IMG/VR virus record: IMGVR_UViG_3300048571_000088
Location: 1-64,000 of that record
Length of the DNA: 64,000 nucleotides
Reading direction: 5' to 3' (one strand)
In this document: positions 1 through 64,000 of the stretch, piece after piece
Layout of the letters: each line of letters begins with the position of its first letter
Position numbering within the stretch: position 1 is the first letter of the stretch
Program-made: the position numbers and the translations under genes
The notes under the pieces: model-generated
Database searches by the model: none
What the model saw: the letters and a program-made list of their open reading frames with translations, nothing else
What the model was told of the DNA's origin: nothing

Positions 1-767
1 GATTATTCATTTAGTATGATCTCTTTGTAATAATAAGTTTCAACAGGAATTTGTTTTGCTGGATAAAAATCTGTTGTAGGTGTATAGTAACTATAGCCAT
101 CCTCAGATTTTAGTTGCCTCGCAAAATAGCATTCTGGGGAGGCTACTGAAGTAATTTTAATAATATCTGTACCAGAATACTGATCTAAGTCTTGCCAATG
201 AGTTATAAAGTCTTCTAGATAATTATATTTTGAATTGAAATTCTTTTCGAAATGATAGATTAATTGATAACCATCGTCCAACTCGACATCTTTAAATAGA
301 AGATTTACCTGTTCAGTCATATACTGCAAAGTATAAAGTTCAGAGTTATTTTTTAAACCTTCTACGAAATTTATTAAAAAACCAGACTTATCCATTTTAA
401 ATACGATACTCAAGTACTTTATTTAAAAATTTAACACAGTCTTTTGGATCGGTAAAGTCTTTCATCACTGTATCTAAACAAATACATTTCAGATTATTTT
501 GTTTGATAACTAGTTTATTTTGATCTTTATCATAAATAACTAAATGATATTTAAAGTAAGATAAAACACTTTTGAGATAAGCTTGTTTTTGTTCTTCTAA
601 AATATTTTTATTATAAATATTTATCAATTCTTGTAAGTCGTTAGAACTACATTGAAGCATCATGTCTTGAAATTTTTCAAGAACTTGTTTATCAATAGTT
701 GAGTACCATATTAAAAATTTTTGTAACTCTTTACTATCGTAAATATTTGTTAAGATTTTGTTCATGC

Positions 768-2444
768 TTATACCTCTATAATTAAATTGTGTTTAAAACC
801 ATTATTATTTTGTTCATTGCAATAGCCCAAAGGGTTAATAACAAATCTTGTTTCATCTACTACTGTATCAATAGCTGTATGAGTATTACCCGTTAAAGAA
901 ATTTTATTATTTCTTCTCATAATAAAATTTTCATTTTTAATTGTAATACACCAAAAAGGTTCATTTTTGACTGTAGTTTTATCATGGTAAAAACTAGGAT
1001 GATTGATTGCAGTAGTTGTTTTTTCAACGATATAAAGTTGATACTGAGGTAATTTTGAAAACCCATGATTTAATCTTACTTGAATTGAACAACTATAGCC
1101 ATTAATAGTACTTAAGTAAGACAGTATTTCTTTTTCTGATTTTTTAGCGGTGTAAATAGCTGTGCCATTACCTCTAATACTTCCATCTGTTTGCTGATAA
1201 GTCTTGAGAATAATTTCAAATTGTTTTTTATTACATTTTAAAAGCTTATTATCCAACCCTTTAATATTCCAGTCAGCTAGTTCGTCAGGTAATGTAAAAT
1301 TTATACTAGATCTACCATTTAAATCACACGTGTAGTCAAAAACTCTATACATTATGTTTAATTCATTAAGTAAAGATTTAATATATTCTTTTTTTCTATT
1401 TTTATTGAGACTAAATCTAACAAGATTGCTATTACATAACGACCCATCGGCTGCAATAGCAATGTAAAGCTCTAGTAACTTATCAGTAAGATTAATTCCA
1501 GGATTTTTAAACATACCAGCCCTAATAAAAGTAAATGCGGATTTTCTTGCAGCTAATTTTTCTGCCGTCAATACTGTATACTTATTATTTATCAACCCGA
1601 CCATACGATGAAGACTAGTAACTCTTTGATTAATAATTCCGTTATTAAATTCATAAACATCTCCTGTATACGACATGTCAGTAATTTTAATAATACTTTC
1701 TAAATCTATTAGTTTTGTTTCTTTATTATATGTATAAACTTTATCAGAAAGCAACAGATCTTTTCTAAATTTCCAACCACTCTCAGTGAGAATTTCGGTT
1801 TCTAAATCCACACAGTGTCCGTTTAGCACTAAACTAAATCCAGTACAGTCTAAATCATTAATAAAATAAGGATTAAGAAGCTTTCCTGTCGGGTGATTAG
1901 CCCAATAAGGATCTAAACAACATTGATGTAAAGGAAAGTGAGTCACTACGATTGTATTTGGCTTGTTTCGATATTGTTGAATCCAATTCCAATCTTTATT
2001 AAAGAATGTAATGTAATCATTTGGAGTAACTAGTCTACCCTTATATCTAATACAATAAAAATCATTAACACATTGTTTTGCATTTAGTTTATTTATGTCT
2101 AGTTGGTAGGGATTTGAATATTCTAGTTTGTTTTGATGAAAGTTTGTCCATAGGGTTCCTCCTACAAAAGTATATCCATTATGATTATACTCTTTTCCTT
2201 CTGTGAGGTAGTTGTAACCCTTGGAATGGAGTTCTTTATAGACATCTTCCATGTCATTGTTGTAGAAGTCATGATTACCTAAAACAAATACATAGGGTTT
2301 TTTAGCTTCTTTACATTTATTGACAAACTCGTCTATGTATTTAAATTCGCCATTACTTGCATCCCCGCAGTGGATTATAAAATCTGCATCGAGATTCAAA
2401 GTGTACGGATACGTATGAGTATCACTTATTAATTGTATCTTCAT
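768..2444 (-). CDS. Calcineurin-like metallophosphoesterase interrupted by an intein
   Basis: Motifs SDTH, HCGD, GNHD and VVTH are present; the final GHTH motif is split as NGH|C...GN|THT by a 310-aa insertion. Confidence 0.9.
   Translation of the reverse strand: MKIQLISDTHTYPYTLNLDADFIIHCGDASNGEFKYIDEFVNKCKEAKKPYVFVLGNHDFYNNDMEDVYKELHSKGYNYLTEGKEYNHNGYTFVGGTLWTNFHQNKLEYSNPYQLDINKLNAKQCVNDFYCIRYKGRLVTPNDYITFFNKDWNWIQQYRNKPNTIVVTHFPLHQCCLDPYWANHPTGKLLNPYFINDLDCTGFSLVLNGHCVDLETEILTESGWKFRKDLLLSDKVYTYNKETKLIDLESIIKITDMSYTGDVYEFNNGIINQRVTSLHRMVGLINNKYTVLTAEKLAARKSAFTFIRAGMFKNPGINLTDKLLELYIAIAADGSLCNSNLVRFSLNKNRKKEYIKSLLNELNIMYRVFDYTCDLNGRSSINFTLPDELADWNIKGLDNKLLKCNKKQFEIILKTYQQTDGSIRGNGTAIYTAKKSEKEILSYLSTINGYSCSIQVRLNHGFSKLPQYQLYIVEKTTTAINHPSFYHDKTTVKNEPFWCITIKNENFIMRRNNKISLTGNTHTAIDTVVDETRFVINPLGYCNEQNNNGFKHNLIIEV
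885..1814 (-). mobile_element. Intein with LAGLIDADG-type homing endonuclease domain
   Basis: Begins CVDLETEILTESGW (block A), has VTSLHRM (block B) and LAGLIDADG-like YIAIAADGS and TYQQTDGS, and ends FWCITIKNENFIMRRNNKISLTGN followed by Thr+1. Confidence 0.9.
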
Positions 2445-2647
2445 GAGAAATCTTTGCCTTAACTAAAAAATGTGTATTAATTAATTTATCTAAAAAGTCT
2501 TGATCAACTTTAAGAATATAATTTGCATAATAAGTTCTTGTTTTTTACTATTTAATATATATAAATATTTATTCATAATTCTCTTATTTAACAATTCAAA
2601 CTTCACTTCAAAAGAGTTTGACATATTTTTTAATTATTATATAATAA

Positions 2648-2744
2648 TGGAGCGGGTGTTGGCAATCGAAGCCAAGCAGAGTAACTTAAACATATTTACT
2701 TCTCTGGGGTCGGAATCCGCAGTGGTACACCTGTACTCACCCGC
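2648..2744 (-). tRNA. tRNA-Gly(UCC)-like, atypical (short D arm, long variable arm)
   Basis: Acceptor GCGGGUG/CACCCGC, U73, encoded CCA, T arm UUGGC-UUCGAUU-GCCAA, anticodon loop AUUCCGA. Confidence 0.7.
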
Positions 2745-4278
2745 TAATATTGGGTTAACTAAAGGAAATTAAAAAATGTATTCAGAACTATCAGAACAAT
2801 TCTTATACAACAAAGAAAACTTTAAGAATCACTCATAAAGAATGGATAAAGAAAATAAAAATCACTGAAATAAATACATTATTAAAAATAGAATAATAGC
2901 ACACCTATTCAGAAGAACCGTTTAAGTGTATTACTTTATTTTTAATATCTTTTAAATTAACATAAGTTTTCCTAGAGCTAGACAGTTTAATTAGAGTTTA
3001 TTGATACTTATTAGAATTTTACCTTTAAAACTATGCCCGCTGTTATTTATTATTTAAGTGGATGGATTAGGAAAAGACTTACTAAAAAAATTCCATTTTT
3101 CAAAGTGGTTAATGTTAATTGTTTTTGTATGTTTTTTTACTTGATGTGCCTTATAAACAGGAAAGTGAAACTGTTTTTCATGTTTTGTAAATTTAAAATA
3201 AATATCAGAATCTGGGTCATTTACTTTTAAAATTACATCACCATTTAAGTCAATTTCATAATATGATTCACTAAAAATATCAATCCACATATCTGCTATG
3301 TTTTGTATTATAGGTAAATGGAGTAGATGCTCACTAAAGTTTGGATCTCCGTACTGATCTATAAAGCATGTTGAAGCGATTAATCGCTTCAAAGCGCGCA
3401 ATGGAATACAAGTACCAGGATTAATAAAGTGAGTAAAAGTAAAAAAGTCTAATAAAGTGACAAAAGAAGATAGATCTTTTGTACTCTTATATTCTGTTAA
3501 TGCATTTAACAAGGCCAGTGATTTTGAATTATCTCTTTTTGTGTATGAACCACTTTTAAAATAATTGTCAAGCCAGTCGTCATCAATAATCATACCATCT
3601 AAGTAGACATAAGAAGTACCACCAACATAGTAACACCAATAATTATATTTTTCTATGAAAGGGAGATACTTAGCAGGAGTATTTAACTGAGTTTTTAAAA
3701 TTTGATTTAAACCTGCAGCAGAAGACTGGTCAGCAATATCAATAAAAAATTCATTTAAAATTGTTGTTAACTTATCAAATTGATCATTCATTCTTAAATT
3801 TTTCTTACACTATAGGTAGGTGTGGTTATCTCTTCGATTTCTACGAGGTCCCACCAAGTGCACATCGGTCCTTCTTCATAAGAAAAGTATTCACATGCTG
3901 AAGACAAATAGATAGACGTATTTGGTAAGTTTATTACTACCATATCGAGATAATGATGAGTGCCTTTAATTTTATAATCCAATAAGGTAACCGTAGCAGC
4001 AAAACTGTTGATTACTCTTAAATTACCCTTGTACCCAGCAGGAAAGGAGTAATCAGTAAAATACATATTAAATTTATTTAAAAAATCTTTTCTTACTGTC
4101 AAGTCTTCTTTTAATTGCTCAGCAGTGTATTTATTGTTTTCAAAAACATCAAGATAAAATTCATTGTAAGCTTCTTGTTTCTTTTCTGCACTTAACTTTA
4201 CACAGTGGTCTGATAGTGAACTCAGTTCACTAGTTGTTAAATCTGAAAGATTTATATTTAATAGTTTTTGAATGTCAG

Positions 4279-4779
4279 TCATTTTGTTGAGTCCTTGTAT
4301 AAAACTAAAGTAATGTTAAGATCAGGAGTAGCTAGATTAATTAAACTTTTAATAATTTCTAAATCCCCTTTTGCAAGCCCAGCTCCTATTGCTGGTACTC
4401 CTACTGTTGGAAAGTATTTAGTCTGTTTAGAAGCTTTTAAAAGAACTGAATTAAGCGCGAGAAATCCTCTGTAAATAGCAGTATAATCAACAGGAGGACA
4501 ATCATGTATTCTATTCCAACCTACAGTCTCTTGAGTATACATATTTACAATAGTTTGACCGCTACCTACTGATGCAACACTAAAAGTTCCTAAATGATTA
4601 GTTTTATTTTTAAAAGCTTTTAAATCTACTTCGTAGGCTTCAGGAAATTCTTCTTTAATTGTTTTAGCAATTCCTGCACCAAAACTTCCAAAAGTATTGC
4701 AACCATGTACTATAACATCATATTTTTTATCTTTAAAATCTTGAATAAGATTTCCATAGATAATATTTTTAATTGGCAT
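4279..4779 (-). CDS. Macro domain protein (Appr-1-p processing / ADP-ribose hydrolase)
   Basis: IVHGCN, FGAGIAK, VNMYTQ and PAIGAGLAKG macro-domain motifs. Confidence 0.9.
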   Translation of the reverse strand: MPIKNIIYGNLIQDFKDKKYDVIVHGCNTFGSFGAGIAKTIKEEFPEAYEVDLKAFKNKTNHLGTFSVASVGSGQTIVNMYTQETVGWNRIHDCPPVDYTAIYRGFLALNSVLLKASKQTKYFPTVGVPAIGAGLAKGDLEIIKSLINLATPDLNITLVLYKDSTK

Positions 4780-4781
4780 TT

Positions 4782-4961
4782 TTAAATAAATTCCTTAAAG
4801 TCTACTTTACAGTATTTTTGACAAACAGGGCAAGAAACAAAGGAAACCACACCGAATGATTTAGTTTCCTTAGCTAAACAAGAAAAAGTAGTTTTACACG
4901 AGTCACAACTAATTTTATACTCTTTTTCTGACGGCGGAACTCCGCGTTGAATAATTTTCAT
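4782..4961 (-). CDS. Small zinc-ribbon protein (59 aa, below the ORF-track cut-off)
   Basis: Manual translation MKIIQRGVPPSEKEYKISCDSC...CPVC...EFI*; two CxxC pairs; fills the gap between adjacent genes. Confidence 0.7.
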   Translation of the reverse strand: MKIIQRGVPPSEKEYKISCDSCKTTFSCLAKETKSFGVVSFVSCPVCQKYCKVDFKEFI

Positions 4962-5272
4962 AATTAGATATTCTCAGGTATGTTTGTAATTGAGTAGATT
5001 AGATTAATATCTGTATGTTTTTCTGGTATATAATTATACACACATAATACTTGATTTTTATACGTAAACATATATGGCTGATCTGTTTTAACGTCTCTTA
5101 TGAGAAGCTTACTAAGTGTTTCTAGTAAGTCAATTGTAATGTGAGACATTTCATCGAAAAAAGAATCTTCTAGATATGTTTCTAAAATGTCAATTGCAAT
5201 GAGAGCTTTAATTAAAGCTCTCATGTCTTGATCACTATATTTATACGAAGGTACATAAGTGTTTGACATTAT

Positions 5273-6331
5273 TTAGTCTTTAACTTTTAGTAGGTAACGA
5301 TTACTAATTACTTTAAATCGTAAATCTGTACTAAGTGATTTAAATACCAAACCTTCCCTGTATTTACCAGACAAGCCAGATTCACCGTCTGCTTCTTTAA
5401 GTAATAACTCTAATAATTCTTCTTTTGATAGTGTATCAGATTTACTAAGTTGTTTTAAAGTAAGATTTTGCATGTATACTGGAACATAGTTTAACCCTAA
5501 CGTTAAACACATAAGTTCTGCATCAGTAGGTACCATATATCCAGCAGTATTAATATTATATACACTGTAAATATAAAGTAGTGGCTCTTTAACTCCTTCA
5601 AAGTTACTTTGAATTTTAGGGGACACTAGTTCCCCTTGAAAGGCAAATCCGTTTGGAATTACATTAAGAACTGGTTTGCCGACTAAATTAAAAGGTGACT
5701 GAGACTCCAAAGGAATCTTTAAATTACGAGAACAAACAGACTGCAATTCATCACTATTGATTACTGTCGTTGAGCTACCATCTAATTTATAAGAGATTTC
5801 AAACACTTCGTCATTTAAGTAAGCACTGTATACTTCATTTAAACAATTCTGTAAACGTTCTAAATCTGTTTTAGGTACTAAGTAAGAAGGGAAACGTGAT
5901 CCACTAGTTTGATTGTCAATTGATGTTTCTGGCTTTTCATACTTACAAATCAATAAGTATTCAGTTAAGTCAGCACCAATCTCAAGACTATTAAAATAAT
6001 TTTGTTGTTCTTCGTTAAAACAAGTTAAAGGAACGCAATATCCTTGAGATACTTGACCGCGCAATTTAATTGTCTTAATTAAATAGCCACTAACGGAATC
6101 ACCATTATCTGTTTGAGTAGTGCGTAAAGGAAGCTTATTTAAGTCAGACTCGTAAGGTTCTAGTTGAGGACACAGACTATCGACTTCATGATAGATGCAC
6201 TTATGACCGACTTGGTACAAGCCTTTTCCAACCACTACTTTCCAACCACGAACAGTTGCTACTTCAATCTTATCCGCTTCAGGAATAGATTGCAGATCTA
6301 AGATTGTTTCTAGTGTTGCTAATTTTCTCAT
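5273..6331 (-). CDS. RNA ligase, DRB0094 family (Rnl2-like)
   Basis: N-terminal OB module (RKLAT...ADKIEVATVRGWKVVV, KLRGQVSQG); ligase motifs KLDGSS, QGEL, REGLVFK and FKVISN. Confidence 0.9.
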   Translation of the reverse strand: MRKLATLETILDLQSIPEADKIEVATVRGWKVVVGKGLYQVGHKCIYHEVDSLCPQLEPYESDLNKLPLRTTQTDNGDSVSGYLIKTIKLRGQVSQGYCVPLTCFNEEQQNYFNSLEIGADLTEYLLICKYEKPETSIDNQTSGSRFPSYLVPKTDLERLQNCLNEVYSAYLNDEVFEISYKLDGSSTTVINSDELQSVCSRNLKIPLESQSPFNLVGKPVLNVIPNGFAFQGELVSPKIQSNFEGVKEPLLYIYSVYNINTAGYMVPTDAELMCLTLGLNYVPVYMQNLTLKQLSKSDTLSKEELLELLLKEADGESGLSGKYREGLVFKSLSTDLRFKVISNRYLLKVKD

Positions 6332-7427
6332 TTGTTTATATCTCGTTATATTTAAAAGTATAAGACTCTAAGAAAGAATCTAATAAAGCAAAAGACTTAA
6401 ATTTTTCAAACTCAGCTAAAGTGTATTTTTTATTGTAAGCATTCCCAGACCAATTAAATTCAATACTGTTAGTATGTGTATACACTATAATATTATTTAC
6501 TGTATTAAATAGATTTATTGCTAACATATTTACTTTATGTTTGACTTGTAAATTCTTTACTTCTTTATAATATTGGGCTAATTCTTTATCTATTAGATCT
6601 TGTTTTAATTCTTTTTGTTTGGCTTGTTCACGCTCTTTAATATTTTCTGGAGAATAGTAACCTAATTCAATATTCTTTTTAATAAGTTGGTATTTATCTT
6701 GAGATAGAGGAACATAGTTACTACGCTTACTATCGTTAATAAAATCAGTCTTTGTTAAATCTTGAAGTAAAATAATTGCTTTGTTTGCGCTTTCTAGCCA
6801 TTTATTAGGTATCTGACTCGAATCTAATAAATAATTAAAGTGTGCGGAATCTTCTGCTTGTGAAAGAATTTGATAATCTTCATCTGAAATACAATTATAA
6901 TACTTTTGAAATGTATCTTTACTTTTTTGATAAAACATATTACTAACAGCGTGCATAGGAGCACCACTGTAATCACACAAATGAAGATCTACAAATATTT
7001 TAAATTCCGGGAAGAATGTAAGGATTTCGTCGTGCAGACAACCAGACGATGTTGCCTTCAGGTGCCCGAATTGATCCTTTTCGTATAAAGTAGCTGTAGC
7101 TGAAAAATCTTGATGTCCATTTTTACATTCATCGTCTAATTTAATTTTGACTTCTAGTTGTAAGTCGCCAATAATTTTACGTGTTTTATACACTAAAGAG
7201 TTACTTGTAGGTTTTAGCATTTACGTTTAATTCCAAAAGTTTCGATACAAGAAAAATTTTCAATTATAATTGGGTTAGGCTTAATCTGTAAATAATAAAA
7301 GTATGAGGCAGAATAAAATAATTGCAATTCTTTAATACTCTCTATAAAACTACTGTAATCTTTTTGATTTTTAATAGTAGTAGTTTTACATTTTTCTTCT
7401 ACTAAAGAATCATAATAATTTAATAGG

Positions 7428-7817
7428 TTATACAATTTTTCTACCGTGTGTTAATGTCGTTACAGTACTTAAATCTTGAGAAGTTTCAGTCCAAGTAGTT
7501 TGCCAAGGACCTCTTAGAGTTAAACACCAAGAATCTTTAGACGCCAGTACACGGTGGTTTTTAGATCTAGAAGTAATTTTAGGAATTAAACTTTTCTTAT
7601 ATTTATATGTTTTACCACTTACTTCTTGTTCAATCATATCGCCAGAGAGGAACCAAGTTAAAGCATTAAAAGCATGAGTATGATACTCTTCTCTACAACC
7701 TTTATTAAATTTAAGTAAAGCAATAGAACATAGATTTTTAATTTCAAAAATAAAGTAACCATCTACTGGAGATTTAGGACCGCCATCTTTTGCTTTACTA
7801 AGTAATTGTGTAAACAT
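7428..7817 (-). CDS. Cupin-fold protein
   Basis: EEYHTHAF...LSG.M.E...HRV...WCLTLRGP cupin-like pattern. Confidence 0.55.
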   Translation of the reverse strand: MFTQLLSKAKDGGPKSPVDGYFIFEIKNLCSIALLKFNKGCREEYHTHAFNALTWFLSGDMIEQEVSGKTYKYKKSLIPKITSRSKNHRVLASKDSWCLTLRGPWQTTWTETSQDLSTVTTLTHGRKIV

Positions 7818-8495
7818 TGTGTTTTCCTGAAAATTTTAATTGGTTTTGAGCGTGAGGGTTTAAATTGTTAAACACTGTTTCTAGTAATAGGTCTAGCTCT
7901 TTATGAGCTATTAATTGATTAAAGATAATTGAAATATCATTTCTAATTAAATTAACTGTACTTCTATTTAATGGTAGTAATAAATACTCTTCTATCTCTA
8001 ATTGCTTAATTAAAAATAAATGTAAAATTGTATACCTTAGTAAGTCGGAGTCACATTCAAACTGTAAATAAGGTGTATTAGTAGTAGAATGAATCACAAG
8101 ACTCCATTTATTATTTACAATACATTCTTTAGCTTCTAATAAAGAATTCATAATTAATTATACTTCTAAGCTATAACGAGAATCCACATTTATTAATGGA
8201 CCATAATGACCATACGTTAAAAGATTATGCTTTTTATATACTAAATATTCTTCTTCTGTAAGTTCAATTACATCGTAATCACCAATAACACTTTCAGCGT
8301 CATAGTTAATAGTAAATTCGTTAGTTCCAAAATACCAAGCTAACTCATCATATTTTTCAAAGTAAGTATATAATTCTTGTAGCTTTTGATTATATTGTTC
8401 TTGTGTAATAATTGCAAAACCATGAACTGAAAATTCATCAGCATAATCAGCACAATATTTAAGCATCAAATATGTTGTAGTCATTTATATATTCC

Positions 8496-9380
8496 TTAAA
8501 ATATATACCTAATTGTATTCCAAGGTATAATATCATTATGTAGTGTTTTAAATTTATCAATCATTTTAGATTTAATAATATGATTGTATCTAAGTACATT
8601 ACCACCATATGTTGATTTCTTTAATTCTTGATAGTGTGGTTGCCAAAGAATACTTTCAGCCTCTAAGTTATTATTAAGAAGATTATAATTATGCATTTTT
8701 TCATCATGAGTTAAAAATATAACTTCTGATAAAACATCTTTTTTAATATTATTAGGTACAATATCATTGAGTTGTTCAAACAATTCTTTATATAATAAAG
8801 AAGAATTTTGATAAGCAATTACAGGACTAAAATTAACATGGACATCCCAACCAGCTTCATAAAATAACTGTATAGATTTCATTCTTTCAATAATTAAAGA
8901 AGTTTTAGGTTCTAGTATTGTACTTAGTTGTTGAGGCATTAATGAAAATCTAATTCTCATTTTCTTATTAGGATTATAATAAAGTAATTTATGATTAACG
9001 TATTTAGTAGCAAAAGACCCAAAAGCCTTATCACTATTTTTAAAGTAATCAAATAATCTACTATAATCTTGATGTTTATAATGTAAAGCTACATCAGTAT
9101 TACATCCAATATCATAAGTCCAATAAGTAGAGTGTGTTTGGTCGGGTTGTTTAGGCCACTGTAAAGAATTTACATGAGAATCTATAGAAGAAATAATATC
9201 ATCTAAATTAGAAACAATGTCTAACCCGAAAGGTTTATTTCTACGAAGGTAGCAGTAAGAACACTGATATGAGCACCCTGTAATAGAATCAGGTGAAATA
9301 TAATTTGTAGATCTATTTGATTCTCTGCAAACTAGCGTTCTTCGTGTTATTGTTCGTATTAATTTAGTCGTCACAGTCAC
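8496..9380 (-). CDS. splB: Spore photoproduct lyase-family radical SAM protein
   Basis: GCSYQCSYCYL (CxxxCxxC), FATK, RIRFSLMP, LEPKTS..ER and HVNFSPVI motifs typical of SplB-like proteins. Confidence 0.8.
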   Translation of the reverse strand: MTVTTKLIRTITRRTLVCRESNRSTNYISPDSITGCSYQCSYCYLRRNKPFGLDIVSNLDDIISSIDSHVNSLQWPKQPDQTHSTYWTYDIGCNTDVALHYKHQDYSRLFDYFKNSDKAFGSFATKYVNHKLLYYNPNKKMRIRFSLMPQQLSTILEPKTSLIIERMKSIQLFYEAGWDVHVNFSPVIAYQNSSLLYKELFEQLNDIVPNNIKKDVLSEVIFLTHDEKMHNYNLLNNNLEAESILWQPHYQELKKSTYGGNVLRYNHIIKSKMIDKFKTLHNDIIPWNTIRYIF

Positions 9381-9506
9381 ACCAATTTAAATTGAAGTTC
9401 TTTGATTGTATCTGAGAACAAAGAAAGTACAACATCACCTGGGAAATAATGCTGATGTTCTTTTAAACTAAAGGAATGTGGAAACTTAAGCACATATAAT
9501 TGTAAA

Positions 9507-10262
9507 TTATCCATCTATACCTCGAAAGATTACTTTTTTATGCTTAGAGTTTTCTTGTAGTTGTCTAAATTTAAAATAATTGGTATAAATTCTTTTGTTA
9601 TTAATTATGCCATCAATAGCCACATACGACATACTCAATATTTCTTCGTCTGTTTTTCCGTCATGTACGTTACCTTTAGGTTTAGTATTGGTAATCTCTA
9701 AAGGGATTTCTAATATTTTAGCTAGTTTATAGACTTCAGTTTTAGTGTAAGTGTTAATTAATTGAATATCACAAGTATCGGTTTTCTTACCAAAAAATCC
9801 AGTTTCATATTCAGACTTATTAATAGTTCCACAAACAATCCCTAATGAGTCATTAGCAGTATACATACAAGCTGTATTGTAAAGTAAAGTAGGTCTGATC
9901 CAATAATCAGACTGACCAGTCAAGTAGGAATTGTTTTCATTTCCCATACAAAGAGATAATGCTTTAGAAGCTTGGGCTACGTAGTGCGGGTCAGGCTCTA
10001 GTAAATTATCATCTTGGCCGCAAAGAAGCTTACCTAAATAATAAGCTTCTTCTTGTTCTGTACTTCCAATACTATTATAAATAGGTATTAAAACTGGATA
10101 AACATTTAATTCAGAAATTTCATTAGCTAATAATTTAAGAATTTTATAAGTAACTGCCGAATCAACTCCACCACTAATGCCTAAAATAACGTTAAGCTTC
10201 TTTAGATTATTTTCTTTAATAATACTGAGGAGTAACTCTTTTTGTTTTTCAAACTTAAACAT
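9507..10262 (-). CDS. nadE: NH3-dependent NAD+ synthetase-like protein
   Basis: LGISGGVDS PP-loop, GTINKSE..GFFGK, TKTEVYKLA and TDEEIL motifs; no glutaminase domain. Confidence 0.8.
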   Translation of the reverse strand: MFKFEKQKELLLSIIKENNLKKLNVILGISGGVDSAVTYKILKLLANEISELNVYPVLIPIYNSIGSTEQEEAYYLGKLLCGQDDNLLEPDPHYVAQASKALSLCMGNENNSYLTGQSDYWIRPTLLYNTACMYTANDSLGIVCGTINKSEYETGFFGKKTDTCDIQLINTYTKTEVYKLAKILEIPLEITNTKPKGNVHDGKTDEEILSMSYVAIDGIINNKRIYTNYFKFRQLQENSKHKKVIFRGIDG

Positions 10263-10966
10263 TAATAATTTTCTCTTGGAATACTAGTTGATAACGCTTT
10301 ACACAATTCAATAAAAGTTTGAATATCTTTTTCAACCTTAATAGAACAATGTTCTTTAACTAGAGCTTTGTCTTCTATATAACACATTCGTCTATCGGTA
10401 GTTAATATATACATACCACCATAAGGAGCATCTAAAATTAAATCTCTTAAATCTAAGATTTCAAATTCCTGTTTAGAGTTATCTAAGTACACATGCTCAG
10501 AGACTACTTCAATGCCTAACTCTTTAAGTTTATATTTAACAAACTTAAATTGTCCTCCATATACAATGTCATCATCATATAAAGCAACTTTGTTAATATT
10601 TAATTGTTGTAAATTATATTCAATATGATGAAATTGGTCATCAATAGATTTATAGAAGGATTCGAGTCTTACTTGATGACCTGTAAAAGTATAAGAGCCA
10701 TTAATATAACTATAACTACGTCCAATCTCTAGATTAAATACAGATTTAATTAAAGGATCTAAAGAAATAATCGGAACACTATGATCTAAACTTTTCTGAT
10801 ATTCTAAGAAATCGTTTATTTGTTCCCATTGAAATTTAAGAATAACATCTTTAAATTTAACTTTTAAAAAATTTAATAGTCTATTAAATTCTTGTGTTGT
10901 AGTAAATTGGTGAGACCAATTATCAATTTTTAAATATAATATTTTATTTGTCATTTTCAGCCGCAC
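10262..10966 (-). CDS. Phosphoribosyltransferase-like protein
   Basis: VALYDDDIVYGG resembles the type I PRPP-binding loop. Confidence 0.5.
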   Translation of the reverse strand: MRLKMTNKILYLKIDNWSHQFTTTQEFNRLLNFLKVKFKDVILKFQWEQINDFLEYQKSLDHSVPIISLDPLIKSVFNLEIGRSYSYINGSYTFTGHQVRLESFYKSIDDQFHHIEYNLQQLNINKVALYDDDIVYGGQFKFVKYKLKELGIEVVSEHVYLDNSKQEFEILDLRDLILDAPYGGMYILTTDRRMCYIEDKALVKEHCSIKVEKDIQTFIELCKALSTSIPRENY

Positions 10967-11783
10967 GTTGATAGATTAAATCAAATCTCATCATGATGCG
11001 TTTTTCTTTAGGATCTGTAGAGATAAAAGGAGTAACACCATGAGGAATTTGATGATTAAATAAAACAATCTTTCCTTTTTCAGGATAAACATGGAAACAT
11101 TTTTCAAGATCGTTGTAGTGTTCAGACCAATCTGAAGTATCCCTATCTTTCATAGGAACTGACAATTGTTGTTCTGACTTTGGTAGGAAATAAGTACTAC
11201 CAGTATCTGACGTACTTAAATAAAGTACTCCAGTAGTCAGTGTTAAAACACTATCAGAATAAACATATGGAGCATCATAATGTGGTACATGTCCTTTGCT
11301 TCCGGAAAAGTACTCCATATAACGAAATAAAGGGGATACTCCAATAGAACGATAAGAAGATTTTTTATTGTCTTCTTTTAGATTATGATTTACAGAAGCA
11401 TACGGATCTAAAGCAAAAGACTGGTAAGGAGCTACAGAGTTAAATCCTAAACCTGTTTTCACTTCAGACAGGCGACTTAACTTTTCTGTCAAAATGTGTG
11501 CAAGTTCTGTGTTATATACTGTAGCTCTATGACTACCTACACTTTGATTTTCTACCTCATTAAGACCTGATAAATTTACTGGATACTTATTAAATTTTTT
11601 AAAATAATCTAATAGACTATCACAAAAATCTAAATCAAAACTTAAATTCTTTTCGTAAATTTCAATACTGCTGTTATTAGCGCATCCAGTAAGAAAAAAG
11701 TTATCAACTTTAATATTAGAGTTAGAAGGTAAATCTAACTCTTGCGGGTAAATTAAATCATACATTTTTAATTTACTATCCAA
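10944..11783 (-). CDS. 2OG-Fe(II) oxygenase (prolyl-hydroxylase-like)
   Basis: FRYMEY...PHYD...LYL...G.T.F...PEKGKIVLFNH..PHGV...R HxD/H/R signature. Confidence 0.85.
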   Translation of the reverse strand: MDSKLKMYDLIYPQELDLPSNSNIKVDNFFLTGCANNSSIEIYEKNLSFDLDFCDSLLDYFKKFNKYPVNLSGLNEVENQSVGSHRATVYNTELAHILTEKLSRLSEVKTGLGFNSVAPYQSFALDPYASVNHNLKEDNKKSSYRSIGVSPLFRYMEYFSGSKGHVPHYDAPYVYSDSVLTLTTGVLYLSTSDTGSTYFLPKSEQQLSVPMKDRDTSDWSEHYNDLEKCFHVYPEKGKIVLFNHQIPHGVTPFISTDPKEKRIMMRFDLIYQRAAENDK

Positions 11784-13476
11784 ACATAAACTCCCTTACC
11801 TGATTTTCACGAACTTTAATAAACTGAGGTTCTGAGGGGAATGAAATAATACCTCTAAGATCATAACAATTTTGGTATACTAAGCTTTTTTTATTAACGT
11901 CTAACCACTGTAAAATAAACTTAGATAATTTATCGTCTTTGTCTGTTAATCGTTGGTTTTTATTAAGCTTAACCTGATTCACGTAGTATCCATCTTCAAG
12001 TTCAATACAACAGACTGGAGTGTTTTCTTTATTTTTAACAACAAGAATAAGTCCGGCTTTTCGTGTAATATAAGTCTTATAAGAACCGACACAAATATTC
12101 ATTTTACACCCGATGTCAGAGAGTTCATGACTATCTTTTACAAGAGAAATTTGATAGTTTGAAGAACTGTACTCTAGGGCTTTGTGAGCATCTGCATAAA
12201 ACTCACAAAACTCGACTTTAGCGTTTCTTAAGTTATGAGCAGCAGTTACTAAATGATTATGATACTCTATAAGAGTACGTTCAGACAAACGTTTTGGCGG
12301 GGTAACCATATCTTTTAGTTTTGGAAATTCATCTAAAATTCTAGAAATATCAAAAAGGTTAATAAAACTAGAATCAGAAAAAAGAGATAATTTTTTAAAA
12401 GACAAGTTAAAATAATTTTTATTTTTTAAATAATCTATCAGGGTACGTAAGCTGAACAACCTGCCTGTTGAAATATTATTTAAAATTTGAATTTTCTCTT
12501 GTTCACAGGAATTAATATACTCTGGCACGCTTATAAGAGCTTGATGCCACGAGTGAAACTTAATATCCTCAAGAGTTTTAATCAGTAGTTTAGATTTCGT
12601 ATTATAGTACTTTTGCTTAGTAATCTTTGTTCCGTATTTTTTAAACAGGTATTTTAATTTTTGAACTAGTTTTGGAGTTAAGCTGTGATATAACGAAGGA
12701 TTTTCGTTAATAATATCTTTCATAAATAATGAATTTTTTTCAATAGAATTTAAAGTAGAGCAACTAAAAGGAAAGAAAGAGTTTATCATTTTATATAAAA
12801 ATGAATCTGTTTTAATATGTCCTTTGGAAACCAGATCAGCCGTAAATAAACGTGGAACTATTGTAGCACGATGGTAGAGCTTATTATTATCACTAATATG
12901 AAACCGACGAGTAATCTTATTAAAAAAGAAAAATCTAGTTGGTCGCTTATATTTTTTTAATAAGAATCCATAATTATAGAAAGATCTTTCAGCTTGCGCA
13001 TAGTAATAAATATGTGTATCTGTTTCTTTAATGACAGAAGTGATACGAACATTAGAAAGATGATCAGGAACCACGTCTGCCCCGCACTGCTCACTACAAA
13101 TACGTACTATGTTTGTTTTTAAACAAGTCACAGATAAAGGAGCATAAACTAACGAACTACTATTCTCATCTTCATCTGGTATAAAAGAAGATAAAACTTT
13201 ATTTAATGAGTCTGATTGTCCTGTAATATACAACAAATCAATTAATAAGTCTCCAGAAAGCCTTTTTCTATGAGTACTAGTACTAAAGGAATTACAAGCA
13301 GCGGATACGCTGTAAGTAAGATACAATGCCTGATAATCAAAATATAATTTTTGATTGTGATCTTTCTTTACGTACGAGCTTAAAGTTTTACTATTTTCAC
13401 TATTTAAGTCTAGAAATAATTTATAAGCAAACGTGTCAATATAAATCTTATTTATATTAGTTAATTTACTAGTCAT
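11776..13476 (-). CDS. PcfJ-like domain protein
   Basis: C-terminal EYHNHL...ELSDIGCKMNICVGSY...CIEL...QVK..KN pattern. Confidence 0.65.
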   Translation of the reverse strand: MTSKLTNINKIYIDTFAYKLFLDLNSENSKTLSSYVKKDHNQKLYFDYQALYLTYSVSAACNSFSTSTHRKRLSGDLLIDLLYITGQSDSLNKVLSSFIPDEDENSSSLVYAPLSVTCLKTNIVRICSEQCGADVVPDHLSNVRITSVIKETDTHIYYYAQAERSFYNYGFLLKKYKRPTRFFFFNKITRRFHISDNNKLYHRATIVPRLFTADLVSKGHIKTDSFLYKMINSFFPFSCSTLNSIEKNSLFMKDIINENPSLYHSLTPKLVQKLKYLFKKYGTKITKQKYYNTKSKLLIKTLEDIKFHSWHQALISVPEYINSCEQEKIQILNNISTGRLFSLRTLIDYLKNKNYFNLSFKKLSLFSDSSFINLFDISRILDEFPKLKDMVTPPKRLSERTLIEYHNHLVTAAHNLRNAKVEFCEFYADAHKALEYSSSNYQISLVKDSHELSDIGCKMNICVGSYKTYITRKAGLILVVKNKENTPVCCIELEDGYYVNQVKLNKNQRLTDKDDKLSKFILQWLDVNKKSLVYQNCYDLRGIISFPSEPQFIKVRENQVREFMFG

Positions 13477-13505
13477 TAGTTAAGTCCTCTATTTGTTTAA
13501 ATTGG

Positions 13506-13537
13506 TGAGTGTTAATGTGTTATGAATTAACACTCAA
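13506..13537. terminator. Intergenic hairpin, possible terminator or processing stem
   Basis: TGAGTGTTAAT ... ATTAACACTCA 11-bp inverted repeat just 3' of ORF 13544..13969. Confidence 0.45.
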
Positions 13538-16218
13538 ATAAACTTACTTACTACGAGTTTTCATACGTCCGTAAGTGTGGTTTTTTGCAGCAGGAGAGTC
13601 TTTATGTACAGGAAGAGAAGATTTAATACTTTCTAGTACATGAAAAGGATTTAACTTAATATTTAATTTTAAATTAATATTTGAGTTAGATGCAATTTTA
13701 CAAAGTTTTGAAATTTGATCTTCAATACGTGCAGACTCTTTACGAACAACAGTTCCTGCTGTACTTGAAAACCATCCTAATTTTTTAACAGGAGCTTTTC
13801 GAGGGGTAGTTTTACCTTTTGACAGAGCATCGGCTGCGCAGATATCCTTAGGAAACTTTTTCAAATGACATTCAAGTTTCTTACAGAAATTCTTATTTAA
13901 AGAATCTTTAGATTTATAAGAGCCGTAACGACCTTGAAGTTCTTTGCTTGGTTTAGTTTTATTAGTCATGATTATTCATCATCCTGAGTTGTATTAAGTG
14001 TAAGTGGTGGGTATTCAGAAGGGTTTTGAAGCACATGTAAAATACATGAAGCAAGATAAGTTAATTGGAACGAAGGAGTTTTCATATAAGTCTCTTAAAA
14101 TTAAGTAAAATGGGAAAGAAATTCTTGAAAGGTAGTAAATGTATGATAGTCGTTTTCAAGTCTATTGTGAGACAAAGTAACAGATTCTAAAGTACTGTCA
14201 TCTACCGAATAATTTAAATTATTGTCATCTAAGTAGTTTTGAACTTTAGCATAAATTGCCGACATAACAGAATTTTCAAGTACATAAGCTAAATGTAATC
14301 CATCATCAAACTTTTCACCATCTGATCCATCAGTAATAAGTTGTTCATTTAATTCCCAAGTAATTACTGCTTGATTAAGTTGGGTAAGTAAGACAGGTTT
14401 AATAAAGAAATGAAGTATATCGGTCATAATTTATTTCCATGTAAAAGTAATAGTATTGTCACCAGGGAAAATATGCTTTGCTCTAATTTTATGGCTTACA
14501 GCTAATATAGATGATAACATACCTAAACTACAATCTAGTTCTTTTCTCTGATATGTTTTACTGCTGATACCTTTCTTAGAAAGATCTTCAGCATCTTTCT
14601 TAATCTTTTCTACGTAAAATAAAATTAACGAAGTTTTTGCATCTGTTTTCATTTGTTAGTCTACTATTTCTATTTGACGACAAATCTTATCATGTTTATC
14701 TTTAATGCACTGAATAAAGATATTAGGTTGTTTCTTTACAAACTCATCATCTGTTTTTAGTAACTGTTTAATTTTATAGTACAAATACAATAGAAGTGTT
14801 GTAGTATAAAATAATCCTGCAATAAGCGCATGGCCTACAATATCTTTTGAAAATAAAGGATCAAAATAGTAAATTAACGGAGAAATTAGTACATAAAAAC
14901 AGGTACCTAAAGCCACTAAAATTGCGGCTGCGGTAGCTATAGTTGCAGGCAAACTAAAAATTAAATATAATAAATTAGTACGTACAAAAGTACAAATATC
15001 TTGAAAAATATGTGTAGTGTCGCGAAGAGAAGAAGGTGTAACTATTGTACAGTATGGGTTGTAAAGATATAAAAAATTATAAAACTTATACAATCGGGAT
15101 GTTTTTGAAACTACAAAAAGTGCGTTAGGGTTCATATATTTGCCAAATGGTTAATAATTTTTGAGTAATCAGATGCATAAATACCTGCACAATTAATAGG
15201 ATTATATTCAATAATTTTATTTGTTGATTTTAACGTTACTTGGTTATTGTATTTATCTATATAGTAATAAATAGTTATCATTTCTAGCAAGTGACTTCGA
15301 GAGGTCTAAAAGGAAGAGTGGTAATCTTAGGTTCATATAGCTTTTTTAAATCGTCTAGATCTAATTTTTTTATATGAGTTGGAGTTGATTTATTAAGAGT
15401 TAAATCTAAGTGCTCTTGAATAATTTCAATTTGATTTTTACTTAACTCCTCTGGATTACCAATTTCAAGCAGTCCTTGTAGCCAATAACAAAAGTTTTCT
15501 GGTGTCATATTTTTATTTCCTTTTATATAGTGTACCTAACAGGTAAGCTATCACTGAAGTAGCACCGCTAGATCCTAAATTAATTTGTTGACACATAAGA
15601 AGAGTACTTGAAGGTTGTGAATAGATAGTATAGTCGTATTTATATTCTTCTTTACTTCTGTAACCAATAGCTCTAGAAGTTTTATAAGAACCTTTTTCAA
15701 GCTTCCATTTACGTTCTTCTACTATTAGTTCATTCTCTTCGAGATTAAGTGTCTTTCTTACTTTTTTAAGTAAATCTAATACTTCCTTATTAGTTATACT
15801 TTTATCTGTTGTTGCTTGATAAAAATAATCCATTACTTGTATTGGCACTTAATTCTCCTTTGTTAACAAATCATATAAAGATTTTACATCAATCTTATAA
15901 ACAATGTAGTCAGAGCGATTCCCATAATACTCACACTCAGATTCTGATTCAGTAGTAATAAGATTAAAAATAATAAAGAAGTTTCGAATACTTAATTTAA
16001 TACTCGGAAAATTTTTAGTGAGAAGATCTTCTAGTATTTTAAAACTAGGGATTACACTCTCATCAGTTAATTCATAACGAGATTTATCACCCCAACAGCT
16101 TCCGCCTACCATACCACCTGTATATACTTTATCAATAATTAAATAAGTATTATTAATCTCTTTTTTATCATAATTCCAAGGAGATTGAGATTCGGAGTTA
16201 ATTTTCTTAACTAATTCT

Positions 16219-16629
16219 TTAAATTGTTTTAACGTTATATTCATTTTCTTTTAGCCATTGAATAGTTTCTTGTAATTCGTTATAAAAATAACGAAGTGTA
16301 TTTGTCGTAATAAATCTTTCATCGGTTAAATTACGACAAGATAAATTCTTTTCTAACATATAGAAAGGAGAATTAAATACAATAAAATTAAATTCAATCT
16401 CAGGGTAATTATTATATAAGCGATCCATGGCTAACACTAGAATATTTTTACAGCATAGATGAGGATCAGATATATAAACTTCTTTGTAGTCTTTAATTAC
16501 ATAAATAATATCTCTTTCAAAATCTTTAGGATCGTCAACTACAGCTATTAGTGAACTATCTATCTGTAAGGAATTAAGGTGTGTAGTTTTACCTGAGGCT
16601 GGAGCGCCTAGCATAAGAGTAACGTTCAC
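16219..16629 (-). CDS. Small P-loop kinase-like protein
   Basis: N-terminal LMLGAPASGKTT Walker A. Confidence 0.6.
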   Translation of the reverse strand: MNVTLMLGAPASGKTTHLNSLQIDSSLIAVVDDPKDFERDIIYVIKDYKEVYISDPHLCCKNILVLAMDRLYNNYPEIEFNFIVFNSPFYMLEKNLSCRNLTDERFITTNTLRYFYNELQETIQWLKENEYNVKTI

Positions 16630-17258
16630 GTAAATCTTTTCCTATAAATATTGACGAACAATTTTTTTATTAAGTTGAAAAATGTTTCTTTTCCTGATAA
16701 AGATACCAGATACCAGAATTAAAATGATATTTAGCGTTATAATCTAACTCAATAGTATTTAAAATTTCTTTTTTAAGGTGTAAAGGTAGCTTATTATTCT
16801 TAAGTAAAAAATATAAAGATTCTAAAGTATCATAACTTAATAATTTAAAATCATAAAGTTTTAGTTGATCTTTAAACTTTTCTACACTGGTGGTATAGTA
16901 AATACCACCTACACAGTAAAAACACAATTTATTAATTAAATACCAACCATTTTTATTTACAGTAGAATTTAAATAAGGAGCTTTTAGTATTTTTAAATCT
17001 TCAAGAATATACACATAGCTTTCAGACCACTCAGGATCAAAAGCTAATTCAACTTCTATAGGAAGTGGTAAGTATTTAATTTTTAAAACACTAAAATCCA
17101 CTAGAGACAAACTATCATAACGTTTATACATCAGGAAATATCTGTCAGGATATAACACAAATACGTATGTAAATCAGCTAAAGAAGGATAATTGGAAATT
17201 AGTTGTTGTAAAGATTCAATATATTCTCTATATTCTTTTAATGTAGCGTCAGACATGT

Positions 17259-18194
17259 TTAAGCCTCTTTAAATCCTTGTGTTGTATTTTGAGTAGAGCG
17301 TTTTAAAGTCATATCTACTAAAGCATCTAAAGCTTGTTCTCTAGTATCATACCAACAAGAGGATTCTTCTGGTGTAATTAAAGCATTGCTTTGTAATAGT
17401 TCAATAGCTTTACCAACATTTTGAATACCTTTTTTTCTTATAGAATGAGTAAGAATTTTTTGTTGTTTTTGTAAAGTAAAGTTTGGAAAAACATAAGAGA
17501 AAGATTTAAAGCATTTTCTTAAGAGAAAGATATTATTTCGAGCTTCAATAGCTTCTTCTAATTTTTCAATACGTGTTTTATCAACATCATTTACAAACAC
17601 AATATTAGCAGAAGACTCTTTACAAAGTTTCAAACCTTTTGTAAACATTTCTTCTTTAGTAGCACCACAAGTAGTTTTAAACACTACTAATAAAATATCT
17701 TTACGTTCTTTTTTAATAAGATTAATAATTTTATCATAAGGTTTAAATGCTAATTCTGCATATTCTACTTTATGTAGCTGTTTAGAATCTTTACCAAAAG
17801 TAGTATCTCTTATGTAACGTCCCCCAACATCTGAATCTGTAGTCTGATATTTTAAGCTAATCGGTTTAAAATCTACTAGAGCTACATTAAAAACAACAAT
17901 TCTAACAGCAGGATCTTTAACTATTTGTTTAACAATTACTTCCACATCTTCTGGAGTATCAGGTGCATTTTTATCTGACGGGTGAGCCATTTTAGTAAGT
18001 ATTAAATCAACATCCATTTTATTAAAAAGGTGTTGCTTAAATTTTTCTGCAATTTGTTTTGTAGTGTTACCATAAGAAGGTGCGGAAATAGCTAAATGAT
18101 TTGTAATATAACTATTTGTGCCTCCACCTAAGACAATAATTTTTTTATTAGGGAGTTTTGACAAAGTATTTTCAATTAATTCTACATTATTCAT
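17259..18194 (-). CDS. Phosphopantothenoylcysteine synthetase (CoaB)-like protein
   Basis: IIVLGGGT...ISAPSYG, VVFNVALVDF, LLVVFK and NIVFVND parallel CoaB/Dfp C-terminal domain motifs. Confidence 0.6.
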   Translation of the reverse strand: MNNVELIENTLSKLPNKKIIVLGGGTNSYITNHLAISAPSYGNTTKQIAEKFKQHLFNKMDVDLILTKMAHPSDKNAPDTPEDVEVIVKQIVKDPAVRIVVFNVALVDFKPISLKYQTTDSDVGGRYIRDTTFGKDSKQLHKVEYAELAFKPYDKIINLIKKERKDILLVVFKTTCGATKEEMFTKGLKLCKESSANIVFVNDVDKTRIEKLEEAIEARNNIFLLRKCFKSFSYVFPNFTLQKQQKILTHSIRKKGIQNVGKAIELLQSNALITPEESSCWYDTREQALDALVDMTLKRSTQNTTQGFKEA

Positions 18195-19223
18195 TTAAGC
18201 CTAAGCCTCTTTTAAATTTGTTATTTCAATTAAATAAATATTATTTATAGTATCTGTGCAAACTGCATAAGTATCAGAGTAAACCTTTAAGATTTTTAAT
18301 AGAGTATGTTTACTAAGTCCTGTATAACTAGATTTAGAAGAAACATATTTATAGCCAAGTTGTCTTAAAGATTTAAATACTGATGGTGTAACATAATAGT
18401 TATTTCTATATTTAAGTGGTAAGCACATAATTTTAAAGCTCAAGTAATTTTAAATGAGTAATGTCAATATGATCACTAAAGGCTTGTTGTACCTAACAGA
18501 CTACGTCATTTGCATTATTACATAATTTTTGTTTATATATTTTATACATCTTAAATATCTAATCTTTTATTTAAGATACCAAGTAACTTATGGCAATTTT
18601 CTGTAGTAATGTTAAGTTGCTGAATACGTTGAGACAAAGGGCTGCTTGAACTGTTATCTAAACTGACGCTAATGAAGTCTTCAACTGGCTCAGGCGAAAG
18701 AATTGGCTCTAATTTAATCACAAGGCTTTGAATAGAGCTTGAAAGTTCTTTAACTTCATACTCAAGATCTTCTAGGTGTTTATAAATATTTGAAATTTTT
18801 GTCGGCTTTAAAGGAAGCTGTGAGCTTGTAAAAGTCGATTGTTTTCCTACACCATTGTTCATTGTTTTTCCTTATGCGAGTCAATATATAAGTATTCATA
18901 TAGTTTGTTTACAGTTTCCTGGATTTGTCCGTAATTAAAAGACTCTAAATAATCCCATTTATCCCCTTTGTAAGGACCATATGGTTTAATATCTTGATTC
19001 TTACAGCCATTAATAATAATAGAGTCAGAGTTACGATGCTCGTAAATACAATAAGTAAAATTACTATCTTTAATAGAATACGTATTACCATACTCGCGGC
19101 AATTATCAAAAGATCCAATTACTAGAGAAGTAATTGGAAATTCATTTTTAATTGTAATTAGCTTCGTAAGTTCTTCTAGTAATAAAGTATTTAACTCTGA
19201 TTTATTATTATAAAAAATATCTG

Positions 19224-20270
19224 TCATTTTCCAAATCCAAAACCTGACTTTTTAGTGTCAACATTACTAAAGATTTTAGGAGCATTTTTAATCTCAAATA
19301 ACTCTGCTAATGTATAAGTAGATTGAGTAATTAAATTACTATCTAATTCAATATCTTTTGCAACTTCTTTAGCTTCCGTGTTACTCATCTTTCCAATCTC
19401 TAGTACAGCAAAACAACGTCCAGGGCGTAATAATGCCTCATCAATATCAGTACGAGAAGGTAAGTTTGTAGAGAAAATTACTTTCTTTGTTTTATTAGCT
19501 GTAAGACCATCAGTAATATTAAGTAACTTCTTCATATCTTCATTACCATTTCTACGAGCACTAATATAAGTGTCTGCGTCTTCAATGATCATATATTTTT
19601 CTTTAGAATCATAAAAGTAATCAAATAATGCATCCATTTTAGCAACATCTGCATTATAGGTCAGTAAGACATCTTGATTAGAATCACAAATAAATTTACG
19701 AATAATATTAGTCTTCCCAGATCCTGGAGGACCAATAAGTAAAAGTACAGGAGACTCTGATTGCAAATATGCTGTAATTAGTGTTTCGATGTCAGTACTT
19801 AACTTAGGATAAAAACTAGGTTTAATTGGTTTAGGAGGATCTACTTTAATCTTTTTAGTGATTAACTCTCCCTCTCGGTTTACACCAGTAACCCAAGTAA
19901 TAAATGATTCAGTTTTCTGTTTAACTTGTGGTACATTGTCAATATTAAATACATGTTTAACACTAGATAAACCTACATAAAAAGTTAAAGAATAAGCGTC
20001 AAAAGATTCTTTGTACTCTAAAGTCAAATAAATTGATTCGTTCCAAAACAACTCTTTAACGATTGTCTTTTTATTATCAGAACTATCTGTAATTCGAGTT
20101 AGTACATAAGTAGCTAAAGAAATAAACGATTCATATGTTTCTTTACTGACTCTATAATTTTGAAAAGTAAAGATATCTAAATTATCTTTCTTTTGGTAAG
20201 CTAGGTGTTGTAGAGTAGCTGAGTAATAATCAGCGAAACTAGAGTAATTAAAATTACTACGGTGTGTCAT
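19224..20270 (-). CDS. AAA+ ATPase
   Basis: LLIGPPGSGKT, MIIEDAD, LLNITDG, FSTN and DEALLRPGR. Confidence 0.9.
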   Translation of the reverse strand: MTHRSNFNYSSFADYYSATLQHLAYQKKDNLDIFTFQNYRVSKETYESFISLATYVLTRITDSSDNKKTIVKELFWNESIYLTLEYKESFDAYSLTFYVGLSSVKHVFNIDNVPQVKQKTESFITWVTGVNREGELITKKIKVDPPKPIKPSFYPKLSTDIETLITAYLQSESPVLLLIGPPGSGKTNIIRKFICDSNQDVLLTYNADVAKMDALFDYFYDSKEKYMIIEDADTYISARRNGNEDMKKLLNITDGLTANKTKKVIFSTNLPSRTDIDEALLRPGRCFAVLEIGKMSNTEAKEVAKDIELDSNLITQSTYTLAELFEIKNAPKIFSNVDTKKSGFGFGK

Positions 20271-20799
20271 TTTAAATATAACCTTTAAAAAGAATTTGAC
20301 AAGAGAGACGAAGCAAGAAGCTTAGAACAAGAAGAAGAATTTAAATATTTGACAGAATAATCACAGAAGTCATAGAAAACAGATCCATCATAAGTCCAAG
20401 GAACAGGTTGTTGTTTTGGATCCTGAATAAAATCACTAATATCCAACGGATAGTGAAAGCAACTAGAGACTGGTCTTTTTAGTGTATTTTTAATATGAGG
20501 ATATAAGAAATTATTTTTCATGTAAACGATTTATACTGTTGAGTAGCGTACTTTTTTAAATAATCTTTTACATTTAATTTCAAAAAACAATTTAATCTTA
20601 AATGGGCAGAGTTTATTAAAGGTTGATAGCCTTTGTCAGGATCAAGATAAAAAGGAGCTGCTGAAAAACCAAAACGAATACTAGTACAAGGAAAGTTATA
20701 ATATTCTATTGAGTCAGATGAAAATGAATCAATTATTGATTCATTTTCACTTGCATCTTGAATGTATTTGTTCATTATAGACTTAAATAAACTCCGAGT

Positions 20800-21147
20800 T
20801 TATCGTTTTGAATACGAGCGATAAGGTTTTGAAGAAGAATATTTATATGGTTTTTTATTTACTGTTTTATTAATGATTACAGTTTTATGTACCACAGTAG
20901 TCGGTCGTTGATAGTGCGAAGATTTGTGTGACGAAGAGTTACCAACCATATAACCTGCTGCTGCACCTGCGGCGGCGGCTAAAACAGCATCTGAATGATC
21001 ATCGTTGTCTTGAATAATCGCAGGTTGTTGCTGTTGTACAGAAGGTTGATAAGCAGGAATTTGCTGAGGAGGTGTGTTATCTGAGCAGGCAGTCAGAAAC
21101 AGAGAAGCAGAAAGAGAAAAAGCAAGGATAGTACAATAGTGTTTCAT
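20800..21147 (-). CDS. Putative lipoprotein
   Basis: Signal peptide with lipobox FLTAC, followed by an Ala/Gly-rich segment. Confidence 0.6.
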   Translation of the reverse strand: MKHYCTILAFSLSASLFLTACSDNTPPQQIPAYQPSVQQQQPAIIQDNDDHSDAVLAAAAGAAAGYMVGNSSSHKSSHYQRPTTVVHKTVIINKTVNKKPYKYSSSKPYRSYSKR

Positions 21148-22989
21148 TTTGATTTGTGCTCAAATTTAAACAAGTAAAAAGAAATTACGAAGGAAGCTCG
21201 TAAGTATTAAGGAAGTACCAGTCAGAGGTAATTTGCTGGGTTGCAAGTTTTCGTGCATTAAATTTTATACAATAATTTAAAGGTAAGAAATTAGATGAGT
21301 TGACAAGTTCTCTCTCTGTTTTTAAACGTTGTTTTGTTTTTGAATCAATAAGATTTTTATAAAAAATTTTCTTCATGGTTTTTCCTATGTAGAATAAATT
21401 ATACTTTTGGCGGAGATAAGGAGTTTTCTTCCTTTCAATACTATTTACAATTTGTAAGTTAGTAACTTAATAAGGATTTTTAGAAGTTTTTATTTTAGTA
21501 TTACCATAATTAGCAGGTAAAGATCTAATTGTTCTGTCTGAATCTAAGTAATAATGATATTCTTCTTTAGTCCAAAAATTAGTGGGATTATCTCTAGAAC
21601 TTTTAGTAAGTTGTTGAGAGAAATTATCTTTCCAACAAGTACCATTATATTCTAACCTAAAAGAAGAATTGTATTTATAATAATCACTATTAATTACATA
21701 TTGATGTAATTCTTTAATAGATTTATCTACAAATCGTCTACAGATATGTGACATAATCTTATGAAGGTTTAGGTCATAAGAAAAACGATTCCGACTCTTA
21801 TGTTTCTTGTAAAGATAAGGTAAATGTTTTTTGTTTACCTTACCACTAATTGGAGTACTATGGAAATAATTATGAATTTTATGATGTACAAACATTTAAA
21901 AACTATTTCCTTATTGATTGTGTTTATACCAACGAATATTAAGTCTTGGAGGTGTAGTAACATACGTATTACTTTTATCACACCACTTAAAACCACCCTT
22001 AGTTTTATAATACTCAGGAATTGTTTTTAAAATCTTTGAGTTAGGTTTATTTAATACACTATTAAAGTAATTAGAGTGTAAATTAAAACTTTTTATTAGC
22101 ACATTTGAATCCAAGTTAATTCAATACCTTGTTTTAAAAATTGTTGGTCATAAGTTACATCTGATTCAACATCAAATATTGCGCCATGTGTATCATACAA
22201 CCATTCTGTAAATACATAGTTACAATCAAAATAGAATGTTTGATTATTAATATCTGTTACATAATACTCAGTAAAACCTGTATAACTGTCAATTATTTTC
22301 CATTTTATAACATATTGTATCATCTCTAATCTTTTAATTCTTCTTCAACATATTCTTTACGAAAGATTTCTAAGTAATTATACAAATGTACAATAGCATC
22401 TAAAAGACAGCTACCAAAACAAATCTCTACTTTAATTTGATCTTCTGCTTTTGCAAATGAATTTAAAGTAGCATCTAAACGTGACCATTGATCACTATAA
22501 ATACCATCAATTGTAACGTCATAATGATAAGTTAATTGTAATAACATATCTGAAACAATATCATACTTTGCAGTAGCTCCCCATTCAGCAAAAGAACAAA
22601 AATTAGTCTTAAAGAATTTATTTGAAATTCTTACAAGTTCTAGATTATACTGTTCTTTTTGTTCAGCGTTTACAACGCAAGCGCAAGATGAGTAACAAGT
22701 TTCATTTTTAGAATTTGTTTTTGAAGTATAATTTAGTTTAAACATTTCAGTATTGTGCTGAGTCATAATCATCTGCAGTTAAGTAATTACCTGCAATTTC
22801 AAATAAAATAGATTCATATTTTTCTTTGTCTTTAACAGACATAGCTTCATACTCTTCTTTTGTAGGCTTATTTAAAACTGGGTGAAATTCTTGTTGACTC
22901 ATTTTTCAAACAAACCTTTTACAGGATGATTTTTAGATGTTTCTGTCAACATGTTTTGTATCCTTTATATAATTTTAAAGTGTATATTG

Positions 22990-23062
22990 CCTGACTAGTC
23001 GGACTTGAACCGACAACCACTTTTTTAGAAGAAAAGTGCTCTATCCGTTGAGCTATAGTCAG
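22990..23062 (-). tRNA. tRNA-Arg(UCU)
   Basis: Canonical cloverleaf, CUGACUA/UAGUCAG acceptor, loop CUUCUAA, GGUUCAAGUCC T arm. Confidence 0.9.
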
Positions 23063-23202
23063 AAAAAACAGTTATCTATTTAACAAACTCACTGTCAAAA
23101 GTAGTAAATAGATTTAAAAGAGACTGTAAGCTTCTTGGTAGCAGGATGCAAGATCCGCTATTGAGGCGATGCTACTCTCTTATCCCCAAGCAACAGTTTT
23201 TA

Positions 23203-23348
23203 CAGAATGTAGTATTATTTTAATTTGTTTGCCTTTAATAGGTTTTTGTGTACATACAAAAATTACTATCAACTGATTGTTAAATACAAATAATAATATT
23301 TAACACTTAGAAACTGATTTTATAAAAAAGTTGCTGTTATTACATTCT
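23203..23348 (-). ncRNA. ACAGCAA module RNA, open form (copy A)
   Basis: 5' AGAAUGUA-AUAACAGCAA ... UACAUUCU-G 3'; the cargo contains two AT-rich hairpins. Confidence 0.65.
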
Positions 23349-23352
23349 TTTG

Positions 23353-23424
23353 TCAGAGCGGATGAACTTTAATCACCAACACTAACTCCCAAGGATAGTG
23401 TATTACCATTAACATTATGTCCTA
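23353..23424 (-). pseudogene. Degenerate tRNA-Pro(UGG)
   Basis: Loop CUUGGGA and tRNA-like spacing, but mismatched stems and a non-canonical T loop. Confidence 0.5.
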
Positions 23425-23451
23425 AAATTAACAAACTCCAAGTAAATAGAT

Positions 23452-23656
23452 TTAAAATAATACTACAGTTTAAAAATATTAAAATTAGTAACCGCAAGAT
23501 TTCTTTAGTATAAAAGTTCAGAAATTAATTTTAAAATTACCTTTACTAACTACGTTACCGATTTAGTAGCCTTCCGTATTTAAAAGAGCAATTTCGGAAA
23601 CCCCTTTAAAAATCCTCTTAAGCTTTTAATATTTTTAAACTGTAGTATTATTTTAA
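23452..23656. repeat. 33-bp perfect inverted repeat enclosing 139 nt
   Basis: TTAAAATAATACTACAGTTTAAAAATATTAAAA at 23452-23484 and its reverse complement at 23624-23656. Confidence 0.9.
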
Positions 23657-24625
23657 CAAATTCATCTAAAGATCTACCACCAATAATTAATTAAAATAGT
23701 ATCACCTAATTCAATCCCTAAATCCTGTTCAATAAAATACTGAGCAATAATAGGGAAATCACAAATTAACTCATGTAGTGTCATTTTCCAATATGAATTA
23801 TTATACAAGTTATCAGAGTCACCATAAATTCTAGAAACTTCTTTTTGTACTTCAATAGGACAATCAGACCATTGAGCATTAAGTACCCAAGTTTTAACTA
23901 AAGCTTTTGGTGTTTCTTTAGGATTAGGTGTATCATTATGTTTATGATGATAGGAACTAGTTTTTCCACACCATTTAATTAATTGATAGCCTGTATCTAA
24001 TAGTACTTGAAGTGGTGAGTTATTATATTTTTTAATTTCTTCTAACAAATCTTTAAAAGAAATATTATGTTTTTCACTATAAAATTTAATACTTTTTGAT
24101 AATTCTTTGATATCAAAAAACTTTTCTTCAATTTCTTCAAACATACTAGAAATAAATTCTAAATCAGGAAATTTACTTAATCTGACATAAGAAATATTCT
24201 GTGTATTTTTAGGAAATATAAAACCTGCTACTTGATAGTACTTATTAGTTTTAAGGTGTTTATTAGCTTCGTCTAATTGACTAGAAGTCCCACCTGTTCC
24301 TAAATATTTAACAACAGTTGTTTTATAATTAAGAATCATTTGTTATAGAGCCTCGTCTGAATTATTAGTACAAATAGGTTCATCCCATTTCAAATGACTC
24401 CCTTTACTTAATTGATACATAAAGTCATCAGTCTCATCTTTACTAGTAACTTGACGGCAACGATGAATTTCTACATAAGTATTATCTTCATCAAAATGAT
24501 AGCAAGGTTTTCCTGTAACAGGATGAATAAAATTATCTGATTTAACAGTATTAATTTTACGACCTGATTTAAAAGGCTTCCCTGTTAATTTAATAACTCT
24601 CAAAATAAACTCCTTTATACGTTTG

Positions 24626-24698
24626 TGCACAAGGCTGGGATCGAACCAGCGACAAACGAATTTTCAATCCGCTACTCTGCCGTCTGAGTTACTTGTGC
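24626..24698 (-). tRNA. tRNA-Phe(GAA)
   Basis: Canonical cloverleaf GCACAAG/CUUGUGC, loop UUGAAAA, T arm GGUUCGAUCCC. Confidence 0.9.
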
Positions 24699-25427
24699 TC
24701 ATAATCTACTTGTTTCGTAATAGAACCTTTACATTAGTGTGAGGTAGCCTATTGTTTTCCTACTAAATACTATACTTACTTTAAGTAGATTACTTAAACT
24801 TTATAATGATATGCAAAAATAAGGGGAAAATTATCTTTACGATCAATAAAGAAACTTAAAGATAAAATCTTTAATACTTCTTCTTGTTTTACACCTTCAA
24901 TAGGATAATTATCTACACAATAATATTTATAATTTTTAGTAATAAGACTAGTAATATTATTTTTAGAAATATCCATGACACCTTGTTTAAGATTCTTAAT
25001 CTGTTCCGCATAGTCTGGAAATTCATTATCAACAAATTCAAGACTGTGTAAATTAAAGGTTAAATCTGGATAGCAATAACTTGCAAATAAGTATTCATTT
25101 TTAAAAATTAAAGTATTATCAATACTACAATCATGACTATCTAAAAATTCTAAAACATCAGACCATGTCTCAAAAGAAATTGGTGTCTTATTAGTGGTAC
25201 TAATTGAATACATTAACCATCCCAACCTTCACTAGGAATTGGTGTTGGACGTGGTTTTGAACGATCTTTATTACTCATAATTCTTTCCTTTCTTTTAATT
25301 AAGAATTCTTTAGCTTCTTTTTGAATGATTTCTGTGGGTCGTATAGTACAGCCATCATACGATGAAGGATCTGTAAGTAAAACACTATGTGTTTGTTGTT
25401 TCATTTTTAATCCTTGTAGTATAAATT

Positions 25428-25483
25428 CAGAATACTTTTTGTTTTATAAACTATATAAATTTTAAATTTGCTGTTAGTATTCT
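25428..25483 (-). ncRNA. ACAGCAA module RNA, open form (copy B)
   Basis: UAA-AGAAUACU-AACAGCAA ... AGUAUUCU-G. Confidence 0.65.
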
Positions 25484-25490
25484 TTATGTA

Positions 25491-25566
25491 GTAGACGCTG
25501 GACTCGAGCCAGAAATACTATTTCGAGTGCACGATTATTAGTCGTGGCTACTAGGTTTACGTCTAT
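25491..25566 (-). pseudogene. Degenerate tRNA-like sequence (D arm lost)
   Basis: UAGACG/CGUCUA acceptor, CACGA-CUAAUAA-UCGUG arm, CUGG-CUCGAGU-CCAG T-like arm. Confidence 0.5.
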
Positions 25567-25788
25567 TTAAGATTAGTTAATACTTTTTATTTTATAATCT
25601 CTTCAAGGTAAAACCAATTATCTTCGTAATCATTAAATCTGCCACCGCCATTTAGAACATGTTGCATTCTATTTTCTGGTACGTCGCAAGCTAAAAGTTC
25701 TTCTTTTGTTGGTTTTTGCAGCCAACAATCAATAAAGTAATAGCCATGTTGATTATAATCATTTACAGCTTCTGTAAGAACCCAGACG

Positions 25789-26016
25789 TTAGTCATGTTC
25801 AAATTCTTCTGGTTCAGGGGCATTTCTGAGTTTGTATTTATAAACAGATTCAGTTAATGCTCTTTTAACTGTTCTTGGTAACTTACTAGTACGTTGCCTA
25901 ATAGTAGCTTTTGTTGTAACATTTCCTACCCATTCAGGTGGAATTTCTACAAGTTTCCCACGGCGTTTTCTGTACTTAGTGTTTTCTTCTGCTGAATTAG
26001 TTACCAATGAGGTCAT
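25789..26016 (-). CDS. Small basic protein, paralogous to the C-terminus of ORF 41471..41926
   Basis: YRKRRGKLVEIPPEWVGNVTTKATIRQR vs YRNRRGKLVQVPPKWVNNFTTKETIRQR. Confidence 0.7.
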   Translation of the reverse strand: MTSLVTNSAEENTKYRKRRGKLVEIPPEWVGNVTTKATIRQRTSKLPRTVKRALTESVYKYKLRNAPEPEEFEHD

Positions 26017-26376
26017 ACTCTTTCAGTCTCTCAATAAAATTATTAACACTTAGGTTGTTATTTTTACAATATAACTCAATTTCTTCAAATATTTCATCAA
26101 GCTCTAGTTCATGAATGTGAACTTCTTCAAACATTACTGTATTAAAAGTAATATCCCCAAAACCTTCTAGATAAACAATAGAACTCCAACCACCTACATC
26201 CAAACCAGTTACTTTATATACTTGATCTGCAACTAAGTGTTTATTTGCACGTTCGTTATCGAGTTCTGTGCCGTGTTTTCCTAAGTACTTCACTGTAGTA
26301 ACTCTATCACTAAGTTTCATTTATCTTCCTATGTTTATAATATAGTTTATTTAATTATATAAGTCAAAATTTAAGT

Positions 26377-26436
26377 CAGATTACATTCAATTATTAAATA
26401 AAAAGTTTAAATTTTGAAGGTTGCTGTTAGTAATCT
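26377..26436 (-). ncRNA. ACAGCAA module RNA, open form (copy C)
   Basis: UAA-AGAUUAC-UAACAGCAA ... GUAAUCU-G. Confidence 0.65.
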
Positions 26437-26441
26437 TTAAT

Positions 26442-26563
26442 TGGCCGAAAGAGTAGGATTTGAACCTACGTGTGCCGGTTCCCATTATAATATTTGCTGT
26501 TAATATTTTTTACAAAATATATTCATATATTACCGGTGCCTTACCAGACTTGGCTATCTTTCG
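26442..26563 (-). ncRNA. tRNA body (Pro-like) with permuted ACAGCAA module inserted in the anticodon loop (copy F)
   Basis: CGAAAGA/UCUUUCG-G-CCA acceptor; intact D and T arms; the CCGGU/ACCGG stem encloses AUAUUUU-GUAA-AAAAUAU-UAACAGCAA; the loop ends UGGGA. Confidence 0.8.
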
Positions 26564-27838
26564 ATTTATGTTTTATATTTAAAATGAATTACCTTATATA
26601 AAGCTAAAGTGTCAGTTAAGGGTGCTTTAAATAAATCTATCCCAAAAAGATTTTTTAGTTACTTTATTAGTGTGTATTATTGTATTAGTTTCTAGTATAT
26701 CTTCTTTTTGTTCTTTTATTTTAAAACTTTGAATAATCTGTTGTTGTTTTAAAGAAGCTTGTTTATTTTTTGCTAAAACGTAAGCAAGATAAATTTTTTC
26801 ACCTTGTTTTTCAGAAAAAACAGTCTCTCTTGACCCGCCAAAATAAACTTGAGTAATTGATTTATCTGCGATAGCTGACCAATATTCAATTTTAGGTTTA
26901 CATTTTATACTATAAAATGTAAAAGTTTCAAATACCCATTCATGAGAGTTATTAATTAAACTATCACAAAGTTTTTCTACAGTTTCGTCCATTACAGAAT
27001 AATCTAACATTTTAAAAAGTCATCCAATCAATAAATTTATTTTTAAAAGATTTTTTAATAGTTGTTTGTGGTTTAGTCTCTAATTGTTCGATAAAAATCG
27101 TTTCCTTTTGAATAGATTGATCTTTGTCTTTTCTGTGACTTAAAGAGCTAGGAGTAATATAAATAGAACTTAACCAAGTTTCAAACCAGTTGTAATATTT
27201 TTGATAACGCTCATCAAATAAAATATCTGCTTTAAATAACATTCCTTTTTGAATATCTTCTTTCCACATAGAAAGAGTAATATCCATATTGTGTTTACAC
27301 CAATAGAAACCATTGTTAGTGTTAATTGGTACACCAGAGCTTTCATGATTGTACATTAAAAGCTCATCTTCTTTAGTATAAGTTAATTTTGAATTATTAT
27401 CCATTTTAAATAGTAGATAGATATCCTTCATAAATAACCAATCACTAGAAGGTTTTTTAGCGTATTTAAAAATCTCTAGATCTTTGATATACGCAGATAA
27501 AGATTTTTTAGTGTATATATTTGAAATAATACAATAAGGGTTTTCATCGTATTGTAATTGTTCTACTAAAGATAAATTATCAAAATTTTCTTGCTCAAGT
27601 AAATAAGGCGTAGAGTAGTCTTTATTTTTATATACTAGTTTCATATTATTAAAAAAACTCTGCATCTTCAACAGTCGGAGCTTGAATAAACTCTAAAATA
27701 AGTTCAGAAGCTTGTTCAGAACTAACAATGTTATGATTACTACTAGCAGTTATAGAATCAATGGCGCAGTTATTTTCTGCTAAATATTCTTGAAGTGTTT
27801 TAATATAGGACATTTTAATACCAAATTTAATTGAATTG

Positions 27839-27958
27839 TCAGAACGGCAGGGTTCGAACCTACGTCTCTATCTCCCAAAGATAATGTTTAAGAGTTGCTG
27901 TTTGTATTCTTTACAGAATAACTTAACTAAGCGCTTTAACCGACTAAGCTACGTTCTG
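27839..27958 (-). ncRNA. tRNA-Pro(UGG) body with permuted ACAGCAA module inserted 5' of the anticodon arm (copy G)
   Basis: CAGAACG/CGUUCUG acceptor; D arm; insert containing UAUUCU-GUAA-AGAAUA-CAAACAGCAA; then UAUC-UUUGGGA-GAUA and the T arm. Confidence 0.8.
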
Positions 27959-28009
27959 AATGATTTACTATGTTTCTTTATAATTGTTTACTTCTATTAA
28001 GTAGTAAAT

Positions 28010-28083
28010 TGGTTGGACTGGAAGGTACTGACCCTTCTTCAACAGATTAAAAGTCTATTGCATCACCTTAATGCTTCAATCCA
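28010..28083 (-). tRNA. tRNA-Lys(UUU)
   Basis: UGGAUUG/CAGUCCA-A-CCA, AUAGA-CUUUUAA-UCUGU; atypical T loop GUCAGUA. Confidence 0.8.
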
Positions 28084-29813
28084 AAAATGCTTGAACTCAC
28101 AAGCTGTTAAGTCCTATTGTAAAATAAATTACAATCCCTTAAATCTTATAGTAACTACTTTAGTGTATACATAATGCTCTACAATAATTTACTATCACGT
28201 ATACGTCATAAACCTACATGCTGATAATAGTAATATATTTTAGAAGTTCTATTGTGTCTTGAGTTACGGAAGGCTTGTCGTCTACGCATACAGCCATTTT
28301 AATTTGTTTGTTGAGACATTCTTAAGGCAGCAATAATACCATCAATATGTGAAATATCACAAGAAAATAATCTATCCATTCCATAATGCTGTACTGGACC
28401 ATCATATACATGAATAATATTATCTTTTTGATATACATACCAACCAGCTCTTTTAGCTACTTTAATACCAACACCACCAAACGGATCAGGAAAAGTTTCT
28501 CCTTTATGAAAAACCCACTTTTCAAGAAGGATGCGCATATCATAATATTCATCTTGTGTCATGTTTAATCCTTATTAACTACTTTAAAAAATAAATTTTC
28601 ATCTATAATATTAGAATGTAAATAAAGACGTAAGTTATCTGGAAGATTACTAGCACAGGCTAAATGCACTTGAAACGCTCGATCTACCATATCCCACTTA
28701 TAAAAAGCATAAATATCTTTGACATCTAAAACTACATCATATACGTAGTGAGCATCACACCCAAAAGTAAATTCTAAAGCATTTTCAAAATTAGTAATAA
28801 AGTCTTTAGATTCCTGATCTTCAAATAGATCTTTCATAATCCAACGTTTAATCATTGTAGCTTCTTTATAGTTATTTATTTAATAAGACTGTATAAATTT
28901 TAATAATATTTTTTAAGTTGTCATAGTGTCCGATTAGTTTTAGTTTCTTAGTGTTACTAATAAAACTTCCTTTACCATGCTTGGAATCTAATTTATTTCT
29001 ATCAAAGGGAGAAAATTCAAACTTCATATCTAATTTTGAATTTTTAAATTCTTTTCTAATTGTAAAATCAATATCATTTAATTCAGCTTTAGTATAATAC
29101 AATCTACATCTTTGTTTAAATCTTTGTATTGCATGGTTTGTTACAAATACTTTTTCAGTATTTGTTATATGAAATCTAACTTGATGCATACAGAATCCTT
29201 TTATACTTATTGTGTTATTGACTTGTAAGTAAAATTAATGCCAAGGAATTAAAGTTTCATATTTAAAATTTATTTGTCGCTCAGGTACTAAATCATTTAA
29301 AAATGTAATGTTATTAAGATTAAGTACAGCAGTAGGCAAACCATGCATATCTAGGTTCCAATCTACAAAAGTATTTGGAATTTGTTGTGCAGTAGACTCT
29401 ATTGTTAGTGTGCCAGTTTTTAGTTTTGAATCAAACTCAAGCATGTGACAACTCAAGTTAATACCATCTTTTCTAAGGCGTATGAAAGAACCTGCTAGTT
29501 TTGTATATTGTTGTTTCATATTAATCCTTTATTTTAAAAGTAAAAAGGTGGATGTACAAGAAGTACAATTAATCATTTTCCAAAATAAACAAGTTTTAAA
29601 ATAAGAAGAATACATATTTAAAATAGCTTTATCTTGTACTACATTAGTATCTTCATTCTTACAATAGACACACATATAGTTTGGATCTACTTCTGGTTTT
29701 GTTCTGCCAAAAGGAGAAGGTTTCCAGTTTTCTAGAGAGTAGTATTGAAAAGATACTTGAAGTACTTCATTAGGTTTTGGTAAATACATAATTAAACCTT
29801 ATTATATAAATTG

Positions 29814-29898
29814 TCCTTCCTCTCGGACTCGAACCGAGACTGCCTTTCGGCGCAGGTTTATGAAACCTGTGGATTTAAACCAATTCTCCCAAGGAAGG
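29814..29898 (-). tRNA. tRNA with CAU anticodon (Met/Ile2) and long variable arm
   Basis: CCUUCCU/AGGAAGG-A, CAGGU-UUCAUAA-ACCUG, extra arm GCC-GAAA-GGC, canonical T arm. Confidence 0.85.
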
Positions 29899-30596
29899 AA
29901 TAAAAATAATTATTTAATAACAATAAATCATAGAACCACTATTTCAATATTGTTATTACAGGTTAATTGGAACCTCCAGTTTTTAATTAACTTCATCATA
30001 ATCTTGGTACTGCAACCAACGGTAGGTGCTAATTAAAGCTTCTTACATTCGTAGCCTACTTCCGAACTACTACCCAAGTGGCTAATTGGGAGGTCATGAT
30101 TTTAATTTAAAATATTTTATAAATCTTCTTTTTTAACTACTTTAAAATGATCTTCATCGTATAATTGATTTTTATAATTAATTTCATTCTGTATTTTAGT
30201 CTCTTTCGTATGGTCTGTCATAAGCCTATTATACAAATAAATGGCACTTGGCTTATCATATTTTAAAAATGACTTAGACATATTTCTACTCCAAGAATAA
30301 GATAAAGTCCAAAAATCTACATAACCATAATCAATATAACGTCCAAGGTAAGCAACTGAATAAAATTCCCCTCTATTAATAATAGTTGGAATTTTTGGAT
30401 CAATATTTTGTAATTCTTGCGGTATAAAGTTTTCTTTTTTATCGGAATACTTTTTTACTGCCAGTAATATCAGAAATAAAACAAGAATGAGGAAAGCTAA
30501 AGTACACATTATTTTAATCCTTGCATAAAAGTTTAAGAAGTAAAGAATAGTATTGGATTGTTCGGTACATGTTAATAATCTTTGAACTACTTTTAA

Positions 30597-30717
30597 CAGA
30601 TTAGTATTTTTATCAAGTGGATTCGAACCACTGCCTTTTTTGAGTCAACAAAAACGCTCTAACCTCTAAGCTATGTTCCCTAATGGCGGGAAAGTTTAAA
30701 TTTGCTGTTACTAATCT
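30597..30717 (-). ncRNA. ACAGCAA module RNA, open form enclosing tRNA D, anticodon and T arms (copy D)
   Basis: UAA-AGAUUAGUA-ACAGCAA ... UAGCUUAGAGGUUAGAGC ... AGUGG-UUCGAAU-CCACU ... UACUAAUCU-G; no acceptor stem or CCA. Confidence 0.8.
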
Positions 30718-30723
30718 TTAATG

Positions 30724-31296
30724 TTATTTAATAGAGTTTGCACTAACAAACATATAAATAATATTCATTTCTAGTTCATCAATCAGATTATGAGCTTGGT
30801 TGATTAGCCTGTATTTAATTACTTCTCTGACTTCCATAAGAACAGAACCTAAAAAATTAAGTCCATTCCATTGGTTTGAATCTAAAATTAAAGGATCATC
30901 TGCGGAAAGACCTACACCCCAAATACAATCTACAGGGGATGCCTCTACAAGAAATAAACCATCAGTATCTGACAGTTTTTTTGTTAAATCTTTGTCAGTA
31001 GTAAATTTAAGATAATTTACTTCGTACATTATTTGATAACTTACTTTAGACCATTCTGTGTCTGAATAATTCTTTACGTTTCTTCCTAGTCTTTTAGCAG
31101 TATAAGGATCTTCTGCCTCGTGAATCAATCTCATACTTTCTGTATCTTTAAAGAATTCAGCTTTACGGTACATAAACATATGTTCTGTAGTATAGAAAGT
31201 TAATCCGTTATAGATAATTCCTTTAGGAATATCATGAAAATTACTAAGAAAATTTGTTAAGAAGTAATAATGAGTATCTGTTTTTAAATTATTCAT
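30724..31296 (-). CDS. NADAR (YbiA-like) family protein
   Basis: FLSNFH, TTEHMFMYRKA, AKRLGR, LVEASPVDCIWGVG and GLNFLGSVLMEVRE. Confidence 0.92.
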   Translation of the reverse strand: MNNLKTDTHYYFLTNFLSNFHDIPKGIIYNGLTFYTTEHMFMYRKAEFFKDTESMRLIHEAEDPYTAKRLGRNVKNYSDTEWSKVSYQIMYEVNYLKFTTDKDLTKKLSDTDGLFLVEASPVDCIWGVGLSADDPLILDSNQWNGLNFLGSVLMEVREVIKYRLINQAHNLIDELEMNIIYMFVSANSIK

Positions 31297-31996
31297 TTTC
31301 TGTTTCTAGAATTAAGTTATTAGTTGCTTGATTAAAATTATAAAGTAGACGATCTAAACCAAAAGCAATCTCCAGTACAAAATGATCAGAAGAAAAATCA
31401 GTTCGTTTTGAAACAGAGCAAACTTCCATCCATTTGTCACCATTGTTTACTTCAATATCTAAAGTATTTAAGGAATAAGAAGGTAATCTATCACTAGTAA
31501 CAATACGAGTTGGTAGTTTTAATAGTTCAAGTACTAGATTACCTAAGTCTTTAATAACATTTTCTTGATATTCATTTTTCGTACTAATTGAATAAATACA
31601 TTGAAATTCAAGTTGAAAAAACTCTTTAAATCGACAATGTTTTGTTGCTTGGTCTTGTTCTTTACGGAAAGACTTTGAAGCTTGAAAAACACACAAAGGT
31701 GGTTTGTGACTTAAAGTTAATAATTGGTTTGCATACGCATAGCTTAAAGCAGTTGTTTCTGGCTTTAAAGATAATGTATCTGAAATTTTAAAATAATCAG
31801 ACTCTGAATACTCAGGGTTAATTTGATCATTACTAATCAAACAACTCCCTTCAATCTCATGAAAACCCCAAGCTTTATTTTGACTACGTAAGATGTTTTT
31901 AACACCTAAAGTAATAAATTGTTTGATAAAGTTTCGAATTAAAATATCTTTTTCATTGTAAGCAACAATGCCATTAGTATTTGTCAAACTAAGCAC
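31289..31996 (-). CDS. Truncated class II aminoacyl-tRNA synthetase catalytic domain (GlyRS-like)
   Basis: LKPETT, motif 2 KSFRKE...RFKEFFQLEFQ, YS..TLDIE, WMEVCSVSKRTD, motif 3 LEIAFGLDRL; the protein ends shortly after motif 3. Confidence 0.8.
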   Translation of the reverse strand: MLSLTNTNGIVAYNEKDILIRNFIKQFITLGVKNILRSQNKAWGFHEIEGSCLISNDQINPEYSESDYFKISDTLSLKPETTALSYAYANQLLTLSHKPPLCVFQASKSFRKEQDQATKHCRFKEFFQLEFQCIYSISTKNEYQENVIKDLGNLVLELLKLPTRIVTSDRLPSYSLNTLDIEVNNGDKWMEVCSVSKRTDFSSDHFVLEIAFGLDRLLYNFNQATNNLILETENE

Positions 31997-32550
31997 GGTA
32001 AGTCCTTTAATTGTTTATCTATTTTACATAGTTCTTGTAATAACAGTGCAACTTTGTTTTGTAAAGTATCAATTTGTTTTTCAGTTGTATTATATTTAGA
32101 AACTAAATATTCACAATACTCTTTTAAAACTTCAACACTGTCTTGATCTCCGTACAAATAACTTTTAATTGTATTTGGGTCGAAATAATGTGCTGTTACT
32201 TCAGATAACACACCTGTTTTGTAATCTATCTCGTAAGTAGGAATACTAATTAACGGTTTATAAAAGTCTGTTAGATCTTTTAAAATCTGAATGTGTGCTT
32301 CTGGTGTGGTGTTGTACTCATCTAGTATGATAATCCTACTAAGTGGATTAGTGTCAGACGAAAGATCAATATCTTTTGTCATTGAAACAGGTACAATACC
32401 TAATTCTTTTAATCGTGTTGAATACAAATTTAAATATTTTTGTAATTCTAGAACAAATTTACTTAAGAGTTTCTGGTCGGTGTATTTTAAATAAATTTTA
32501 TGTTTTTGTTTGTATTTGTACATATAGAATCTCAAATAAAAATAATAAAC

Positions 32551-32776
32551 TAGGTAGGAGCCACGAGTAAACATAAGGGACTAAACCCTATGAACAAATA
32601 ACGTGGATTTGTTAAACTATGAAAATTAAACATTAATAATTTTAAACTTTTTAATGTAAAATTTAAGCTGTAAACTGTTCTTATTTTTGGGTATTTAACA
32701 TACCAGCACATGCGTAAGAAAAGCTTATTTTAAGACTTGCTTGTAGTCTTTTTAGTTTTAATGTTTGCCCTACCTA
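32551..32776 (-). ncRNA. Candidate structured RNA downstream of the coiled-coil gene
   Basis: Terminal pairing UAGGUAGG/CCUACCUA, inner CCACG/CGUGG and AGGG/CCCU stems, and a central ~7-nt periodic AU-rich tract. Confidence 0.55.
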
Positions 32777-32838
32777 ATTTATTGGTTGTTTCTTAGCCGG
32801 TTAAAACTAAGAAACAAAAGATAGTTTGTTTATATCAG

Positions 32839-33459
32839 TCAATAAGTAATTGAAGTTGTAACATTCATTTCACTAAGAATAGTATCAACTTCATGAGTTA
32901 AATAATTAATCTCATCACTGACTTCTTTTAATAAAACAGCAGGAGTTTTATTTTTACTTGAAGTAATAACTGAAGCACCGTACAAAGAAGTAAGACTAGT
33001 CAGAATTAGTTCTTTTTGTTGGGCGTCTGCTACAGTTCTCAGGTTTGCTTCAATCTGCTCGGATGCACGATTAACAATATGTTGAGCAGTAGACATTTGT
33101 TTCTGAAGAATTAAAAGAAACTCGCGGCGCAAATCTAGTGTCTGTTTAATAGCTAAAAGATGAGTGATACTTACTTCTTCATTTCCAAACATAACTTTAG
33201 TTTGAAGATTACTTGTTGCAATTGCTACTTGTAATTTAGAAAGTAAAGCTAGAGAACTGAAAACACTGTCTGTATCTGATTGAAGGCGAGCACGAAGTTC
33301 TTCTTCTGTTTTAAATTCAGATTTAGTCGGTTTGTTATTACTACCTTCAAGTGTTGCAATAAATAAAGGATTAGACACACCTGAAAAAGTTGTACTAAGT
33401 TCTTGTTTAATTTTTTTAATTAGTGATAAAGCACGATGGATTGTAATTGTTGTTGACAT
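32839..33459 (-). CDS. Helical-hairpin coiled-coil protein (DIP1984-like)
   Basis: ITIHRAL..., LQVAIATSNLQTKV, SITHLLA, EVDTILSEMNVTTSI pattern. Confidence 0.5.
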   Translation of the reverse strand: MSTTITIHRALSLIKKIKQELSTTFSGVSNPLFIATLEGSNNKPTKSEFKTEEELRARLQSDTDSVFSSLALLSKLQVAIATSNLQTKVMFGNEEVSITHLLAIKQTLDLRREFLLILQKQMSTAQHIVNRASEQIEANLRTVADAQQKELILTSLTSLYGASVITSSKNKTPAVLLKEVSDEINYLTHEVDTILSEMNVTTSITY

Positions 33460-33476
33460 TTTTAATACCTGACGAG

Positions 33477-33917
33477 TTAAGAATTTTTAAATAATTTTAA
33501 GTGTTTTGTAATTGCATCGATCTTGTCATCTGAGCAAGGACCAATAGCTACTACTGTAGGAGTTTTAATACCGTTAAATACAGTGTGTCCATTATCTACG
33601 ATATAAGAACAAGGTAACTTAGCTTCTAAGGCTTTGTTATAAAGACTGAGTAATTCTTCTTCACTGTTTACAGTAAGACAAACTTTCTTTTGTTCACCTG
33701 TTAGCCAGATATGTAAAGCATCACTTGAATAGCAATCTAACTCTCGAAAAACAGCATAAGAGTCAGGAGATTCGTCTTCACCTTCTGTATAAGAATACAT
33801 TAAATTAGTAATAGCTGTAAGAGATCCGTGAGCAACTTGAGCTGCAACTTTACCAACAGGCATATTAAGGTCAGAACGAATTAAGATTACTTGCTTAGTT
33901 TTCATTTTTATTTTCAT
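33477..33917 (-). CDS. pth2: Peptidyl-tRNA hydrolase, Pth2 type
   Basis: KQVILIRSDLNMPVGKVAAQVAH, QKKVCL, IVDNGHT, TVVAIGP and IDAITKHLKL. Confidence 0.92.
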   Translation of the reverse strand: MKIKMKTKQVILIRSDLNMPVGKVAAQVAHGSLTAITNLMYSYTEGEDESPDSYAVFRELDCYSSDALHIWLTGEQKKVCLTVNSEEELLSLYNKALEAKLPCSYIVDNGHTVFNGIKTPTVVAIGPCSDDKIDAITKHLKLFKNS

Positions 33918-33923
33918 TTTATA

Positions 33924-43885: not shown

Positions 43886-44443
43886 TTAACTCTTTCTATT
43901 TCTAAAAGAAGTTTTTAAATTAAAACCGTGCTGAGTAACTTTACAATCATTTGGAATTTCAGGTAAAGAAACTTCAACATCAATCTTTTGTCTTAGAAGA
44001 TAATTATAAACTTTAGTATAAATATCTTCATAACTAATAAAGTCTGTAAGACCTGTATAAGTAGTTAGCCGTGTATAAGCTTTAATACCGAAGTTACCAG
44101 GAAAAAGACCTAAATTATTACCGAACTCAAAAAATGGAAGTTCTATATGTTTAAAAATCTTCTTGAATTCAGCAGTAATTGGTACTGTTTTGTAGTACAT
44201 ATCATCTCTAAAAATATAAACAGTATCACAAATAAATAAGTACCTATAAGTGAAATAATTCAATGTAGCGACTGACTTTGAATAGTCGCGCCTAGGTACT
44301 GATACGTTAAGTAATTCTGATAAAGTTAAATTACACTCAACATATTGATATTCATAATTTAAGTTAAGAACTATACTATTATCAACACCATAAACATAAG
44401 CTAGTGTTGTAAAGTAATCAGGTTGTTTTGTAATGATTTTCAT
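43886..44443 (-). CDS. Hypothetical phage protein (start corrected to MKIITK)
   Basis: The longer ORF overlaps a tRNA; GAGG precedes the ATG at 44443. Confidence 0.6.
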   Translation of the reverse strand: MKIITKQPDYFTTLAYVYGVDNSIVLNLNYEYQYVECNLTLSELLNVSVPRRDYSKSVATLNYFTYRYLFICDTVYIFRDDMYYKTVPITAEFKKIFKHIELPFFEFGNNLGLFPGNFGIKAYTRLTTYTGLTDFISYEDIYTKVYNYLLRQKIDVEVSLPEIPNDCKVTQHGFNLKTSFRNRKS

Positions 44444-44460
44444 ATGAAAATCCTCTGTGA

Positions 44461-44549
44461 TGGTGGGTGAGGTGGGATTCGAACCCACAATGACTTTCGT
44501 CTTATTTGTTATGAGCAAATCGCACTTCGACCAATATTGCTGCTCACCC
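44461..44549 (-). tRNA. tRNA with CAU anticodon (Ile2/Met) and long variable arm
   Basis: GGGUGAG/CUCACCC-A-CCA, AUUUG-CUCAUAA-CAAAU, extra arm GAC-GAAA-GUC. Confidence 0.88.
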
Positions 44550-44716
44550 AAATGAGTCTAATTATCTTAGACTCAGAAATAAGGTAATTGCCTTTATTAT
44601 GCTATGCAAAAATAATTTCAATTACACTGTATTTAAAAATACTAAAAACTGCTTTAAAGATTTGCTCAGTAGTCAATTCTTTCATAATTTCTACAGTTTC
44701 TGTATTAGTTACTTTG

Positions 44717-45100
44717 TTAATTGCAAATTTTATAAGTTACTTTACACGTACCTTGTTTTAAAAATCCTAACTCTTTAGCTGCTCGTTTAGATAAATCAAA
44801 AGATCTTCCATACTTATGAAATCCTCCTCTATCATTAATTTTAATTGTAACAGTTTTACCATTTTCAATGTTTGTTAAACAAACATTGGTACCAAATGGG
44901 ATACTGTTATGTGCACCAGTGAGAGCATTTTGATTGTATATTTCTCCATTAGCTGTACGCTTTCCGTGGAAATTTGGTCCGTACCATGATGCAATTGCAG
45001 CATAAGAATGAACTGTACCTAAAATGAAAAGAAATATAAAAGCAAATAAGTTTTTCAATGTTTTTACCTTAAAGTGAGTGTTGGTTATGTAATCCAACAT
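44717..45100 (-). CDS. rlpA: RlpA-family lytic transglycosylase (DPBB)
   Basis: ASWYGPNFHGKRTANGE, TGAH..PFGT, INDRG and DLSKRAA. Confidence 0.92.
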   Translation of the reverse strand: MLDYITNTHFKVKTLKNLFAFIFLFILGTVHSYAAIASWYGPNFHGKRTANGEIYNQNALTGAHNSIPFGTNVCLTNIENGKTVTIKINDRGGFHKYGRSFDLSKRAAKELGFLKQGTCKVTYKICN

Positions 45101-45155
45101 TGGTTTATCGCACCAATCATTTTAGCGTGAGATTTAAATAACATCTCCAAATACG

Positions 45156-45229
45156 TAGTAGTATCTGATTTGAACAGATCGCAAGAGTGTTTTAAAACAC
45201 TCTTGGTGTCACTTTCTGCCAACTAACTA
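45156..45229 (-). ncRNA. Degenerate tRNA-like element with hyper-extended anticodon stem
   Basis: T arm AUCUG-UUCAAAU-CAGAU; perfect palindrome CAAGAGUGUUUUAAAACACUCUUG in the anticodon position. Confidence 0.5.
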
Positions 45230-45237
45230 AAATTTGC

Positions 45238-45582
45238 TTAGTTAAGCCCTTTTAACAGATTTATATAATTTGCTAAATCTGGTTTATTACTGCTTAAAGA
45301 AGCCATTATAGTATTTTCATTATTAAAAATATATAATGTAGGGAGATTATTAACTCCATATTTAGGCTGAAGAGAAGGAATTTCTTCTAAGTCTAAAACA
45401 TAGAAGTTATACTGTCCTTTGTAAACACCAGACAAAGTCTCTAAAATGTGTACATAAGGAGCATGATCTTTAGCAAGTAAAGAGTCAGGTAAAAACAAAA
45501 TAACGGAAGATTTAGTCTTCTTATTACTTACGTGTCGTTTATAAGCTTCCTCTGTTGAGATCTGCTTAATTGAACTTGTCAT
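45238..45582 (-). CDS. Thioredoxin-fold protein lacking CxxC
   Basis: FYVLDLEE...KYGVNNLPTLYIF thioredoxin-like C-terminal half; no cysteines. Confidence 0.55.
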   Translation of the reverse strand: MTSSIKQISTEEAYKRHVSNKKTKSSVILFLPDSLLAKDHAPYVHILETLSGVYKGQYNFYVLDLEEIPSLQPKYGVNNLPTLYIFNNENTIMASLSSNKPDLANYINLLKGLN

Positions 45583-45783
45583 AAAAATTCTCTTTATTTT
45601 GATGTGAAAAAGATTTTGTACGTGTTTTTCGGGAAGGTTTTACATACTCGTCTGCTAAAGGTGTGTGTTGACGAGGTTTTATAACTTTAGCAGGCAAGCG
45701 ATCAGTTTCATATAAATTTGGAATTTCATAGTTCCAGTCATTATTTGAATTACTATGCATAACTTTGTTTGTCTCTTTACTGG

Positions 45784-46251
45784 TTAAGGAAGGGTTTTAG
45801 TAAGTATCGTACTAGAAGTAAATAAAGAATCAGGTAATTTTCCAATTGTAATGTGAAATGGATAATCACTAGATAAACCTAATTTTTTTCTAATACAATC
45901 TAACTCAGTTGAGTGTACTCGCAAGGCATAAAAACGCCAATGACGGTACACTCTAGGATCACATTCAACTTTAAATTGTTTGTTTTTAATTTGATTTAGA
46001 AACTGTTCATTTCTTTTTATATCAATCTTTTGACGTCCATCTGCAATTGTAATATGAGCACCAAAAGGTGGTAATTCTAAAACCACTCCGTACTGTTTGT
46101 AAACTAAAGAAGAATATAATTTAGCAAAATCATTAGAGACTTTGCCAATAATTAGCTCTTCTTCGTAGTTTCGTTTTTTATTTTTAATACGGAGTCTACT
46201 TTCAGGGAATACTTCAATTTTAGTTGAAATTGTAAAAAGATTTGATGTCAT
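45784..46251 (-). CDS. 2H phosphoesterase family protein
   Basis: Two HxT motifs: GAHITI and PFHITIG. Confidence 0.8.
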   Translation of the reverse strand: MTSNLFTISTKIEVFPESRLRIKNKKRNYEEELIIGKVSNDFAKLYSSLVYKQYGVVLELPPFGAHITIADGRQKIDIKRNEQFLNQIKNKQFKVECDPRVYRHWRFYALRVHSTELDCIRKKLGLSSDYPFHITIGKLPDSLFTSSTILTKTLP

Positions 46252-46254
46252 AAG

Positions 46255-48627
46255 TTATAAACGAGGGTCTAAAGTTTTTTCTACAGAAAATTCATTAAGA
46301 ATATCTGCGTAAAGATTAAATTTCTCTTCTTCTGTTGCTACTAGAAGCTTTTCATTTAATACTTGTTCTTTGTTACTAGTACTTGCTTTTCTACTAATGT
46401 TTTTACTCATTGATAGACTTTTAAGATTAGTATCATAATCGGACCCATACACTAGACGTAAGTATTCAGGATTACGAATTTTCATGTAAGGGACTACTTT
46501 TTCATCCCAAACATCAGGTTTGACAACAATACCTTCTTTTGTATAGTCTTTAATTTCACTAGAATAATAAGATTTAAGAGCTAAACAATCTTCCTCTGAA
46601 GATAAATCAAAGGAAACAAAAGGAATATTGTATTCTGTGTTGACTACAGAAAGAGATGTCTTTAATAGTGATTTTCCATTATTAAAAATAACGCCGAAAC
46701 ATTTAAAATAAGGATCACACTCACACGAGTGGATATCTAATTGATTTTTAAATTTCTCAAGTTTTTCAAGCTTTAAGTCAATGTCATCAATCCCGTTGAA
46801 GTTTAATTCTTGAAGAAAAATTAACTCTTCTTTGTTACACTCATAGTAAGGAGTAAAAGATTTATCAATTAGTCCTAGTCCAAGTGCACTCCAAGGCATT
46901 AATTCATTATCTAGAATTAGCAGGTCACCTTGGATTTTATCTTTATACTGCAACCATTGCTCTTTTAAAGCTTTTTGTAACCATTCACAGTCTTTAATTT
47001 TCCAACCGTTTCGAGAGATTGCATAACAATCTTCTAATTTAGGAGTAATATAAGACTGAGCACGAGAACCCATAAACTTTGTTTGTGCAATTACTTTTGT
47101 AATTCCTTTAGATAGAAAATAAGAAATTGCTGTGTCAATACCTTCTAGATTATAAACAGACAAATCATGATTAATATAGGAAGGAGAAGGAGTCATAGTA
47201 GGAGACATATACTTATTACCTTGCAACATTAATCGATTAATTTGTTTGATAACAAAAGGATCTAGGTTTTCATACTTTTTAGTATCAAGTTTTTTAAATT
47301 TACTTAAGCAGTAATTAAAATCTTTTGGTTGTACCTCAAGATTAAAATTCTCTGATTGTTCATAAATAAATTCAGGTTTTGTTGAGCTTTGATTAAAGAT
47401 TGCTGCTGTCAAGTAACCACCTTCAACGCAAGCTTGATCAATTGAAATTTTATTTTTATAAGTGTGGCTAGTCTTATTAACATTTACATGTCCAAAAACA
47501 TGCAAAGGTAAAATTAAGTTTGCTTCCTTAAACAAATAATCAACTTGATCTAAAACAGGTACATCCCAGTTAAAATCTTGTTTGAACATATACTTTAAAG
47601 ACTTAGAATCTTTTTTGTTTAGGTACTTATTTAAACAAGGACTGTGAGTAGCAATAAGCTGAAAGGATGCAGTATTGTAGCTAATATAATCGTATGCTTT
47701 AGCGTACAACTTTAAAAACGTTTCGCTGAGTTCTTTGTCAGCTAGTAAAGGAACAATAGAAGAGAAATGTTTTGTTTCCTCATTTAAGCTGTAAACAAAA
47801 GAGTTATCATTTAATTTACGAGCGACCCAATTCTCATGATTACCTTTTACCAGAATTAAGTCTGGACGAGAGTCTAAATACTCCACTAATTCTTTTGTCT
47901 TGTCATTCTTATCAATCCAGTCACCTAAGAGACAGATAGAATAAAGAGTAACATTTTTGGTACTAAAATAAGTTTCAATTTTAAGAATTAGTTTTTTAAG
48001 TGTTTCGACGCACTCGTGAACATCGCCAATAATAGCTAACTGATGATCAAACTGATTTTTAAATACACGTACACCGGAAGACTCTGCCACTACAGAAAAA
48101 TCTTCAAGTTCTTTTTTAATCTTAAAGATTTTTAAATAGTTTTTAGAGTTTAAATGTGAATAAACACTTTCTTTAAGTTTCTTAGATTGTTGTTTAATTA
48201 CACTAATCATACTGTCTTGTTTATTACGAGATAAAGCTAATTGCTCAGGAAGTTCAAACAAGACCATGTAACTTGCATAATGATGTTTATTTGTAACCTC
48301 TAAAACATCATTACGAAAACTCTCTGAAAGACCAGTAGTATCGACAATAATATAATCTGTATTTACAGGATAGGTACAGTTTGCTTCCAAAGTATTGAAC
48401 AAAATACTAAATGCTTGCTGTGATACTGTCATACCTAACTTAGTACGAACATTATCATCTGACGACAAACCTAACAGTTGACGGCGAATAGCATCAGAAG
48501 AAATAATTGTACAAGTAAAGCCTTGTTTAATTAGTTTTTCTTTTAGCTTTTCTGCATAAGTAGTTTTACCTGAGTGAGAAATACCTACTAAGGTAATTAC
48601 ACTGTTAGGTTTAAAATTAAATTCCAC
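46255..48627 (-). CDS. pnkp: Bacterial-type polynucleotide kinase-phosphatase-ligase
   Basis: Kinase GISHSGKTT; phosphoesterase GDVH, GDWIDK, GNHE, FGH; ligase KFMGSRA, DNELMPWS, EGIVVKP, RNPEYLRLVYG; C-terminal DPRL. Confidence 0.92.
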   Translation of the reverse strand: MEFNFKPNSVITLVGISHSGKTTYAEKLKEKLIKQGFTCTIISSDAIRRQLLGLSSDDNVRTKLGMTVSQQAFSILFNTLEANCTYPVNTDYIIVDTTGLSESFRNDVLEVTNKHHYASYMVLFELPEQLALSRNKQDSMISVIKQQSKKLKESVYSHLNSKNYLKIFKIKKELEDFSVVAESSGVRVFKNQFDHQLAIIGDVHECVETLKKLILKIETYFSTKNVTLYSICLLGDWIDKNDKTKELVEYLDSRPDLILVKGNHENWVARKLNDNSFVYSLNEETKHFSSIVPLLADKELSETFLKLYAKAYDYISYNTASFQLIATHSPCLNKYLNKKDSKSLKYMFKQDFNWDVPVLDQVDYLFKEANLILPLHVFGHVNVNKTSHTYKNKISIDQACVEGGYLTAAIFNQSSTKPEFIYEQSENFNLEVQPKDFNYCLSKFKKLDTKKYENLDPFVIKQINRLMLQGNKYMSPTMTPSPSYINHDLSVYNLEGIDTAISYFLSKGITKVIAQTKFMGSRAQSYITPKLEDCYAISRNGWKIKDCEWLQKALKEQWLQYKDKIQGDLLILDNELMPWSALGLGLIDKSFTPYYECNKEELIFLQELNFNGIDDIDLKLEKLEKFKNQLDIHSCECDPYFKCFGVIFNNGKSLLKTSLSVVNTEYNIPFVSFDLSSEEDCLALKSYYSSEIKDYTKEGIVVKPDVWDEKVVPYMKIRNPEYLRLVYGSDYDTNLKSLSMSKNISRKASTSNKEQVLNEKLLVATEEEKFNLYADILNEFSVEKTLDPRL

Positions 48628-49888
48628 AAGGCACCTTTTTTAAAGTAAAAACAGATAAAAGAGTAGGACAACTGTAAGTTGATTTTGCTAGATTACCAAG
48701 AGGTTTAACAACAATATCGTAACCTTCAGTATTAATTTCTGCTATAAAATTAACAAACTCTGATTGTGTAGGTTCCCATAAGTGATCTTTATGTCGAATT
48801 TCTTCTTCTTTGATACCATAATAAACATTAAAATCTTTATTAGGAACAGTAAGAATAATTGTTTCAACTTTTTTATCTACAAGAAATTGAAGAAGAGTAG
48901 AAGCTTCCTCTTTAGGAATATGTTCTAACACTTCAGTACACAAGACTACTTGAACATTCTCAGATAAATCTTCTTGAGTTTGTAAATAATCAAAAATACA
49001 TTGATTGTATAATTCTGTATTCTCAATTTCTCGTTTTTTAACAAACCACTCTAAAGATTCAAAAACATCTGGATCTTTTTCTACGGCGATAATATGTTTA
49101 AAAAGATTCTTAAGATGCTTAACATATAGTCCTTCTCCTGCTCCAAGATCAAGTAAAGTTTTATCGGCAGGATTAGGTAAGTCTTTTACTTCTTTAATAA
49201 TTGCTTTCAGACGTTGTTCACTGTTATTACCGAAATAAAAAGTGAATGGAGTAGTCTGATCAAAAAATAAAGAAGCTTGATTATGCTTTGCTACAGAATT
49301 TGCTTTGCTAATAAAGCTACAAAGACTAATATAATCTTGAGTGTAGCGTGGAAGAATTTCTTGATACTTTTCAAACTCTCCGTCACAAAAATAAAAATAA
49401 TCTGTTGTCTGGTATTGCATATAGCACCAAACACAAATTTTATTTAAAATGTCATGGATTGTATCACCTGTGACAGTCACTTTAAAATGATTTGCTGAGG
49501 TTAAAACTTCAAGGTTAATTCCATCTAAAATAACTTTAGGTCGAGGAACAAGGCACAAGAAACTAGCAAAAGAAGTAAAACCTTTTTCATCCATTTCGTG
49601 TTGTTTTTTAAAACAAGTTGAAAGATGATTTTGAATAAGTTTTAAATATAATTCAGGATTACATGTACTAGAATAATCTAAGTATTCAAAAGAATCAGAA
49701 TTCTTATTTGGAATCTTTGATAAGTACAAGCTAAAATCTTTAGCTACTTTTGGATCAGGGAACCAAGAGAAAGATTTGTACGTACTACAATTCTTTTTAA
49801 ACACCCCAGACTCAATTTGAGTCTGGGGGTTTTTATTTACAATGTATGACAAGTTTGGGTTGTCAGTGCAAATATTTAAAACAGCCAT
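48617..49888 (-). CDS. hen1: Hen1 3'-terminal RNA 2'-O-methyltransferase
   Basis: N-terminal LSYIVNKNP (Hen1-L-like), LDLGAGEG, EVLEH, TVPN..FN and RHKDHLWE; overlaps the pnkp start. Confidence 0.9.
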   Translation of the reverse strand: MAVLNICTDNPNLSYIVNKNPQTQIESGVFKKNCSTYKSFSWFPDPKVAKDFSLYLSKIPNKNSDSFEYLDYSSTCNPELYLKLIQNHLSTCFKKQHEMDEKGFTSFASFLCLVPRPKVILDGINLEVLTSANHFKVTVTGDTIHDILNKICVWCYMQYQTTDYFYFCDGEFEKYQEILPRYTQDYISLCSFISKANSVAKHNQASLFFDQTTPFTFYFGNNSEQRLKAIIKEVKDLPNPADKTLLDLGAGEGLYVKHLKNLFKHIIAVEKDPDVFESLEWFVKKREIENTELYNQCIFDYLQTQEDLSENVQVVLCTEVLEHIPKEEASTLLQFLVDKKVETIILTVPNKDFNVYYGIKEEEIRHKDHLWEPTQSEFVNFIAEINTEGYDIVVKPLGNLAKSTYSCPTLLSVFTLKKVPCGI

Positions 49889-49894
49889 AAGTGA

Positions 49895-50854
49895 TTATCC
49901 TGAAATGATTGGGCAACAATCTGACCCATCACTAATATATTTAAGAACTGCCTGAAAAGCATCTTCATTTTCTTGTAGATCAATCTTAAAAGCTTTGTGT
50001 TTTAAAAGATGACGAAGAGCTTGTAAGCGGCCTTCTGAACGACTAAAACTGTCTTTTGAAGAACAATAAGCCAGCGAACAAATTGCAACTTTAGCTTTTG
50101 TATCTACATCTGTAAGTGTAACTACAAGAACAGTAGCTCCACCTAAAGCACTTAAAGTAAATTGTTCTTTAGGAGTACCTTGTGTCCAAGTATTCCAAGA
50201 TGATGTAGTTACTAGCATAGCATTGCCGCTTAAATCGCGAACAAGACGTAAATGGCAAAATTGATGATCAAGTGTGTTTTGTCCATCTTTTTTCAGTTTA
50301 TTAACAACACTGAAAAAACTTTCTTCAAGTTGTTTATTACTTTGTTTCTTGGCTGTGTATGCTTTTTTAGAATCTACAGAATGATTATTTCGTGTAAAAA
50401 GTAATCCAAGAGCTTTAACAATGAATTCATTTTCAGATACTACAGTAGTAGAACGAGGCGTAAAATCACTTAAAGGAAAAGTTTCTTCAACACGTGCAAC
50501 ACCTGTTTTTAAAATACTTTTCAAGACATAATTAACACCTAGTCGTCGACTAAATCCAGTTTCTGTGGAATAACAGATAGTTGATTTGTGATACTTAGTT
50601 CCGTCTTCAGTCTCTAGAATTGCTACGGTCATTCCAGCTTCAGGATAGAAACAATTCTTCAAAGCACGAGAAGGAGAGATATTTTTACCTACATGGTAAA
50701 AAGAAATACTTTTTAACGCTGAAGAATCATTACTTACAATCCGTTGTGACCACTGATTGAAAATATTCTTTTTCATATTTTCATTTTGAATTGACAGTTG
50801 CTTATTTTTAATAGCTTGAATGCTAGTTGCTTGCATGATAGTTTTCCTATTCAA
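49895..50854 (-). CDS. Hypothetical protein with internal domain duplication
   Basis: AGMTVA...ICYS...FSRRLG and GGATVL...YCSSKDSFSRSEG repeated. Confidence 0.5.
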   Translation of the reverse strand: MNRKTIMQATSIQAIKNKQLSIQNENMKKNIFNQWSQRIVSNDSSALKSISFYHVGKNISPSRALKNCFYPEAGMTVAILETEDGTKYHKSTICYSTETGFSRRLGVNYVLKSILKTGVARVEETFPLSDFTPRSTTVVSENEFIVKALGLLFTRNNHSVDSKKAYTAKKQSNKQLEESFFSVVNKLKKDGQNTLDHQFCHLRLVRDLSGNAMLVTTSSWNTWTQGTPKEQFTLSALGGATVLVVTLTDVDTKAKVAICSLAYCSSKDSFSRSEGRLQALRHLLKHKAFKIDLQENEDAFQAVLKYISDGSDCCPIISG

Positions 50855-50892
50855 AGATAATTTTTGTGTTGTTACACAATATTAAGAGTAAA

Positions 50893-51624
50893 TTACCAAG
50901 TTTTAAATATCTTGGCAATAGAGTTTACAAACCAACCTTTCGGTTGTAACAGATATTTTGTCCCGTGATATAAATCAACGAGTAGTTCTGACTTAGATGC
51001 TTGAATAGTACAATTGTTACTACGATATTGACAATAAATGTAGTAGGAAATAATAGACAAGAGAATAAAGGAAGTAGGATAAATAATAATATGACGTTTA
51101 AGTCTACTACCATTGATAGTCTCATATAAGTCTCCAGCAATAGTACTATGAGAGATTCCGGTTTCTTCTGTAGCGTGATACAGAAATACTTTTTTAGCAT
51201 CAGAAGTCAATTTTTCAAATTCTTTCGTATCTAAAGCTTCTTTACAAAGACAATAAGTAATATGCTCAAGACACTCAGTAATTAATAACTTGTCTTCGTT
51301 TGTAAGTTTATAGGCAAAATTAAGTAACTTACCTGTTAAAGCTTCTAGACGAATAAGACAGTCATTATTATGAAGATCACTAATAATTTTATTTAACTGG
51401 ATATGTACTGCTGTATGTGCATTTTCTTCTTTTGAAAAAGAAATGATTCGAGTTTTATATTCAGGTTGTGAATGAAAGTAGTTAGTTAAAGACTTCATAA
51501 AAAACTTTTCACCTTCTTTAAAAGTAGAAGATAAGGCAGAAAGTAAATAAGTGTTAAAATAATTATTGTTGAAATATTTATAATCAACAGTGTTAATATC
51601 TTTTACAGTAATTGTTGTAGTCAT
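50893..51624 (-). CDS. Ferritin-like predicted metal-dependent hydrolase
   Basis: LSSTFKEGEKFF, EENAH..VH, LEHIT and HATEE...H diiron-type motifs. Confidence 0.75.
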   Translation of the reverse strand: MTTTITVKDINTVDYKYFNNNYFNTYLLSALSSTFKEGEKFFMKSLTNYFHSQPEYKTRIISFSKEENAHTAVHIQLNKIISDLHNNDCLIRLEALTGKLLNFAYKLTNEDKLLITECLEHITYCLCKEALDTKEFEKLTSDAKKVFLYHATEETGISHSTIAGDLYETINGSRLKRHIIIYPTSFILLSIISYYIYCQYRSNNCTIQASKSELLVDLYHGTKYLLQPKGWFVNSIAKIFKTW

Positions 51625-51679
51625 TTTAAAAATCCTCTAAGTTATATTGAGGAGCCTTTGACTTTGACTCCTCAATAAT

Positions 51680-51688
51680 ATTATAACA
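51680..51688 (-). promoter_or_regulatory. Possible extended -10 promoter
   Basis: TGTTATAAT (TGnTATAAT) on the minus strand in an intergenic gap, followed by the hairpin ATTGAGGAG/CTCCTCAAT. Confidence 0.4.
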
Positions 51689-52014
51689 GAATTAAAAGAA
51701 TTTAATAAGTTCTTTAGAGGCCAGAAATTATCCTTTAAAACATCCTGCAACCCAAAGATGTTGCCGACAAGTATGCTGATGAGCTTTCCAAGGGTTAGGT
51801 TCATTAATAGAATTAAAAAGCTTATTGCAATAAGTCAAAGTAACTTTAGCTTTAGCTTTAGCTTTTAAACCTAACACGGTTAAACTTTTTTCAACTAAGT
51901 AAACTAATTCATCACTGGAAACAGTTTTTAATTTGTTTTTAGTCACGAGTTGGTTTACTTTTTGACAGATTTGAACTTTATCGCTACGGGTAAACAGCAT
52001 GTTGGAACATCCTT

Positions 52015-52524
52015 TTAAATGAAACTGGAAGAAAGGGATTGTTTAACGAGAAGAAATTCTTTCATGTACTTTTCAATACGTTTAATTTCTTTGGCTACAT
52101 CATTAGTTTTTGTTCGACTAATGGTAGAATTATGAATCAAATCAGCCATTTTAACTAGCTTTACAAAATCATTGCTTTTGCAAATCTTTTCAATATAGTC
52201 TGACCGTGATTCTAAGTTTTTACAATAAGTAAGAGTCTTTAGTGCCAGTTCAGCATAAAGATCAATTCCTTTAATACTTCTTAATTCTTGAAATTTTTCG
52301 GGATGATCTTCTAATAAATCGTGACACAAACCAAGAGTATATAACTGCGAACTAAATTGATTTGTTTTTTCTTCTAACAAAGAAGAAGCAAGATTAGCAA
52401 CAGTAATGCAATGATCAAAATAAGGGCGGCCATCGCCTTTACAAATATCTTCTTGAAAAGCATTTTTTAAAAAATCTACTAATTCAAGATTTTTAAACTC
52501 TGGGTGAATTGAAGTCAAATACAT
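52015..52524 (-). CDS. HD-domain hydrolase, SpoT/Mesh1-like
   Basis: GRPYFDH, LCHDLLED and LVKMADLIHN. Confidence 0.8.
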   Translation of the reverse strand: MYLTSIHPEFKNLELVDFLKNAFQEDICKGDGRPYFDHCITVANLASSLLEEKTNQFSSQLYTLGLCHDLLEDHPEKFQELRSIKGIDLYAELALKTLTYCKNLESRSDYIEKICKSNDFVKLVKMADLIHNSTISRTKTNDVAKEIKRIEKYMKEFLLVKQSLSSSFI

Positions 52525-52525
52525 T

Positions 52526-52948
52526 TTAAATCTCCAAGCAGCAAATTTCGTCGATAAGGGAGTACCAACAAAACTTTAAAGTTTTGTTGGAAGTAATAGC
52601 AAGTTCACAAGACAAACAAGGTTTAGAGGAAACAAGCGCTCCTTTTGAATTCAACCTAACAACAAAAATTGCATAAGGATTTGAAGCCTTAATTAAAGTT
52701 GCAATTTCTGCGTGTAAGTTTATTTTCAATACTTGATCTTTAGCTTTTACTGCGTAGTAATACTGAACTGGATGTGATTTTATGCGTTTTTGGTAAGACA
52801 TTGCAATAATATGGCCTTGTTTATTCATTGCTACGCAGCAAAATTTAAACTTGGGATCAGGATTACTTTTTGCATGTACTATGCATTTTTGAAAAGATCT
52901 TCTAAATTTTTGAGGAATCTTTTGCAACTTTTCCTGCATTTTGTACAT
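52526..52948 (-). CDS. Cytidine/dCMP deaminase-fold protein
   Basis: LHAEI...SKPCLSC zinc motif. Confidence 0.8.
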   Translation of the reverse strand: MYKMQEKLQKIPQKFRRSFQKCIVHAKSNPDPKFKFCCVAMNKQGHIIAMSYQKRIKSHPVQYYYAVKAKDQVLKINLHAEIATLIKASNPYAIFVVRLNSKGALVSSKPCLSCELAITSNKTLKFCWYSLIDEICCLEI

Positions 52949-53537
52949 AACCTTTAGAAGTCAACACCTTACACATTGTAGTCAAAAGATTTAAATCTAC
53001 ATAACAAATCGACTTAGTATCTTCGAACAGACGAGATTTTAATTGATTCATGTGTAAACTACATACTACTGTGTTATCTTTTGTGTACCCTCCCGTGTTA
53101 TTGACTCGGTCAATAGTACGATGAGTGCTCAGTGTACTGTCATGATCAGTAAGTACAACATTACTATAATGACAACGTTTTAGACGATAAAAACGCTTAA
53201 TATCTGTTAAAGTCAAATCAAATGCAAAATTACGAGACTGTGCACGATCAAAAATATTCATGTATTTTTGAGCTACAATAAAATCATATGGCATTTCTTC
53301 TTTGATTTTACTAGCTAAACCAAACAGACCTCGCCAATTAGGTTGATCTGTTTGTTTAAGGTGCTGTGAGTACGATGGGTGCGCCAAAATTACTTTTAAT
53401 GTTTCTTCAAGAAACGAAGAATCCTGATAAGAAGTTAATTTTGAGTTGAAATCGGCCATTAACTTTTTATGTTGATCAACCCGATAGTTTTTCAAAAAGT
53501 TAAAAGTTGCTTGGGATACTACAGGTTCTTGACTCAT
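52902..53537 (-). CDS. HNH-like fold protein (resembles T4 Srd-like phage proteins)
   Basis: AQSRNFAFDLT...CHYS...TIDRVNNTGGYTKDNTVVC...N..K. Confidence 0.55.
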   Translation of the reverse strand: MSQEPVVSQATFNFLKNYRVDQHKKLMADFNSKLTSYQDSSFLEETLKVILAHPSYSQHLKQTDQPNWRGLFGLASKIKEEMPYDFIVAQKYMNIFDRAQSRNFAFDLTLTDIKRFYRLKRCHYSNVVLTDHDSTLSTHRTIDRVNNTGGYTKDNTVVCSLHMNQLKSRLFEDTKSICYVDLNLLTTMCKVLTSKGYVQNAGKVAKDSSKI

Positions 53538-54064
53538 GGTTGTCTCATCACAGGTTTTGTTGGAACAGTTTTAAGTCAGTTCCTGAAAGATTTGAAAATT
53601 TCTTAGACAAACTTTGAAAATAGTCATCAGCTAGTTTGTCTTTAATGGTTCCGTAATGTACGATACCAGTTAAAGTATCTTTAAACATATACCCTTTTAT
53701 TTTATTCTTATCAGCAATAATACATAGATTATGAATATTACTTGAAAAAACAGAATAATAAGGTACATATTCTCTGAGTGTTTTAAATTCAGGAAGACTT
53801 GACAACAATTTAAAAGTTTGAAACAAACTTGAAAACGGAACTTTAGTACACTTGTAGGTCATATTAATCTCAAGATTTATTTACACAAGAAGAAATCTCT
53901 CTTGAAACAAAAACAAAAGGAGTAATAAAGAAGGATAGTACTGAAGCAATAAGGTCTATAAAACCAAAAGTACTAAGAGTATCTTTATCTACAGAAAAAG
54001 ATTTATGTCCTTTTTGAATACGTACATACTGGCCGTAAAAATGAATTTTCTTCATGTTGATTCC

Positions 54065-54286
54065 TCAGATGTGAATAAAGTCAGACGAAATTGCTTTAGG
54101 GATAGCTCGAAAACTATGTGCATAGGCTTGAACATAACGTCCTGTCATTACCATAACTTCTTTAAACCCTGTTTTGAAGTTTTCAATTGCTTCTTCACGT
54201 GTCTTACCTTTGGAAATGTAGTTGTGATTAACACCTTCTACAATTACAACATCTTTTTCTTGCTGTATTTTCACTTCGACTAGCAT
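54065..54286 (-). CDS. HicB-like antitoxin N-terminal domain protein
   Basis: ISKGKTREEAIENFK pattern preceded by two beta strands. Confidence 0.6.
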   Translation of the reverse strand: MLVEVKIQQEKDVVIVEGVNHNYISKGKTREEAIENFKTGFKEVMVMTGRYVQAYAHSFRAIPKAISSDFIHI

Positions 54287-54603
54287 GATTGTACCTTAAA
54301 AGTCAGTTTAATCCGTTAAGAAAGTCTTTAACTTTCATTGTTTTTCCATTCACAGAGACATCACTATTAAGTTCAGTTTCTGTACATAACCGTACATTAA
54401 AACTATTTAATAAAGTTTGAGCTTCTTGAATAGTTTGACAACACATGTACGAATAAACGGTAACAAGATTAGATGTACCGTCATTAACTTGTTGTGGTAA
54501 TGTATAAACACGATACATTTTTAAGTTCCTTAATAGAGTGTGTTACTTGTTAAACTATATGCGTACTGAAAAAAACAATACGCATAAACTTATTACTTAT
54601 AAG

Positions 54604-56013
54604 TTAGTTTGAATGGCTCATCAAATTATCACGTACTTGTTCAAACGTGAAATAATTTGTAATACTAATATTGTTGTAGTAAACAGTTTTAAGAAGATTT
54701 TCTTGATTGTCAGACAAAGAATCTTGACGAACTGTCTGAATGTTTCCTTGAGAATCTTTTACAACTGCAAGTACACCTTTTTTACTACGTTTAGAAGTAC
54801 TAGTGATAGGGTCTTTATAAACATCTCGCCAAATACCATTAACTTGGACAGCGCTAGCTTTCATTGCCCAGCCCATAGTGTCACGGTTAACTTGTTGTAG
54901 TAGACCACCTCCCATACCAAAAGCAATATTATCTAAAGAATAATTAGTGTCTTTTAGCATTTTTAGGATTTCTTCTAAACTTTCAAGATTAATACCATCA
55001 CCTTGAATTAATCGTACGCAGTCTGGTAAAACTTTATAACCTTTTGAATTATAAGTAACACCAAATTTTTGTTCAAGAAGTTCAAGAGATTTCTTAATAA
55101 CTTCAATAGGGTCCCCGCTGTCTGGACGTACCACGAGCGTACCTCCAAGAGTTTGGATTTTCTCTTTAAGTTCTTCACCCCAGATATTTTCAATAGCATT
55201 AAATAAATCATAGCTATCACTTACTACGGCTACTAAAGAACCAGGTTTTGAGAACTGATTAAGCATATTTTCATATGCATCTTTTTCACCTTCGCGCCCC
55301 CACGAAGTAATAGTAGAGTGCTCTGCTGCTGCGATACTATAACCTAACATTGAAGTAGTATAATAATATTCTTGAGCAGTTAGAATAGCTGGTAGGTTAT
55401 CCGTACCCATAAAGCTAAGTAAGTGTGCAGCACCACCAATACCTGAAGCTTCTAGACTTGTAGTTCCTCGACTACCGAAGTCATTCAACATAAACGGAAG
55501 TTTATCAAGTGTATCACACGTTTCTTTCATGTATTGCTTAATAAGTTTATGACAAGCATACGAAAGAGTAGCAACTGTAGAAGGGTACCAAACGGCACGA
55601 AGAATTGCCGTTTCAACGTAACTGGTTAGCCAAAAACATTCAGGATCAGTATTGACTACTTGTACTACAGGTGTTCCACATGGTACAACAGTACCTTCCG
55701 CTAATGCCTCAATTTTTAAAGGCAAATACCCGCCATGTACTTCAAGAATATGCAACCAACCTTCAGTGTTAAAAGGAACACCATGTTGTTTAAAAAAATC
55801 TGTTGCTGTATTAATTTGAGCTAAAGTAATAGGCTTAGAAAGTACTTCAAGCAGGAAAATTTGTAAACCAAAGAAAACACAATTGGTTAATGAACCTTTA
55901 GTATTGCGTGGTTCAATATAAGAAGAAACAAATTCTGTCTGTGGCGGGTACTGTAGAAAATGTGATGCTTTATAAGAATCAGCATTAAAAATAATAGAAG
56001 ACGATAAAGACAT
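54604..56013 (-). CDS. nadV: Nicotinamide phosphoribosyltransferase
   Basis: DSYKASHFLQYP, LNDFGSRG, AAEHST, VSDSYD, VRPDSGDP, IQGDGI and FGMGGGLLQ. Confidence 0.95.
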   Translation of the reverse strand: MSLSSSIIFNADSYKASHFLQYPPQTEFVSSYIEPRNTKGSLTNCVFFGLQIFLLEVLSKPITLAQINTATDFFKQHGVPFNTEGWLHILEVHGGYLPLKIEALAEGTVVPCGTPVVQVVNTDPECFWLTSYVETAILRAVWYPSTVATLSYACHKLIKQYMKETCDTLDKLPFMLNDFGSRGTTSLEASGIGGAAHLLSFMGTDNLPAILTAQEYYYTTSMLGYSIAAAEHSTITSWGREGEKDAYENMLNQFSKPGSLVAVVSDSYDLFNAIENIWGEELKEKIQTLGGTLVVRPDSGDPIEVIKKSLELLEQKFGVTYNSKGYKVLPDCVRLIQGDGINLESLEEILKMLKDTNYSLDNIAFGMGGGLLQQVNRDTMGWAMKASAVQVNGIWRDVYKDPITSTSKRSKKGVLAVVKDSQGNIQTVRQDSLSDNQENLLKTVYYNNISITNYFTFEQVRDNLMSHSN

Positions 56014-56015
56014 TT

Positions 56016-57059
56016 TTATGTAGCCTTAGTAGTGTGAAGGAAATGTTGGATGATACTGTAGTGATCTTCAAACATATTTTCAGATTGAATTTCACTTAAA
56101 GAGTACCAACCGGCAGAGATAGCATCATCTGCTGCAGTTACTTTTAAATCTAAAGAACAAGTATTAGTAAGACTGAAATAAAAAGCATTACTAATTGTTC
56201 TTCCACGGATTGAACGTAAAGGATGATCAAACGTATGTTGACTTTTTAAAGAACTTTTAAGAATTTGTTCAGAGATATTTAAACAAGTTTCTTCCTTTAA
56301 TTCTCTAATACTTGCTTGAAGTAGTGTTTCTTTTTGATCTAAAAAACCTCCGGGAAGAGCTAATAGATTTTTACCTGGATTTGATTTTCGACGGATTAAA
56401 AGAATTTTTTTAGTAAGTTCATCAACTACAACTGAATCAACGGTTACAAAAATTGGTGGATAAGGAGAAGAAGACCAATCTTTTTTATATTTTTCAGCGT
56501 ATAAAAACTCAGCTTGAAGATCAAGGTAACTACTACTCAATTCAAAACTTTTTAAAAAGTTTTTAACAGTCTCTGTGGTACGCACCTTAAGGAATAAATC
56601 AGAAGTATGCGAAGAAAAATAAAGTTTTCGAATTTCTGTAGCATTAATTTTAATAGTTTCTGGTACTTCTTCTAGTTTTAAACTATAAATAGAAAATAAA
56701 GATAAATAGTAAGCTGTGTCTTCTTTAGTGTGCCCAATAATTGCAACTTTTTCATTGTATCCGTCAGTTACATTATAAATCGCTTGAATTACTTCTTTAG
56801 CCCATGTCTTATCATTGTATGGGTAGTCGTTAATTGGAGTAATAGTTTGAACTTTATCTTTAAAATGATCTTTAATAAAAGAAGAACGCTCTTTAAATGT
56901 AAAAGGATTTCTAATAGAACGAGCTACATTTGAAGAGCCTATTAAAATGTGTACATTGTGTGCTAGTGTAATAGCGTGATCAATTACTGAAACATGTCCG
57001 TCATGTAGCGGTTGAAAACGTCCAATAAAAAAGACGTGTTCATATTTTTTCTGCGACAT
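56016..57059 (-). CDS. nadM: Bifunctional NMN adenylyltransferase / Nudix ADP-ribose pyrophosphatase
   Basis: FIGRFQPLHDGH, RNPFT, NATEIR; Nudix LPGGF...RELKEET; FEDH. Confidence 0.93.
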   Translation of the reverse strand: MSQKKYEHVFFIGRFQPLHDGHVSVIDHAITLAHNVHILIGSSNVARSIRNPFTFKERSSFIKDHFKDKVQTITPINDYPYNDKTWAKEVIQAIYNVTDGYNEKVAIIGHTKEDTAYYLSLFSIYSLKLEEVPETIKINATEIRKLYFSSHTSDLFLKVRTTETVKNFLKSFELSSSYLDLQAEFLYAEKYKKDWSSSPYPPIFVTVDSVVVDELTKKILLIRRKSNPGKNLLALPGGFLDQKETLLQASIRELKEETCLNISEQILKSSLKSQHTFDHPLRSIRGRTISNAFYFSLTNTCSLDLKVTAADDAISAGWYSLSEIQSENMFEDHYSIIQHFLHTTKAT

Positions 57060-57060
57060 T

Positions 57061-57429
57061 TTAAAAACCCTTCTGATTATTTTTATTTAACAATTCATTC
57101 AATTTTTCTTTAAGTTCTTCTTGTTCTTGATGAGTAAATTGATCATGATCAATAATAACTTTAGTCAAGATATTAGCTACGACGCAAGGAGTAATTACAA
57201 AAACCCAAAAATGCCCTAGAAGAATTGTAAGAAGTTTTCCTTGTGCTGTTACAGGAGAAATATCTCCGTAACCAATGGTTAACGAGGTAACACTAGACCA
57301 ATAAAAACTTTCAAAAATAGTGTATCCTTCATAATAGGAGAACAATAAAGTGCTTACTGTTAGGCTAACTAAATAAACAGCAACTAACAATGGAATGCTA
57401 TTAATTAGTTTCAATAGGTATTTAGACAT
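57061..57429 (-). CDS. Two-TM potassium channel
   Basis: FYWSSVTSLTIGYGDISP selectivity filter flanked by two TM helices. Confidence 0.92.
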   Translation of the reverse strand: MSKYLLKLINSIPLLVAVYLVSLTVSTLLFSYYEGYTIFESFYWSSVTSLTIGYGDISPVTAQGKLLTILLGHFWVFVITPCVVANILTKVIIDHDQFTHQEQEELKEKLNELLNKNNQKGF

Positions 57430-57435
57430 AAAAAC

Positions 57436-57909
57436 TCACATATTACAGTTAAAATACTGAGGGTCAATAGAGACATCTTTAATCATCCAAGGTAGAATAA
57501 TTAAATTCTGATTTGGAAGATAATGATCCACTTCAATCTCACAAAGAACCAAATCACTATCATGAAAGAAATCAACTTCCATATGTTGCTGAGTGTTTGG
57601 ATGTGTAAAAGAATAACGTGTTTTAGTAATGATTTTAGGGCACAAAACTAAAATCTTTTGAGCAATCTCTAAGCCAATTTGTTGTTCTTTTTCATGACGA
57701 ATAATTGGATTGTCAGTAGGTTCTTTATATGTCAAAAAAGCTCGATTGTTTTCAATTCTAATTCTTACAATTTTACCATCTTGGTTATAGATATAACCTT
57801 GTTGAATTTTTGTAATACTGCGATCATGCGTGTTACAAGAACTTTTGATATCTTCAAGATAATCTAAAAACTGTACAGAATCTACGAGGTATTTATATTC
57901 AATTTCCAT
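57436..57909 (-). CDS. CYTH domain protein
   Basis: MEIEYKYLV (ExExK), IQQGY, VRIR, LTYK, KTRY, EVDFF and CEIE. Confidence 0.88.
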   Translation of the reverse strand: MEIEYKYLVDSVQFLDYLEDIKSSCNTHDRSITKIQQGYIYNQDGKIVRIRIENNRAFLTYKEPTDNPIIRHEKEQQIGLEIAQKILVLCPKIITKTRYSFTHPNTQQHMEVDFFHDSDLVLCEIEVDHYLPNQNLIILPWMIKDVSIDPQYFNCNM

Positions 57910-57910
57910 A

Positions 57911-58174
57911 CTAGACTCCTTTATACTCTATAATATATTCTTTAACGTTATCATCAAATTTATTTAAAACTTTATAAGGATTATCTGTAAATAATTTAGT
58001 AGTTTTAAATCCATGTTCTTCGTGTAATTTGTGAGTCAAAGAAAGTCCATCAAGAAAACCTTCCAAAGCTTTATCAATTGTTGATTCACTACAAGAAACA
58101 TAATTTACATTTTGTCCTTCTACGTGATATAGACCTACTGAATTATCAATTGTTACTAGAACTTCAACTTTCAT
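57911..58174 (-). CDS. HicB-like small protein, paralogue of 54065..54286
   Basis: HVEGQNVNYVS...TIDKALEGF aligns with IVEGVNHNYIS...TREEAIENF. Confidence 0.5.
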   Translation of the reverse strand: MKVEVLVTIDNSVGLYHVEGQNVNYVSCSESTIDKALEGFLDGLSLTHKLHEEHGFKTTKLFTDNPYKVLNKFDDNVKEYIIEYKGV

Positions 58175-61100
58175 TTTATATACTCCTTTAGATAATTATA
58201 CATATAGGTGCGAATAAACACACCTATAAATTTAATTACTTGTTAAGATTTTCGACTGATGTAACATTATCAGGTACTTTAGTACAGCCTGTAAATACAG
58301 TTGTAAATGCCAAAACTGATGCTAGAAAAATCTTTTTCATGAGGTTAAACCTTTTTTAAAATGGAATAGAAAGAAAAAATCATAATTAAAACCATAAGTA
58401 GTAAAACTATCAGGTTTAAACTATTAAATGTTATTAAGGCATTATAAGTCTTAATCACATAAAATTTAAGGTAATACAAACACGCTAGAAGTATATAATA
58501 TACTTCTAGATAATTTTCTTGTAAGGAGACTACAAAATTATTCATGTTGGTTAAATCTGCAGTAAATTAATCAGCAGAAGTAAATAAAGGAACAGTGAAA
58601 CATTGAAGACGTAGTAAATTTCCTACTTGAATTAAATCAACAAACCATTTGTCATTTACAGATAAATAGTTTACTTTCTCTTTACGAACAAACCCGTCTT
58701 CTTCTAGGGCATTTAAAAGCTTAGAGGCTGTTAGACCTGAAGTTGAAACATAACTTGCTTGAGCTTTATTTGGAGATCCTGCATGGATCTTTCCGTAGAA
58801 AACTTTACTCACGATAAAACTCCTGAGATTACATGGTTAATAAATCATCATAGTTGCAATCTTTAACTACGAGTCTTGTATTTGTCTCGTAGATAACATC
58901 ATTAAAACATAAGAAATCAAAACAAGCTTGAAACGAATCAATTAAAGCATTTTTAAAATCATCAACACCTAAATTATAAGCATGATAAACATCAGATTTT
59001 TTAATTGGCCTGCTTAACGAGTATTTTTGTATTGCTTGTTCAGTCATTTTTTGGAACCTTATTTTTCGATACAAAAGCAGAAACAATACCTTCATGCCAA
59101 TCCACAAGTTTCCAGGCAATTAATTCGCCAAGAGAATCTGAAAACAAGTGATAAGTCATGATCAAGCGACTTTTACCTCCATTTGAAGCAATACACCAAC
59201 CTACGTAGTAATTATAACCACCCTCTTTATTTTTAAACAGAAGGATAAGATCTCTGTTTAATGGAAGATCTTCCTTAGAAGTAAAAATAGTATAACTCAT
59301 GTGTAAAACCTCTTGGCATCTGAATCATAGTATTTAAAAAGCTTTTTAATAGTAGAAGATTTTAGCTCAGCTTTAGTATTAAAAGTAATACTTTCAACGC
59401 TAATTAAATCTGGAAAATATACATCTACTTCCGCGTCAATATAGTCATAAGCATATGCAATTTTAATATTGTTTGAATCTTGATACGTTATTCTTAATAG
59501 ATTAACTTTTTCAGGATTTTCAACATAGTCTTTATAACGTTGTTGAAGACTTTTATTAGCTACTTCAGTAGACCAATGTACAATACTAATTGATCTAGCA
59601 TTCACTAACATATTAAAAGCAGGATGAAAAATGTGGTAAGATTGACCCTTATATTTAATACTTTTTGATTTATATGCAAAATGATGTAATTTGAATTTAG
59701 AATTCAGTTTTGAATAAATCCAAAAGATAATCATAATTGGCATTGTGACTAAAGCTACTAGATACCAAAAAGGAGTATATACCTTATAGTACGTATTAGT
59801 GTTTGAATCGTAATAAGAATCTGTGTATTTTACTGAAACTCCTTGATCATCTTTTAACTGATAATTGGAAAATTTCTTAGCGTTTAAAAGTTTTTCAAGG
59901 AGTTTCATAAATCACCTTTACAAGTGCCAACGGAGGTTAAGATCAATACCACAATAAGAAACTTTGCAAAGTATGGCAAATTCTTTCCATTTAGAGATAA
60001 AATCTCCAGCAGATAAATTTACAGAAAACTTTAAAACATGTTGATGATGAGCATCAATACTTTGTGTTGCGATATTTAATTTTTTATCACAACCTTTAAA
60101 TACTTCATTAAAAACTTTACTCATGCTGACGTGTTCTTGTTAAAGAACACTAGCAACACCTTCACCTGTACACCATATTGACATGATCTCTTCCTTAGAA
60201 GATTAACTAACGATTACAGCTAAACCTACTGAAACTATATCTGCTACATCAGTAAGAGAAAATTCACTTTGCTTAGAAAAGTTTGTATCAGGTGAAACAG
60301 TATTTTGTGTAACTAGACTTTGAGAAGAAGTTTTTTGAACTAGATTTAAATCAGTTGGTTCTTTTAAAAAAGAACTGATTCTGGCGATATAAACTTAACA
60401 ATTTTGTTTTGAGTAATAAACTCAACCATTGCTGAACGCAAGCTAACAAAATTGTTAAAAGTATTTTCAGTAATTAAAATACCATATGTAATCATATAGA
60501 TACAATCTGCAGTTAAGACTCTTGCACAGTAATGCGAACGATTTGTTTGTGTATAACGAACTCTAGCGACTTCTCTATCTGCATAAATAATACTGCCTGC
60601 TAAATAAGCTCCACCAATTTCTTCATGATTTGTGGAGCCACTGGTTCGATAATTTTTAATTACCAATCCAATAGCACTATCAAAATAAAGAATTGTGCCA
60701 CCATATTTAGAAAATAATTCCAAAACTTTTGAAGATTGAGCAGATTCTTCAATACAACAAGAACCCATTGAAATATAATATTGGAGATCCAACATATTTA
60801 AATCAATGCTAGTGGGCACTTTATTACCTATCCAAATATTGAACATAAGAAACTCCAAAAGTGTTTAATCAATAAAAAACAATTCTAATACTTTAAGAAT
60901 TGTAGTGAGAGTGTATAGAAGAATTCCTATTAAAAGGAATGGTTGGTAAATGGTGTTTATGAAGAATACTTCTGTTAAAACAATAAAAATTACCTTCAAG
61001 AGTAATAGTTGAAGGCTTAATCATCTTAATAAAAGCACTACCGCAAGGAGATACAGTTTCTATAATACGAATTTTCATAACTGTCTCAAAAACTTTCCAT

Positions 61101-62594
61101 CACTAGAGGGTTCATTTTTTCATTGTTTTCAATGATTTGATACGGCACTGCATATTTCCATTTGACTTTACGGTCAGTCATAAAAAATCCATCACTAGTG
61201 ATGCTATCCACGAGGAAAAAAGCAGGCAAAGTAAAAATTGCATTATATTCACTAGAGTCACTGACAGAACAAAGAACTGAATTTCCTTTATAAAGGAGAT
61301 AGCGAGTTAATTCACTACCTTTCAGTACTTTCTTTGGTTTTTCAAACCCTGTATTGTAGAGTTTAGATAACAATTCACAGTTTTCATCTGTAGCGTGGAA
61401 TATTGGCGGGTTTTTACCACTTTTAGTGAGGTGACCAGACAGATTAAAAGTTGTAGAAAGAGAATTAATCTTCAAAGGGTAATCTTTGTCATGGCAAAAA
61501 ACAAGTGTGTAAATAATGTTTCCATACTGTGGAAAATACACTTTATCGCCAACTTTAAATTTTGTACTATTCATTTTGTTACTCTTTTATATTATTTCTG
61601 TGAAGACTGTTGAGAAAGTTTTTCAATCTTGTCAGATAAGATTTGAACTTGGGTCTTAAGTTGATTGATAGTTCTACCTTGTTCAGAGATTGTTTTATTC
61701 AAGCGTTGCTCTAAAAGAACAATTGGTGATGGTAAGCCACTGATGTCGCAGTATTCACTCATTAGTACAGACTCTTGTTAAATACATATTTGTTTGTTAG
61801 TACTGTCTTTTGTACATTTTGAAGTTTCTTCTGCAAAGTCTTTGCATTTGGCATGAATCGAACCTGGATCTGAATAGTTATAACTTGATTTTGCTACGCA
61901 AGTAAGAAAATCAGCTCGATATGTCTGTGGATTATTACCTACATCATCGAACACAGAAAAAATCAAACCAAAGGCAAATACTACAACTATAAGCAAAGCA
62001 GCAAACGGTATGGGATGAGGCATTGAATTGATTCCTATTTAGCCAGTTTTAAAAATAACTTGTTTTGTTATTTTTACTTTTGAATTTTGTTTAAGAGATT
62101 CTCATAAATTTGAACTATTGTTTTTAATTCATGATCGTACGCAGCAGAACTACAAGGACAACTAGACAGACGTGTATCGTCTATTTCCTTTTGAATATAA
62201 GTCCTTAAGTTATCATTAGATTCCAATAAGGCAGTATACAAATCATATAGTTCTGTGTATTGTTGAGTTACAGTATCTGGAGAACAATTTAGAGACATTT
62301 TTAATCTCCTATTAATCTTCCAATTCTTTTAGATCTGGAAGATTATTTTTGAAAATAATGTTGTTGTTATTTTCAAAGGTTTTAATTTGATTGAGGATGT
62401 CTTGATGTGCGCAAAATTCTTTTATTTCTAAGGTATGATTTTGTGTGGCAGCAGTTAAATAGTCTTTTAAATTAGTAACAAACTCTTTTAACATGGTGTA
62501 ATCAAAATAAAGTGTAGCAAAATCTGCTCGCAATTCTTTAGGGTAATCTGACATTTATACCTCTGTATAATACATAATTAACTTCAAACCTTGT

Positions 62595-62669
62595 GCACCA
62601 GTTGCAAGAATCGAACTTGCTATCTCTTCACAATTTTCTTGTGAGTGCTCTACCTTGAGCTACCTGATG
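62595..62669 (-). pseudogene. Degenerate tRNA-like gene
   Basis: Good D arm (GCUC-AAGGUA-GAGC) and T arm (GCAAG-UUCGAUU-CUUGC); imperfect acceptor; abnormal anticodon arm UCACAA-GAAAA-UUGUGA. Confidence 0.55.
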
Positions 62670-64000
62670 ACTTATTTAGGTTTGAAAACTTTGAATGATT
62701 AAGATAATTTTGACTTAATCAGTAATTTAATTGAATCTAAAAGAAATGGACAACCAAACCACTCTGTGCCAAGTTTTTTGTTAAATTGTAAAACTTCTCC
62801 ATTATTAAAATGAAAATACATATTTTCAAAAAACTCGGTATCTTTATTACTATTAACTAGAGAATAGTCTAATAAAGATAATTGAGTAGTATGTACTTTA
62901 CTAGGATACCAATAACCATCTAAGCAAGCTTTAATAGTCTCTGTGTACCCTGTAAGAAGTTCTTTACAATCTCTAGGAGGATCTTCATAGAAATGAATAG
63001 AACGTCTTTTTATAACAATTGGTTTAGTAAGGATTGGTAAAATTGTACACTCATGTATCATTGATTGATAACAAAAATAATAACCTTTATATTGATAAAT
63101 AACGGAAGCATCTATAATATCTTTCTTATAGAACTTCTTTACTTGCCAATTTTTTAAAATTACAGCTTCTGTTGAAGAATGTAAAAAACTATGAAAAGCA
63201 CTAGAAAATCTATAAGAAATTTTCTCTTTTGTTTGATACAATTTAACAAAATAATCAAATTGTTCTTTTGTTAAAGAATTAATTTGTTTTGTTAGCCGCT
63301 TTTTTTGATGTTCAGGTAATATTAAATTATCAAAATGCTCTTTTTCCCAGTAATCGTCCGGTAAAGAATCAAAATGAGTTTCGATTAATCCTAGAGAAAT
63401 TTCTTCAGGAGTTTTACTCATCACGTGTACCTCTGGTTATTAGTGAATGATAATCATCAAAAATATCATCTAATAAAGTTTCAGTAAGAAATTCTAAAAC
63501 TTCTTTAAAAGATTCTTTACTTTGCCAATAGTAATCAAAATATGAAGTCAAACCTTTATGTTCTTCTTCAAGATATTTATAATGAGAAACACCGATACAT
63601 TTACCTTTTAAGATAATTGCATAAGCTAAGTCTCCGTCAAAGTTTTCACACCATTGACTTTCAGAAGAATATTGAGTTGTATCTAATATTTCTAAAGCAT
63701 AGAGATGTTGTAAAATTTTAGTTTTACTTGTATCCCAATAGTAATTTAAGTTAAATATTTCATGAGGTATAGCATTTTTATATTTTAATAATTCTTGATT
63801 TGTGGAAGCTTCGATACCTTTTTGAAATAACTCTTGAATATTCATTGAATTAGCTCCAAAGTTTCTTGTTGTTTACGTTCTTTTTTAAAAATATCCTTTA
63901 GTTTTGATAAGTTTAAATTGTGCTATTGTTATAGACTCTTCTGTTTCTTCTAGTTCATATTCTGTAGCATATAAGATCACATCTGGAAAGTTTTTATGAA

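What the first reader, a model, noticed from the sequence alone, without database searches (positions are those of the whole stretch)
26442..26563. Intact tRNA body with CCA whose anticodon loop is expanded by a ~45-nt module-bearing insert
Seen: perfect acceptor, D, anticodon and T stems, but the anticodon loop holds an AU-rich insert with the module, ending in UGGGA (Pro-like). The insert is far too short for a group I intron and has no obvious bulge-helix-bulge. Perfect stems argue against a decaying pseudogene. Inference: an unusual intron or a non-decoding tRNA mimic.
Basis: partly seen in the sequence, partly recalled or inferred. Interest (0 to 1): 0.75.

Follow-up and report, generated by a model that had tools for sequence, protein, structure and literature searches.

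The report
Phage tRNA with Y-RNA-like arm
A jumbo phage tRNA-Pro gene is intact except for a 45-base hairpin arm in its anticodon loop; the arm is one copy of a conserved phage RNA module that sits beside a Ro60-like protein gene and RNA-repair genes, so it is most likely a new Y-RNA-like tRNA mimic, or less likely a new protein-spliced intron.

Summary
On the minus strand (26563..26442) lies a full tRNA with perfect stems and an encoded CCA. A 45-nt insert sits between anticodon-stem position 31 and a Pro-type loop, AAUGGGA. It is not decaying: the orthologue in a related 243-kb phage shows six compensatory stem changes and no disruptive ones.

The insert's "module" is a 7-8 bp covarying helix (P2) followed by an ACAGCAA core. 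It recurs about eight times in the window's tRNA region and in many other phage contigs, but not in cellular genomes. It takes three forms:
- a closed hairpin inside tRNAs, always in the 5' strand of the anticodon stem;
- a leader/trailer pair around bare anticodon-type hairpins, acceptor-less tRNA bodies or circularly permuted tRNAs;
- tandem arrays.

These RNAs cluster next to a DUF2828/DUF7788 gene, whose predicted fold is Ro60. Pnkp/Hen1 or Rnl ligase genes lie nearby.

Best reading (about 0.45): the arm is the Ro60-like protein's binding site, making this RNA a tRNA-shaped Y-RNA analogue in an RNA-repair or anti-nuclease setting. Main rival (about 0.3): a protein-dependent intron sealed by the phage ligases. 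The only RNA evidence is an unspliced contig of a sister gene.

The parts
26442..26563 (-). Pro1: complete tRNA-Pro(UGG)-type gene with a 45-nt insert and an encoded CCA. This is the finding.
   Evidence: Rfam tRNA 46.2 bits, full length. Coordinates of every stem verified. Orthologue comparison.
26487..26531 (-). 45-nt insert between anticodon-stem position 31 and loop position 32. It contains P1 (26531..26527 with 26493..26489), P2a (26520..26514), the GUAA loop (26513..26510), P2b (26509..26503) and the core ACAGCAA (26500..26494).
   Evidence: Sequence and minimum-free-energy fold. The P2 and core architecture is shared with all other copies.
26480..26486 (-). Residual 7-nt anticodon loop AAUGGGA: UGG anticodon, A33, G37.
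   Evidence: The orthologue has AUUGGAA at the same place.
26377..26439 (-). Leader/trailer unit starting 2 nt after the CCA. The leader is UAAAGAUUACUAACAGCAA and the trailer is GUAAUCUG (26384..26377). They enclose a hairpin with a Lys-like CUUUUUA loop.
   Evidence: An orthologous unit exists in L064, without a Pro1 gene upstream.
27839..27958 (-). Pro2: second tRNA-Pro(UGG), loop UUUGGGA, A73. The module arm (27920..27895) interrupts the 5' strand of the anticodon stem (CU|AUC/GAUAG).
   Evidence: Rfam 45.7 bits. Parse. An unspliced RNA contig covers 27763..27953.
40587..40712 (-). t40: tRNA-Gly-type gene (U73) with the module arm (40667..40641) after position 29 (CUC|CC/GGGAG).
   Evidence: The L064 orthologue has the canonical Gly-UCC loop AUUCCAA.
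43773..43878 (-). t43: tRNA-like gene carrying the module arm (43853..43828). Its anticodon region is not canonical.
   Evidence: Rfam 25.6 bits, below threshold. Module.
30597..30720 (-). Leader/trailer unit (AGAUUAG with CUAAUCUG) enclosing a tRNA body that lacks an acceptor stem.
   Evidence: Rfam tRNA positions 6-65. Unit. The L064 orthologue keeps the stems but has a different loop.
25428..25486 (-). Leader/trailer unit (AGAAUAC with GUAUUCUG) with a 32-nt payload, directly after a degenerate tRNA-like sequence.
23203..23350 (-). Leader (AGAAUGU, core at 23337..23331) with a complementary trailer ACAUUCUG about 130 nt downstream.
   Evidence: The trailer was read from the printed sequence, so its coordinates are approximate.
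36191..37663 (-). Ro60-like protein (Pfam DUF2828 + DUF7788): a helical-repeat ring domain plus a vWA domain. It is the proposed binder of the module arm.
   Evidence: Pfam. AlphaFold2 model, pLDDT 89.9. The top 13 PDB matches are all Ro60/TROVE, E down to 2e-9.
46255..48627 (-). Pnkp: kinase, phosphatase and ligase domains. A bacterial-type RNA heal-and-seal enzyme.
   Evidence: Pfam AAA_33, Metallophos and PNKP_ligase.
48617..49888 (-). Hen1: RNA 3'-terminal 2'-O-methyltransferase, the partner of Pnkp.
   Evidence: Pfam Hen1_N plus methyltransferase domains.
5306..5803 (-). Rnl2-family RNA ligase domain, within an open frame of 364 aa.
   Evidence: PF09414, E 5e-15.

Best explanation
**What it is.** The gene makes a tRNA-Pro-shaped RNA that permanently carries an extra 45-nt arm. 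It is not a pseudogene and probably not an ordinary decoder.

**The arm.** It consists of helix P1, helix P2 capped by GUAA, and an unpaired ACAGCAA. It is one copy of a phage-specific RNA module.

**Proposed mechanism.** The module is the binding site of the phage's Ro60-like ring protein, in the way that Ro60 binds the bulged stem of Y RNAs. The resulting particle displays a tRNA body and an anticodon stem-loop beside the protein. It would work with the co-encoded RNA repair enzymes (Pnkp/Hen1, Rnl-type ligase) in the contest with host nucleases that cut tRNAs, as a decoy, sensor or repair scaffold.

**Shown here:**
- the conserved structure;
- the covarying helix;
- the three topologies;
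- the gene linkage;
- the protein fold.

**Inferred:**
- that the protein binds the arm;
- the biological role.
For: 1. **Selection on the cloverleaf.** There are six compensatory double substitutions in all four stems against the L070 orthologue and none disruptive, while the insert has diverged. A strain about 3 % diverged has 17 differences in the neighbouring ORF and none in the covered tRNA parts.
2. **P2 is a real helix.** 52 of 106 core occurrences have a complementary partner, against 11.8 % for shuffled arms. More than 20 distinct covarying versions exist.
3. **The module frames RNAs that cannot decode.** Examples are bare anticodon-type hairpins (7 of 18 small payloads against 6 % of shuffles; a Lys-type CUUUUAA hairpin recurs in at least six contigs), acceptor-less tRNA bodies whose loop is not conserved, and a tRNA-like RNA with a GAAA tetraloop in place of the anticodon loop. 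The common denominator is the arm followed about 10 nt later by an anticodon stem-loop.
4. **The architecture matches Y RNAs.** Leader/trailer units have a 5'/3' stem plus an internal loop with a conserved motif, often with a tRNA-like domain in both known orientations (PMC4201824, PMC12135203).
5. **The RNAs lie beside a Ro60-fold gene.** The gaps are 13 nt in L007, 20 nt in L103, 32 nt in L068, 48 nt in L070, about 220 nt in L074 and 72 nt for t37 in the window. Ten of the eleven loci fetched by protein homology alone carry them clearly; L102 has only a weak variant.
6. **L103 has ordinary copies too.** It has uninterrupted Glu-UUC, His-GUG and Lys-UUU tRNAs as well as module-framed copies of the same types.
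7. **The loop is not canonical.** Pro1 has A33. An orthologue of Pro2 (L068a) has lost its anticodon arm but keeps the rest.
8. **Unspliced RNA exists.** A metatranscriptome contig covers Pro2 with the insert retained.
Against: - No binding test was possible: the co-folding tool does not fold protein-RNA jobs.
- The Y-RNA motif CGAA is absent, and no Rfam Y RNA model matches.
- The remaining loops are strongly tRNA-like: U33 in 9 of 11 and a purine at 37 in 10 of 11.
- The anticodons (Pro-UGG, Gly-UCC, Thr-UGU, Lys-UUU, Glu-UUC) are mostly of the kind phages usually carry, and include those I recall for T4 (Pro, Gly, Thr; own knowledge).
- The window has no uninterrupted Pro or Gly tRNA.
- Joined flanks restore perfect stems.

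All these points fit a tRNA that is matured by removal of the arm. The RNA contig extends 76 nt past the 3' end, so it could be a precursor or DNA carry-over.
Confidence: 0.45

Rival explanations
1. **Protein-dependent tRNA intron.** The arm marks an intron that an unidentified endonuclease cuts out. The phage heal-and-seal enzymes then join the exons: Pnkp/Hen1 here, Rnl1/Rnl2 in relatives. Hen1 would leave a 2'-O-methyl at the junction. The same machinery would mature the circularly permuted tRNA genes of relatives.
For: - The insert always interrupts the 5' strand of the anticodon stem (after positions 27-31).
- Joining the flanks gives all-Watson-Crick 5-bp stems and canonical loops in Pro2, t40/L064a, L020a, L075a (Lys), L074c, L077a (Pro), L067a and L070a.
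- Relatives have permuted tRNA genes with a closed acceptor, an encoded ACCA and the break at the same stem position: L007 and L103 tRNA-Glu.
- RNA ligases and end-healing enzymes are co-encoded.
- The window has no uninterrupted Pro or Gly tRNA.
- A 27-nt stretch of the insert is identical in an unrelated tRNA body (L072a), which suggests that the insert moves.
Against: - No endonuclease candidate was found: the genome has no tRNA_int_endo and no RtcB.
- There is no bulge-helix-bulge.
- The distance from the conserved core to the 3' junction varies from 7 to 12 nt, so there is no simple ruler.
- A split stem can also form around an unexcised three-way junction.
- The same module frames hairpins and tRNA-like RNAs that could never become tRNAs.
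- Pro1 would have A33.
- Only unspliced RNA was seen.
Confidence: 0.3
2. **Processing punctuation.** The leader/trailer helices are cleavage signals that separate tRNAs in the polycistronic transcript. Copies inside tRNAs would be accidental insertions of that signal.
For: - Leaders begin 0-4 nt after tRNA 3' ends, and trailers end a few nt before the next tRNA.
- Conserved UAA and G flank the outer end of P2.
- Tandem arrays occur in L016.
Against: - The helix is only 7-8 bp, too short for RNase III (own knowledge).
- This reading does not explain the conserved ACAGCAA, the conserved payload hairpins, the constant position of inserts in the anticodon stem, or the linkage to the Ro60-like gene.
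Confidence: 0.12
3. **Miniature mobile DNA element.** The insert landed in tRNA genes and inactivated them. The RNA itself has no role.
For: - Short direct repeats of 1-3 nt flank most inserts: AAU in Pro1, CUU in L075a, AUU in L074c (read).
- An identical insert segment occurs in unrelated tRNA bodies.
- Homing endonuclease and TnpB genes are frequent nearby.
Against: - Compensatory evolution of all four stems after the insertion.
- Long-range RNA-level covariation of P2 in leader/trailer units.
- Strict co-orientation with transcription.
- Canonical loop features are retained.
Confidence: 0.08
4. **Self-cleaving or self-splicing small ribozyme.**
For: It is a conserved unpaired motif next to a helix, in a phage setting.
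Against: - No match to any Rfam ribozyme or intron family, even at E up to 1.
- Only about 45 nt, with a single conserved 7-nt element.
- The resemblance to a UACUAAC branch site is coincidental, because the UAC lies in the covarying helix.
Confidence: 0.03

Closest known systems
Y RNAs with tRNA-like domains (bacterial YrlA and Yrn1, phage phiLo Yrl1/2) bound by Ro60/Rsr
   Same: - A small RNA encoded next to a Ro60-fold gene.
- A stem formed by the RNA's 5' and 3' ends, with an adjacent internal loop carrying a conserved motif.
- A tRNA-like domain in either orientation, including a closed acceptor.
- Residence in RNA-repair gene neighbourhoods, also in phages (PMC4201824, PMC12135203, PMC7824862).
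   Different: - The conserved motif is ACAGCAA, not CGAA, and no Rfam Y RNA model matches.
- The protein is DUF2828/DUF7788 (about 12-18 % identity to Ro60s), not Pfam TROVE.
- Here the binding arm can sit as a closed hairpin inside an otherwise complete tRNA with CCA.
- An anticodon stem-loop is retained next to the arm.
- There are many copies per genome.
Archaeal and eukaryotic protein-spliced tRNA introns, split tRNAs (Nanoarchaeum) and circularly permuted tRNA genes (Cyanidioschyzon and other algae)
   Same: - One RNA signal appears as an intron, as a leader/trailer pair and in permuted genes.
- Introns sit at non-canonical positions.
- An RNA ligase would be needed.
   Different: - No bulge-helix-bulge and no splicing endonuclease gene.
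- The host is presumably bacterial.
- The position is always 5' of the anticodon, within the stem.
- Splicing has not been shown.
Group I introns in bacterial and phage tRNA anticodon loops
   Same: An intervening sequence in or near the anticodon loop of a tRNA gene, in a phage or bacterial setting, with homing endonuclease genes nearby.
   Different: It is 45 nt instead of 200 nt or more. There is no P1-P9 core, no Rfam match, and the position is different.
Phage and bacterial anticodon-break repair (T4 Pnkp/Rnl1 against PrrC; bacterial Pnkp/Hen1)
   Same: The same enzyme families are encoded close to the tRNA cluster. The displayed loops, notably Lys-UUU, are classical nuclease targets (own knowledge).
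   Different: Those systems are not known to include dedicated RNA partners or tRNAs with built-in arms.

Membership tests
tRNA (Rfam RF00005) | Full cloverleaf scoring above the curated threshold | tested here: met
   46.2 bits against a threshold of 29, model positions 1-71. All stems verified.
tRNA (functional decoder) | A 7-nt anticodon loop with U33 and a purine at 37, contiguous with the stem | tested here: not met
   The loop is 52 nt as encoded. Even after conceptual removal of the insert it reads AAUGGGA, with A33.
Y RNA / YrlA | Encoded adjacent to a Ro60-type gene | tested here: met
   Module-bearing RNAs lie within 13-220 nt of the Ro60-like gene in L007, L103, L068, L070 and L074, and within 10 kb in ten of the eleven loci fetched by protein alone; L102 has only a weak variant. 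Pro1 itself is about 10 kb from the gene.
Y RNA / YrlA | A stem formed by the 5' and 3' ends, flanking an internal loop with a conserved motif | tested here: inconclusive
   Met for the leader/trailer units: covarying P2 plus ACAGCAA. In the finding itself the stem is a closed hairpin inside a tRNA. RNA ends were not mapped.
Y RNA / YrlA | CGAA (GNCGAAN0-1G) motif, or a match to the Rfam Y RNA models | tested here: not met
   No such match at gathering score or at E up to 1. The conserved motif is ACAGCAA.
Y RNA / YrlA | Bound by the Ro60 protein | not testable with these tools
   The co-folding job was not run for a protein-RNA pair.
Ro60/TROVE protein (window 36191..37663) | Helical-repeat ring plus a C-terminal vWA domain | tested here: met
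   Model pLDDT 89.9. The top 13 PDB matches are all Ro60, full length, TM about 0.55.
Ro60/TROVE protein (window 36191..37663) | Match to Pfam TROVE (PF05731) | tested here: not met
   No TROVE match in the genome. The Pfam families are DUF2828 and DUF7788.
Bulge-helix-bulge tRNA intron | Two 3-nt bulges separated by a 4-bp helix at the splice sites | tested here: not met
   Where junctions can be inferred, the exon-intron junctions form three-way junctions with 0-7 nt linkers.
Bulge-helix-bulge tRNA intron | A splicing endonuclease is available | tested here: not met
   PF01974 is absent from the 242-kb genome; the controls rang in four archaea. The host is unknown.
Group I intron | A catalytic core of about 200 nt or more, with P1-P9 | tested here: not met
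   The insert is 45 nt, with no Rfam intron match.
Circularly permuted tRNA gene (relatives L007, L103) | 3' half upstream of the 5' half, with acceptor strands joined by a short linker | tested here: met
   L007 has two units. L103 has a tRNA-Glu with an ACCA linker and the stem ACG|GC/GCCGU.
Circularly permuted tRNA gene (relatives L007, L103) | Maturation into a contiguous tRNA | not testable with these tools
   No RNA data are available for those contigs.
Pnkp/Hen1 RNA repair pair | A kinase-phosphatase-ligase protein next to a Hen1_N-methyltransferase protein | tested here: met
   Pfam domains on the adjacent, overlapping genes 46255..48627 and 48617..49888.

The most novel reading that the evidence does not exclude
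The module is the signal of a protein-dependent tRNA splicing and permuted-tRNA maturation pathway in bacteriophages. An unidentified nuclease, guided by the Ro60-like protein on the P2/ACAGCAA arm, would excise the arm. Pnkp/Hen1 or Rnl ligases would join the ends, and Hen1 would leave a protective 2'-O-methyl in the anticodon stem. These would be the first non-self-splicing tRNA introns and the first permuted tRNA genes known in viruses of bacteria.
Probability: 0.3. Interest if true: 0.95.

Novelty: new variant of a known kind. Interest (0 to 1): 0.8.

Why it matters
**For Ro60 biology.** The function of Ro60-Y RNA particles in bacteria and phages is still poorly understood. Why Y RNAs imitate tRNAs is also an open question. 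This system offers many natural variants of one RNA module: complete tRNAs with an arm, permuted tRNAs, and bare anticodon hairpins. All sit next to a divergent Ro60-like gene and RNA ligases. That points to display of anticodon stem-loops as the common function, and it makes the idea directly testable.

**For a large uncharacterised protein family.** It would give DUF2828/DUF7788, with thousands of members, a likely RNA partner.

**If the rival is right.** It would extend enzymatic tRNA splicing and permuted tRNA genes to phages of bacteria.

**For annotation.** Standard tRNA finders miss or mis-call these genes, so phage tRNA counts are affected.

Tried and rejected
- **Known phage genomes.** A near-identity search of 22-31 kb against GenBank phages found nothing.
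- **Co-folding.** The job pairing the Ro60-like protein with the Pro1 RNA was not folded by the tool, so it gives no evidence either way.
- **Pnkp ligase in relatives.** The search in five relatives' records found nothing, but the control genomes did not ring either and the records are 12-48 % complete. It is uninformative.
- **Cellular genomes.** The exact 18-mer gave 24 hits, all without a trailer or tRNA context. That is about the number I estimate chance would give (contexts).
- **Hairpin-form scans of the viral collection.** Two scans gave almost only chance hits. One new true case (L041) was found, and L007 was re-found.
- **Recurring protein neighbours.** They turned out to be homing endonucleases (HNH, GIY-YIG, LAGLIDADG-like), which are generic for phage tRNA regions.
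- **Sequence search of the Ro60-like protein against PDB.** Nothing found; only the fold comparison worked.
- **A fixed "+10 nt" 3' splice-site rule.** Considered and rejected, because the distance ranges from 7 to 12 nt.
- **The UACUAAC-AG resemblance to a branch site.** Rejected as coincidence.
- **Uninterrupted orthologues.** None found; the best identity was 70-73 %, which is tRNA background.
- **Folding energies.** They do not distinguish the arm from shuffles.
- **Literature.** Searches found no description of such inserts or of permuted tRNAs in bacteriophages. One key review (PMC5062991) is not held.

Full report
**1. The object**

The window is the first 64 kb of a 242,588-bp virus record from freshwater metagenomes, 33 % G+C, with all genes in this part on the minus strand.

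On the minus strand, 26563..26445 matches the Rfam tRNA model over its full length (46.2 bits, threshold 29). Read directly, the acceptor, anticodon and T stems are perfect. The D stem has three pairs. A discriminator G is followed by an encoded CCA.

The anticodon loop is 52 nt: a 45-nt insert (26531..26487), then AAUGGGA. C1-G72 and the UGG anticodon are Pro-like. Position 33 is A, not U. Default ARAGORN misses the gene; with introns allowed it calls tRNA-Pro.

**2. Not a pseudogene**

A related 243-kb phage (locus L070) carries the orthologue. It has the same C1-G72/G73 acceptor type and a similar D loop. Its anticodon stem is CCUGU/ACAGG. A 59-nt hairpin-bearing insert sits at the same place and is followed by the canonical Pro loop AUUGGAA.

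The alignment shows six compensatory double substitutions: three in the acceptor stem and one each in the D, anticodon and T stems. None is disruptive. The insert sequence has largely diverged.

In a strain about 3 % diverged, a DNA contig has 17 differences in the neighbouring ORF and none in the 138 nt covering the tRNA's 3' half and part of the insert.

**3. The module**

TAACAGCAA is over-represented: 5 copies against 0.97 expected, all on the gene strand. It extends to a consensus close to UAAAGAAUACUAACAGCAA, with 7-8 copies between 23 and 44 kb.

- Four copies lie inside tRNA-like genes: Pro1, a second tRNA-Pro (Pro2) at 27958..27839, t40 and t43. In these, the AGAAUAC part pairs with an upstream arm through a GUAA loop (helix P2).
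- The intergenic copies lack that upstream arm. Instead they have a complementary trailer, such as GUAUUCUG, 30-130 nt downstream.

The helix covaries. Examples are AGAAUAC/GUAUUCU, AGAUUAC/GUAAUCU, AGAUUAG/CUAAUCU, AGAUUGC/GCAAUCU and AGGAUCG/CGAUCCU, and there are more than 20 versions in all. Across 19 loci, 52 of 106 core occurrences have a partner, against 11.8 % for shuffled arms.

Folding energy alone is not exceptional (z about -0.9).

**4. Distribution**

The 18-mer lies next to tRNA genes in about half of its hits in the viral collection. All 24 hits in 185,579 prokaryote genomes lack a trailer or tRNA context, and I judge them chance matches.

The module also occurs in a 48 % G+C phage (L103) with an invariant ACAGCAA core. 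It therefore looks phage-restricted and old.

**5. Three topologies**

(a) *Closed hairpin inside a tRNA.* About 15 further over-long tRNA genes of this kind turned up in the relatives, all but three of them full-length Rfam tRNA matches of 115-147 nt. Wherever it can be resolved, the insert interrupts the 5' strand of the anticodon stem, or its junction with the loop, after positions 27-31. The flanks then complete an all-Watson-Crick 5-bp stem. Examples:
- Pro2: CU|AUC with GAUAG
- t40 and its L064 orthologue: CUC|CC with GGGAG
- L077a (Pro): ACG|GC with GCCGU
- L075a (Lys): ACU|GC with GCAGU

The remaining loops have U33 in 9 of 11 (P = 0.0014) and a purine at 37 in 10 of 11.

(b) *Leader/trailer pairs.* They often start 0-4 nt after a tRNA 3' end. 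They enclose one of three things:
- bare hairpins with anticodon-type 7-nt loops (7 of 18 against 6 % of shuffles; Lys-type CUUUUAA recurs in at least six contigs, and Asn, Pro and Thr types also occur);
- tRNA bodies without an acceptor stem (window 30720..30597; its L064 orthologue keeps the stems but not the loop);
- circularly permuted tRNAs (L007; L103 tRNA-Glu with an encoded ACCA linker).

L103 also has a tRNA-like unit with a GAAA tetraloop where the anticodon loop should be.

(c) *Tandem arrays* (L016).

The shared feature of all forms is the arm followed 7-12 nt later by an anticodon stem-loop.

**6. Gene context**

The window encodes:
- Pnkp (kinase, phosphatase, ligase) and Hen1, as overlapping neighbours at 46255..49888;
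- an Rnl2-family ligase (5306..5803);
- TelA;
- a DUF2828/DUF7788 protein (36191..37663).

There is no RtcB, no archaeal-type splicing endonuclease and no Pfam TROVE protein.

The DUF2828/DUF7788 model (pLDDT 89.9) matches only Ro60 proteins at the top of a PDB fold search: 13 hits, E down to 2e-9, full length, including a phage Ro60.

Module RNAs abut this gene in many contigs: 13 nt downstream in L007, 20 nt upstream in L103, 32 nt in L068, 48 nt in L070, and three insert-bearing tRNAs within about 800 nt downstream in L074. Ten of the eleven loci fetched purely by homology of this protein carry them clearly; the eleventh, L102, has only a possible weak variant.

The gene's neighbours are RNA ligases (Rnl1 and Rnl2 types), a kinase-phosphatase, TelA/TerD and NADAR.

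**7. RNA evidence**

One metatranscriptome run holds a single 192-nt contig on 27763..27953, with no differences and no gaps. It covers Pro2 with its insert plus 76 nt of trailer. Nothing else in the 5.9 kb laid is covered, and no joints are seen.

This shows that an unspliced molecule exists. It cannot exclude splicing, because contigs drop rare forms and mature tRNAs are poorly captured. It could also be a precursor or DNA carry-over.

**8. Interpretation**

Known Ro60 partners, the Y RNAs, have these features:
- they are encoded beside the Ro60 gene;
- they have a 5'/3' stem flanking an internal loop with a conserved motif;
- in bacteria they often carry a tRNA-like domain in either orientation, with a closed acceptor;
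- they occur in phages and in RNA-repair neighbourhoods.

The leader/trailer units fit this architecture, with a different motif and a divergent protein. The finding is then the same protein-binding arm built into a complete tRNA-Pro.

I rank this reading first (about 0.45). It explains all topologies, including the RNAs that cannot decode. It also explains the redundancy with ordinary isoacceptors in L103, the A33, and the loss of the anticodon arm in L068a.

The intron reading (about 0.3) explains other facts best:
- the restored stems and canonical loops;
- the usual phage-type choice of anticodons;
- the absence of ordinary Pro and Gly tRNAs in this genome;
- the permuted genes;
- the co-encoded ligases.

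Its weaknesses are that it lacks a nuclease, a splice-site rule and any spliced RNA.

The two readings are not exclusive: the Ro60-like protein could be the factor that recognises the arm for processing.

Punctuation signal, inert mobile insertion and ribozyme rank lower, for the reasons given under the rival explanations.

**9. Novelty**

I found no description of this module, of tRNAs with such arms, or of permuted tRNA genes in bacteriophages in the searchable literature. That does not prove there is none.

On the preferred reading this is a new variant of the Ro60-Y RNA kind. On the rival reading it would be categorically new.

Noticed in passing
window 37735..37843 (-): This tRNA-like gene (Rfam 38.3 bits) lies 72 nt upstream of the Ro60-like gene. 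It carries a roughly 35-nt hairpin arm in the variable-arm position, followed by an ACAACAA core-like motif. So the module may also sit 3' of the anticodon arm. Its loop reads CUAAAAA.
   Followed up: partly
window 23350..23400 (-): Just upstream of the 23346 leader is a Pro-type anticodon hairpin (loop CUUGGGA) followed by a T-arm-like hairpin, without the rest of a tRNA. It is a third Pro-UGG-type loop in the window.
   Followed up: no
window 25490..25568 (-): A degenerate tRNA-like sequence with an odd T loop (CUCGAGU) and loop CUAAUAA. Neither ARAGORN nor Rfam calls it. It lies immediately 5' of the 25486 leader/trailer unit.
   Followed up: no
window 29813..29898 and 44461..44549 (-): Two tRNAs with a CAU anticodon are 86-89 nt long; the alignment of the second shows the extra length as a variable-region insertion. 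That is unusual for Met/Ile2-type tRNAs.
   Followed up: no
window 31289..31996, 33924..35075, 54604..56013 (-): Three proteins: a 235-aa protein with a weak class II aminoacyl-tRNA synthetase core match, a TelA homologue, and a nicotinamide/nicotinate phosphoribosyltransferase. All fit the RNA-repair and NAD-conflict theme.
   Followed up: no
Pro1 insert (window 26493..26520) and L072:12179-12298: A 27-28 nt stretch of the insert (P2 hairpin plus the start of the core) is identical in an unrelated tRNA body of another phage. Pro1's true orthologue (L070) has a different insert. This suggests that inserts move or are converted between tRNA genes. L072's core reads ACAGCUC.
   Followed up: partly
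insert boundaries in Pro1, L075a, L074c, L067a, L070a, Pro2, t40, L020a: Short direct repeats of 1-3 nt flank most inserts (AAU, CUU, AUU, UU, AU, U). They resemble target-site duplication or microhomology. The splice junction is therefore ambiguous by that many bases.
   Followed up: partly
L077:6128-6358 and 6388-7716: A HEARO RNA (138 bits) lies next to an HNH/RRXRR protein. This is an IscB-type RNA-guided nuclease locus directly downstream of the Ro60-like gene. TnpB-type genes (OrfB_IS605) occur in L064 and L067.
   Followed up: no
L072:6843-6914: A tRNA with anticodon CUA, an amber-suppressor type that ARAGORN labels Pyl, in a related phage. I did not test whether that phage recodes TAG.
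   Followed up: no
L075:2529-2774 and L102:4898-5104: Relatives carry ribosomal protein homologues (L7/L12 domain, S21).
   Followed up: no
L070, L074 and L075 insert-bearing tRNAs: In one sub-clade the P2 hairpin is capped by a conserved 10-11 nt loop (UGAUUAUUAA-like) instead of GUAA. This may be a second recognition element.
   Followed up: no
window 27839 and 27848 (strain in run X2): Natural variants in Pro2 change the discriminator from A73 to G and turn the U50.G64 wobble into a U-A pair. This is again consistent with selection on the fold.
   Followed up: partly
3' ends of Pro2, t40, t43, L070a, L068a, L077a, L072a: Many of these genes end in discriminator + CAA rather than CCA. Others (Pro1, L075a, L074b/c and the L103 permuted units) encode CCA. 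The tetraloop-capped tRNA-like unit of L103, which cannot decode, also encodes ACCA.
   Followed up: no

What the first reader, a model, noticed from the sequence alone, without database searches (positions are those of the whole stretch)
27839..27958. tRNA-Pro(UGG) with the module inserted at the D-arm/anticodon-stem junction
Seen: the anticodon arm UAUC-UUUGGGA-GAUA is retained and the ~47-nt insert lies 5' of it, near position 27/28. Precise removal would restore the stem CUAUC/GAUAG of a canonical tRNA-Pro. The insertion site differs from copy F, suggesting independent acquisition (inference).
Basis: partly seen in the sequence, partly recalled or inferred. Interest (0 to 1): 0.72.

Follow-up and report, generated by a model that had tools for sequence, protein, structure and literature searches.

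The report
Phage tRNA-Pro carrying a Y-RNA-like arm
A jumbo-phage proline tRNA gene is interrupted by a 47-base structured RNA module that recurs beside phage genes for a Ro60-like RNA-binding protein, so it is probably a tRNA fused to a "Y RNA" handle, not an ordinary intron or a broken gene.

Summary
On the minus strand, 27958 to 27839 is a tRNA-Pro(UGG) gene (Rfam 45.7 bits) with a 47-nt insert (27930-27884) between positions 27 and 28. Deleting it gives a perfect 73-nt cloverleaf.

The insert is one copy of a conserved RNA module: a 7-8 bp stem (P1) with compensatory changes, then an almost invariant single-stranded ACAGCAA.

The module has two topologies:
- Closed: a capped hairpin inside tRNA genes.
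- Open: half-modules flanking a small anticodon-like hairpin or a circularly permuted tRNA.

In 7 of 8 unrelated contigs fetched only through a protein (PF11443+PF25043), the module lies directly upstream of that protein's gene, on the same strand. Three of these contigs were unseen by the model. The eighth has only weaker copies 4-6.5 kb away. The window encodes this protein at 36191-37663, and its predicted fold is Ro60/TROVE+vWA. RNA ligase genes sit nearby.

Best reading: a divergent phage Y-RNA system, with this gene as a tRNA-Pro/Y-RNA chimera.

Whether the arm is kept or later cut out and the tRNA re-ligated is unresolved. One metatranscriptome contig shows only the unspliced form. No splicing endonuclease or RtcB gene was found, and there is no BHB motif.

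The parts
27839..27958 (-). tRNA-Pro(UGG) gene with internal module (120 nt)
   Evidence: Rfam RF00005 45.7 bits; cloverleaf after in-silico removal
27931..27958 (-). 5' part of the tRNA (positions 1-27): acceptor 5' strand, D arm, G26, C27
   Evidence: sequence read
27884..27930 (-). 47-nt insert, made of a 5' segment (27930-27921), the P1 hairpin UAUUCU-GUAA-AGAAUA (27920-27905), the J strand CAAACAGCAA (27904-27895) and a 3' segment ending UUAAACAU (27894-27884)
   Evidence: closed-form alignment A3 with P1 92% paired and 4 compensatory pairs
27839..27883 (-). 3' part of the tRNA (positions 28-73): anticodon stem-loop UAUC-UUUGGGA-GAUAG, T arm, acceptor 3' strand, A73
26445..26563 (-). second tRNA-Pro-derived gene with a closed module (26531-26487) in the anticodon loop; after removal the loop is AAUGGGA (A33, non-canonical); CCA is encoded
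   Evidence: Rfam 46.2 bits
43773..43878 (-). tRNA-like gene with a closed module; P1 is identical to the one in the tRNA-Pro gene
   Evidence: Rfam 25.6 bits; R1 hit
40587..40712 (-). tRNA-like gene with a closed module (J = ACAGCAU)
30595..30719 (-). open module enclosing a circularly permuted tRNA-like body: 3' fragment UUCCC-G-CCA, 3-nt linker, then positions 1-67; junction 67/68; non-canonical anticodon loop
   Evidence: (E 7.5e-6)
26375..26438 (-). open module with a small hairpin payload, just 3' of the 26445-26563 gene
   Evidence: R1 62.6 bits
25426..25485 (-). open module with a small AU-rich payload, 3' of an unannotated tRNA-like sequence
   Evidence: R1 55.6 bits
23201..23350 (-). 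possible open module with a 120-nt non-tRNA payload (weak)
   Evidence: R1 E about 0.6-0.9
36191..37663 (-). Ro60/TROVE+vWA-like protein (PF11443 DUF2828 + PF25043), the proposed protein partner of the module
   Evidence: AF2 model pLDDT 85; Foldseek top 13 hits are all Ro60/TROVE, E 3e-9 to 2e-5
5273..6331 (-). PHA02142-OB + RNA_ligase (DRB0094-type, 5'-P/3'-OH nick sealing by family knowledge)
768..2444 (-). calcineurin-like phosphoesterase, a candidate RNA end-healing enzyme
45784..46251 (-). 2H phosphoesterase-like ORF (26.2 bits, just under Pfam's cut-off of 27)

Best explanation
The 47-nt insert is a closed (hairpin-capped) copy of a conserved phage RNA module: a 7-8 bp stem P1 whose outer end reads A-AG...CU-G, followed by single-stranded (U/A)(A/U)ACAGCAA. 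This module is the RNA partner of a divergent phage Ro60/TROVE-vWA protein, encoded in this window at 36191-37663. In other words, it is a Y-RNA-type protein-binding handle. The gene at 27839-27958 is therefore a tRNA-Pro(UGG)/Y-RNA chimera: a complete tRNA body with a Ro60-binding arm leaving the 5' strand of the anticodon stem.

Shown:
- The tRNA anatomy.
- The module family, with covariation in P1.
- Its two topologies.
- Its restriction to the tRNA region of this genome.
- Its systematic position directly upstream of Ro60-like genes in unrelated phages.
- The Ro60-like predicted fold.
- The linkage of that gene to RNA ligase genes.

Inferred:
- That the protein binds P1/J.
- That the RNP tethers a tRNA-shaped RNA to the Ro60-like protein and the neighbouring RNA-repair enzymes (ligases, phosphoesterases), as proposed for bacterial Rsr/YrlA/RtcB.
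- That the arm is part of the working RNA rather than being removed. This last step is the weakest; I put retention at about 60:40 over later removal.
For: Anatomy:
- tRNA anatomy.
- P1 covariation in the open form: 100% of cells paired, 5 of 7 pairs with compensatory changes, 0/500 shuffles reach the covariation score.
- P1 covariation in the closed form: 92% paired, 4 compensatory pairs.
- Copies in this genome lie only at 23-44 kb.

Association with the Ro60-like protein:
- An all-against-all comparison of this phage with five otherwise unrelated module-bearing contigs shows very few shared proteins. The DUF2828 protein is one of only two shared with 3 of the 5.
- Its model matches Ro60, Rsr and Thermus phage phiLo Ro60 over the full length: TM 0.45-0.58, E 3e-9 to 2e-5.
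- Contigs fetched purely by identity to homologues of that protein carry the module on the same strand, immediately upstream of the gene: L247, L251, L252 and L253, and L374, L375 and L376. The last three were not used to build model R2; their hits have E 2e-5 to 5e-6 and lie 10-130 nt from the start codon.
- G002 has three modules upstream of its copy.
- L374 has a tRNA-Arg(UCU) with a closed module at 26/27 inside such an array.

Linkage to RNA ligases:
- The Ro60-like gene sits next to RNA_lig_T4_1 and PHA02142+RNA_ligase genes.

Precedent from papers:
- Bacterial and phage Y RNAs lie next to Ro60 genes. They have a 5'/3' stem plus a tRNA-like domain in T arm-acceptor-D arm order, and one is cut by RNase P and receives CCA (PMC4201824).
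- phiLo Yrl1 and Yrl2 lie upstream of its Ro60 gene (PMC12135203).

Payloads are a mix of true and degenerate tRNAs:
- Permuted payloads have the same T arm-acceptor-D arm order.
- Some are perfect tRNAs (Asn GUU, Thr UGU). Others are degenerate mimics (A33 in the second Pro gene). This fits mimicry better than a need to make working tRNAs.

Other:
- Junctions cluster at positions 26-30.
- The only RNA contig over 5.5 kb is the unspliced gene.
Against:
- The module lacks the known Ro60-binding motifs (GGUCCGA, GNCGAAN0-1G, CGAA), and no Rfam family matched.
- The tRNA-Pro gene keeps features a mere mimic would not need: C1:G72, A73, G35, G36, G37, U33 and a perfect 5-bp anticodon stem after removal. 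With a 47-nt arm in the anticodon stem it could hardly work on a ribosome (inference), so a decoding role would require removal.
- Junctions in the acceptor stem (67/68, 68/69), with CCA encoded inside a closed loop, are awkward for a fixed RNP architecture.
- Modules upstream of the gene could instead be a cis-regulatory leader of its mRNA.
- In this window the nearest module is 3 kb from the Ro60-like gene, not adjacent.
- The PF11443 family is very large (over 5,900 hits), so some co-occurrence is expected by chance.
Confidence: 0.55

Rival explanations
1. The insert is a true intron of a new, protein-assisted kind. The module is cut out at the base of the pairing between its 5' and 3' segments, and the tRNA halves, held together by the cloverleaf, are sealed by a phage RNA ligase. 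The open form is then a natural 'permuted intron-exon' arrangement that circularises permuted tRNAs, which RNase P and 3' trimming then open at the encoded CCA, as in Cyanidioschyzon permuted tRNA genes. The Ro60-like protein would be the module-recognition or trimming cofactor.
For: - Removal restores canonical tRNAs exactly: Pro UGG here, Pro UGG in L030 and His in L010.
- Un-permuting gives perfect tRNA-Asn(GUU) with CCA and tRNA-Thr(UGU).
- Most junctions lie inside stems, where a nick-sealing ligase works best by family knowledge.
- The phage encodes a DRB0094-type ligase, a metallophosphoesterase and a sub-threshold 2H-like ORF.
- Ro60-like genes sit beside RNA ligase genes.
- The same module occurs as an insert and as a leader/trailer pair, the pattern known for BHB introns and permuted tRNA genes.
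- Both tRNA-Pro genes of the phage carry the module and no uninterrupted one was found.
Against: - No spliced RNA was seen (contigs only).
- No EndA and no RtcB, and no BHB at the junctions (sequence read).
- Some payloads would not be working tRNAs even after joining: the 6-nt loop at 30595-30719, the truncated anticodon arm in L020, and A33 in 26445-26563.
- Many open modules enclose only a 10-45 nt hairpin, or nothing, which splicing does not explain.
- The endonuclease is unknown.
Confidence: 0.3
2. The insert is a selfish miniature element that hopped into tRNA genes and inactivated them; the interrupted genes are decaying pseudogenes.
For: Near-identical P1 and J in the copies at 27839-27958 and 43773-43878. 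The sites differ between copies. Some host tRNAs look degenerate.
Against: - P1 is kept by compensatory changes across unrelated phages.
- The tRNA-Pro exons are intact.
- Relatives at 95-99% identity keep the insert.
- The module is tied to one protein family.
- An RNA contig covers the gene while the flanks have none.
Confidence: 0.06
3. The module is a small self-cleaving ribozyme or an RNase processing signal (RNase P, III or E) that trims neighbouring tRNAs, like the theta ribozymes of gut phages.
For: Open copies start 0-6 nt after tRNA 3' ends. The flanks A|AG and CUG|UU are invariant. ACAG of J is complementary to CUGU at the 3' end of P1, so an alternative pairing is possible (sequence read). 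DRB0094-type ligases are enriched in theta-ribozyme phages (PMC10879173).
Against: No Rfam ribozyme family matched even at E up to 1. There is no G1, catalytic C or GC-rich pseudoknot as in HDV-like ribozymes. A cut in the closed copies would split the tRNA. This reading does not explain the link to the Ro60-like gene.
Confidence: 0.07

Closest known systems
Bacterial and phage Y RNAs of the YrlA type with Ro60/Rsr (Chen et al. 2014, PMC4201824; phiLo Yrl1/Yrl2, PMC12135203)
   Same: The RNAs are encoded beside a Ro60-fold protein gene, often in tandem and upstream on the same strand. A stem is formed by the 5' and 3' ends, next to a conserved single-stranded motif. The tRNA-like domain is in T arm-closed acceptor-D arm order. 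There is precedent for RNase P cutting and CCA at the acceptor. The genes are linked to RNA ligase genes.
   Different: The conserved motif is ACAGCAA, not GNCGAAN0-1G, GGUCCGA or CGAA. The protein belongs to PF11443, not the annotated TROVE family. Payloads can be complete tRNAs with real anticodon loops, or just an anticodon-like hairpin. The closed topology, with the handle as a capped hairpin inside an otherwise normal tRNA gene as here, is not described in the papers read.
BHB introns at non-canonical positions and permuted tRNA genes (Archaea, Cyanidioschyzon merolae)
   Same: One motif serves both as an insert at varied positions and as the leader/trailer of circularly permuted tRNA genes with short linkers.
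   Different: No bulge-helix-bulge. No splicing endonuclease or RtcB in the phage. The host is presumably bacterial. Splicing is not shown.
'Enigmatic' tRNA introns of Lak megaphages (Devoto et al. 2019, PMC6784885)
   Same: Phage tRNA genes are interrupted by short structured inserts with no Rfam hit; a UUAAAC motif occurs near the 3' part.
   Different: Lak inserts are 79-114 nt, sit at 37/38, and contain an acceptor/T-arm minihelix. They lack ACAGCAA.
Theta (minimal HDV-like) ribozymes next to phage tRNAs (PMC10879173)
   Same: Small structured RNAs directly 3' of phage tRNAs; co-occurrence with DRB0094-type RNA ligase.
   Different: No HDV-like fold or catalytic C, and no Rfam HDV hit. This module also occurs inside tRNAs and beside Ro60-like genes.

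Membership tests
Y RNA (Ro60 partner RNA, YrlA-like) | Encoded next to a Ro60/TROVE-fold protein gene | tested here: met
   The protein has a Ro60 fold. A module lies directly upstream on the same strand in L247, L251-L253, L374-L376 and G002. In this window the nearest copies are 3-6 kb from the gene.
Y RNA (Ro60 partner RNA, YrlA-like) | Stem formed by the 5' and 3' ends, with a conserved adjacent motif | tested here: met
   P1 has compensatory changes. ACAGCAA is nearly invariant. In the gene of the finding the stem is capped (closed form).
Y RNA (Ro60 partner RNA, YrlA-like) | Known Ro60-binding sequence (GGUCCGA / GNCGAAN0-1G / CGAA) | tested here: not met
   The motif is absent from the module. 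No Rfam family matched at E up to 1.
Y RNA (Ro60 partner RNA, YrlA-like) | tRNA-like domain | tested here: met
   A full tRNA-Pro here; permuted tRNA or tRNA-like payloads elsewhere.
Y RNA (Ro60 partner RNA, YrlA-like) | Physical binding to the Ro60 protein | not testable with these tools
   Complex prediction did not fold the protein-RNA pair.
BHB-type tRNA intron / permuted tRNA gene | Bulge-helix-bulge at both junctions | tested here: not met
   The first intron bases (UUAG...) are not complementary to the first exon-2 bases (UAUC); no 3-4-3 motif can be drawn (sequence read).
BHB-type tRNA intron / permuted tRNA gene | Splicing endonuclease and RtcB-type ligase available | tested here: not met
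   PF01974 and PF01139 are absent from the 242.6-kb genome. The host was not examined.
BHB-type tRNA intron / permuted tRNA gene | Spliced or circular product exists | tested here: inconclusive
   Only an unspliced 192-nt contig in one metatranscriptome. Contigs drop rare forms, and mature tRNAs are poorly captured.
Group I intron in tRNA | Catalytic core of 200 nt or more, with P3-P9 | tested here: not met
   The insert is 47 nt; no Intron_gpI hit.
Theta / HDV-like ribozyme | Nested double pseudoknot with catalytic C; cleavage 5' of G1 | tested here: not met
   No HDV-family hit in Rfam. The module starts A-A-G and is AU-rich, without a P3/P1.1.
Lak megaphage tRNA introns | Insert at 37/38 with an embedded acceptor/T-arm minihelix | tested here: not met
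   This insert is at 27/28 and has no T arm. ACAGCAA is absent from the Lak intron table.

The most novel reading that the evidence does not exclude
The module is a genuine, removable tRNA intron of bacteriophages. It is recognised by a Ro60-like protein and resolved by host nucleases plus phage RNA ligases. Its open form is then a natural permuted intron-exon device that makes working tRNAs from circularly permuted genes. That would be a third, protein-assisted tRNA splicing system, outside Archaea and Eukarya.
Probability: 0.25. Interest if true: 0.92.

Novelty: new variant of a known kind. Interest (0 to 1): 0.74.

Why it matters
- Ro60 and Y RNAs are well known, but what the tRNA-like half of bacterial Y RNAs does is still open.
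- Here a very large phage protein family (over 5,900 relatives, filed only as a domain of unknown function) acquires a predicted Ro60 fold and a candidate RNA partner with a simple, searchable signature.
- That partner is fused to whole tRNAs, to permuted tRNAs carrying CCA, or to bare anticodon hairpins.
- This gives a direct experimental handle on how phages couple a Ro60-type ring, tRNA shapes and RNA ligases, most plausibly in the contest over tRNA cleavage and repair.
- It also explains a class of 'interrupted' phage tRNA genes that gene finders miss or mis-call.
- If the arm proves to be excised, it would be a new kind of tRNA splicing.

Tried and rejected
- **BHB intron:** no motif at the junctions; no EndA or RtcB.
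- **Group I intron or known small ribozymes** (hammerhead, hairpin, twister, pistol, hatchet, HDV): no Rfam hit at E up to 1 over 22-46 kb. A weak Dicty_Class_I hit at 25428-25482 only reflects the P1 stem.
- **Phage promoter or spliceosome-like GU...UACUAAC-AG signal:** dropped once P1 covariation and the open/closed relation were seen.
- **ARAGORN on every 47-nt deletion:** too permissive to discriminate; the same was true for L374.
- **Closed-form pattern scan of IMG/VR:** only one true extra copy, L010; the rest were chance hits in coding sequence.
- **Search for intron-less orthologues:** a neighbouring protein, the 5' half of the tRNA (other isoacceptors only) and the 3' half gave none.
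- **RNA ligase in five module-bearing contigs:** found in only 1 of 5, but all are 12-71% fragments, so this is uninformative.
- **Prokaryote genome scan:** 0 of 120 pattern hits has a P1 partner.
- **RNA runs:** none listed for the 5.5-kb stretch; one metatranscriptome found with the shorter query.
- **Complex prediction of protein plus module:** not folded.
- **Literature:** no paper found on permuted tRNA genes in phages or on DUF2828 function.

Full report
**Setting.** The window is the first 64 kb of a 242,588-bp IMG/VR virus record with 100% estimated completeness. It is about 29% G+C and is densely packed with short ORFs on the minus strand. DNA runs that hold it come from freshwater metagenomes. 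It reads as a jumbo phage. The region from 22 to 46 kb is a tRNA region.

**The observation.** The gene lies on the minus strand. Rfam's tRNA model matches 27839-27958 over all 71 model positions at 45.7 bits (threshold 29), with one long insertion in the anticodon arm. Reading the sequence gives three parts:
- 27958-27931 holds the acceptor strand CAGAACG, U8 A9, the D arm GCUU/AAGC with GG in its loop, G26 and C27.
- 27930-27884 is a 47-nt insert.
- 27883-27839 holds UAUC-UUUGGGA-GAUAG, the T arm GUAGG-UUCGAAC-CCUGC, CGUUCUG and A73.

The boundary can slide by one U. With the insert removed, ARAGORN draws a 73-nt tRNA-Pro(UGG) in which all stems pair, with U33 and G37. By family knowledge, C1:G72, A73, G35 and G36 are the bacterial ProRS identity set, and all are present. 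ARAGORN also accepts many other 47-nt deletions, so I do not count that test as discriminating.

**The insert belongs to a family.** On the minus strand the insert reads: a 5' segment, the hairpin UAUUCU-GUAA-AGAAUA (P1), CAA-ACAGCAA (J), then a 3' segment ending UUAAACAU. The same hairpin plus ACAGCAA sits inside three more tRNA-like genes of the window: 26445-26563, 43773-43878 and 40587-40712.

The sequence AAAG-AWUAY-UA-ACAGCAA also occurs between tRNA genes, at 26438, 25485 and 30719. There its AGAWUAC pairs with a GUAWUCU 30-100 nt downstream rather than upstream. So there are two topologies of one structure:
- Closed: P1 is capped by a GNRA-like loop (GUAA, GAAA, GACA, or the 5-nt GAAUA), and the module is an insert.
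- Open: the P1 3'-half, J and the 3' segment lead a payload, and the 5' segment and P1 5'-half trail it.

Covariation supports P1:
- In 21 open copies from many phages all cells pair, 5 of 7 pairs show compensatory changes, and 0 of 500 shuffles reach the covariation score. The slid controls collapse. These copies were picked partly by requiring complementarity, which inflates the percentage paired. However, of 126 unique hits to a pattern that ignores the partner strand, 18 had a perfect partner where 3.6 were expected from shuffled stems.
- In 7 closed copies 92% of cells pair, with 4 compensatory pairs.

ACAGCAA and the outer A-AG...CU-G are nearly invariant. A covariance model places copies in this genome only at 23-44 kb. 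The module looks virus-restricted: none of 120 hits to the same pattern in prokaryote genomes has a partner strand. No Rfam family matches it.

**Payloads.** Some open modules enclose circularly permuted tRNAs.
- In the window, 30719-30595 reads: module half, UUCCC-G-CCA, a 3-nt linker, positions 1-67, module half. Rejoined, ARAGORN draws a 76-nt cloverleaf with CCA but an odd anticodon loop.
- Elsewhere, rejoining gives a perfect tRNA-Asn(GUU) with CCA (L253) and a tRNA-Thr(UGU) (L014). L020 has a truncated anticodon arm.
- Other open modules enclose only a 4-6 bp hairpin with a 7-nt anticodon-like loop. CUUCCAA appears in three phages with different stems; CUUUUAA, CUGUUAA and AUUGGGU also occur. 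One encloses just 10 nt.
- Closed copies in other phages interrupt a tRNA-Pro(UGG) at 29/30 (L030), a tRNA-His-like gene (L010) and a tRNA-Arg(UCU) at 26/27 (L374).

Junctions cluster at 26-30. The others fall in the anticodon loop and at 67-69.

**The protein link.** I compared all ORFs of this phage with five module-bearing contigs that are otherwise unrelated. Very few proteins are shared, and the ORF at 36191-37663 (PF11443 + PF25043) is one of only two shared with three of the five. Its AlphaFold model (pLDDT 85) matches Ro60, D. radiodurans Rsr, a TROVE-domain crystal structure and the Ro60 of Thermus phage phiLo over its full length, then vWA domains. Sequence search against PDB found nothing. 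The family has more than 5,900 relatives.

I then fetched eight contigs solely by identity to diverse homologues of this protein.
- Seven of the eight carry a module on the same strand in the non-coding gap just upstream of the gene.
- Three of these seven (L374, L375, L376) were not used to build model R2. Their hits have E 2e-5 to 5e-6 and lie 10-130 nt from the start codon.
- The eighth, L249, has only weaker copies 4-6.5 kb upstream.
- These contigs range from 31 to 48% G+C, and P1 changes accordingly (for example GGGUUGC/GCAACCC).
- In L374 the upstream array is: open module, tRNA-Arg with closed module, open module, gene.
- The gene is often next to RNA ligase genes: RNA_lig_T4_1 and PHA02142+RNA_ligase.

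This phage has a PHA02142+RNA_ligase ORF at 5273-6331, plus a metallophosphoesterase, Macro and NADAR domains, and a 2H-like ORF just under Pfam's cut-off.

**Comparison with what is known.** Bacterial and phage Y RNAs are encoded beside Ro60 genes. They have a stem made from the two ends with a conserved motif, and a tRNA-like domain in T arm-closed acceptor-D arm order. M. smegmatis YrlA is cut by RNase P and receives CCA (PMC4201824). phiLo has two Y-like RNAs upstream of its Ro60 gene (PMC12135203). Jumbo phages are noted to carry TROVE proteins as part of RNA repair sets (PMC7824862).

The open module with a permuted tRNA has exactly that layout. What differs:
- the motif (ACAGCAA rather than GNCGAAN0-1G or CGAA);
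- the protein family;
- the completeness of some tRNA payloads;
- the closed topology of the gene in question, which is a normal tRNA gene with the handle as an internal hairpin.

After RNase P cutting, a permuted copy and a closed copy converge on the same shape: a tRNA with a free acceptor end and an arm leaving positions 26-30.

**Is the arm removed?** Evidence for removal:
- the exons are a flawless tRNA-Pro;
- both tRNA-Pro genes of the phage carry the module;
- junctions lie mostly in stems, where a nick-sealing ligase could act;
- the insert/permuted duality mirrors BHB introns.

Evidence against removal:
- no BHB, no EndA and no RtcB;
- several payloads could never be decoding tRNAs;
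- many modules have trivial payloads.

RNA evidence is thin. One freshwater metatranscriptome has a single 192-nt contig (depth 7.3, no mismatches) over 27763-27953. It covers the unspliced gene from about 5 nt inside its 5' end to 76 nt past its 3' end. The rest of 25300-30800 has no coverage. So the unspliced RNA exists and is more abundant than its neighbours, but contigs cannot exclude a spliced form. Related strains at 95-99% identity keep the insert.

I rate the Y-RNA-type handle as the best-supported identity of the module. Retention is somewhat more likely than excision. A hybrid, in which the Ro60-like protein assists excision and ligation, is a live possibility.

**Limits.**
- Binding is inferred from gene neighbourhood and fold only.
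- The model E-values are rough because calibration was shortened.
- The P2 pairing between the insert's two end segments is AU-rich and not statistically supported.
- The host is unknown.

Noticed in passing
window 37735-37843 (-): tRNA-like gene (Rfam 38.3 bits) with anticodon loop CUAAAAA and a roughly 35-nt variable arm. It lies 72 nt upstream of the Ro60-like gene, the place where other phages carry modules.
   Followed up: partly
window 29813-29898 and 44461-44549 (-): Two tRNA(CAU) genes, each with an extra GAAA-capped hairpin in the variable region. A TilS-like PP-loop ORF (35449-36093) is nearby, which suggests one may be read as Ile.
   Followed up: no
window 25490-25560 (-): Unannotated tRNA-like sequence (acceptor, anticodon arm CACGA-CUAAUAA-UCGUG, T arm with CUCGAGU loop, poor D arm), missed by ARAGORN and Rfam, directly 5' of the open module at 25426-25485.
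   Followed up: partly
window 31289-31996, 33477-33917, 33924-35075, 30724-31296 (-): A cluster of translation- and stress-related ORFs inside the tRNA region: a class II aaRS-core-like fragment, PTH2 peptidyl-tRNA hydrolase, TelA, and a NADAR domain.
   Followed up: no
window 27971: A related strain in DNA run X4 carries a 12-nt insertion just 5' of the tRNA-Pro gene. The insert itself is kept in all three relatives.
   Followed up: no
L374:5773-5887 (+): tRNA-Arg(UCU) with a closed module at 26/27 (P1 GGAGCUU-GACA-AAGCUUC), sitting between two open modules directly upstream of a Ro60-like gene in a 45% G+C phage. Its outer P1 pairs are A-U where the consensus has G-C.
   Followed up: partly
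L251:9920-9985 and L252:9924-9988 (+): Module variants with J = UCAGCAA or CCGCAA share a conserved payload, GUCUGCUAGGAC..UAAACUAG. This may be a distinct subfamily.
   Followed up: no
L247:9820-9965 (+): A tRNA with a roughly 70-nt insert in its anticodon loop that lacks ACAGCAA lies between an open module and the Ro60-like gene. It may be a second kind of handle.
   Followed up: no
module J and P1 3' end (e.g. window 27898-27901 vs 27912-27915): ACAG in J is complementary to CUGU at the 3' end of P1. Both are invariant, so an alternative pairing or a switch cannot be tested by covariation.
   Followed up: no
window 62595-62668 (-): ARAGORN calls a tRNA-Phe(AAA); Rfam gives only 24.9 bits, below threshold.
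   Followed up: no

What the first reader, a model, noticed from the sequence alone, without database searches (positions are those of the whole stretch)
30597..30717. tRNA mimic in which the module stem replaces the acceptor stem
Seen: a D arm, an anticodon-like hairpin (UUUUUG-UUGACU-CAAAAA) and a canonical T arm are enclosed by the 9-bp module stem, with an extra UUCCC/GGGAA hairpin and no acceptor stem or CCA. Known: YrlA Y RNAs join a Ro-binding terminal stem to a tRNA-like elbow. Inference: this is the closest analogue of a Y RNA in the window and cannot be aminoacylated.
Basis: partly seen in the sequence, partly recalled or inferred. Interest (0 to 1): 0.8.

Follow-up and report, generated by a model that had tools for sequence, protein, structure and literature searches.

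The report
Permuted tRNA-like phage Y RNA
A 124-base RNA gene in a freshwater jumbo phage joins a conserved helix, found in many phages next to a Ro60-like protein gene, to a complete but circularly permuted tRNA with its own CCA, so it is a Y-RNA-like tRNA mimic of a new design, not a tRNA without an acceptor stem.

Summary
The element is real and lies on the minus strand, 30597-30720. The 9-bp terminal stem, D arm, T arm, 18-nt anticodon-like hairpin and UUCCC/GGGAA hairpin are all present. The "extra" hairpin stacks on a C6-A7/U66-G67 remnant to give a perfect 7-bp acceptor stem, and its loop begins G73-CCA. So this is a whole tRNA cloverleaf in circularly permuted gene order.

The "module" (helix, CAGCAA strand, A-rich strand, 3' G) is a covarying RNA family with no Rfam model. 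It sits on the same strand beside DUF2828 genes:
- 13 of 14 records found by RNA pattern alone encode DUF2828.
- My model gives 66 of 66 hits on the gene's strand.

The window's DUF2828 protein folds like Ro60. Relatives enclose tRNA-like domains in several topologies, often with an encoded NCCA. The same RNA occurs as open (permuted) and closed (tRNA-order) genes.

Best reading: a Y-RNA-like partner of a phage Ro60-like protein, probably opened by RNase P to expose the CCA. No RNA data were available. It is not a member of YrlA by that family's model. Novelty: new variant of a known kind.

The parts
30718..30720 (-). 5' flank UAA of the module. It begins 3 nt after the stop codon of the NADAR ORF.
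   Evidence: Conserved UAA-AG start in the window's copies. Closed copies cap the same helix with a G-UAA loop.
30709..30717 (-). Module helix P1, 5' strand AGAUUAGUA
   Evidence: Perfect 9-bp complement of 30598-30606. Matches the helix of model R1. The family helix covaries.
30693..30708 (-). Joining strand carrying the family's invariant CAGC(A)A motif (ACAGCAAAUUUAAACU)
   Evidence: CAGC is invariant in 30 aligned copies. The same strand leads into an acceptor 3' strand plus GCCA in L272, L307 and L322.
30684..30692 (-). Acceptor 3' strand positions 68-72 (UUCCC), discriminator G73 and CCA
   Evidence: Read directly from the sequence. ARAGORN cloverleaf of the permuted sequence.
30681..30683 (-). 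UUA linker between CCA and G1. The predicted RNase P cut lies between 30681 and 30680.
   Evidence: Position is read from the sequence. The cleavage is inferred from M. smegmatis YrlA (PMC4201824).
30674..30680 (-). Acceptor 5' strand positions 1-7 (GGGAACA)
30656..30673 (-). U8, A9 and the D arm (GCUU-AGAGGUUA-GAGC) with G18-G19
   Evidence: Rfam tRNA alignment.
30637..30654 (-). Anticodon-like arm UUUUUG-UUGACU-CAAAAA. The loop is 6 nt, or 8 nt if the G-C pair opens; not the canonical 7.
30616..30632 (-). T arm AGUGG-UUCGAAU-CCACU
30614..30615 (-). U66-G67, pairing with A7 and C6. The module branches off after G67.
   Evidence: Rfam alignment, model positions 6-7 with 64-65.
30597..30613 (-). 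A-rich joining strand AUAAAAA, module helix 3' strand UACUAAUCU and the conserved 3' G
   Evidence: The 3' G follows 88 of 106 helices on the DUF2828 strand and 0 of 19 on the other strand.
36191..37663 (-). DUF2828 / DUF7788 gene, the Ro60-like candidate protein partner (phrog_850 'RNA-binding protein')
37681..37721 (-). Simple module copy 18 nt upstream of the DUF2828 ORF
   Evidence: R1 36.3 bits.
25428..25486 (-). Simple module copy after a tRNA-like body
   Evidence: R1 52.2 bits (a training sequence).
26377..26439 (-). Simple module copy directly after the tRNA at 26445-26563
   Evidence: R1 55.8 bits (a training sequence).
27839..27958 (-). tRNA-order gene (Pro UGG-like) with a closed module (helix capped by GUAA, then ACAGCAA) between the D arm and the anticodon stem
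43773..43878 (-). tRNA-like gene (acceptor and T arm) with a closed module
   Evidence: Homologues in L240, L283 and L334.

Best explanation
The element is a Y-RNA-like noncoding RNA of a 242.6-kb freshwater phage. It is one of at least eight module-bearing RNAs in the phage's tRNA island.

It has two parts:
1. A conserved 'module': the terminal helix P1, a CAGCAA-containing 5' joining strand, an A-rich 3' joining strand and a 3' G.
2. A complete tRNA-shaped domain encoded in circularly permuted order.

Inferred mechanism:
1. The RNA is transcribed on the minus strand with its neighbours.
2. The phage's Ro60-like DUF2828 protein binds the module, as Ro60 binds the conserved helix of Y RNAs.
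3. Host RNase P cuts 5' of G1 in the G-CCA-UUA loop, and trimming of UUA exposes a G73-CCA end.
4. This leaves a nicked or two-piece RNA held together by P1 and the acceptor helix, as in M. smegmatis YrlA and two-piece tmRNA.
5. The tRNA-shaped domain then brings a tRNA-recognising factor to the RNP, or distracts one. Candidates are an exoribonuclease, a CCA-adding or charging enzyme, or a tRNA-targeting defence nuclease.

Shown computationally: the anatomy, membership of the module family, the linkage to DUF2828 and the Ro60-like fold. Inferred: transcription, protein binding, cleavage and the cellular role.
For: Anatomy:
- The cloverleaf is complete, with U8, A14, G18-G19, G26, G53-C61 and the UUCGAAU T loop.
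- An NCCA in that register is expected at about 1% (CCA frequency 0.0104 per position in module sequences).

Family:
- P matches model R1 end to end, E = 2e-5, and was not a training sequence.
- All copies in the genome lie in the tRNA island on the gene strand.
- A search using only the 5' motif found a >=7-bp partner for 106 of 198 hits on the DUF2828 strand, against 19 of 109 on the other strand. The partner was followed by G in 88 cases against 0.
- Five of 7 helix pairs show changes on both sides.

Linkage to DUF2828:
- 99 rule-found modules lie on the DUF2828 strand and 0 on the opposite strand in 80 loci, 1.30 Mb.
- 66 of 66 R1 hits are on that strand, many within about 30-150 nt of the ORF.
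- Among 100 other viral loci, only three that carry closed modules had hits.
- 13 of 14 records found by RNA pattern alone encode DUF2828. The base rate among cultured phage records is 710 of 50,697.
- R1 also hits beside the gene in E. coli phage bumzen, Mycobacterium phage Kingsolomon and Synechococcus phage BUCT-ZZ01.

Partner protein:
- The AlphaFold model has pLDDT 79.5.
- Its top full-length matches are Ro60 9l5y_B (E 2.4e-6) and 2i91.
- The DxSxS...T...D residues are invariant.

Relatives:
- 29 of 86 distinct modules enclose a T arm.
- NCCA follows the acceptor 3' strand in L163, L173, L201, L153, L157, L158 and L183. These are truly open genes, not tandem closed ones.
- The same RNA exists as closed, tRNA-order genes ending in NCCA (L233).

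Precedents: YrlA cleavage and CCA; the phiLo Ro60-Yrl-PNPase complex; Bas63 gp130 as a counter-defence gene.
Against: - There is no RNA evidence. No RNA run holds the phage, and the reads laid show no joints or ends.
- P lies 5.5 kb from the DUF2828 gene, not beside it.
- The thermodynamic optimum (-28.4 kcal/mol) pairs CAGCAAA with the anticodon-stem 5' strand rather than forming the cloverleaf (-22.7 kcal/mol).
- Module entry at positions 67/68 was seen elsewhere only in the minimal elements of L272, L307 and L322, so P's exact design has no close orthologue to give covariation.
- YrlA's model and its GNCGAA motif are absent.
- Protein-RNA binding is untested.
Confidence: 0.6

Rival explanations
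1. A true circularly permuted tRNA gene. The module acts as an intervening sequence whose ends are cut and ligated through a circular intermediate. RNase P and 3' trimming then release a decoding tRNA.
For: - The gene order is acceptor 3' strand, G73, CCA, 3-nt linker, G1 and onward. The permuted sequence is a full cloverleaf.
- Intact tertiary-contact nucleotides.
- The phage encodes an RNA ligase of family PF09414 at 5306-5803.
Against: - The anticodon loop is 6 or 8 nt, so no codon can be assigned.
- There is no splicing endonuclease and no RtcB in the phage.
- The termini form a plain helix, not a bulge-helix-bulge.
- Many family members cannot be restored to a tRNA by removing the module, for example those where it replaces the anticodon arm or the acceptor stem.
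- The module is conserved and covaries like a functional part.
Confidence: 0.08
2. The modules are processing or punctuation hairpins for tRNA-island transcripts, recognised by a host or phage nuclease. DUF2828 is merely a neighbour in the same island.
For: - Copies sit between tRNAs or directly after them.
- The conserved flanks (UAA or UUU before the helix, G after it) look like cut sites.
Against: - Modules also flank DUF2828 where there is no tRNA array. Kingsolomon has three in tandem after the gene; L137, L138 and L143 have one directly after it.
- Closed copies sit inside tRNA-like bodies, where cutting would split the molecule.
- A processing hairpin would not need to enclose a folded tRNA domain.
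Confidence: 0.12
3. A decayed tRNA pseudogene disrupted by a selfish palindromic repeat, with no function.
For: - The anticodon loop is abnormal.
- Several odd tRNA-like genes occur in the same island.
Against: - Every tRNA tertiary-contact nucleotide and a perfect 7-bp acceptor are kept.
- The helix sequences differ between copies with compensating changes, unlike the terminal repeats of a transposon.
- P is identical in a contig from another sample, while nearby DNA varies.
- The family spans distant phages.
Confidence: 0.05

Closest known systems
YrlA, the bacterial and mycobacteriophage Y-RNA-like RNA (Rfam RF02553; Chen et al. 2014, PMC4201824)
   Same: - A helix formed by the two ends, plus a tRNA-like domain with T arm, D arm and acceptor stem.
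- Encoded on the same strand as a Ro60-type gene, often in several copies.
- M. smegmatis YrlA is cut by RNase P in the acceptor loop, carries CCA, and its halves stay bound to Ro60.
- In Mycobacterium phage Kingsolomon a sub-threshold YrlA match (37.9 bits) is itself enclosed by a module with ACAGCAA.
   Different: - The RF02553 model finds nothing in this phage at E <= 10.
- The GNCGAAN0-1G motif is absent and CAGCAA takes its place.
- The partner protein is DUF2828, which Pfam's TROVE model does not match.
- P keeps an anticodon arm, and the module enters within the acceptor 3' strand rather than at the anticodon position.
- CCA is encoded rather than added.
Circularly permuted tRNA genes of Cyanidioschyzon merolae and Thermofilum pendens (from my own knowledge; reviewed in PMC4090602, listed)
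   Same: The 3' acceptor strand lies upstream of the 5' strand, joined by a short intervening sequence. The two ends of the precursor pair with each other.
   Different: - Those genes are matured by the bulge-helix-bulge endonuclease through a circular RNA, and they give decoding tRNAs.
- Here there is no such motif or enzyme, the anticodon loop is non-canonical, and the terminal helix is a conserved functional module.
Two-piece (permuted) tmRNA (Rfam RF04321; from my own knowledge)
   Same: A bacterial or phage tRNA-like domain encoded in permuted order with an internal CCA. The precursor is processed into two pieces that stay base-paired.
   Different: P has no mRNA-like reading frame and no pseudoknots, and tmRNA has no Ro60-type partner. 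Rfam's tmRNA models do not match P.
Phage Ro60 ribonucleoproteins: Thermus phage phiLo Ro60 with Yrl1/Yrl2 (PMC12135203) and Bas63 gp130 (PMC11482910)
   Same: - A phage-encoded Ro60-fold protein with nearby small structured RNAs.
- phiLo Ro60 is the best structural match of the window's protein.
- Bas63 gp130 sits upstream of a tRNA array and counters the Ppl defence system. Its authors guessed that some of the 'tRNAs' are Y RNAs.
- A related Felixounavirus carries four modules there, one of them tRNA-like.
   Different: - phiLo's Yrl RNAs were picked by a CGAA motif and a stem-bulge-stem shape, and no tRNA-like domain is mentioned in the passages I read.
- No RNA partner has been defined for the Bas63 protein.

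Membership tests
YrlA (RF02553) | Match to the family covariance model at or above its gathering score (69 bits) | tested here: not met
   No match in the whole phage genome at E <= 10. None in 20-48 kb at E <= 5, nor in 30560-30760 at E <= 10.
YrlA (RF02553) | GNCGAAN0-1G motif near the 5' end (PMC4201824) | tested here: not met
   The 5' part reads UAAAGAUUAGUAACAGCAAAUUUAAAC. The only CGAA is in the T loop.
YrlA (RF02553) | tRNA-like T arm, D arm and acceptor-like stem | tested here: met
   Rfam tRNA alignment and ARAGORN cloverleaf. The order of the arms differs from YrlA.
YrlA (RF02553) | Encoded within about 4 kb of a Ro60 orthologue, on the same strand | tested here: inconclusive
   P is on the same strand but 5.5 kb from the Ro60-like DUF2828 gene. 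Another module copy lies 18 nt from it.
YrlA (RF02553) | Bound by the Ro60 protein | not testable with these tools
   Needs pull-down or a gel-shift assay.
tRNA (RF00005) | Model match with a contiguous acceptor stem made from the 5' and 3' ends | tested here: not met
   The match is local: 36 bits over model positions 6-65 only. The acceptor stem exists only in permuted order.
tRNA (RF00005) | 7-nt anticodon loop with U33 and a purine at 37 | tested here: not met
   The loop is 6 nt (UUGACU), or 8 nt if the closing pair opens. ARAGORN reports a 2-nt 'anticodon'.
Circularly permuted tRNA genes | 3' acceptor strand upstream of the 5' strand, joined by an intervening sequence | tested here: met
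   UUCCC-G-CCA-UUA-GGGAACA at 30692-30674.
Circularly permuted tRNA genes | Splicing endonuclease available for maturation through a circular intermediate (the bulge-helix-bulge motif at the paired termini was judged only by reading) | tested here: not met
   PF01974 and RtcB (PF01139) are absent from the phage. By direct reading, the termini form an uninterrupted 9-bp helix with UAA and G overhangs; no formal motif search was run.
DUF2828-associated module RNA (model R1, defined here) | Full-length match to R1: helix, CAGCAA strand, A-rich strand and 3' G | tested here: met
   32.1 bits, E = 2e-5, model positions 1-64. P was not a training sequence.
DUF2828-associated module RNA (model R1, defined here) | Same strand and same genome as a DUF2828 gene | tested here: met
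Ro60 / TROVE proteins (for the partner protein) | HEAT-repeat ring plus vWA domain with MIDAS residues | tested here: met
   Foldseek full-length matches to Ro60 9l5y_B and 2i91 (TM 0.46-0.57, E 2e-6 to 7e-6). D289, S291, S293, T361 and D393 are invariant.
Ro60 / TROVE proteins (for the partner protein) | Match to Pfam TROVE (PF05731) | tested here: not met
   No match at E <= 0.01. The protein matches DUF2828 and DUF7788 instead.

The most novel reading that the evidence does not exclude
The module marks a class of 'handle-tagged' tRNAs and tRNA mimics whose free NCCA end is the point of the design.
- P would be opened by RNase P and then charged or CCA-repaired, perhaps by the class II synthetase-core-like protein encoded two genes upstream.
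- The Ro60-like DUF2828 ring would hold the handle, and possibly the 3' end.
- The result would be a phage RNP that stores, protects or delivers charged tRNA-like molecules while host defences attack tRNAs.
- The open and closed gene forms would be natural circular permutations of one functional RNA.
Probability: 0.12. Interest if true: 0.9.

Novelty: new variant of a known kind. Interest (0 to 1): 0.72.

Why it matters
Ro60 and its Y RNAs are conserved from bacteria to humans, yet what they do in phages is open. This element leads to an RNA family with no Rfam model. The family accompanies the DUF2828 type of Ro60-like protein, a gene present in 710 cultured phage records, including Felixounavirus, mycobacteriophages, and Listeria, Staphylococcus, Campylobacter and cyanobacterial phages.

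The family gives that protein a concrete set of candidate RNA partners. It also shows that one conserved handle is grafted onto tRNA bodies in several ways:
- in place of the anticodon arm;
- in place of the acceptor stem;
- at the hinge between the D and anticodon arms;
- within the acceptor strand, as in P.

It also provides natural pairs of circularly permuted genes for the same RNA.

A Felixounavirus homologue, Bas63 gp130, has been reported to counter an anti-phage system. The RNAs' role in counter-defence can therefore be tested directly in E. coli.

Tried and rejected
- **Close relatives of the locus.** A search by the neighbouring NADAR protein in viral contigs and by megablast against cultured phages found nothing.
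- **RNA evidence.** The only RNA runs listed held about 6% of the sampled words. When laid, they matched short unrelated bits. There were no joints and no ends at P.
- **Small self-cleaving ribozymes and other Rfam families.** Nothing was found apart from weak matches to a Dictyostelium class I RNA, which merely reflect the module hairpin.
- **Archaeal-type intron or RtcB ligation.** The enzymes are absent.
- **Defining 'splice' borders of the closed modules.** I deleted every possible insert and ran ARAGORN. It accepted too many variants to be informative.
- **A conserved synthetase-like partner.** The class II core-like ORF next to P is absent from 105 other DUF2828 loci.
- **The worry that the permuted NCCA elements are tandem closed genes read across a boundary.** Their upstream flanks lack the complementary strand.
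- **Literature.** Searches for permuted tRNAs in phages and for DUF2828 found nothing relevant.

Full report
**What is there**

The window is the first 64 kb of a 242,588-bp IMG/VR virus record. Near-identical DNA is held by freshwater metagenome runs. The window has about 29% G+C, and around the element its genes run on the minus strand.

The finding lies on the minus strand in a 214-nt gap between a NADAR-domain ORF (30724-31296) and a 130-aa ORF (30117-30509). Read 5' to 3', from 30720 down to 30597, it is:
- UAA;
- a 9-nt helix strand;
- ACAGCAAAUUUAAACU;
- UUCCC-G-CCA-UUA-GGGAACA;
- U8-A9 and a D arm;
- an 18-nt hairpin;
- AGGC;
- a T arm;
- UG;
- AUAAAAA;
- the complementary 9-nt strand;
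- G.

Rfam's tRNA model matches 30614-30675 at 36 bits, but only over model positions 6-65. ARAGORN does not call it.

**The acceptor stem and CCA are present**

The Rfam alignment pairs C6-A7 with the UG that follows the T arm. The adjoining 'extra' hairpin supplies G1-A5 paired with U68-C72. The two stack into a perfect 7-bp acceptor stem, and the module strands enter between positions 67 and 68.

The hairpin loop is G73-CCA plus a 3-nt linker to G1. When 30680-30614 is joined to 30692-30684 in silico, ARAGORN draws a 76-nt cloverleaf with a 7-bp acceptor, G73 and CCA. Only the anticodon loop is abnormal, at 6 nt.

U8, A14, G18-G19, G26, G53-C61 and the UUCGAAU loop are all kept. So the gene is a complete tRNA in circularly permuted order, not a tRNA whose acceptor stem has been replaced.

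One caveat applies. The minimum-free-energy fold (-28.4 kcal/mol) prefers to pair CAGCAAA with the anticodon-stem 5' strand over the cloverleaf (-22.7 kcal/mol).

**The module is a family**

The 5' motif recurs in the window:
- Three copies are simple hairpin-enclosing units (25428-25486, 26377-26439, 37681-37721).
- Four copies are 'closed', with the same helix capped by G-UAA. They lie inside tRNA-order genes (26445-26563, 27839-27958, 40587-40712, 43773-43878).

A pattern scan of IMG/VR found further copies with different, compensating helix sequences in tRNA islands of other phages. No Rfam family matches them.

I aligned 30 simple copies (A3) and built model R1. P was not in the training set, yet it matches R1 end to end at 32.1 bits, E = 2e-5. 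In the whole phage genome the copies are confined to the tRNA island.

The copies in A3 were chosen by their pairing, so I also ran a test that used only the 5' motif:

| Strand | Motif hits | With a >=7-bp partner within 310 nt | Partner followed by G |
|---|---|---|---|
| DUF2828 strand | 198 | 106 | 88 |
| Opposite strand | 109 | 19 | 0 |

Five of 7 helix pairs show changes on both sides.

**The partner**

The window encodes a DUF2828/DUF7788 protein (36191-37663, minus strand), 18 nt downstream of a module. PHROGs names its family 'RNA-binding protein'.

An AlphaFold model built on 15 homologues has pLDDT 79.5 and pTM 0.78. Its only strong full-length PDB matches are Ro60 of Thermus phage phiLo and Xenopus Ro60, at E 2.4e-6 to 7.3e-6 and TM 0.46-0.57. 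The MIDAS residues are invariant. Pfam's TROVE model does not match.

The linkage to the RNA is strong:
- In 16 loci fetched by the protein, 10-11 carry a module on the gene's strand within about 20-450 nt.
- In 80 further loci (1.30 Mb), a rule-based finder gives 99 modules on the gene's strand and 0 on the other.
- In the same 80 loci, R1 gives 66 of 66 hits on the gene's strand; 17 of these were training sequences.
- Among 100 other viral loci (0.78 Mb), R1 hits only three, and those three carry closed modules.
- Of 14 testable records found by RNA pattern alone, 13 encode DUF2828. These include fragments of 5-7 kb.
- The gene occurs in 710 of 50,697 cultured phage records.
- R1 also hits beside the gene in E. 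coli phage bumzen, Mycobacterium phage Kingsolomon ('Ro-like RNA binding protein') and Synechococcus phage BUCT-ZZ01.

**Architectures in relatives**

Of 86 distinct modules near DUF2828 genes, 29 enclose a T arm.
- **Module in place of the anticodon arm.** The order is T arm, acceptor hairpin, D arm, which is the YrlA topology. bumzen (L231:2598-2707) and Kingsolomon are examples. In Kingsolomon a sub-threshold YrlA match is enclosed by a module with ACAGCAA.
- **Module in place of the acceptor stem.** The D, anticodon and T arms stay in normal order.
- **Encoded NCCA.** Several elements carry NCCA directly after a 7-bp acceptor 3' strand, followed by a 6-140-nt spacer and then G1 (L153, L157, L163, L173, L183, L158, L201). 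In a strict automated set this was 3 of 9, against a 1.0% background. These are truly open genes.
- **Open and closed forms of one RNA.** BUCT-ZZ01 has two genes in tRNA order: acceptor 5' strand, D arm, ACGUAAAAAC linker, closed module, AAGCCGUAGGUC linker, T arm, acceptor 3' strand, NCCA. Their linkers match those of the open, permuted L163 element.
- **The closed loop.** It equals the 3' G plus the 5' flank trinucleotide of open copies in the same lineage: GUAA here, GAUU in L272.
- **A minimal form.** L272, L307 and L322 have a 6-bp helix, a closed module and GCCA. The junction is the same as in P: (C/U)GCAA, then UUUAAA(C/U), then the acceptor 3' strand, then GCCA.

**Mechanism**

The best-supported reading has four steps, all inferred:
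1. DUF2828 binds the module as Ro60 binds the Y-RNA helix.
2. RNase P cuts 5' of G1.
3. The UUA is trimmed, so a CCA end is exposed on an RNA held together by P1 and the acceptor helix.
4. The tRNA-shaped domain then engages a tRNA-recognising factor.

The precedents are these:
- M. smegmatis YrlA is cut by RNase P at this site and carries CCA, and both halves are recovered with the Ro60 protein (PMC4201824).
- phiLo Ro60 and its Yrl RNAs form a complex with host PNPase (PMC12135203).
- Bas63 gp130, a Ro60-like protein upstream of that phage's tRNA array, counters the Ppl defence system (PMC11482910).

**Rivals**

- **A decoding permuted tRNA.** This is unlikely. The loop is 6 or 8 nt, there is no splicing endonuclease or RtcB, and many relatives cannot be restored to a tRNA by removing the module. 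However, the phage does encode a PF09414 RNA ligase.
- **A pure processing signal.** This does not explain modules beside DUF2828 where there is no tRNA array, nor closed copies inside tRNA bodies.
- **A pseudogene.** This does not fit the intact tertiary-contact nucleotides. It also does not fit the finding that P is identical in another sample's contig while nearby DNA varies.

**Limits**

- No transcript data could be found.
- P has no close orthologue of the same design, so its own helices lack covariation support.
- Protein binding, cleavage and function are inferred, not shown.

**Verdict**

- The Y-RNA idea is supported in kind.
- Membership of YrlA fails.
- The element belongs to a widespread RNA family, with no Rfam model, that accompanies Ro60-like DUF2828 proteins of phages.
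- Novelty: new variant of a known kind. Interest: 0.72.

Noticed in passing
window 26445-26563, 27839-27958, 40587-40712, 43773-43878 (minus strand): Four tRNA-order genes carry a closed module: the helix is capped by G-UAA (imperfect or variant in two copies), followed by ACAGCA(A/U). It lies between the D arm and the anticodon stem, or in the anticodon loop. Without the insert they look like Pro(UGG), Glu(UUC) and an acceptor/T-arm-only body. The same design occurs in L272:5170-5290, in L233 and in L250.
   Followed up: partly
window 29967-30076 (minus strand): A structured-looking RNA lies upstream of the 86-nt 'tRNA-Met'. A 151-nt contig from a wastewater RNA run matches it with 2 differences over 110 nt, then joins a 19-nt match to 28010-28028. 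There is no Rfam match and its identity is unknown.
   Followed up: no
window 31289-31996 (minus strand): A 235-aa ORF resembles only the catalytic core of class II aminoacyl-tRNA synthetases (GlyRS, HisRS and PylS models; best E 7e-13). It lies two genes upstream of the element. It is absent from 105 other DUF2828 loci.
   Followed up: partly
window 30724-31296, 33924-35075, 35449-36093 (minus strand): A NADAR-domain protein directly precedes the element. TelA and a TilS N-terminal (lysidine synthetase) domain protein lie between it and the DUF2828 gene.
   Followed up: no
window 5306-5803 (minus strand): An ORF of about 364 aa matches the RNA ligase family PF09414, E 5e-15. It may be relevant to sealing nicked RNAs.
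   Followed up: no
L272:4950-5077: An open module sits at the variable-arm position of a tRNA-like body. The order is T arm, acceptor closed by a GCUU loop, D arm, then an anticodon arm with a 7-nt loop.
   Followed up: no
L163, L201, L173, L183, L158 (module-enclosed elements of 189-257 nt): Structured spacers of 70-140 nt lie between the encoded CCA and G1, flanked by a UUGAU-like leader. Their content is unknown. They begin exactly after CCA, so a self-cleaving or other functional RNA is possible.
   Followed up: no
records behind L055 and L099: The DUF2828 gene is split into a 165-aa ORF and a 380-aa ORF about 1 kb apart. This could be an insertion or an intron.
   Followed up: no
window 23452-23484 and 23624-23656: A perfect 33-nt inverted repeat with 139 nt between its arms, in the gap after tRNA-Arg.
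   Followed up: no
window 25490-25575 and 37735-37843 (minus strand): Odd tRNA-like genes. The first has an acceptor and a T-like arm and is missed by both ARAGORN and Rfam. The second has an AAA anticodon and a long extra arm, and lies directly upstream of a module and the DUF2828 gene.
   Followed up: no

Follow-up and report, generated by a model that had tools for sequence, protein, structure and literature searches.

A large phage genome encodes, directly after the gene for a small protein predicted to be helical, a folded RNA of 241 nt that contains a stretch repeating every 7 nt, and the pair of gene and RNA recurs in about 30 related and distant phages. The RNA matches no catalogued family, and it probably forms with the protein a particle of a kind not previously described, though binding and function are inferred. 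The locus lies on the minus strand of a 64,000-nt stretch of DNA (positions 1 to 64,000 of IMG/VR record IMGVR_UViG_3300048571_000088), referred to here as the window.

A structured RNA downstream of a small protein gene

A preliminary description of the window, made from the sequence alone, called attention to a structured RNA of about 225 nt with a 7-nt periodic tract. That observation stands: every stem and repeat it listed is present on the minus strand, although the RNA is 241 nt long (32543-32783) rather than about 225. Its closing stem, UAGGUAGG (32769-32776) paired with CCUACCUA (32551-32558), is the core of a longer helix of 17 bp (32767-32783 with 32544-32561) with one bulged U, and a hairpin it noted proves to be the first stem of a pseudoknot. 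The parts of the locus, 5' to 3' on the minus strand, are:

32839..33459 (-): gene for the 206-aa partner protein, called c0 here, modelled as a helical bundle with a small beta-sheet tip and a DIP1984-like fold
32786..32817 (-): hairpin of 11-13 bp between the stop codon of c0 and the RNA
32767..32783 (-): 5' strand of the 17-bp closing helix, P1
32751..32766 (-): A-rich junction following the invariant G-C of P1 (GCAAAC...)
32721..32750 (-): H-type pseudoknot, with S1 AAGACU (32745-32750)/AGUCUU (32732-32737), S2 AAGC (32739-32742)/GCUU (32721-32724) and A-rich linker AAAAUAA (32725-32731)
32679..32720 (-): variable region with a local hairpin (32689-32706)
32637..32678 (-): heptad block 1, six units (ACAGUUU ACAGCUU AAAUUUU ACAUUAA AAAGUUU AAAAUUA), predicted single-stranded
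32610..32636 (-): heptad block 2, about four degenerate units (UUAAUGU UUAAUUU UCAUAGU UUAACA) running into the conserved AAAUCC
32561..32609 (-): conserved 3' hairpin, with AAAUCC, closing stem CCACG (32602-32606)/CGUGG (32561-32565), an internal loop with conserved UGUUU and UUUACU, and a distal stem AUAGGG/CCCUUAU that covaries (its AGGG/CCCU within 32573-32591)
32544..32560 (-): 3' strand of P1, including the conserved bulged U
32527..32543 (-): U-rich tail, UAUUUUUAUUUGAGAUU, a possible 3' end of the RNA
31984..32523 (-): downstream ORF of 179 aa, most likely starting at the AUG at 32523 and not conserved next to the RNA in other phages

The fold is better than chance would give. The minus strand has a minimum free energy of -54.3 kcal/mol, against -37.0 +/- 4.1 for dinucleotide shuffles (z -4.21, 0/200 as good), while the plus strand gives only z -1.74. 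The lag-7 autocorrelation of the window's tract is 0.47 (z 3.3, p 0.004), and the same peak (z 3.0-6.5) appears in all 19 homologues tested.

Homologues were found by RNA pattern, by protein, or by the heptads alone. A first loose DNA pattern returned only chance, GC-rich matches. A tightened pattern found one chance match in viral contigs but 19 true members among 50 matches in metagenome contigs. A search of viral contigs for related loci with the single protein confirmed none. The architecture is kept among these homologues, with massive compensatory change in P1, both pseudoknot stems and the hairpin stems.

P1 forms in 19 of 19 homologues, each with a different sequence, and in the window its two strands pair with an energy of -23.4 kcal/mol (RNAduplex). 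Across 18 aligned sequences, 13 of its 17 pairs carry double changes, amounting to 73 compensatory cells, compared to 22.9 +/- 4.0 in shuffles (0/500) and 13-31 in slid controls. A conserved U-G pair in P1, present in 13 of the 18 sequences, fits RNA on this strand only. In the same alignment GCAA is invariant (columns G16 C17 A18 A19). The pseudoknot is found at the same position in 17 of 19 homologues, with 11 different S1 and 13 different S2 sequences (mean score 23.1 vs 13.6 for shuffles). The closing stem of the 3' hairpin changes compensatorily in members found by other routes: CUACG/CGUAG, CCUGG/CCAGG, CCUUGG/CCAAGG and CUAUG/CAUAG.

Could the region instead be a feature of the DNA, an array of iterons (centromere-, operator- or origin-like) bound by the upstream protein, or simply protein-coding? 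Arrays of 7-bp direct repeats next to the gene of their binding protein do exist, for example the omega repressor sites of pSM19035, and ORFs can be drawn across the region (32550..32711 and 31984..32574). However, long-range compensatory pairing with frequent G-U pairs and the strand asymmetry of folding point to RNA, the ORFs are not conserved, and the heptads of homologues carry stops in all frames. Two outcomes had been named beforehand as fatal to the idea of a structured RNA, and neither was found: structure downstream of homologues is conserved, and the AUG at 32574, which would extend ORF 31984..32574 over the 3' stem, lies in a hairpin position that is not AUG in the other homologues compared. 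Both alternatives are very unlikely.

The hairpin between c0 and the RNA is specific to the window. It is absent in homologues, where P1 starts within about 8-85 nt of the stop codon (roughly 10 nt in the close relatives), and since no U-run follows, it is not a canonical intrinsic terminator. A promoter and terminator scan found no more sites than in shuffles and called no terminator at this hairpin or after P1. A late-promoter-like TATAAAAT before the hairpin is not universal among homologues and is absent in the window.

The RNA could not be assigned to a known family. Rfam 15 gave nothing on the element in the window at gathering scores, and at E <= 10 only four spurious snoRNA/miRNA rows (E 0.27-7.2), none of them a minus-strand match inside the element. 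Nothing was found on the element in phages ME3, phiPsa374, KB57, 19-1-2, RsoM2USA or D-1873 at E <= 0.1, apart from an embedded tRNA. Neither ARAGORN nor Rfam called a tRNA or tmRNA on 32543-32783, and P1 varies in sequence, whereas a tmRNA acceptor stem is conserved. The long terminal inverted repeat suggested a MITE or other repeat element, but BLAST found no second copy of the region and no c0 paralogue in the 242.6-kb genome. The combination of closing helix, pseudoknot and repeats also suggested templating of the retron, DRT or telomerase type, but there is no RVT_1 match in the 242,588-bp genome, which CheckV rates 100% complete. The literature searched contains no description of this RNA.

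The coupling of the RNA to c0

In 22 of 22 loci, c0 lies directly upstream of the RNA on the same strand, while other neighbours differ. Nineteen of these loci came from the RNA pattern alone, two from the protein, and one is the window. All 6 distant homologues of c0 in cultured phages (ME3, phiPsa374, KB57, 19-1-2, RsoM2USA and D-1873) have a heptad tract downstream, and most show the hairpin and P1 as well. Of 119 loci returned by a scan for five AAAGNNN units alone, 7 carry c0 in that exact position. In sum, a homologue lies directly upstream of the RNA in every locus where the upstream DNA is present in the sequence.

The flavour of the heptads follows the clade of the protein: A(C/U/A)AG with the HRAL-type proteins and AAAG with the TRALSEL-type. 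In the AAAG-type homologues, block 2 has 5-6 clear units after a 9-nt spacer that shifts the phase. The window's own tract is the most degenerate in the family, the G at heptad position 7 often being U or A.

The protein belongs to PHROG 1491 (phrog_1491, E 3.7e-27), annotated 'tail fiber protein' in RefSeq phage records, probably wrongly. Its AF2 model (pLDDT 92.3) has the fold of the solved DIP1984 protein 3kdq (VIA Z 11.4, rmsd 4.8, 151 of 152 residues aligned; the next row scores 7.6), Foldseek agrees (prob 1.00, E 0.042), and structural neighbours in the Atlas include DUF6847 clusters. Sequence similarity is marginal: PF20935 is hit by 2 of 17 members, best E 0.006, below the cut-off, and the window protein has no hit. 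A sequence-profile search of the PDB returned only chance coiled-coil rows, and PADLOC returned nothing.

The protein is also modelled to self-associate. A four-copy model scores ipSAE 0.51 (runs 0.49-0.58), against 0.02 for the best control, with partner pLDDT at least 80, runs agreeing in at least 89% of contacts, and a two-fold interface. That mark was reached by 20 of 30 proteins solved as homo-pairs and 1 of 23 solved as single chains, counts that hold only roughly here because a custom alignment and four copies were used.

The pair sits in or near tRNA gene clusters in most loci. In KB57 it is in the middle of a 26-tRNA cluster, and a set of loci termed group B have tRNA(CAU) just upstream. 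In three homologues, ME3 and the loci L138 and L166, the variable region of the RNA itself carries a whole tRNA-like gene.

A proposed phage ribonucleoprotein

I propose that c0, as dimers or higher oligomers, binds the heptad tract with one protomer per heptad, reading the conserved A and G. The locus is a two-part module conserved in many virulent phages, in which the gene for a protein of the DIP1984 fold, self-associating by the model, is followed at once by a structured RNA of 240-400 nt. P1 brings the 5' pseudoknot domain next to the conserved 3' hairpin, and between them lies an unpaired tract of about 70-90 nt built from two blocks of heptads (consensus N-U-N-A-N-A-G; 6 + 6 in the clearest members, 6 + about 4 in the window). 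In this view the scaffold of P1, pseudoknot and hairpin fixes the ends of the tract, and P1 may also serve as the processing or termination stem that releases the RNA from the c0 mRNA and from neighbouring tRNAs. The particle would belong to the phage's island of tRNA and translation genes and most likely acts on translation or tRNA metabolism during infection.

The analysis establishes the RNA structure and its strand, its conservation, the fixed order of gene and RNA, the periodic tract and the fold of the protein. Self-association rests on a model alone, expression, stoichiometry and biological role are inferred, and direct binding is inferred from synteny and by analogy with HutP and TRAP. 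The interpretation offered in the preliminary description, that an oligomer of a DIP1984-like protein binds the tract in a TRAP-like or type III antitoxin-like arrangement, is thus supported in part: a conserved RNA tied to the upstream gene, and the fold it named, are borne out, binding is not shown, and the antitoxin comparison is not supported.

There are reasons for caution. The protein is near-neutral (pI about 5.5-8.7, net charge -3 to +2) and has no recognised RNA-binding domain, and the window's own tract is the most degenerate in the family. A dimer with two-fold symmetry cannot bind direct repeats on one strand symmetrically, unless the two blocks run antiparallel. Synteny alone could reflect co-transcription rather than contact. 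I therefore hold the proposal to be only somewhat more likely than not.

An alternative view is that the RNA stands alone, a stable non-coding RNA of phage tRNA islands in the manner of ROOL, GOLLD or the T4 stable RNAs, whose heptads engage a host component (ribosome, RNase E, Hfq-like protein) or other RNAs, while c0 only shares the transcript or acts separately. The location among tRNA genes, the embedded tRNAs and the lack of an RNA-binding signature in c0 favor this idea. But the order of gene and RNA, their strand and their close spacing are kept across very distant phage lineages in which everything else is reshuffled, which is hard to explain without a functional link, and the heptad flavour tracks the protein clade. 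This alternative is possible but less likely.

It is possible to push the proposal further. About six two-fold-symmetric c0 dimers might each clasp one heptad from block 1 and one from block 2, zipping the blocks into an antiparallel protein-RNA ladder held in register by the scaffold, a previously undescribed class of ribonucleoprotein specific to tRNA islands that acts on the phage's translation apparatus and in some phages carries a covalently embedded, fast-evolving tRNA. The evidence does not rule this out, but it is tentative. A more extreme variant is that the heptads dock the anticodon loops (C32-U33-N-U35-N-A37) of NAN-decoding tRNAs. Heptads UUUACAG, UUUAAAG and UUCAUAG would complement Tyr, ochre-suppressor and His anticodon loops, and two loci, L001 and L127, do encode tRNA(UUA) nearby. 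However, the AAAG-type loci, dominated by UAA heptads, show no such tRNA, so the idea is weakened and retained only as improbable.

Recognition of the RNA bears on annotation. The family of c0 is recorded as 'tail fiber protein', probably wrongly, or 'hypothetical' in 92 phage records, including those of cultured Klebsiella, Salmonella, Escherichia, Cronobacter, Pseudomonas, Acinetobacter, Ralstonia and Clostridium phages, and the gap of roughly 300-400 nt behind it is left blank or in places filled with doubtful small ORFs. Cultured carriers include Klebsiella phage KB57, Salmonella phage PVP-SE1, Acinetobacter phage ME3 and Pseudomonas phage phiPsa374. A conserved RNA tied to this protein corrects the annotation, gives the DIP1984/DUF6847 fold its first functional lead, and adds a small, tractable RNA with a protein partner to the unexplained RNAs of phage tRNA islands.

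Comparison with known systems

DIP1984/DUF6847 proteins, annotated 'septicolysin' on Acinetobacter plasmids, share the predicted fold of c0, which is about 55 residues longer. The literature searched contains nothing on the function of DIP1984, DUF6847, 3kdq or septicolysin.

Type III toxin-antitoxin systems also place a repetitive RNA next to a protein gene in a phage-bacterium context. However, in ToxIN, CptIN and TenpIN the repeats are pseudoknot units of 34-45 nt lying upstream of a gene for a ToxN/AbiQ-like endoribonuclease. Here the unit is 7 nt and unstructured, the RNA follows the gene, and c0, modelled as a helical bundle, has no ToxN/AbiQ-like, Pfam or PADLOC match. The pair moreover sits in the tRNA islands of lytic phages. 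A system of this type is very unlikely and already largely refuted.

ROOL and GOLLD are structured RNAs of phages or prophages, often near tRNA islands, with no known function or protein partner, and tRNAs are sometimes embedded in the GOLLD linker (PMC12286853). The present RNA shares this context, but it matches neither Rfam model, it is 241 nt in the window and up to about 400 nt elsewhere against roughly 580 to more than 800 nt, and while ROOL and GOLLD form RNA-only cages, it has a dedicated neighbouring protein gene and a periodic unpaired tract.

TRAP, the analogy drawn in the preliminary description, is an oligomer that reads tandem (G/U)AG triplets on single-stranded RNA, one per subunit. 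It is an 11-mer beta-sheet ring and its site has 11 repeats with spacers of 2-3 nt. Here the spacer is 4 nt, the fold is different, and there is no TrpBP match in Pfam.

The closest precedent is HutP and the hut terminator RNA of Bacillus subtilis. HutP, a homo-oligomer, reads the A and G of XAG motifs spaced 7 nt apart (U498, U505, U512) in two sites joined by a linker of 12-17 nt (PMC2425495). The RNA described here has the same pattern, heptads ending in AG in two blocks joined in the AAAG-type homologues by about 9 nt. The hutP gene lies just upstream of its RNA site, which is followed by the regulated genes. It might then be that c0 binds its own nascent transcript in cis, changing whether P1 and the U-run terminate transcription before downstream genes or tRNAs. 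By eye, about two-thirds of the homologues compared have a run of 4 or more U within about 12 nt of the 3' strand of P1, and downstream genes lie on the same strand. However, P1 closes a loop of 200-350 nt, a poor geometry for an intrinsic terminator, and none is called. The pseudoknot, the conserved internal loop of the hairpin and the embedded tRNAs are more than an attenuator needs, and downstream genes are not conserved. An attenuator is therefore unlikely.

The differences from hut are considerable. HutP is an alpha/beta hexamer of its own Pfam family, while c0 is predicted to be a helical bundle, with no HutP hit among the 17 members scanned against Pfam at E <= 1. There are 3 + 3 motifs in hut against about 6 + 6 here, and where the hut site is a simple terminator hairpin, this tract is framed by a closing helix of 17-30 bp, a pseudoknot and a conserved hairpin. 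If binding occurs as proposed, an array of 6 + 6 heptads read by a helical-bundle oligomer would be a new structural solution to periodic RNA recognition, beside TRAP and HutP.

A minus-strand RNA in a translation-related gene region

The element lies in a single-contig virus record of 242,588 bp and 33% G+C, rated 100% complete by CheckV. The window is the first 64 kb of this record. The genes around it run on the minus strand, and many have functions related to translation. Between 22.9 and 62.7 kb there are six to ten tRNA or tRNA-like genes, and near the element itself lies a run of translation- and stress-related genes (30724-36093). The features that bear on what follows are these:

26445-26563 and 27839-27958, minus strand: tRNA matches of 119-120 nt (Rfam) that ARAGORN does not call
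30724-31296, minus strand: NADAR
31289-31996, minus strand: 235-aa protein with only a class II aminoacyl-tRNA-synthetase-like catalytic core
32544-32561 with 32767-32783, minus strand: closing stem of the RNA, 17 bp with one bulged U
32839-33459, minus strand: gene of the 206-aa protein, called c0 here
33477-33917, minus strand: PTH2 peptidyl-tRNA hydrolase
33924-35075, minus strand: TelA
35449-36093, minus strand: PP-loop (TilS-like) ATPase
36191-37663, minus strand: 490-aa DUF2828/DUF7788 protein
37735-37843, minus strand: tRNA-like match of 109 nt (38.3 bits)
62595-62668, minus strand: tRNA-Phe called by ARAGORN with the unusual anticodon AAA, not reported by Rfam at gathering

The synthetase-like protein is best matched by GlyRS at E 7e-13, far below the cut-off, with weak matches to HisRS, PylS C-terminal and PheS-related models. 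Its gene is truncated, stands alone and lies two genes downstream of the RNA. Homologues of the PP-loop and PTH2 proteins recur near the element in other loci (protein clusters c1 and c5). The 109-nt tRNA-like match lies directly upstream of the DUF2828/DUF7788 gene, and it is probably the first protein-RNA pair implied by the preliminary description, which called the present one the second. A Ro/Y-RNA-like arrangement is a possibility there.

The RNA lies in the 315-nt gap between the c0 gene and the next ORF. The observation made in the preliminary description holds: read on the minus strand, every stem it listed and its run of heptads are where it placed them, although the closing stem is longer than reported. 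The 238-nt core folds at -54.3 kcal/mol, against -37.0 +/- 4.1 for dinucleotide shuffles (z -4.21), while the complementary strand gives only z -1.74. The heptad tract has a lag-7 autocorrelation of 0.47 (z 3.3, p 0.004). What had been described as an AAGACU/AGUCUU hairpin is stem 1 (S1) of an H-type pseudoknot, whose loop AAGC pairs (S2) with GCUU seven A-rich nucleotides downstream.

Homologues, architecture and covariation

Homologues were found by three independent routes. In the first, a word search of protein sequences gave two relatives of the 206-aa protein. Both have a long non-coding stretch downstream with the same conserved sequence, AAAUCCACGU...UUUACUCGUGGCU, and a closing helix that differs in sequence but stays complementary. 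In the second, a DNA pattern taken from that 3' hairpin returned 50 metagenome loci, of which 19 are true members, on AT-rich contigs up to 226 kb, and the rest are chance, GC-rich matches. In the third, viral contigs were scanned for five AAAGNNN units and nothing else. This returned at least 119 loci, seven of which carry a homologue of the protein directly upstream on the same strand, together with the complete RNA architecture.

In addition, tblastn found the protein in 92 phage records, and six of these were inspected: Acinetobacter phage ME3, Pseudomonas phage phiPsa374, Klebsiella phage KB57, Escherichia phage 19-1-2, Ralstonia phage RsoM2USA and Clostridium phage D-1873. All six have an unannotated gap of 300-1200 nt downstream that contains a heptad tract. 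The AAAUC-hairpin is recognisable by eye in ME3, KB57, 19-1-2, D-1873 and phiPsa374, and the closing helix is confirmed in ME3 and KB57 and seen by eye in phiPsa374. In RsoM2USA a minus-strand ORF (2436-2732 of its locus, L176) is annotated over the heptad tract and is probably spurious. In D-1873 a drum RNA (RF02958, 47.7 bits, above gathering; 2910-3017 of its locus, L177) lies a few hundred nucleotides downstream of that phage's copy of the element, in the same 1.2-kb non-coding stretch.

The homologues share a common plan. From 5' to 3', it begins with the closing helix P1 (14-30 bp), G(C)AAA and an A-rich junction, then an H-type pseudoknot with an A-rich linker ((U/G)GAAAUAA). There follow a variable region and the tract, consisting of heptad block 1, a short spacer and heptad block 2. 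Next comes AAAUC, followed by a hairpin with a conserved internal loop and a variable distal stem, and finally CU and the 3' strand of P1, often followed by a U-run.

P1 forms in 19 of 19 sequences, each with a different sequence. On an alignment of 18 sequences, 13 of 17 pairs carry changes on both sides. There are 73 compensatory cells, against 22.9 +/- 4.0 in shuffles (0/500) and 13-31 when the partner strand is slid by 1-3 columns, and the covariation score is 0.615 against at most 0.156. One pair is U-G in 13 of 18 sequences, which fits RNA on this strand only. The pseudoknot sits at element position 34-36 in 17 of 19 sequences, with 11 different S1 and 13 different S2 pairings. The closing stem of the 3' hairpin is invariant in the set derived from the DNA pattern, but only by construction, since the pattern demanded it. 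In members found by the other routes it changes compensatorily: CUACG/CGUAG, CCUGG/CCAGG, CCUUGG/CCAAGG, CUAUG/CAUAG. This is therefore a genuine structured RNA family. It matches nothing in Rfam 15 at any threshold, either in the window or in the cultured phages.

An alternative view is that the feature acts as DNA, as a set of iterons, or that it is coding sequence, but this is very unlikely. The preliminary description had allowed in advance that its reading would be refuted if ORF 31984..32574 were truly translated from its upstream start across the 3' stem. This objection does not hold. The AUG at 32574 lies in a hairpin position that is not AUG in the other homologues compared, and the downstream ORF most likely starts at 32523.

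When the tracts are right-aligned on AAAUC, the units read N-U-N-A-N-A-G. In one clade of the protein (N-terminus ITVTRALSEL) they are almost all of the (U/C)UAAAG type, arranged as six units, a spacer of roughly 9 nt that shifts the phase by two, and then five or six more units. In the clade that includes the window (ITIHRAL) they are UUACAG, UUAUAG or UUACAU. The window has six units in block 1 and about four degenerate ones in block 2. Lag-7 and lag-14 peaks are present in every member (z 3.0-6.5).

The upstream protein and the tRNA context

The protein c0 has no Pfam or NCBIfam assignment. It matches PHROG 1491, whose label, "tail fiber protein", has spread to RefSeq phage records (e.g., NC_041884.1 161192-161797 and NC_028659.1 65094-65741). 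The place of these homologues in early or tRNA regions and their predicted DIP1984-like helical fold make that label doubtful. The AlphaFold2 model, built on 17 homologues, is confident (pLDDT 92.3) and shows a helical bundle with a small sheet made by the N-terminal strand, a hairpin at residues 88-97 and the C-terminal strand. The invariant residues R9, N84, K105, S196, E197, N199 and T202 lie in or next to these strands in the sequence. The only outstanding structural match is 3kdq, an uncharacterised protein of Corynebacterium diphtheriae (Z 11.4, 151 of 152 residues, the next row at 7.6), which confirms the earlier suggestion that the protein is DIP1984-like. Two of 17 members touch PF20935 (DUF6847) weakly. 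In the literature searched, no paper gives a function for this family, which appears only as an annotation ("septicolysin", "DIP1984 family") on Acinetobacter plasmids.

The proteins are near-neutral. A four-copy model supports self-association through a two-fold interface, with ipSAE 0.51 (runs 0.49-0.58) against a best control of 0.02, partner pLDDT of at least 80, and runs that agree in at least 89% of contacts. The mark was reached by 20 of 30 proteins solved as homo-pairs and by 1 of 23 solved as single chains, but these counts hold only roughly here, because a custom alignment and four copies were used.

In 22 of 22 loci with the RNA, c0 is the gene immediately upstream on the same strand, while the remaining neighbours vary. 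In the close homologues P1 starts about 10 nt after the c0 stop codon, and in KB57 roughly 60 nt after it. The window inserts an extra hairpin of 11-13 bp there.

The pair is embedded in or near tRNA clusters. KB57 has 26 tRNA matches between 60.8 and 67.6 kb, with the pair in the middle. Several loci with AAAG-type heptads have tRNA(CAU) just upstream of c0, and four of the homologous loci (L002, L127, L135 and L137) have tRNAs on both sides. In loci L001 (484-564) and L127 (2649-2732), ARAGORN calls tRNAs with anticodon UUA (ochre-suppressor type), and in L127 this tRNA lies between the protein gene and the RNA element. The genes inspected still end in TAA, so no recoding is claimed.

A tRNA-like gene is carried inside the variable region in ME3 and in loci L138 and L166. 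The elements at L138 2393-2698 and L166 9210-9516 are nearly identical, yet the anticodon arms of their embedded tRNAs are completely different (Gly UCC and Lys UUU, respectively, by ARAGORN), while the rest of the tRNA and of the RNA is the same. The embedded tRNA of ME3 has an abnormal anticodon loop and is annotated tRNA-OTHER.

The tRNA matches of 119-120 nt in the window, and those of the same length in L002 (about 1270-1390) and L135 (just upstream of the element), which ARAGORN likewise does not call, carry an extra arm of about 45 nt. The arm is a hairpin whose loop reads (C/U)UGUAAA, a Tyr-type anticodon loop, followed by ACAAACAGCAA(A/C). The motif (A/G)GCAAA(C/U)AUUA just after a stem is shared with the 5' junction of the RNA element (GGGCAAACAUUAA), and the heptad UUUACAG is the exact complement of the loop CUGUAAA.

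A possible ribonucleoprotein and its nearest precedents

What the analysis establishes is a conserved RNA fold, a periodic unpaired tract and an obligatory upstream partner gene, whose product is modelled to oligomerise. Contact between the two is inferred. I propose, as somewhat more likely than not, that c0 oligomers bind the heptads and form an RNP, in which the P1/pseudoknot/hairpin scaffold would frame the tract. The interpretation offered in the preliminary description, that an oligomer of the DIP1984-like protein binds the tract as in TRAP-like or type III antitoxin-like arrangements, is partly supported. It is possible, though less likely, that the RNA stands alone and engages host factors.

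The closest mechanistic precedent is HutP, a hexamer that reads XAG motifs spaced 7 nt apart in two clusters joined by a linker of 12-17 nt (PMC2425495). The hutP gene sits directly upstream of the RNA site. TRAP is the other classic case. A HutP-like attenuator for downstream genes is a more doubtful alternative, and an arrangement like that of type III toxin-antitoxin systems is very unlikely. Membership in the HutP, TRAP or type III toxin-antitoxin families fails on the protein criteria, and for type III it fails also on repeat length, repeat structure and gene order.

The closest family by biology is the set of phage tRNA-island RNAs of unknown function, ROOL and GOLLD (PMC12286853). The present RNA does not share their size, any Rfam match, or their lack of a protein partner. 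What it does share with them is the genomic context and, in some members, the embedded tRNA.
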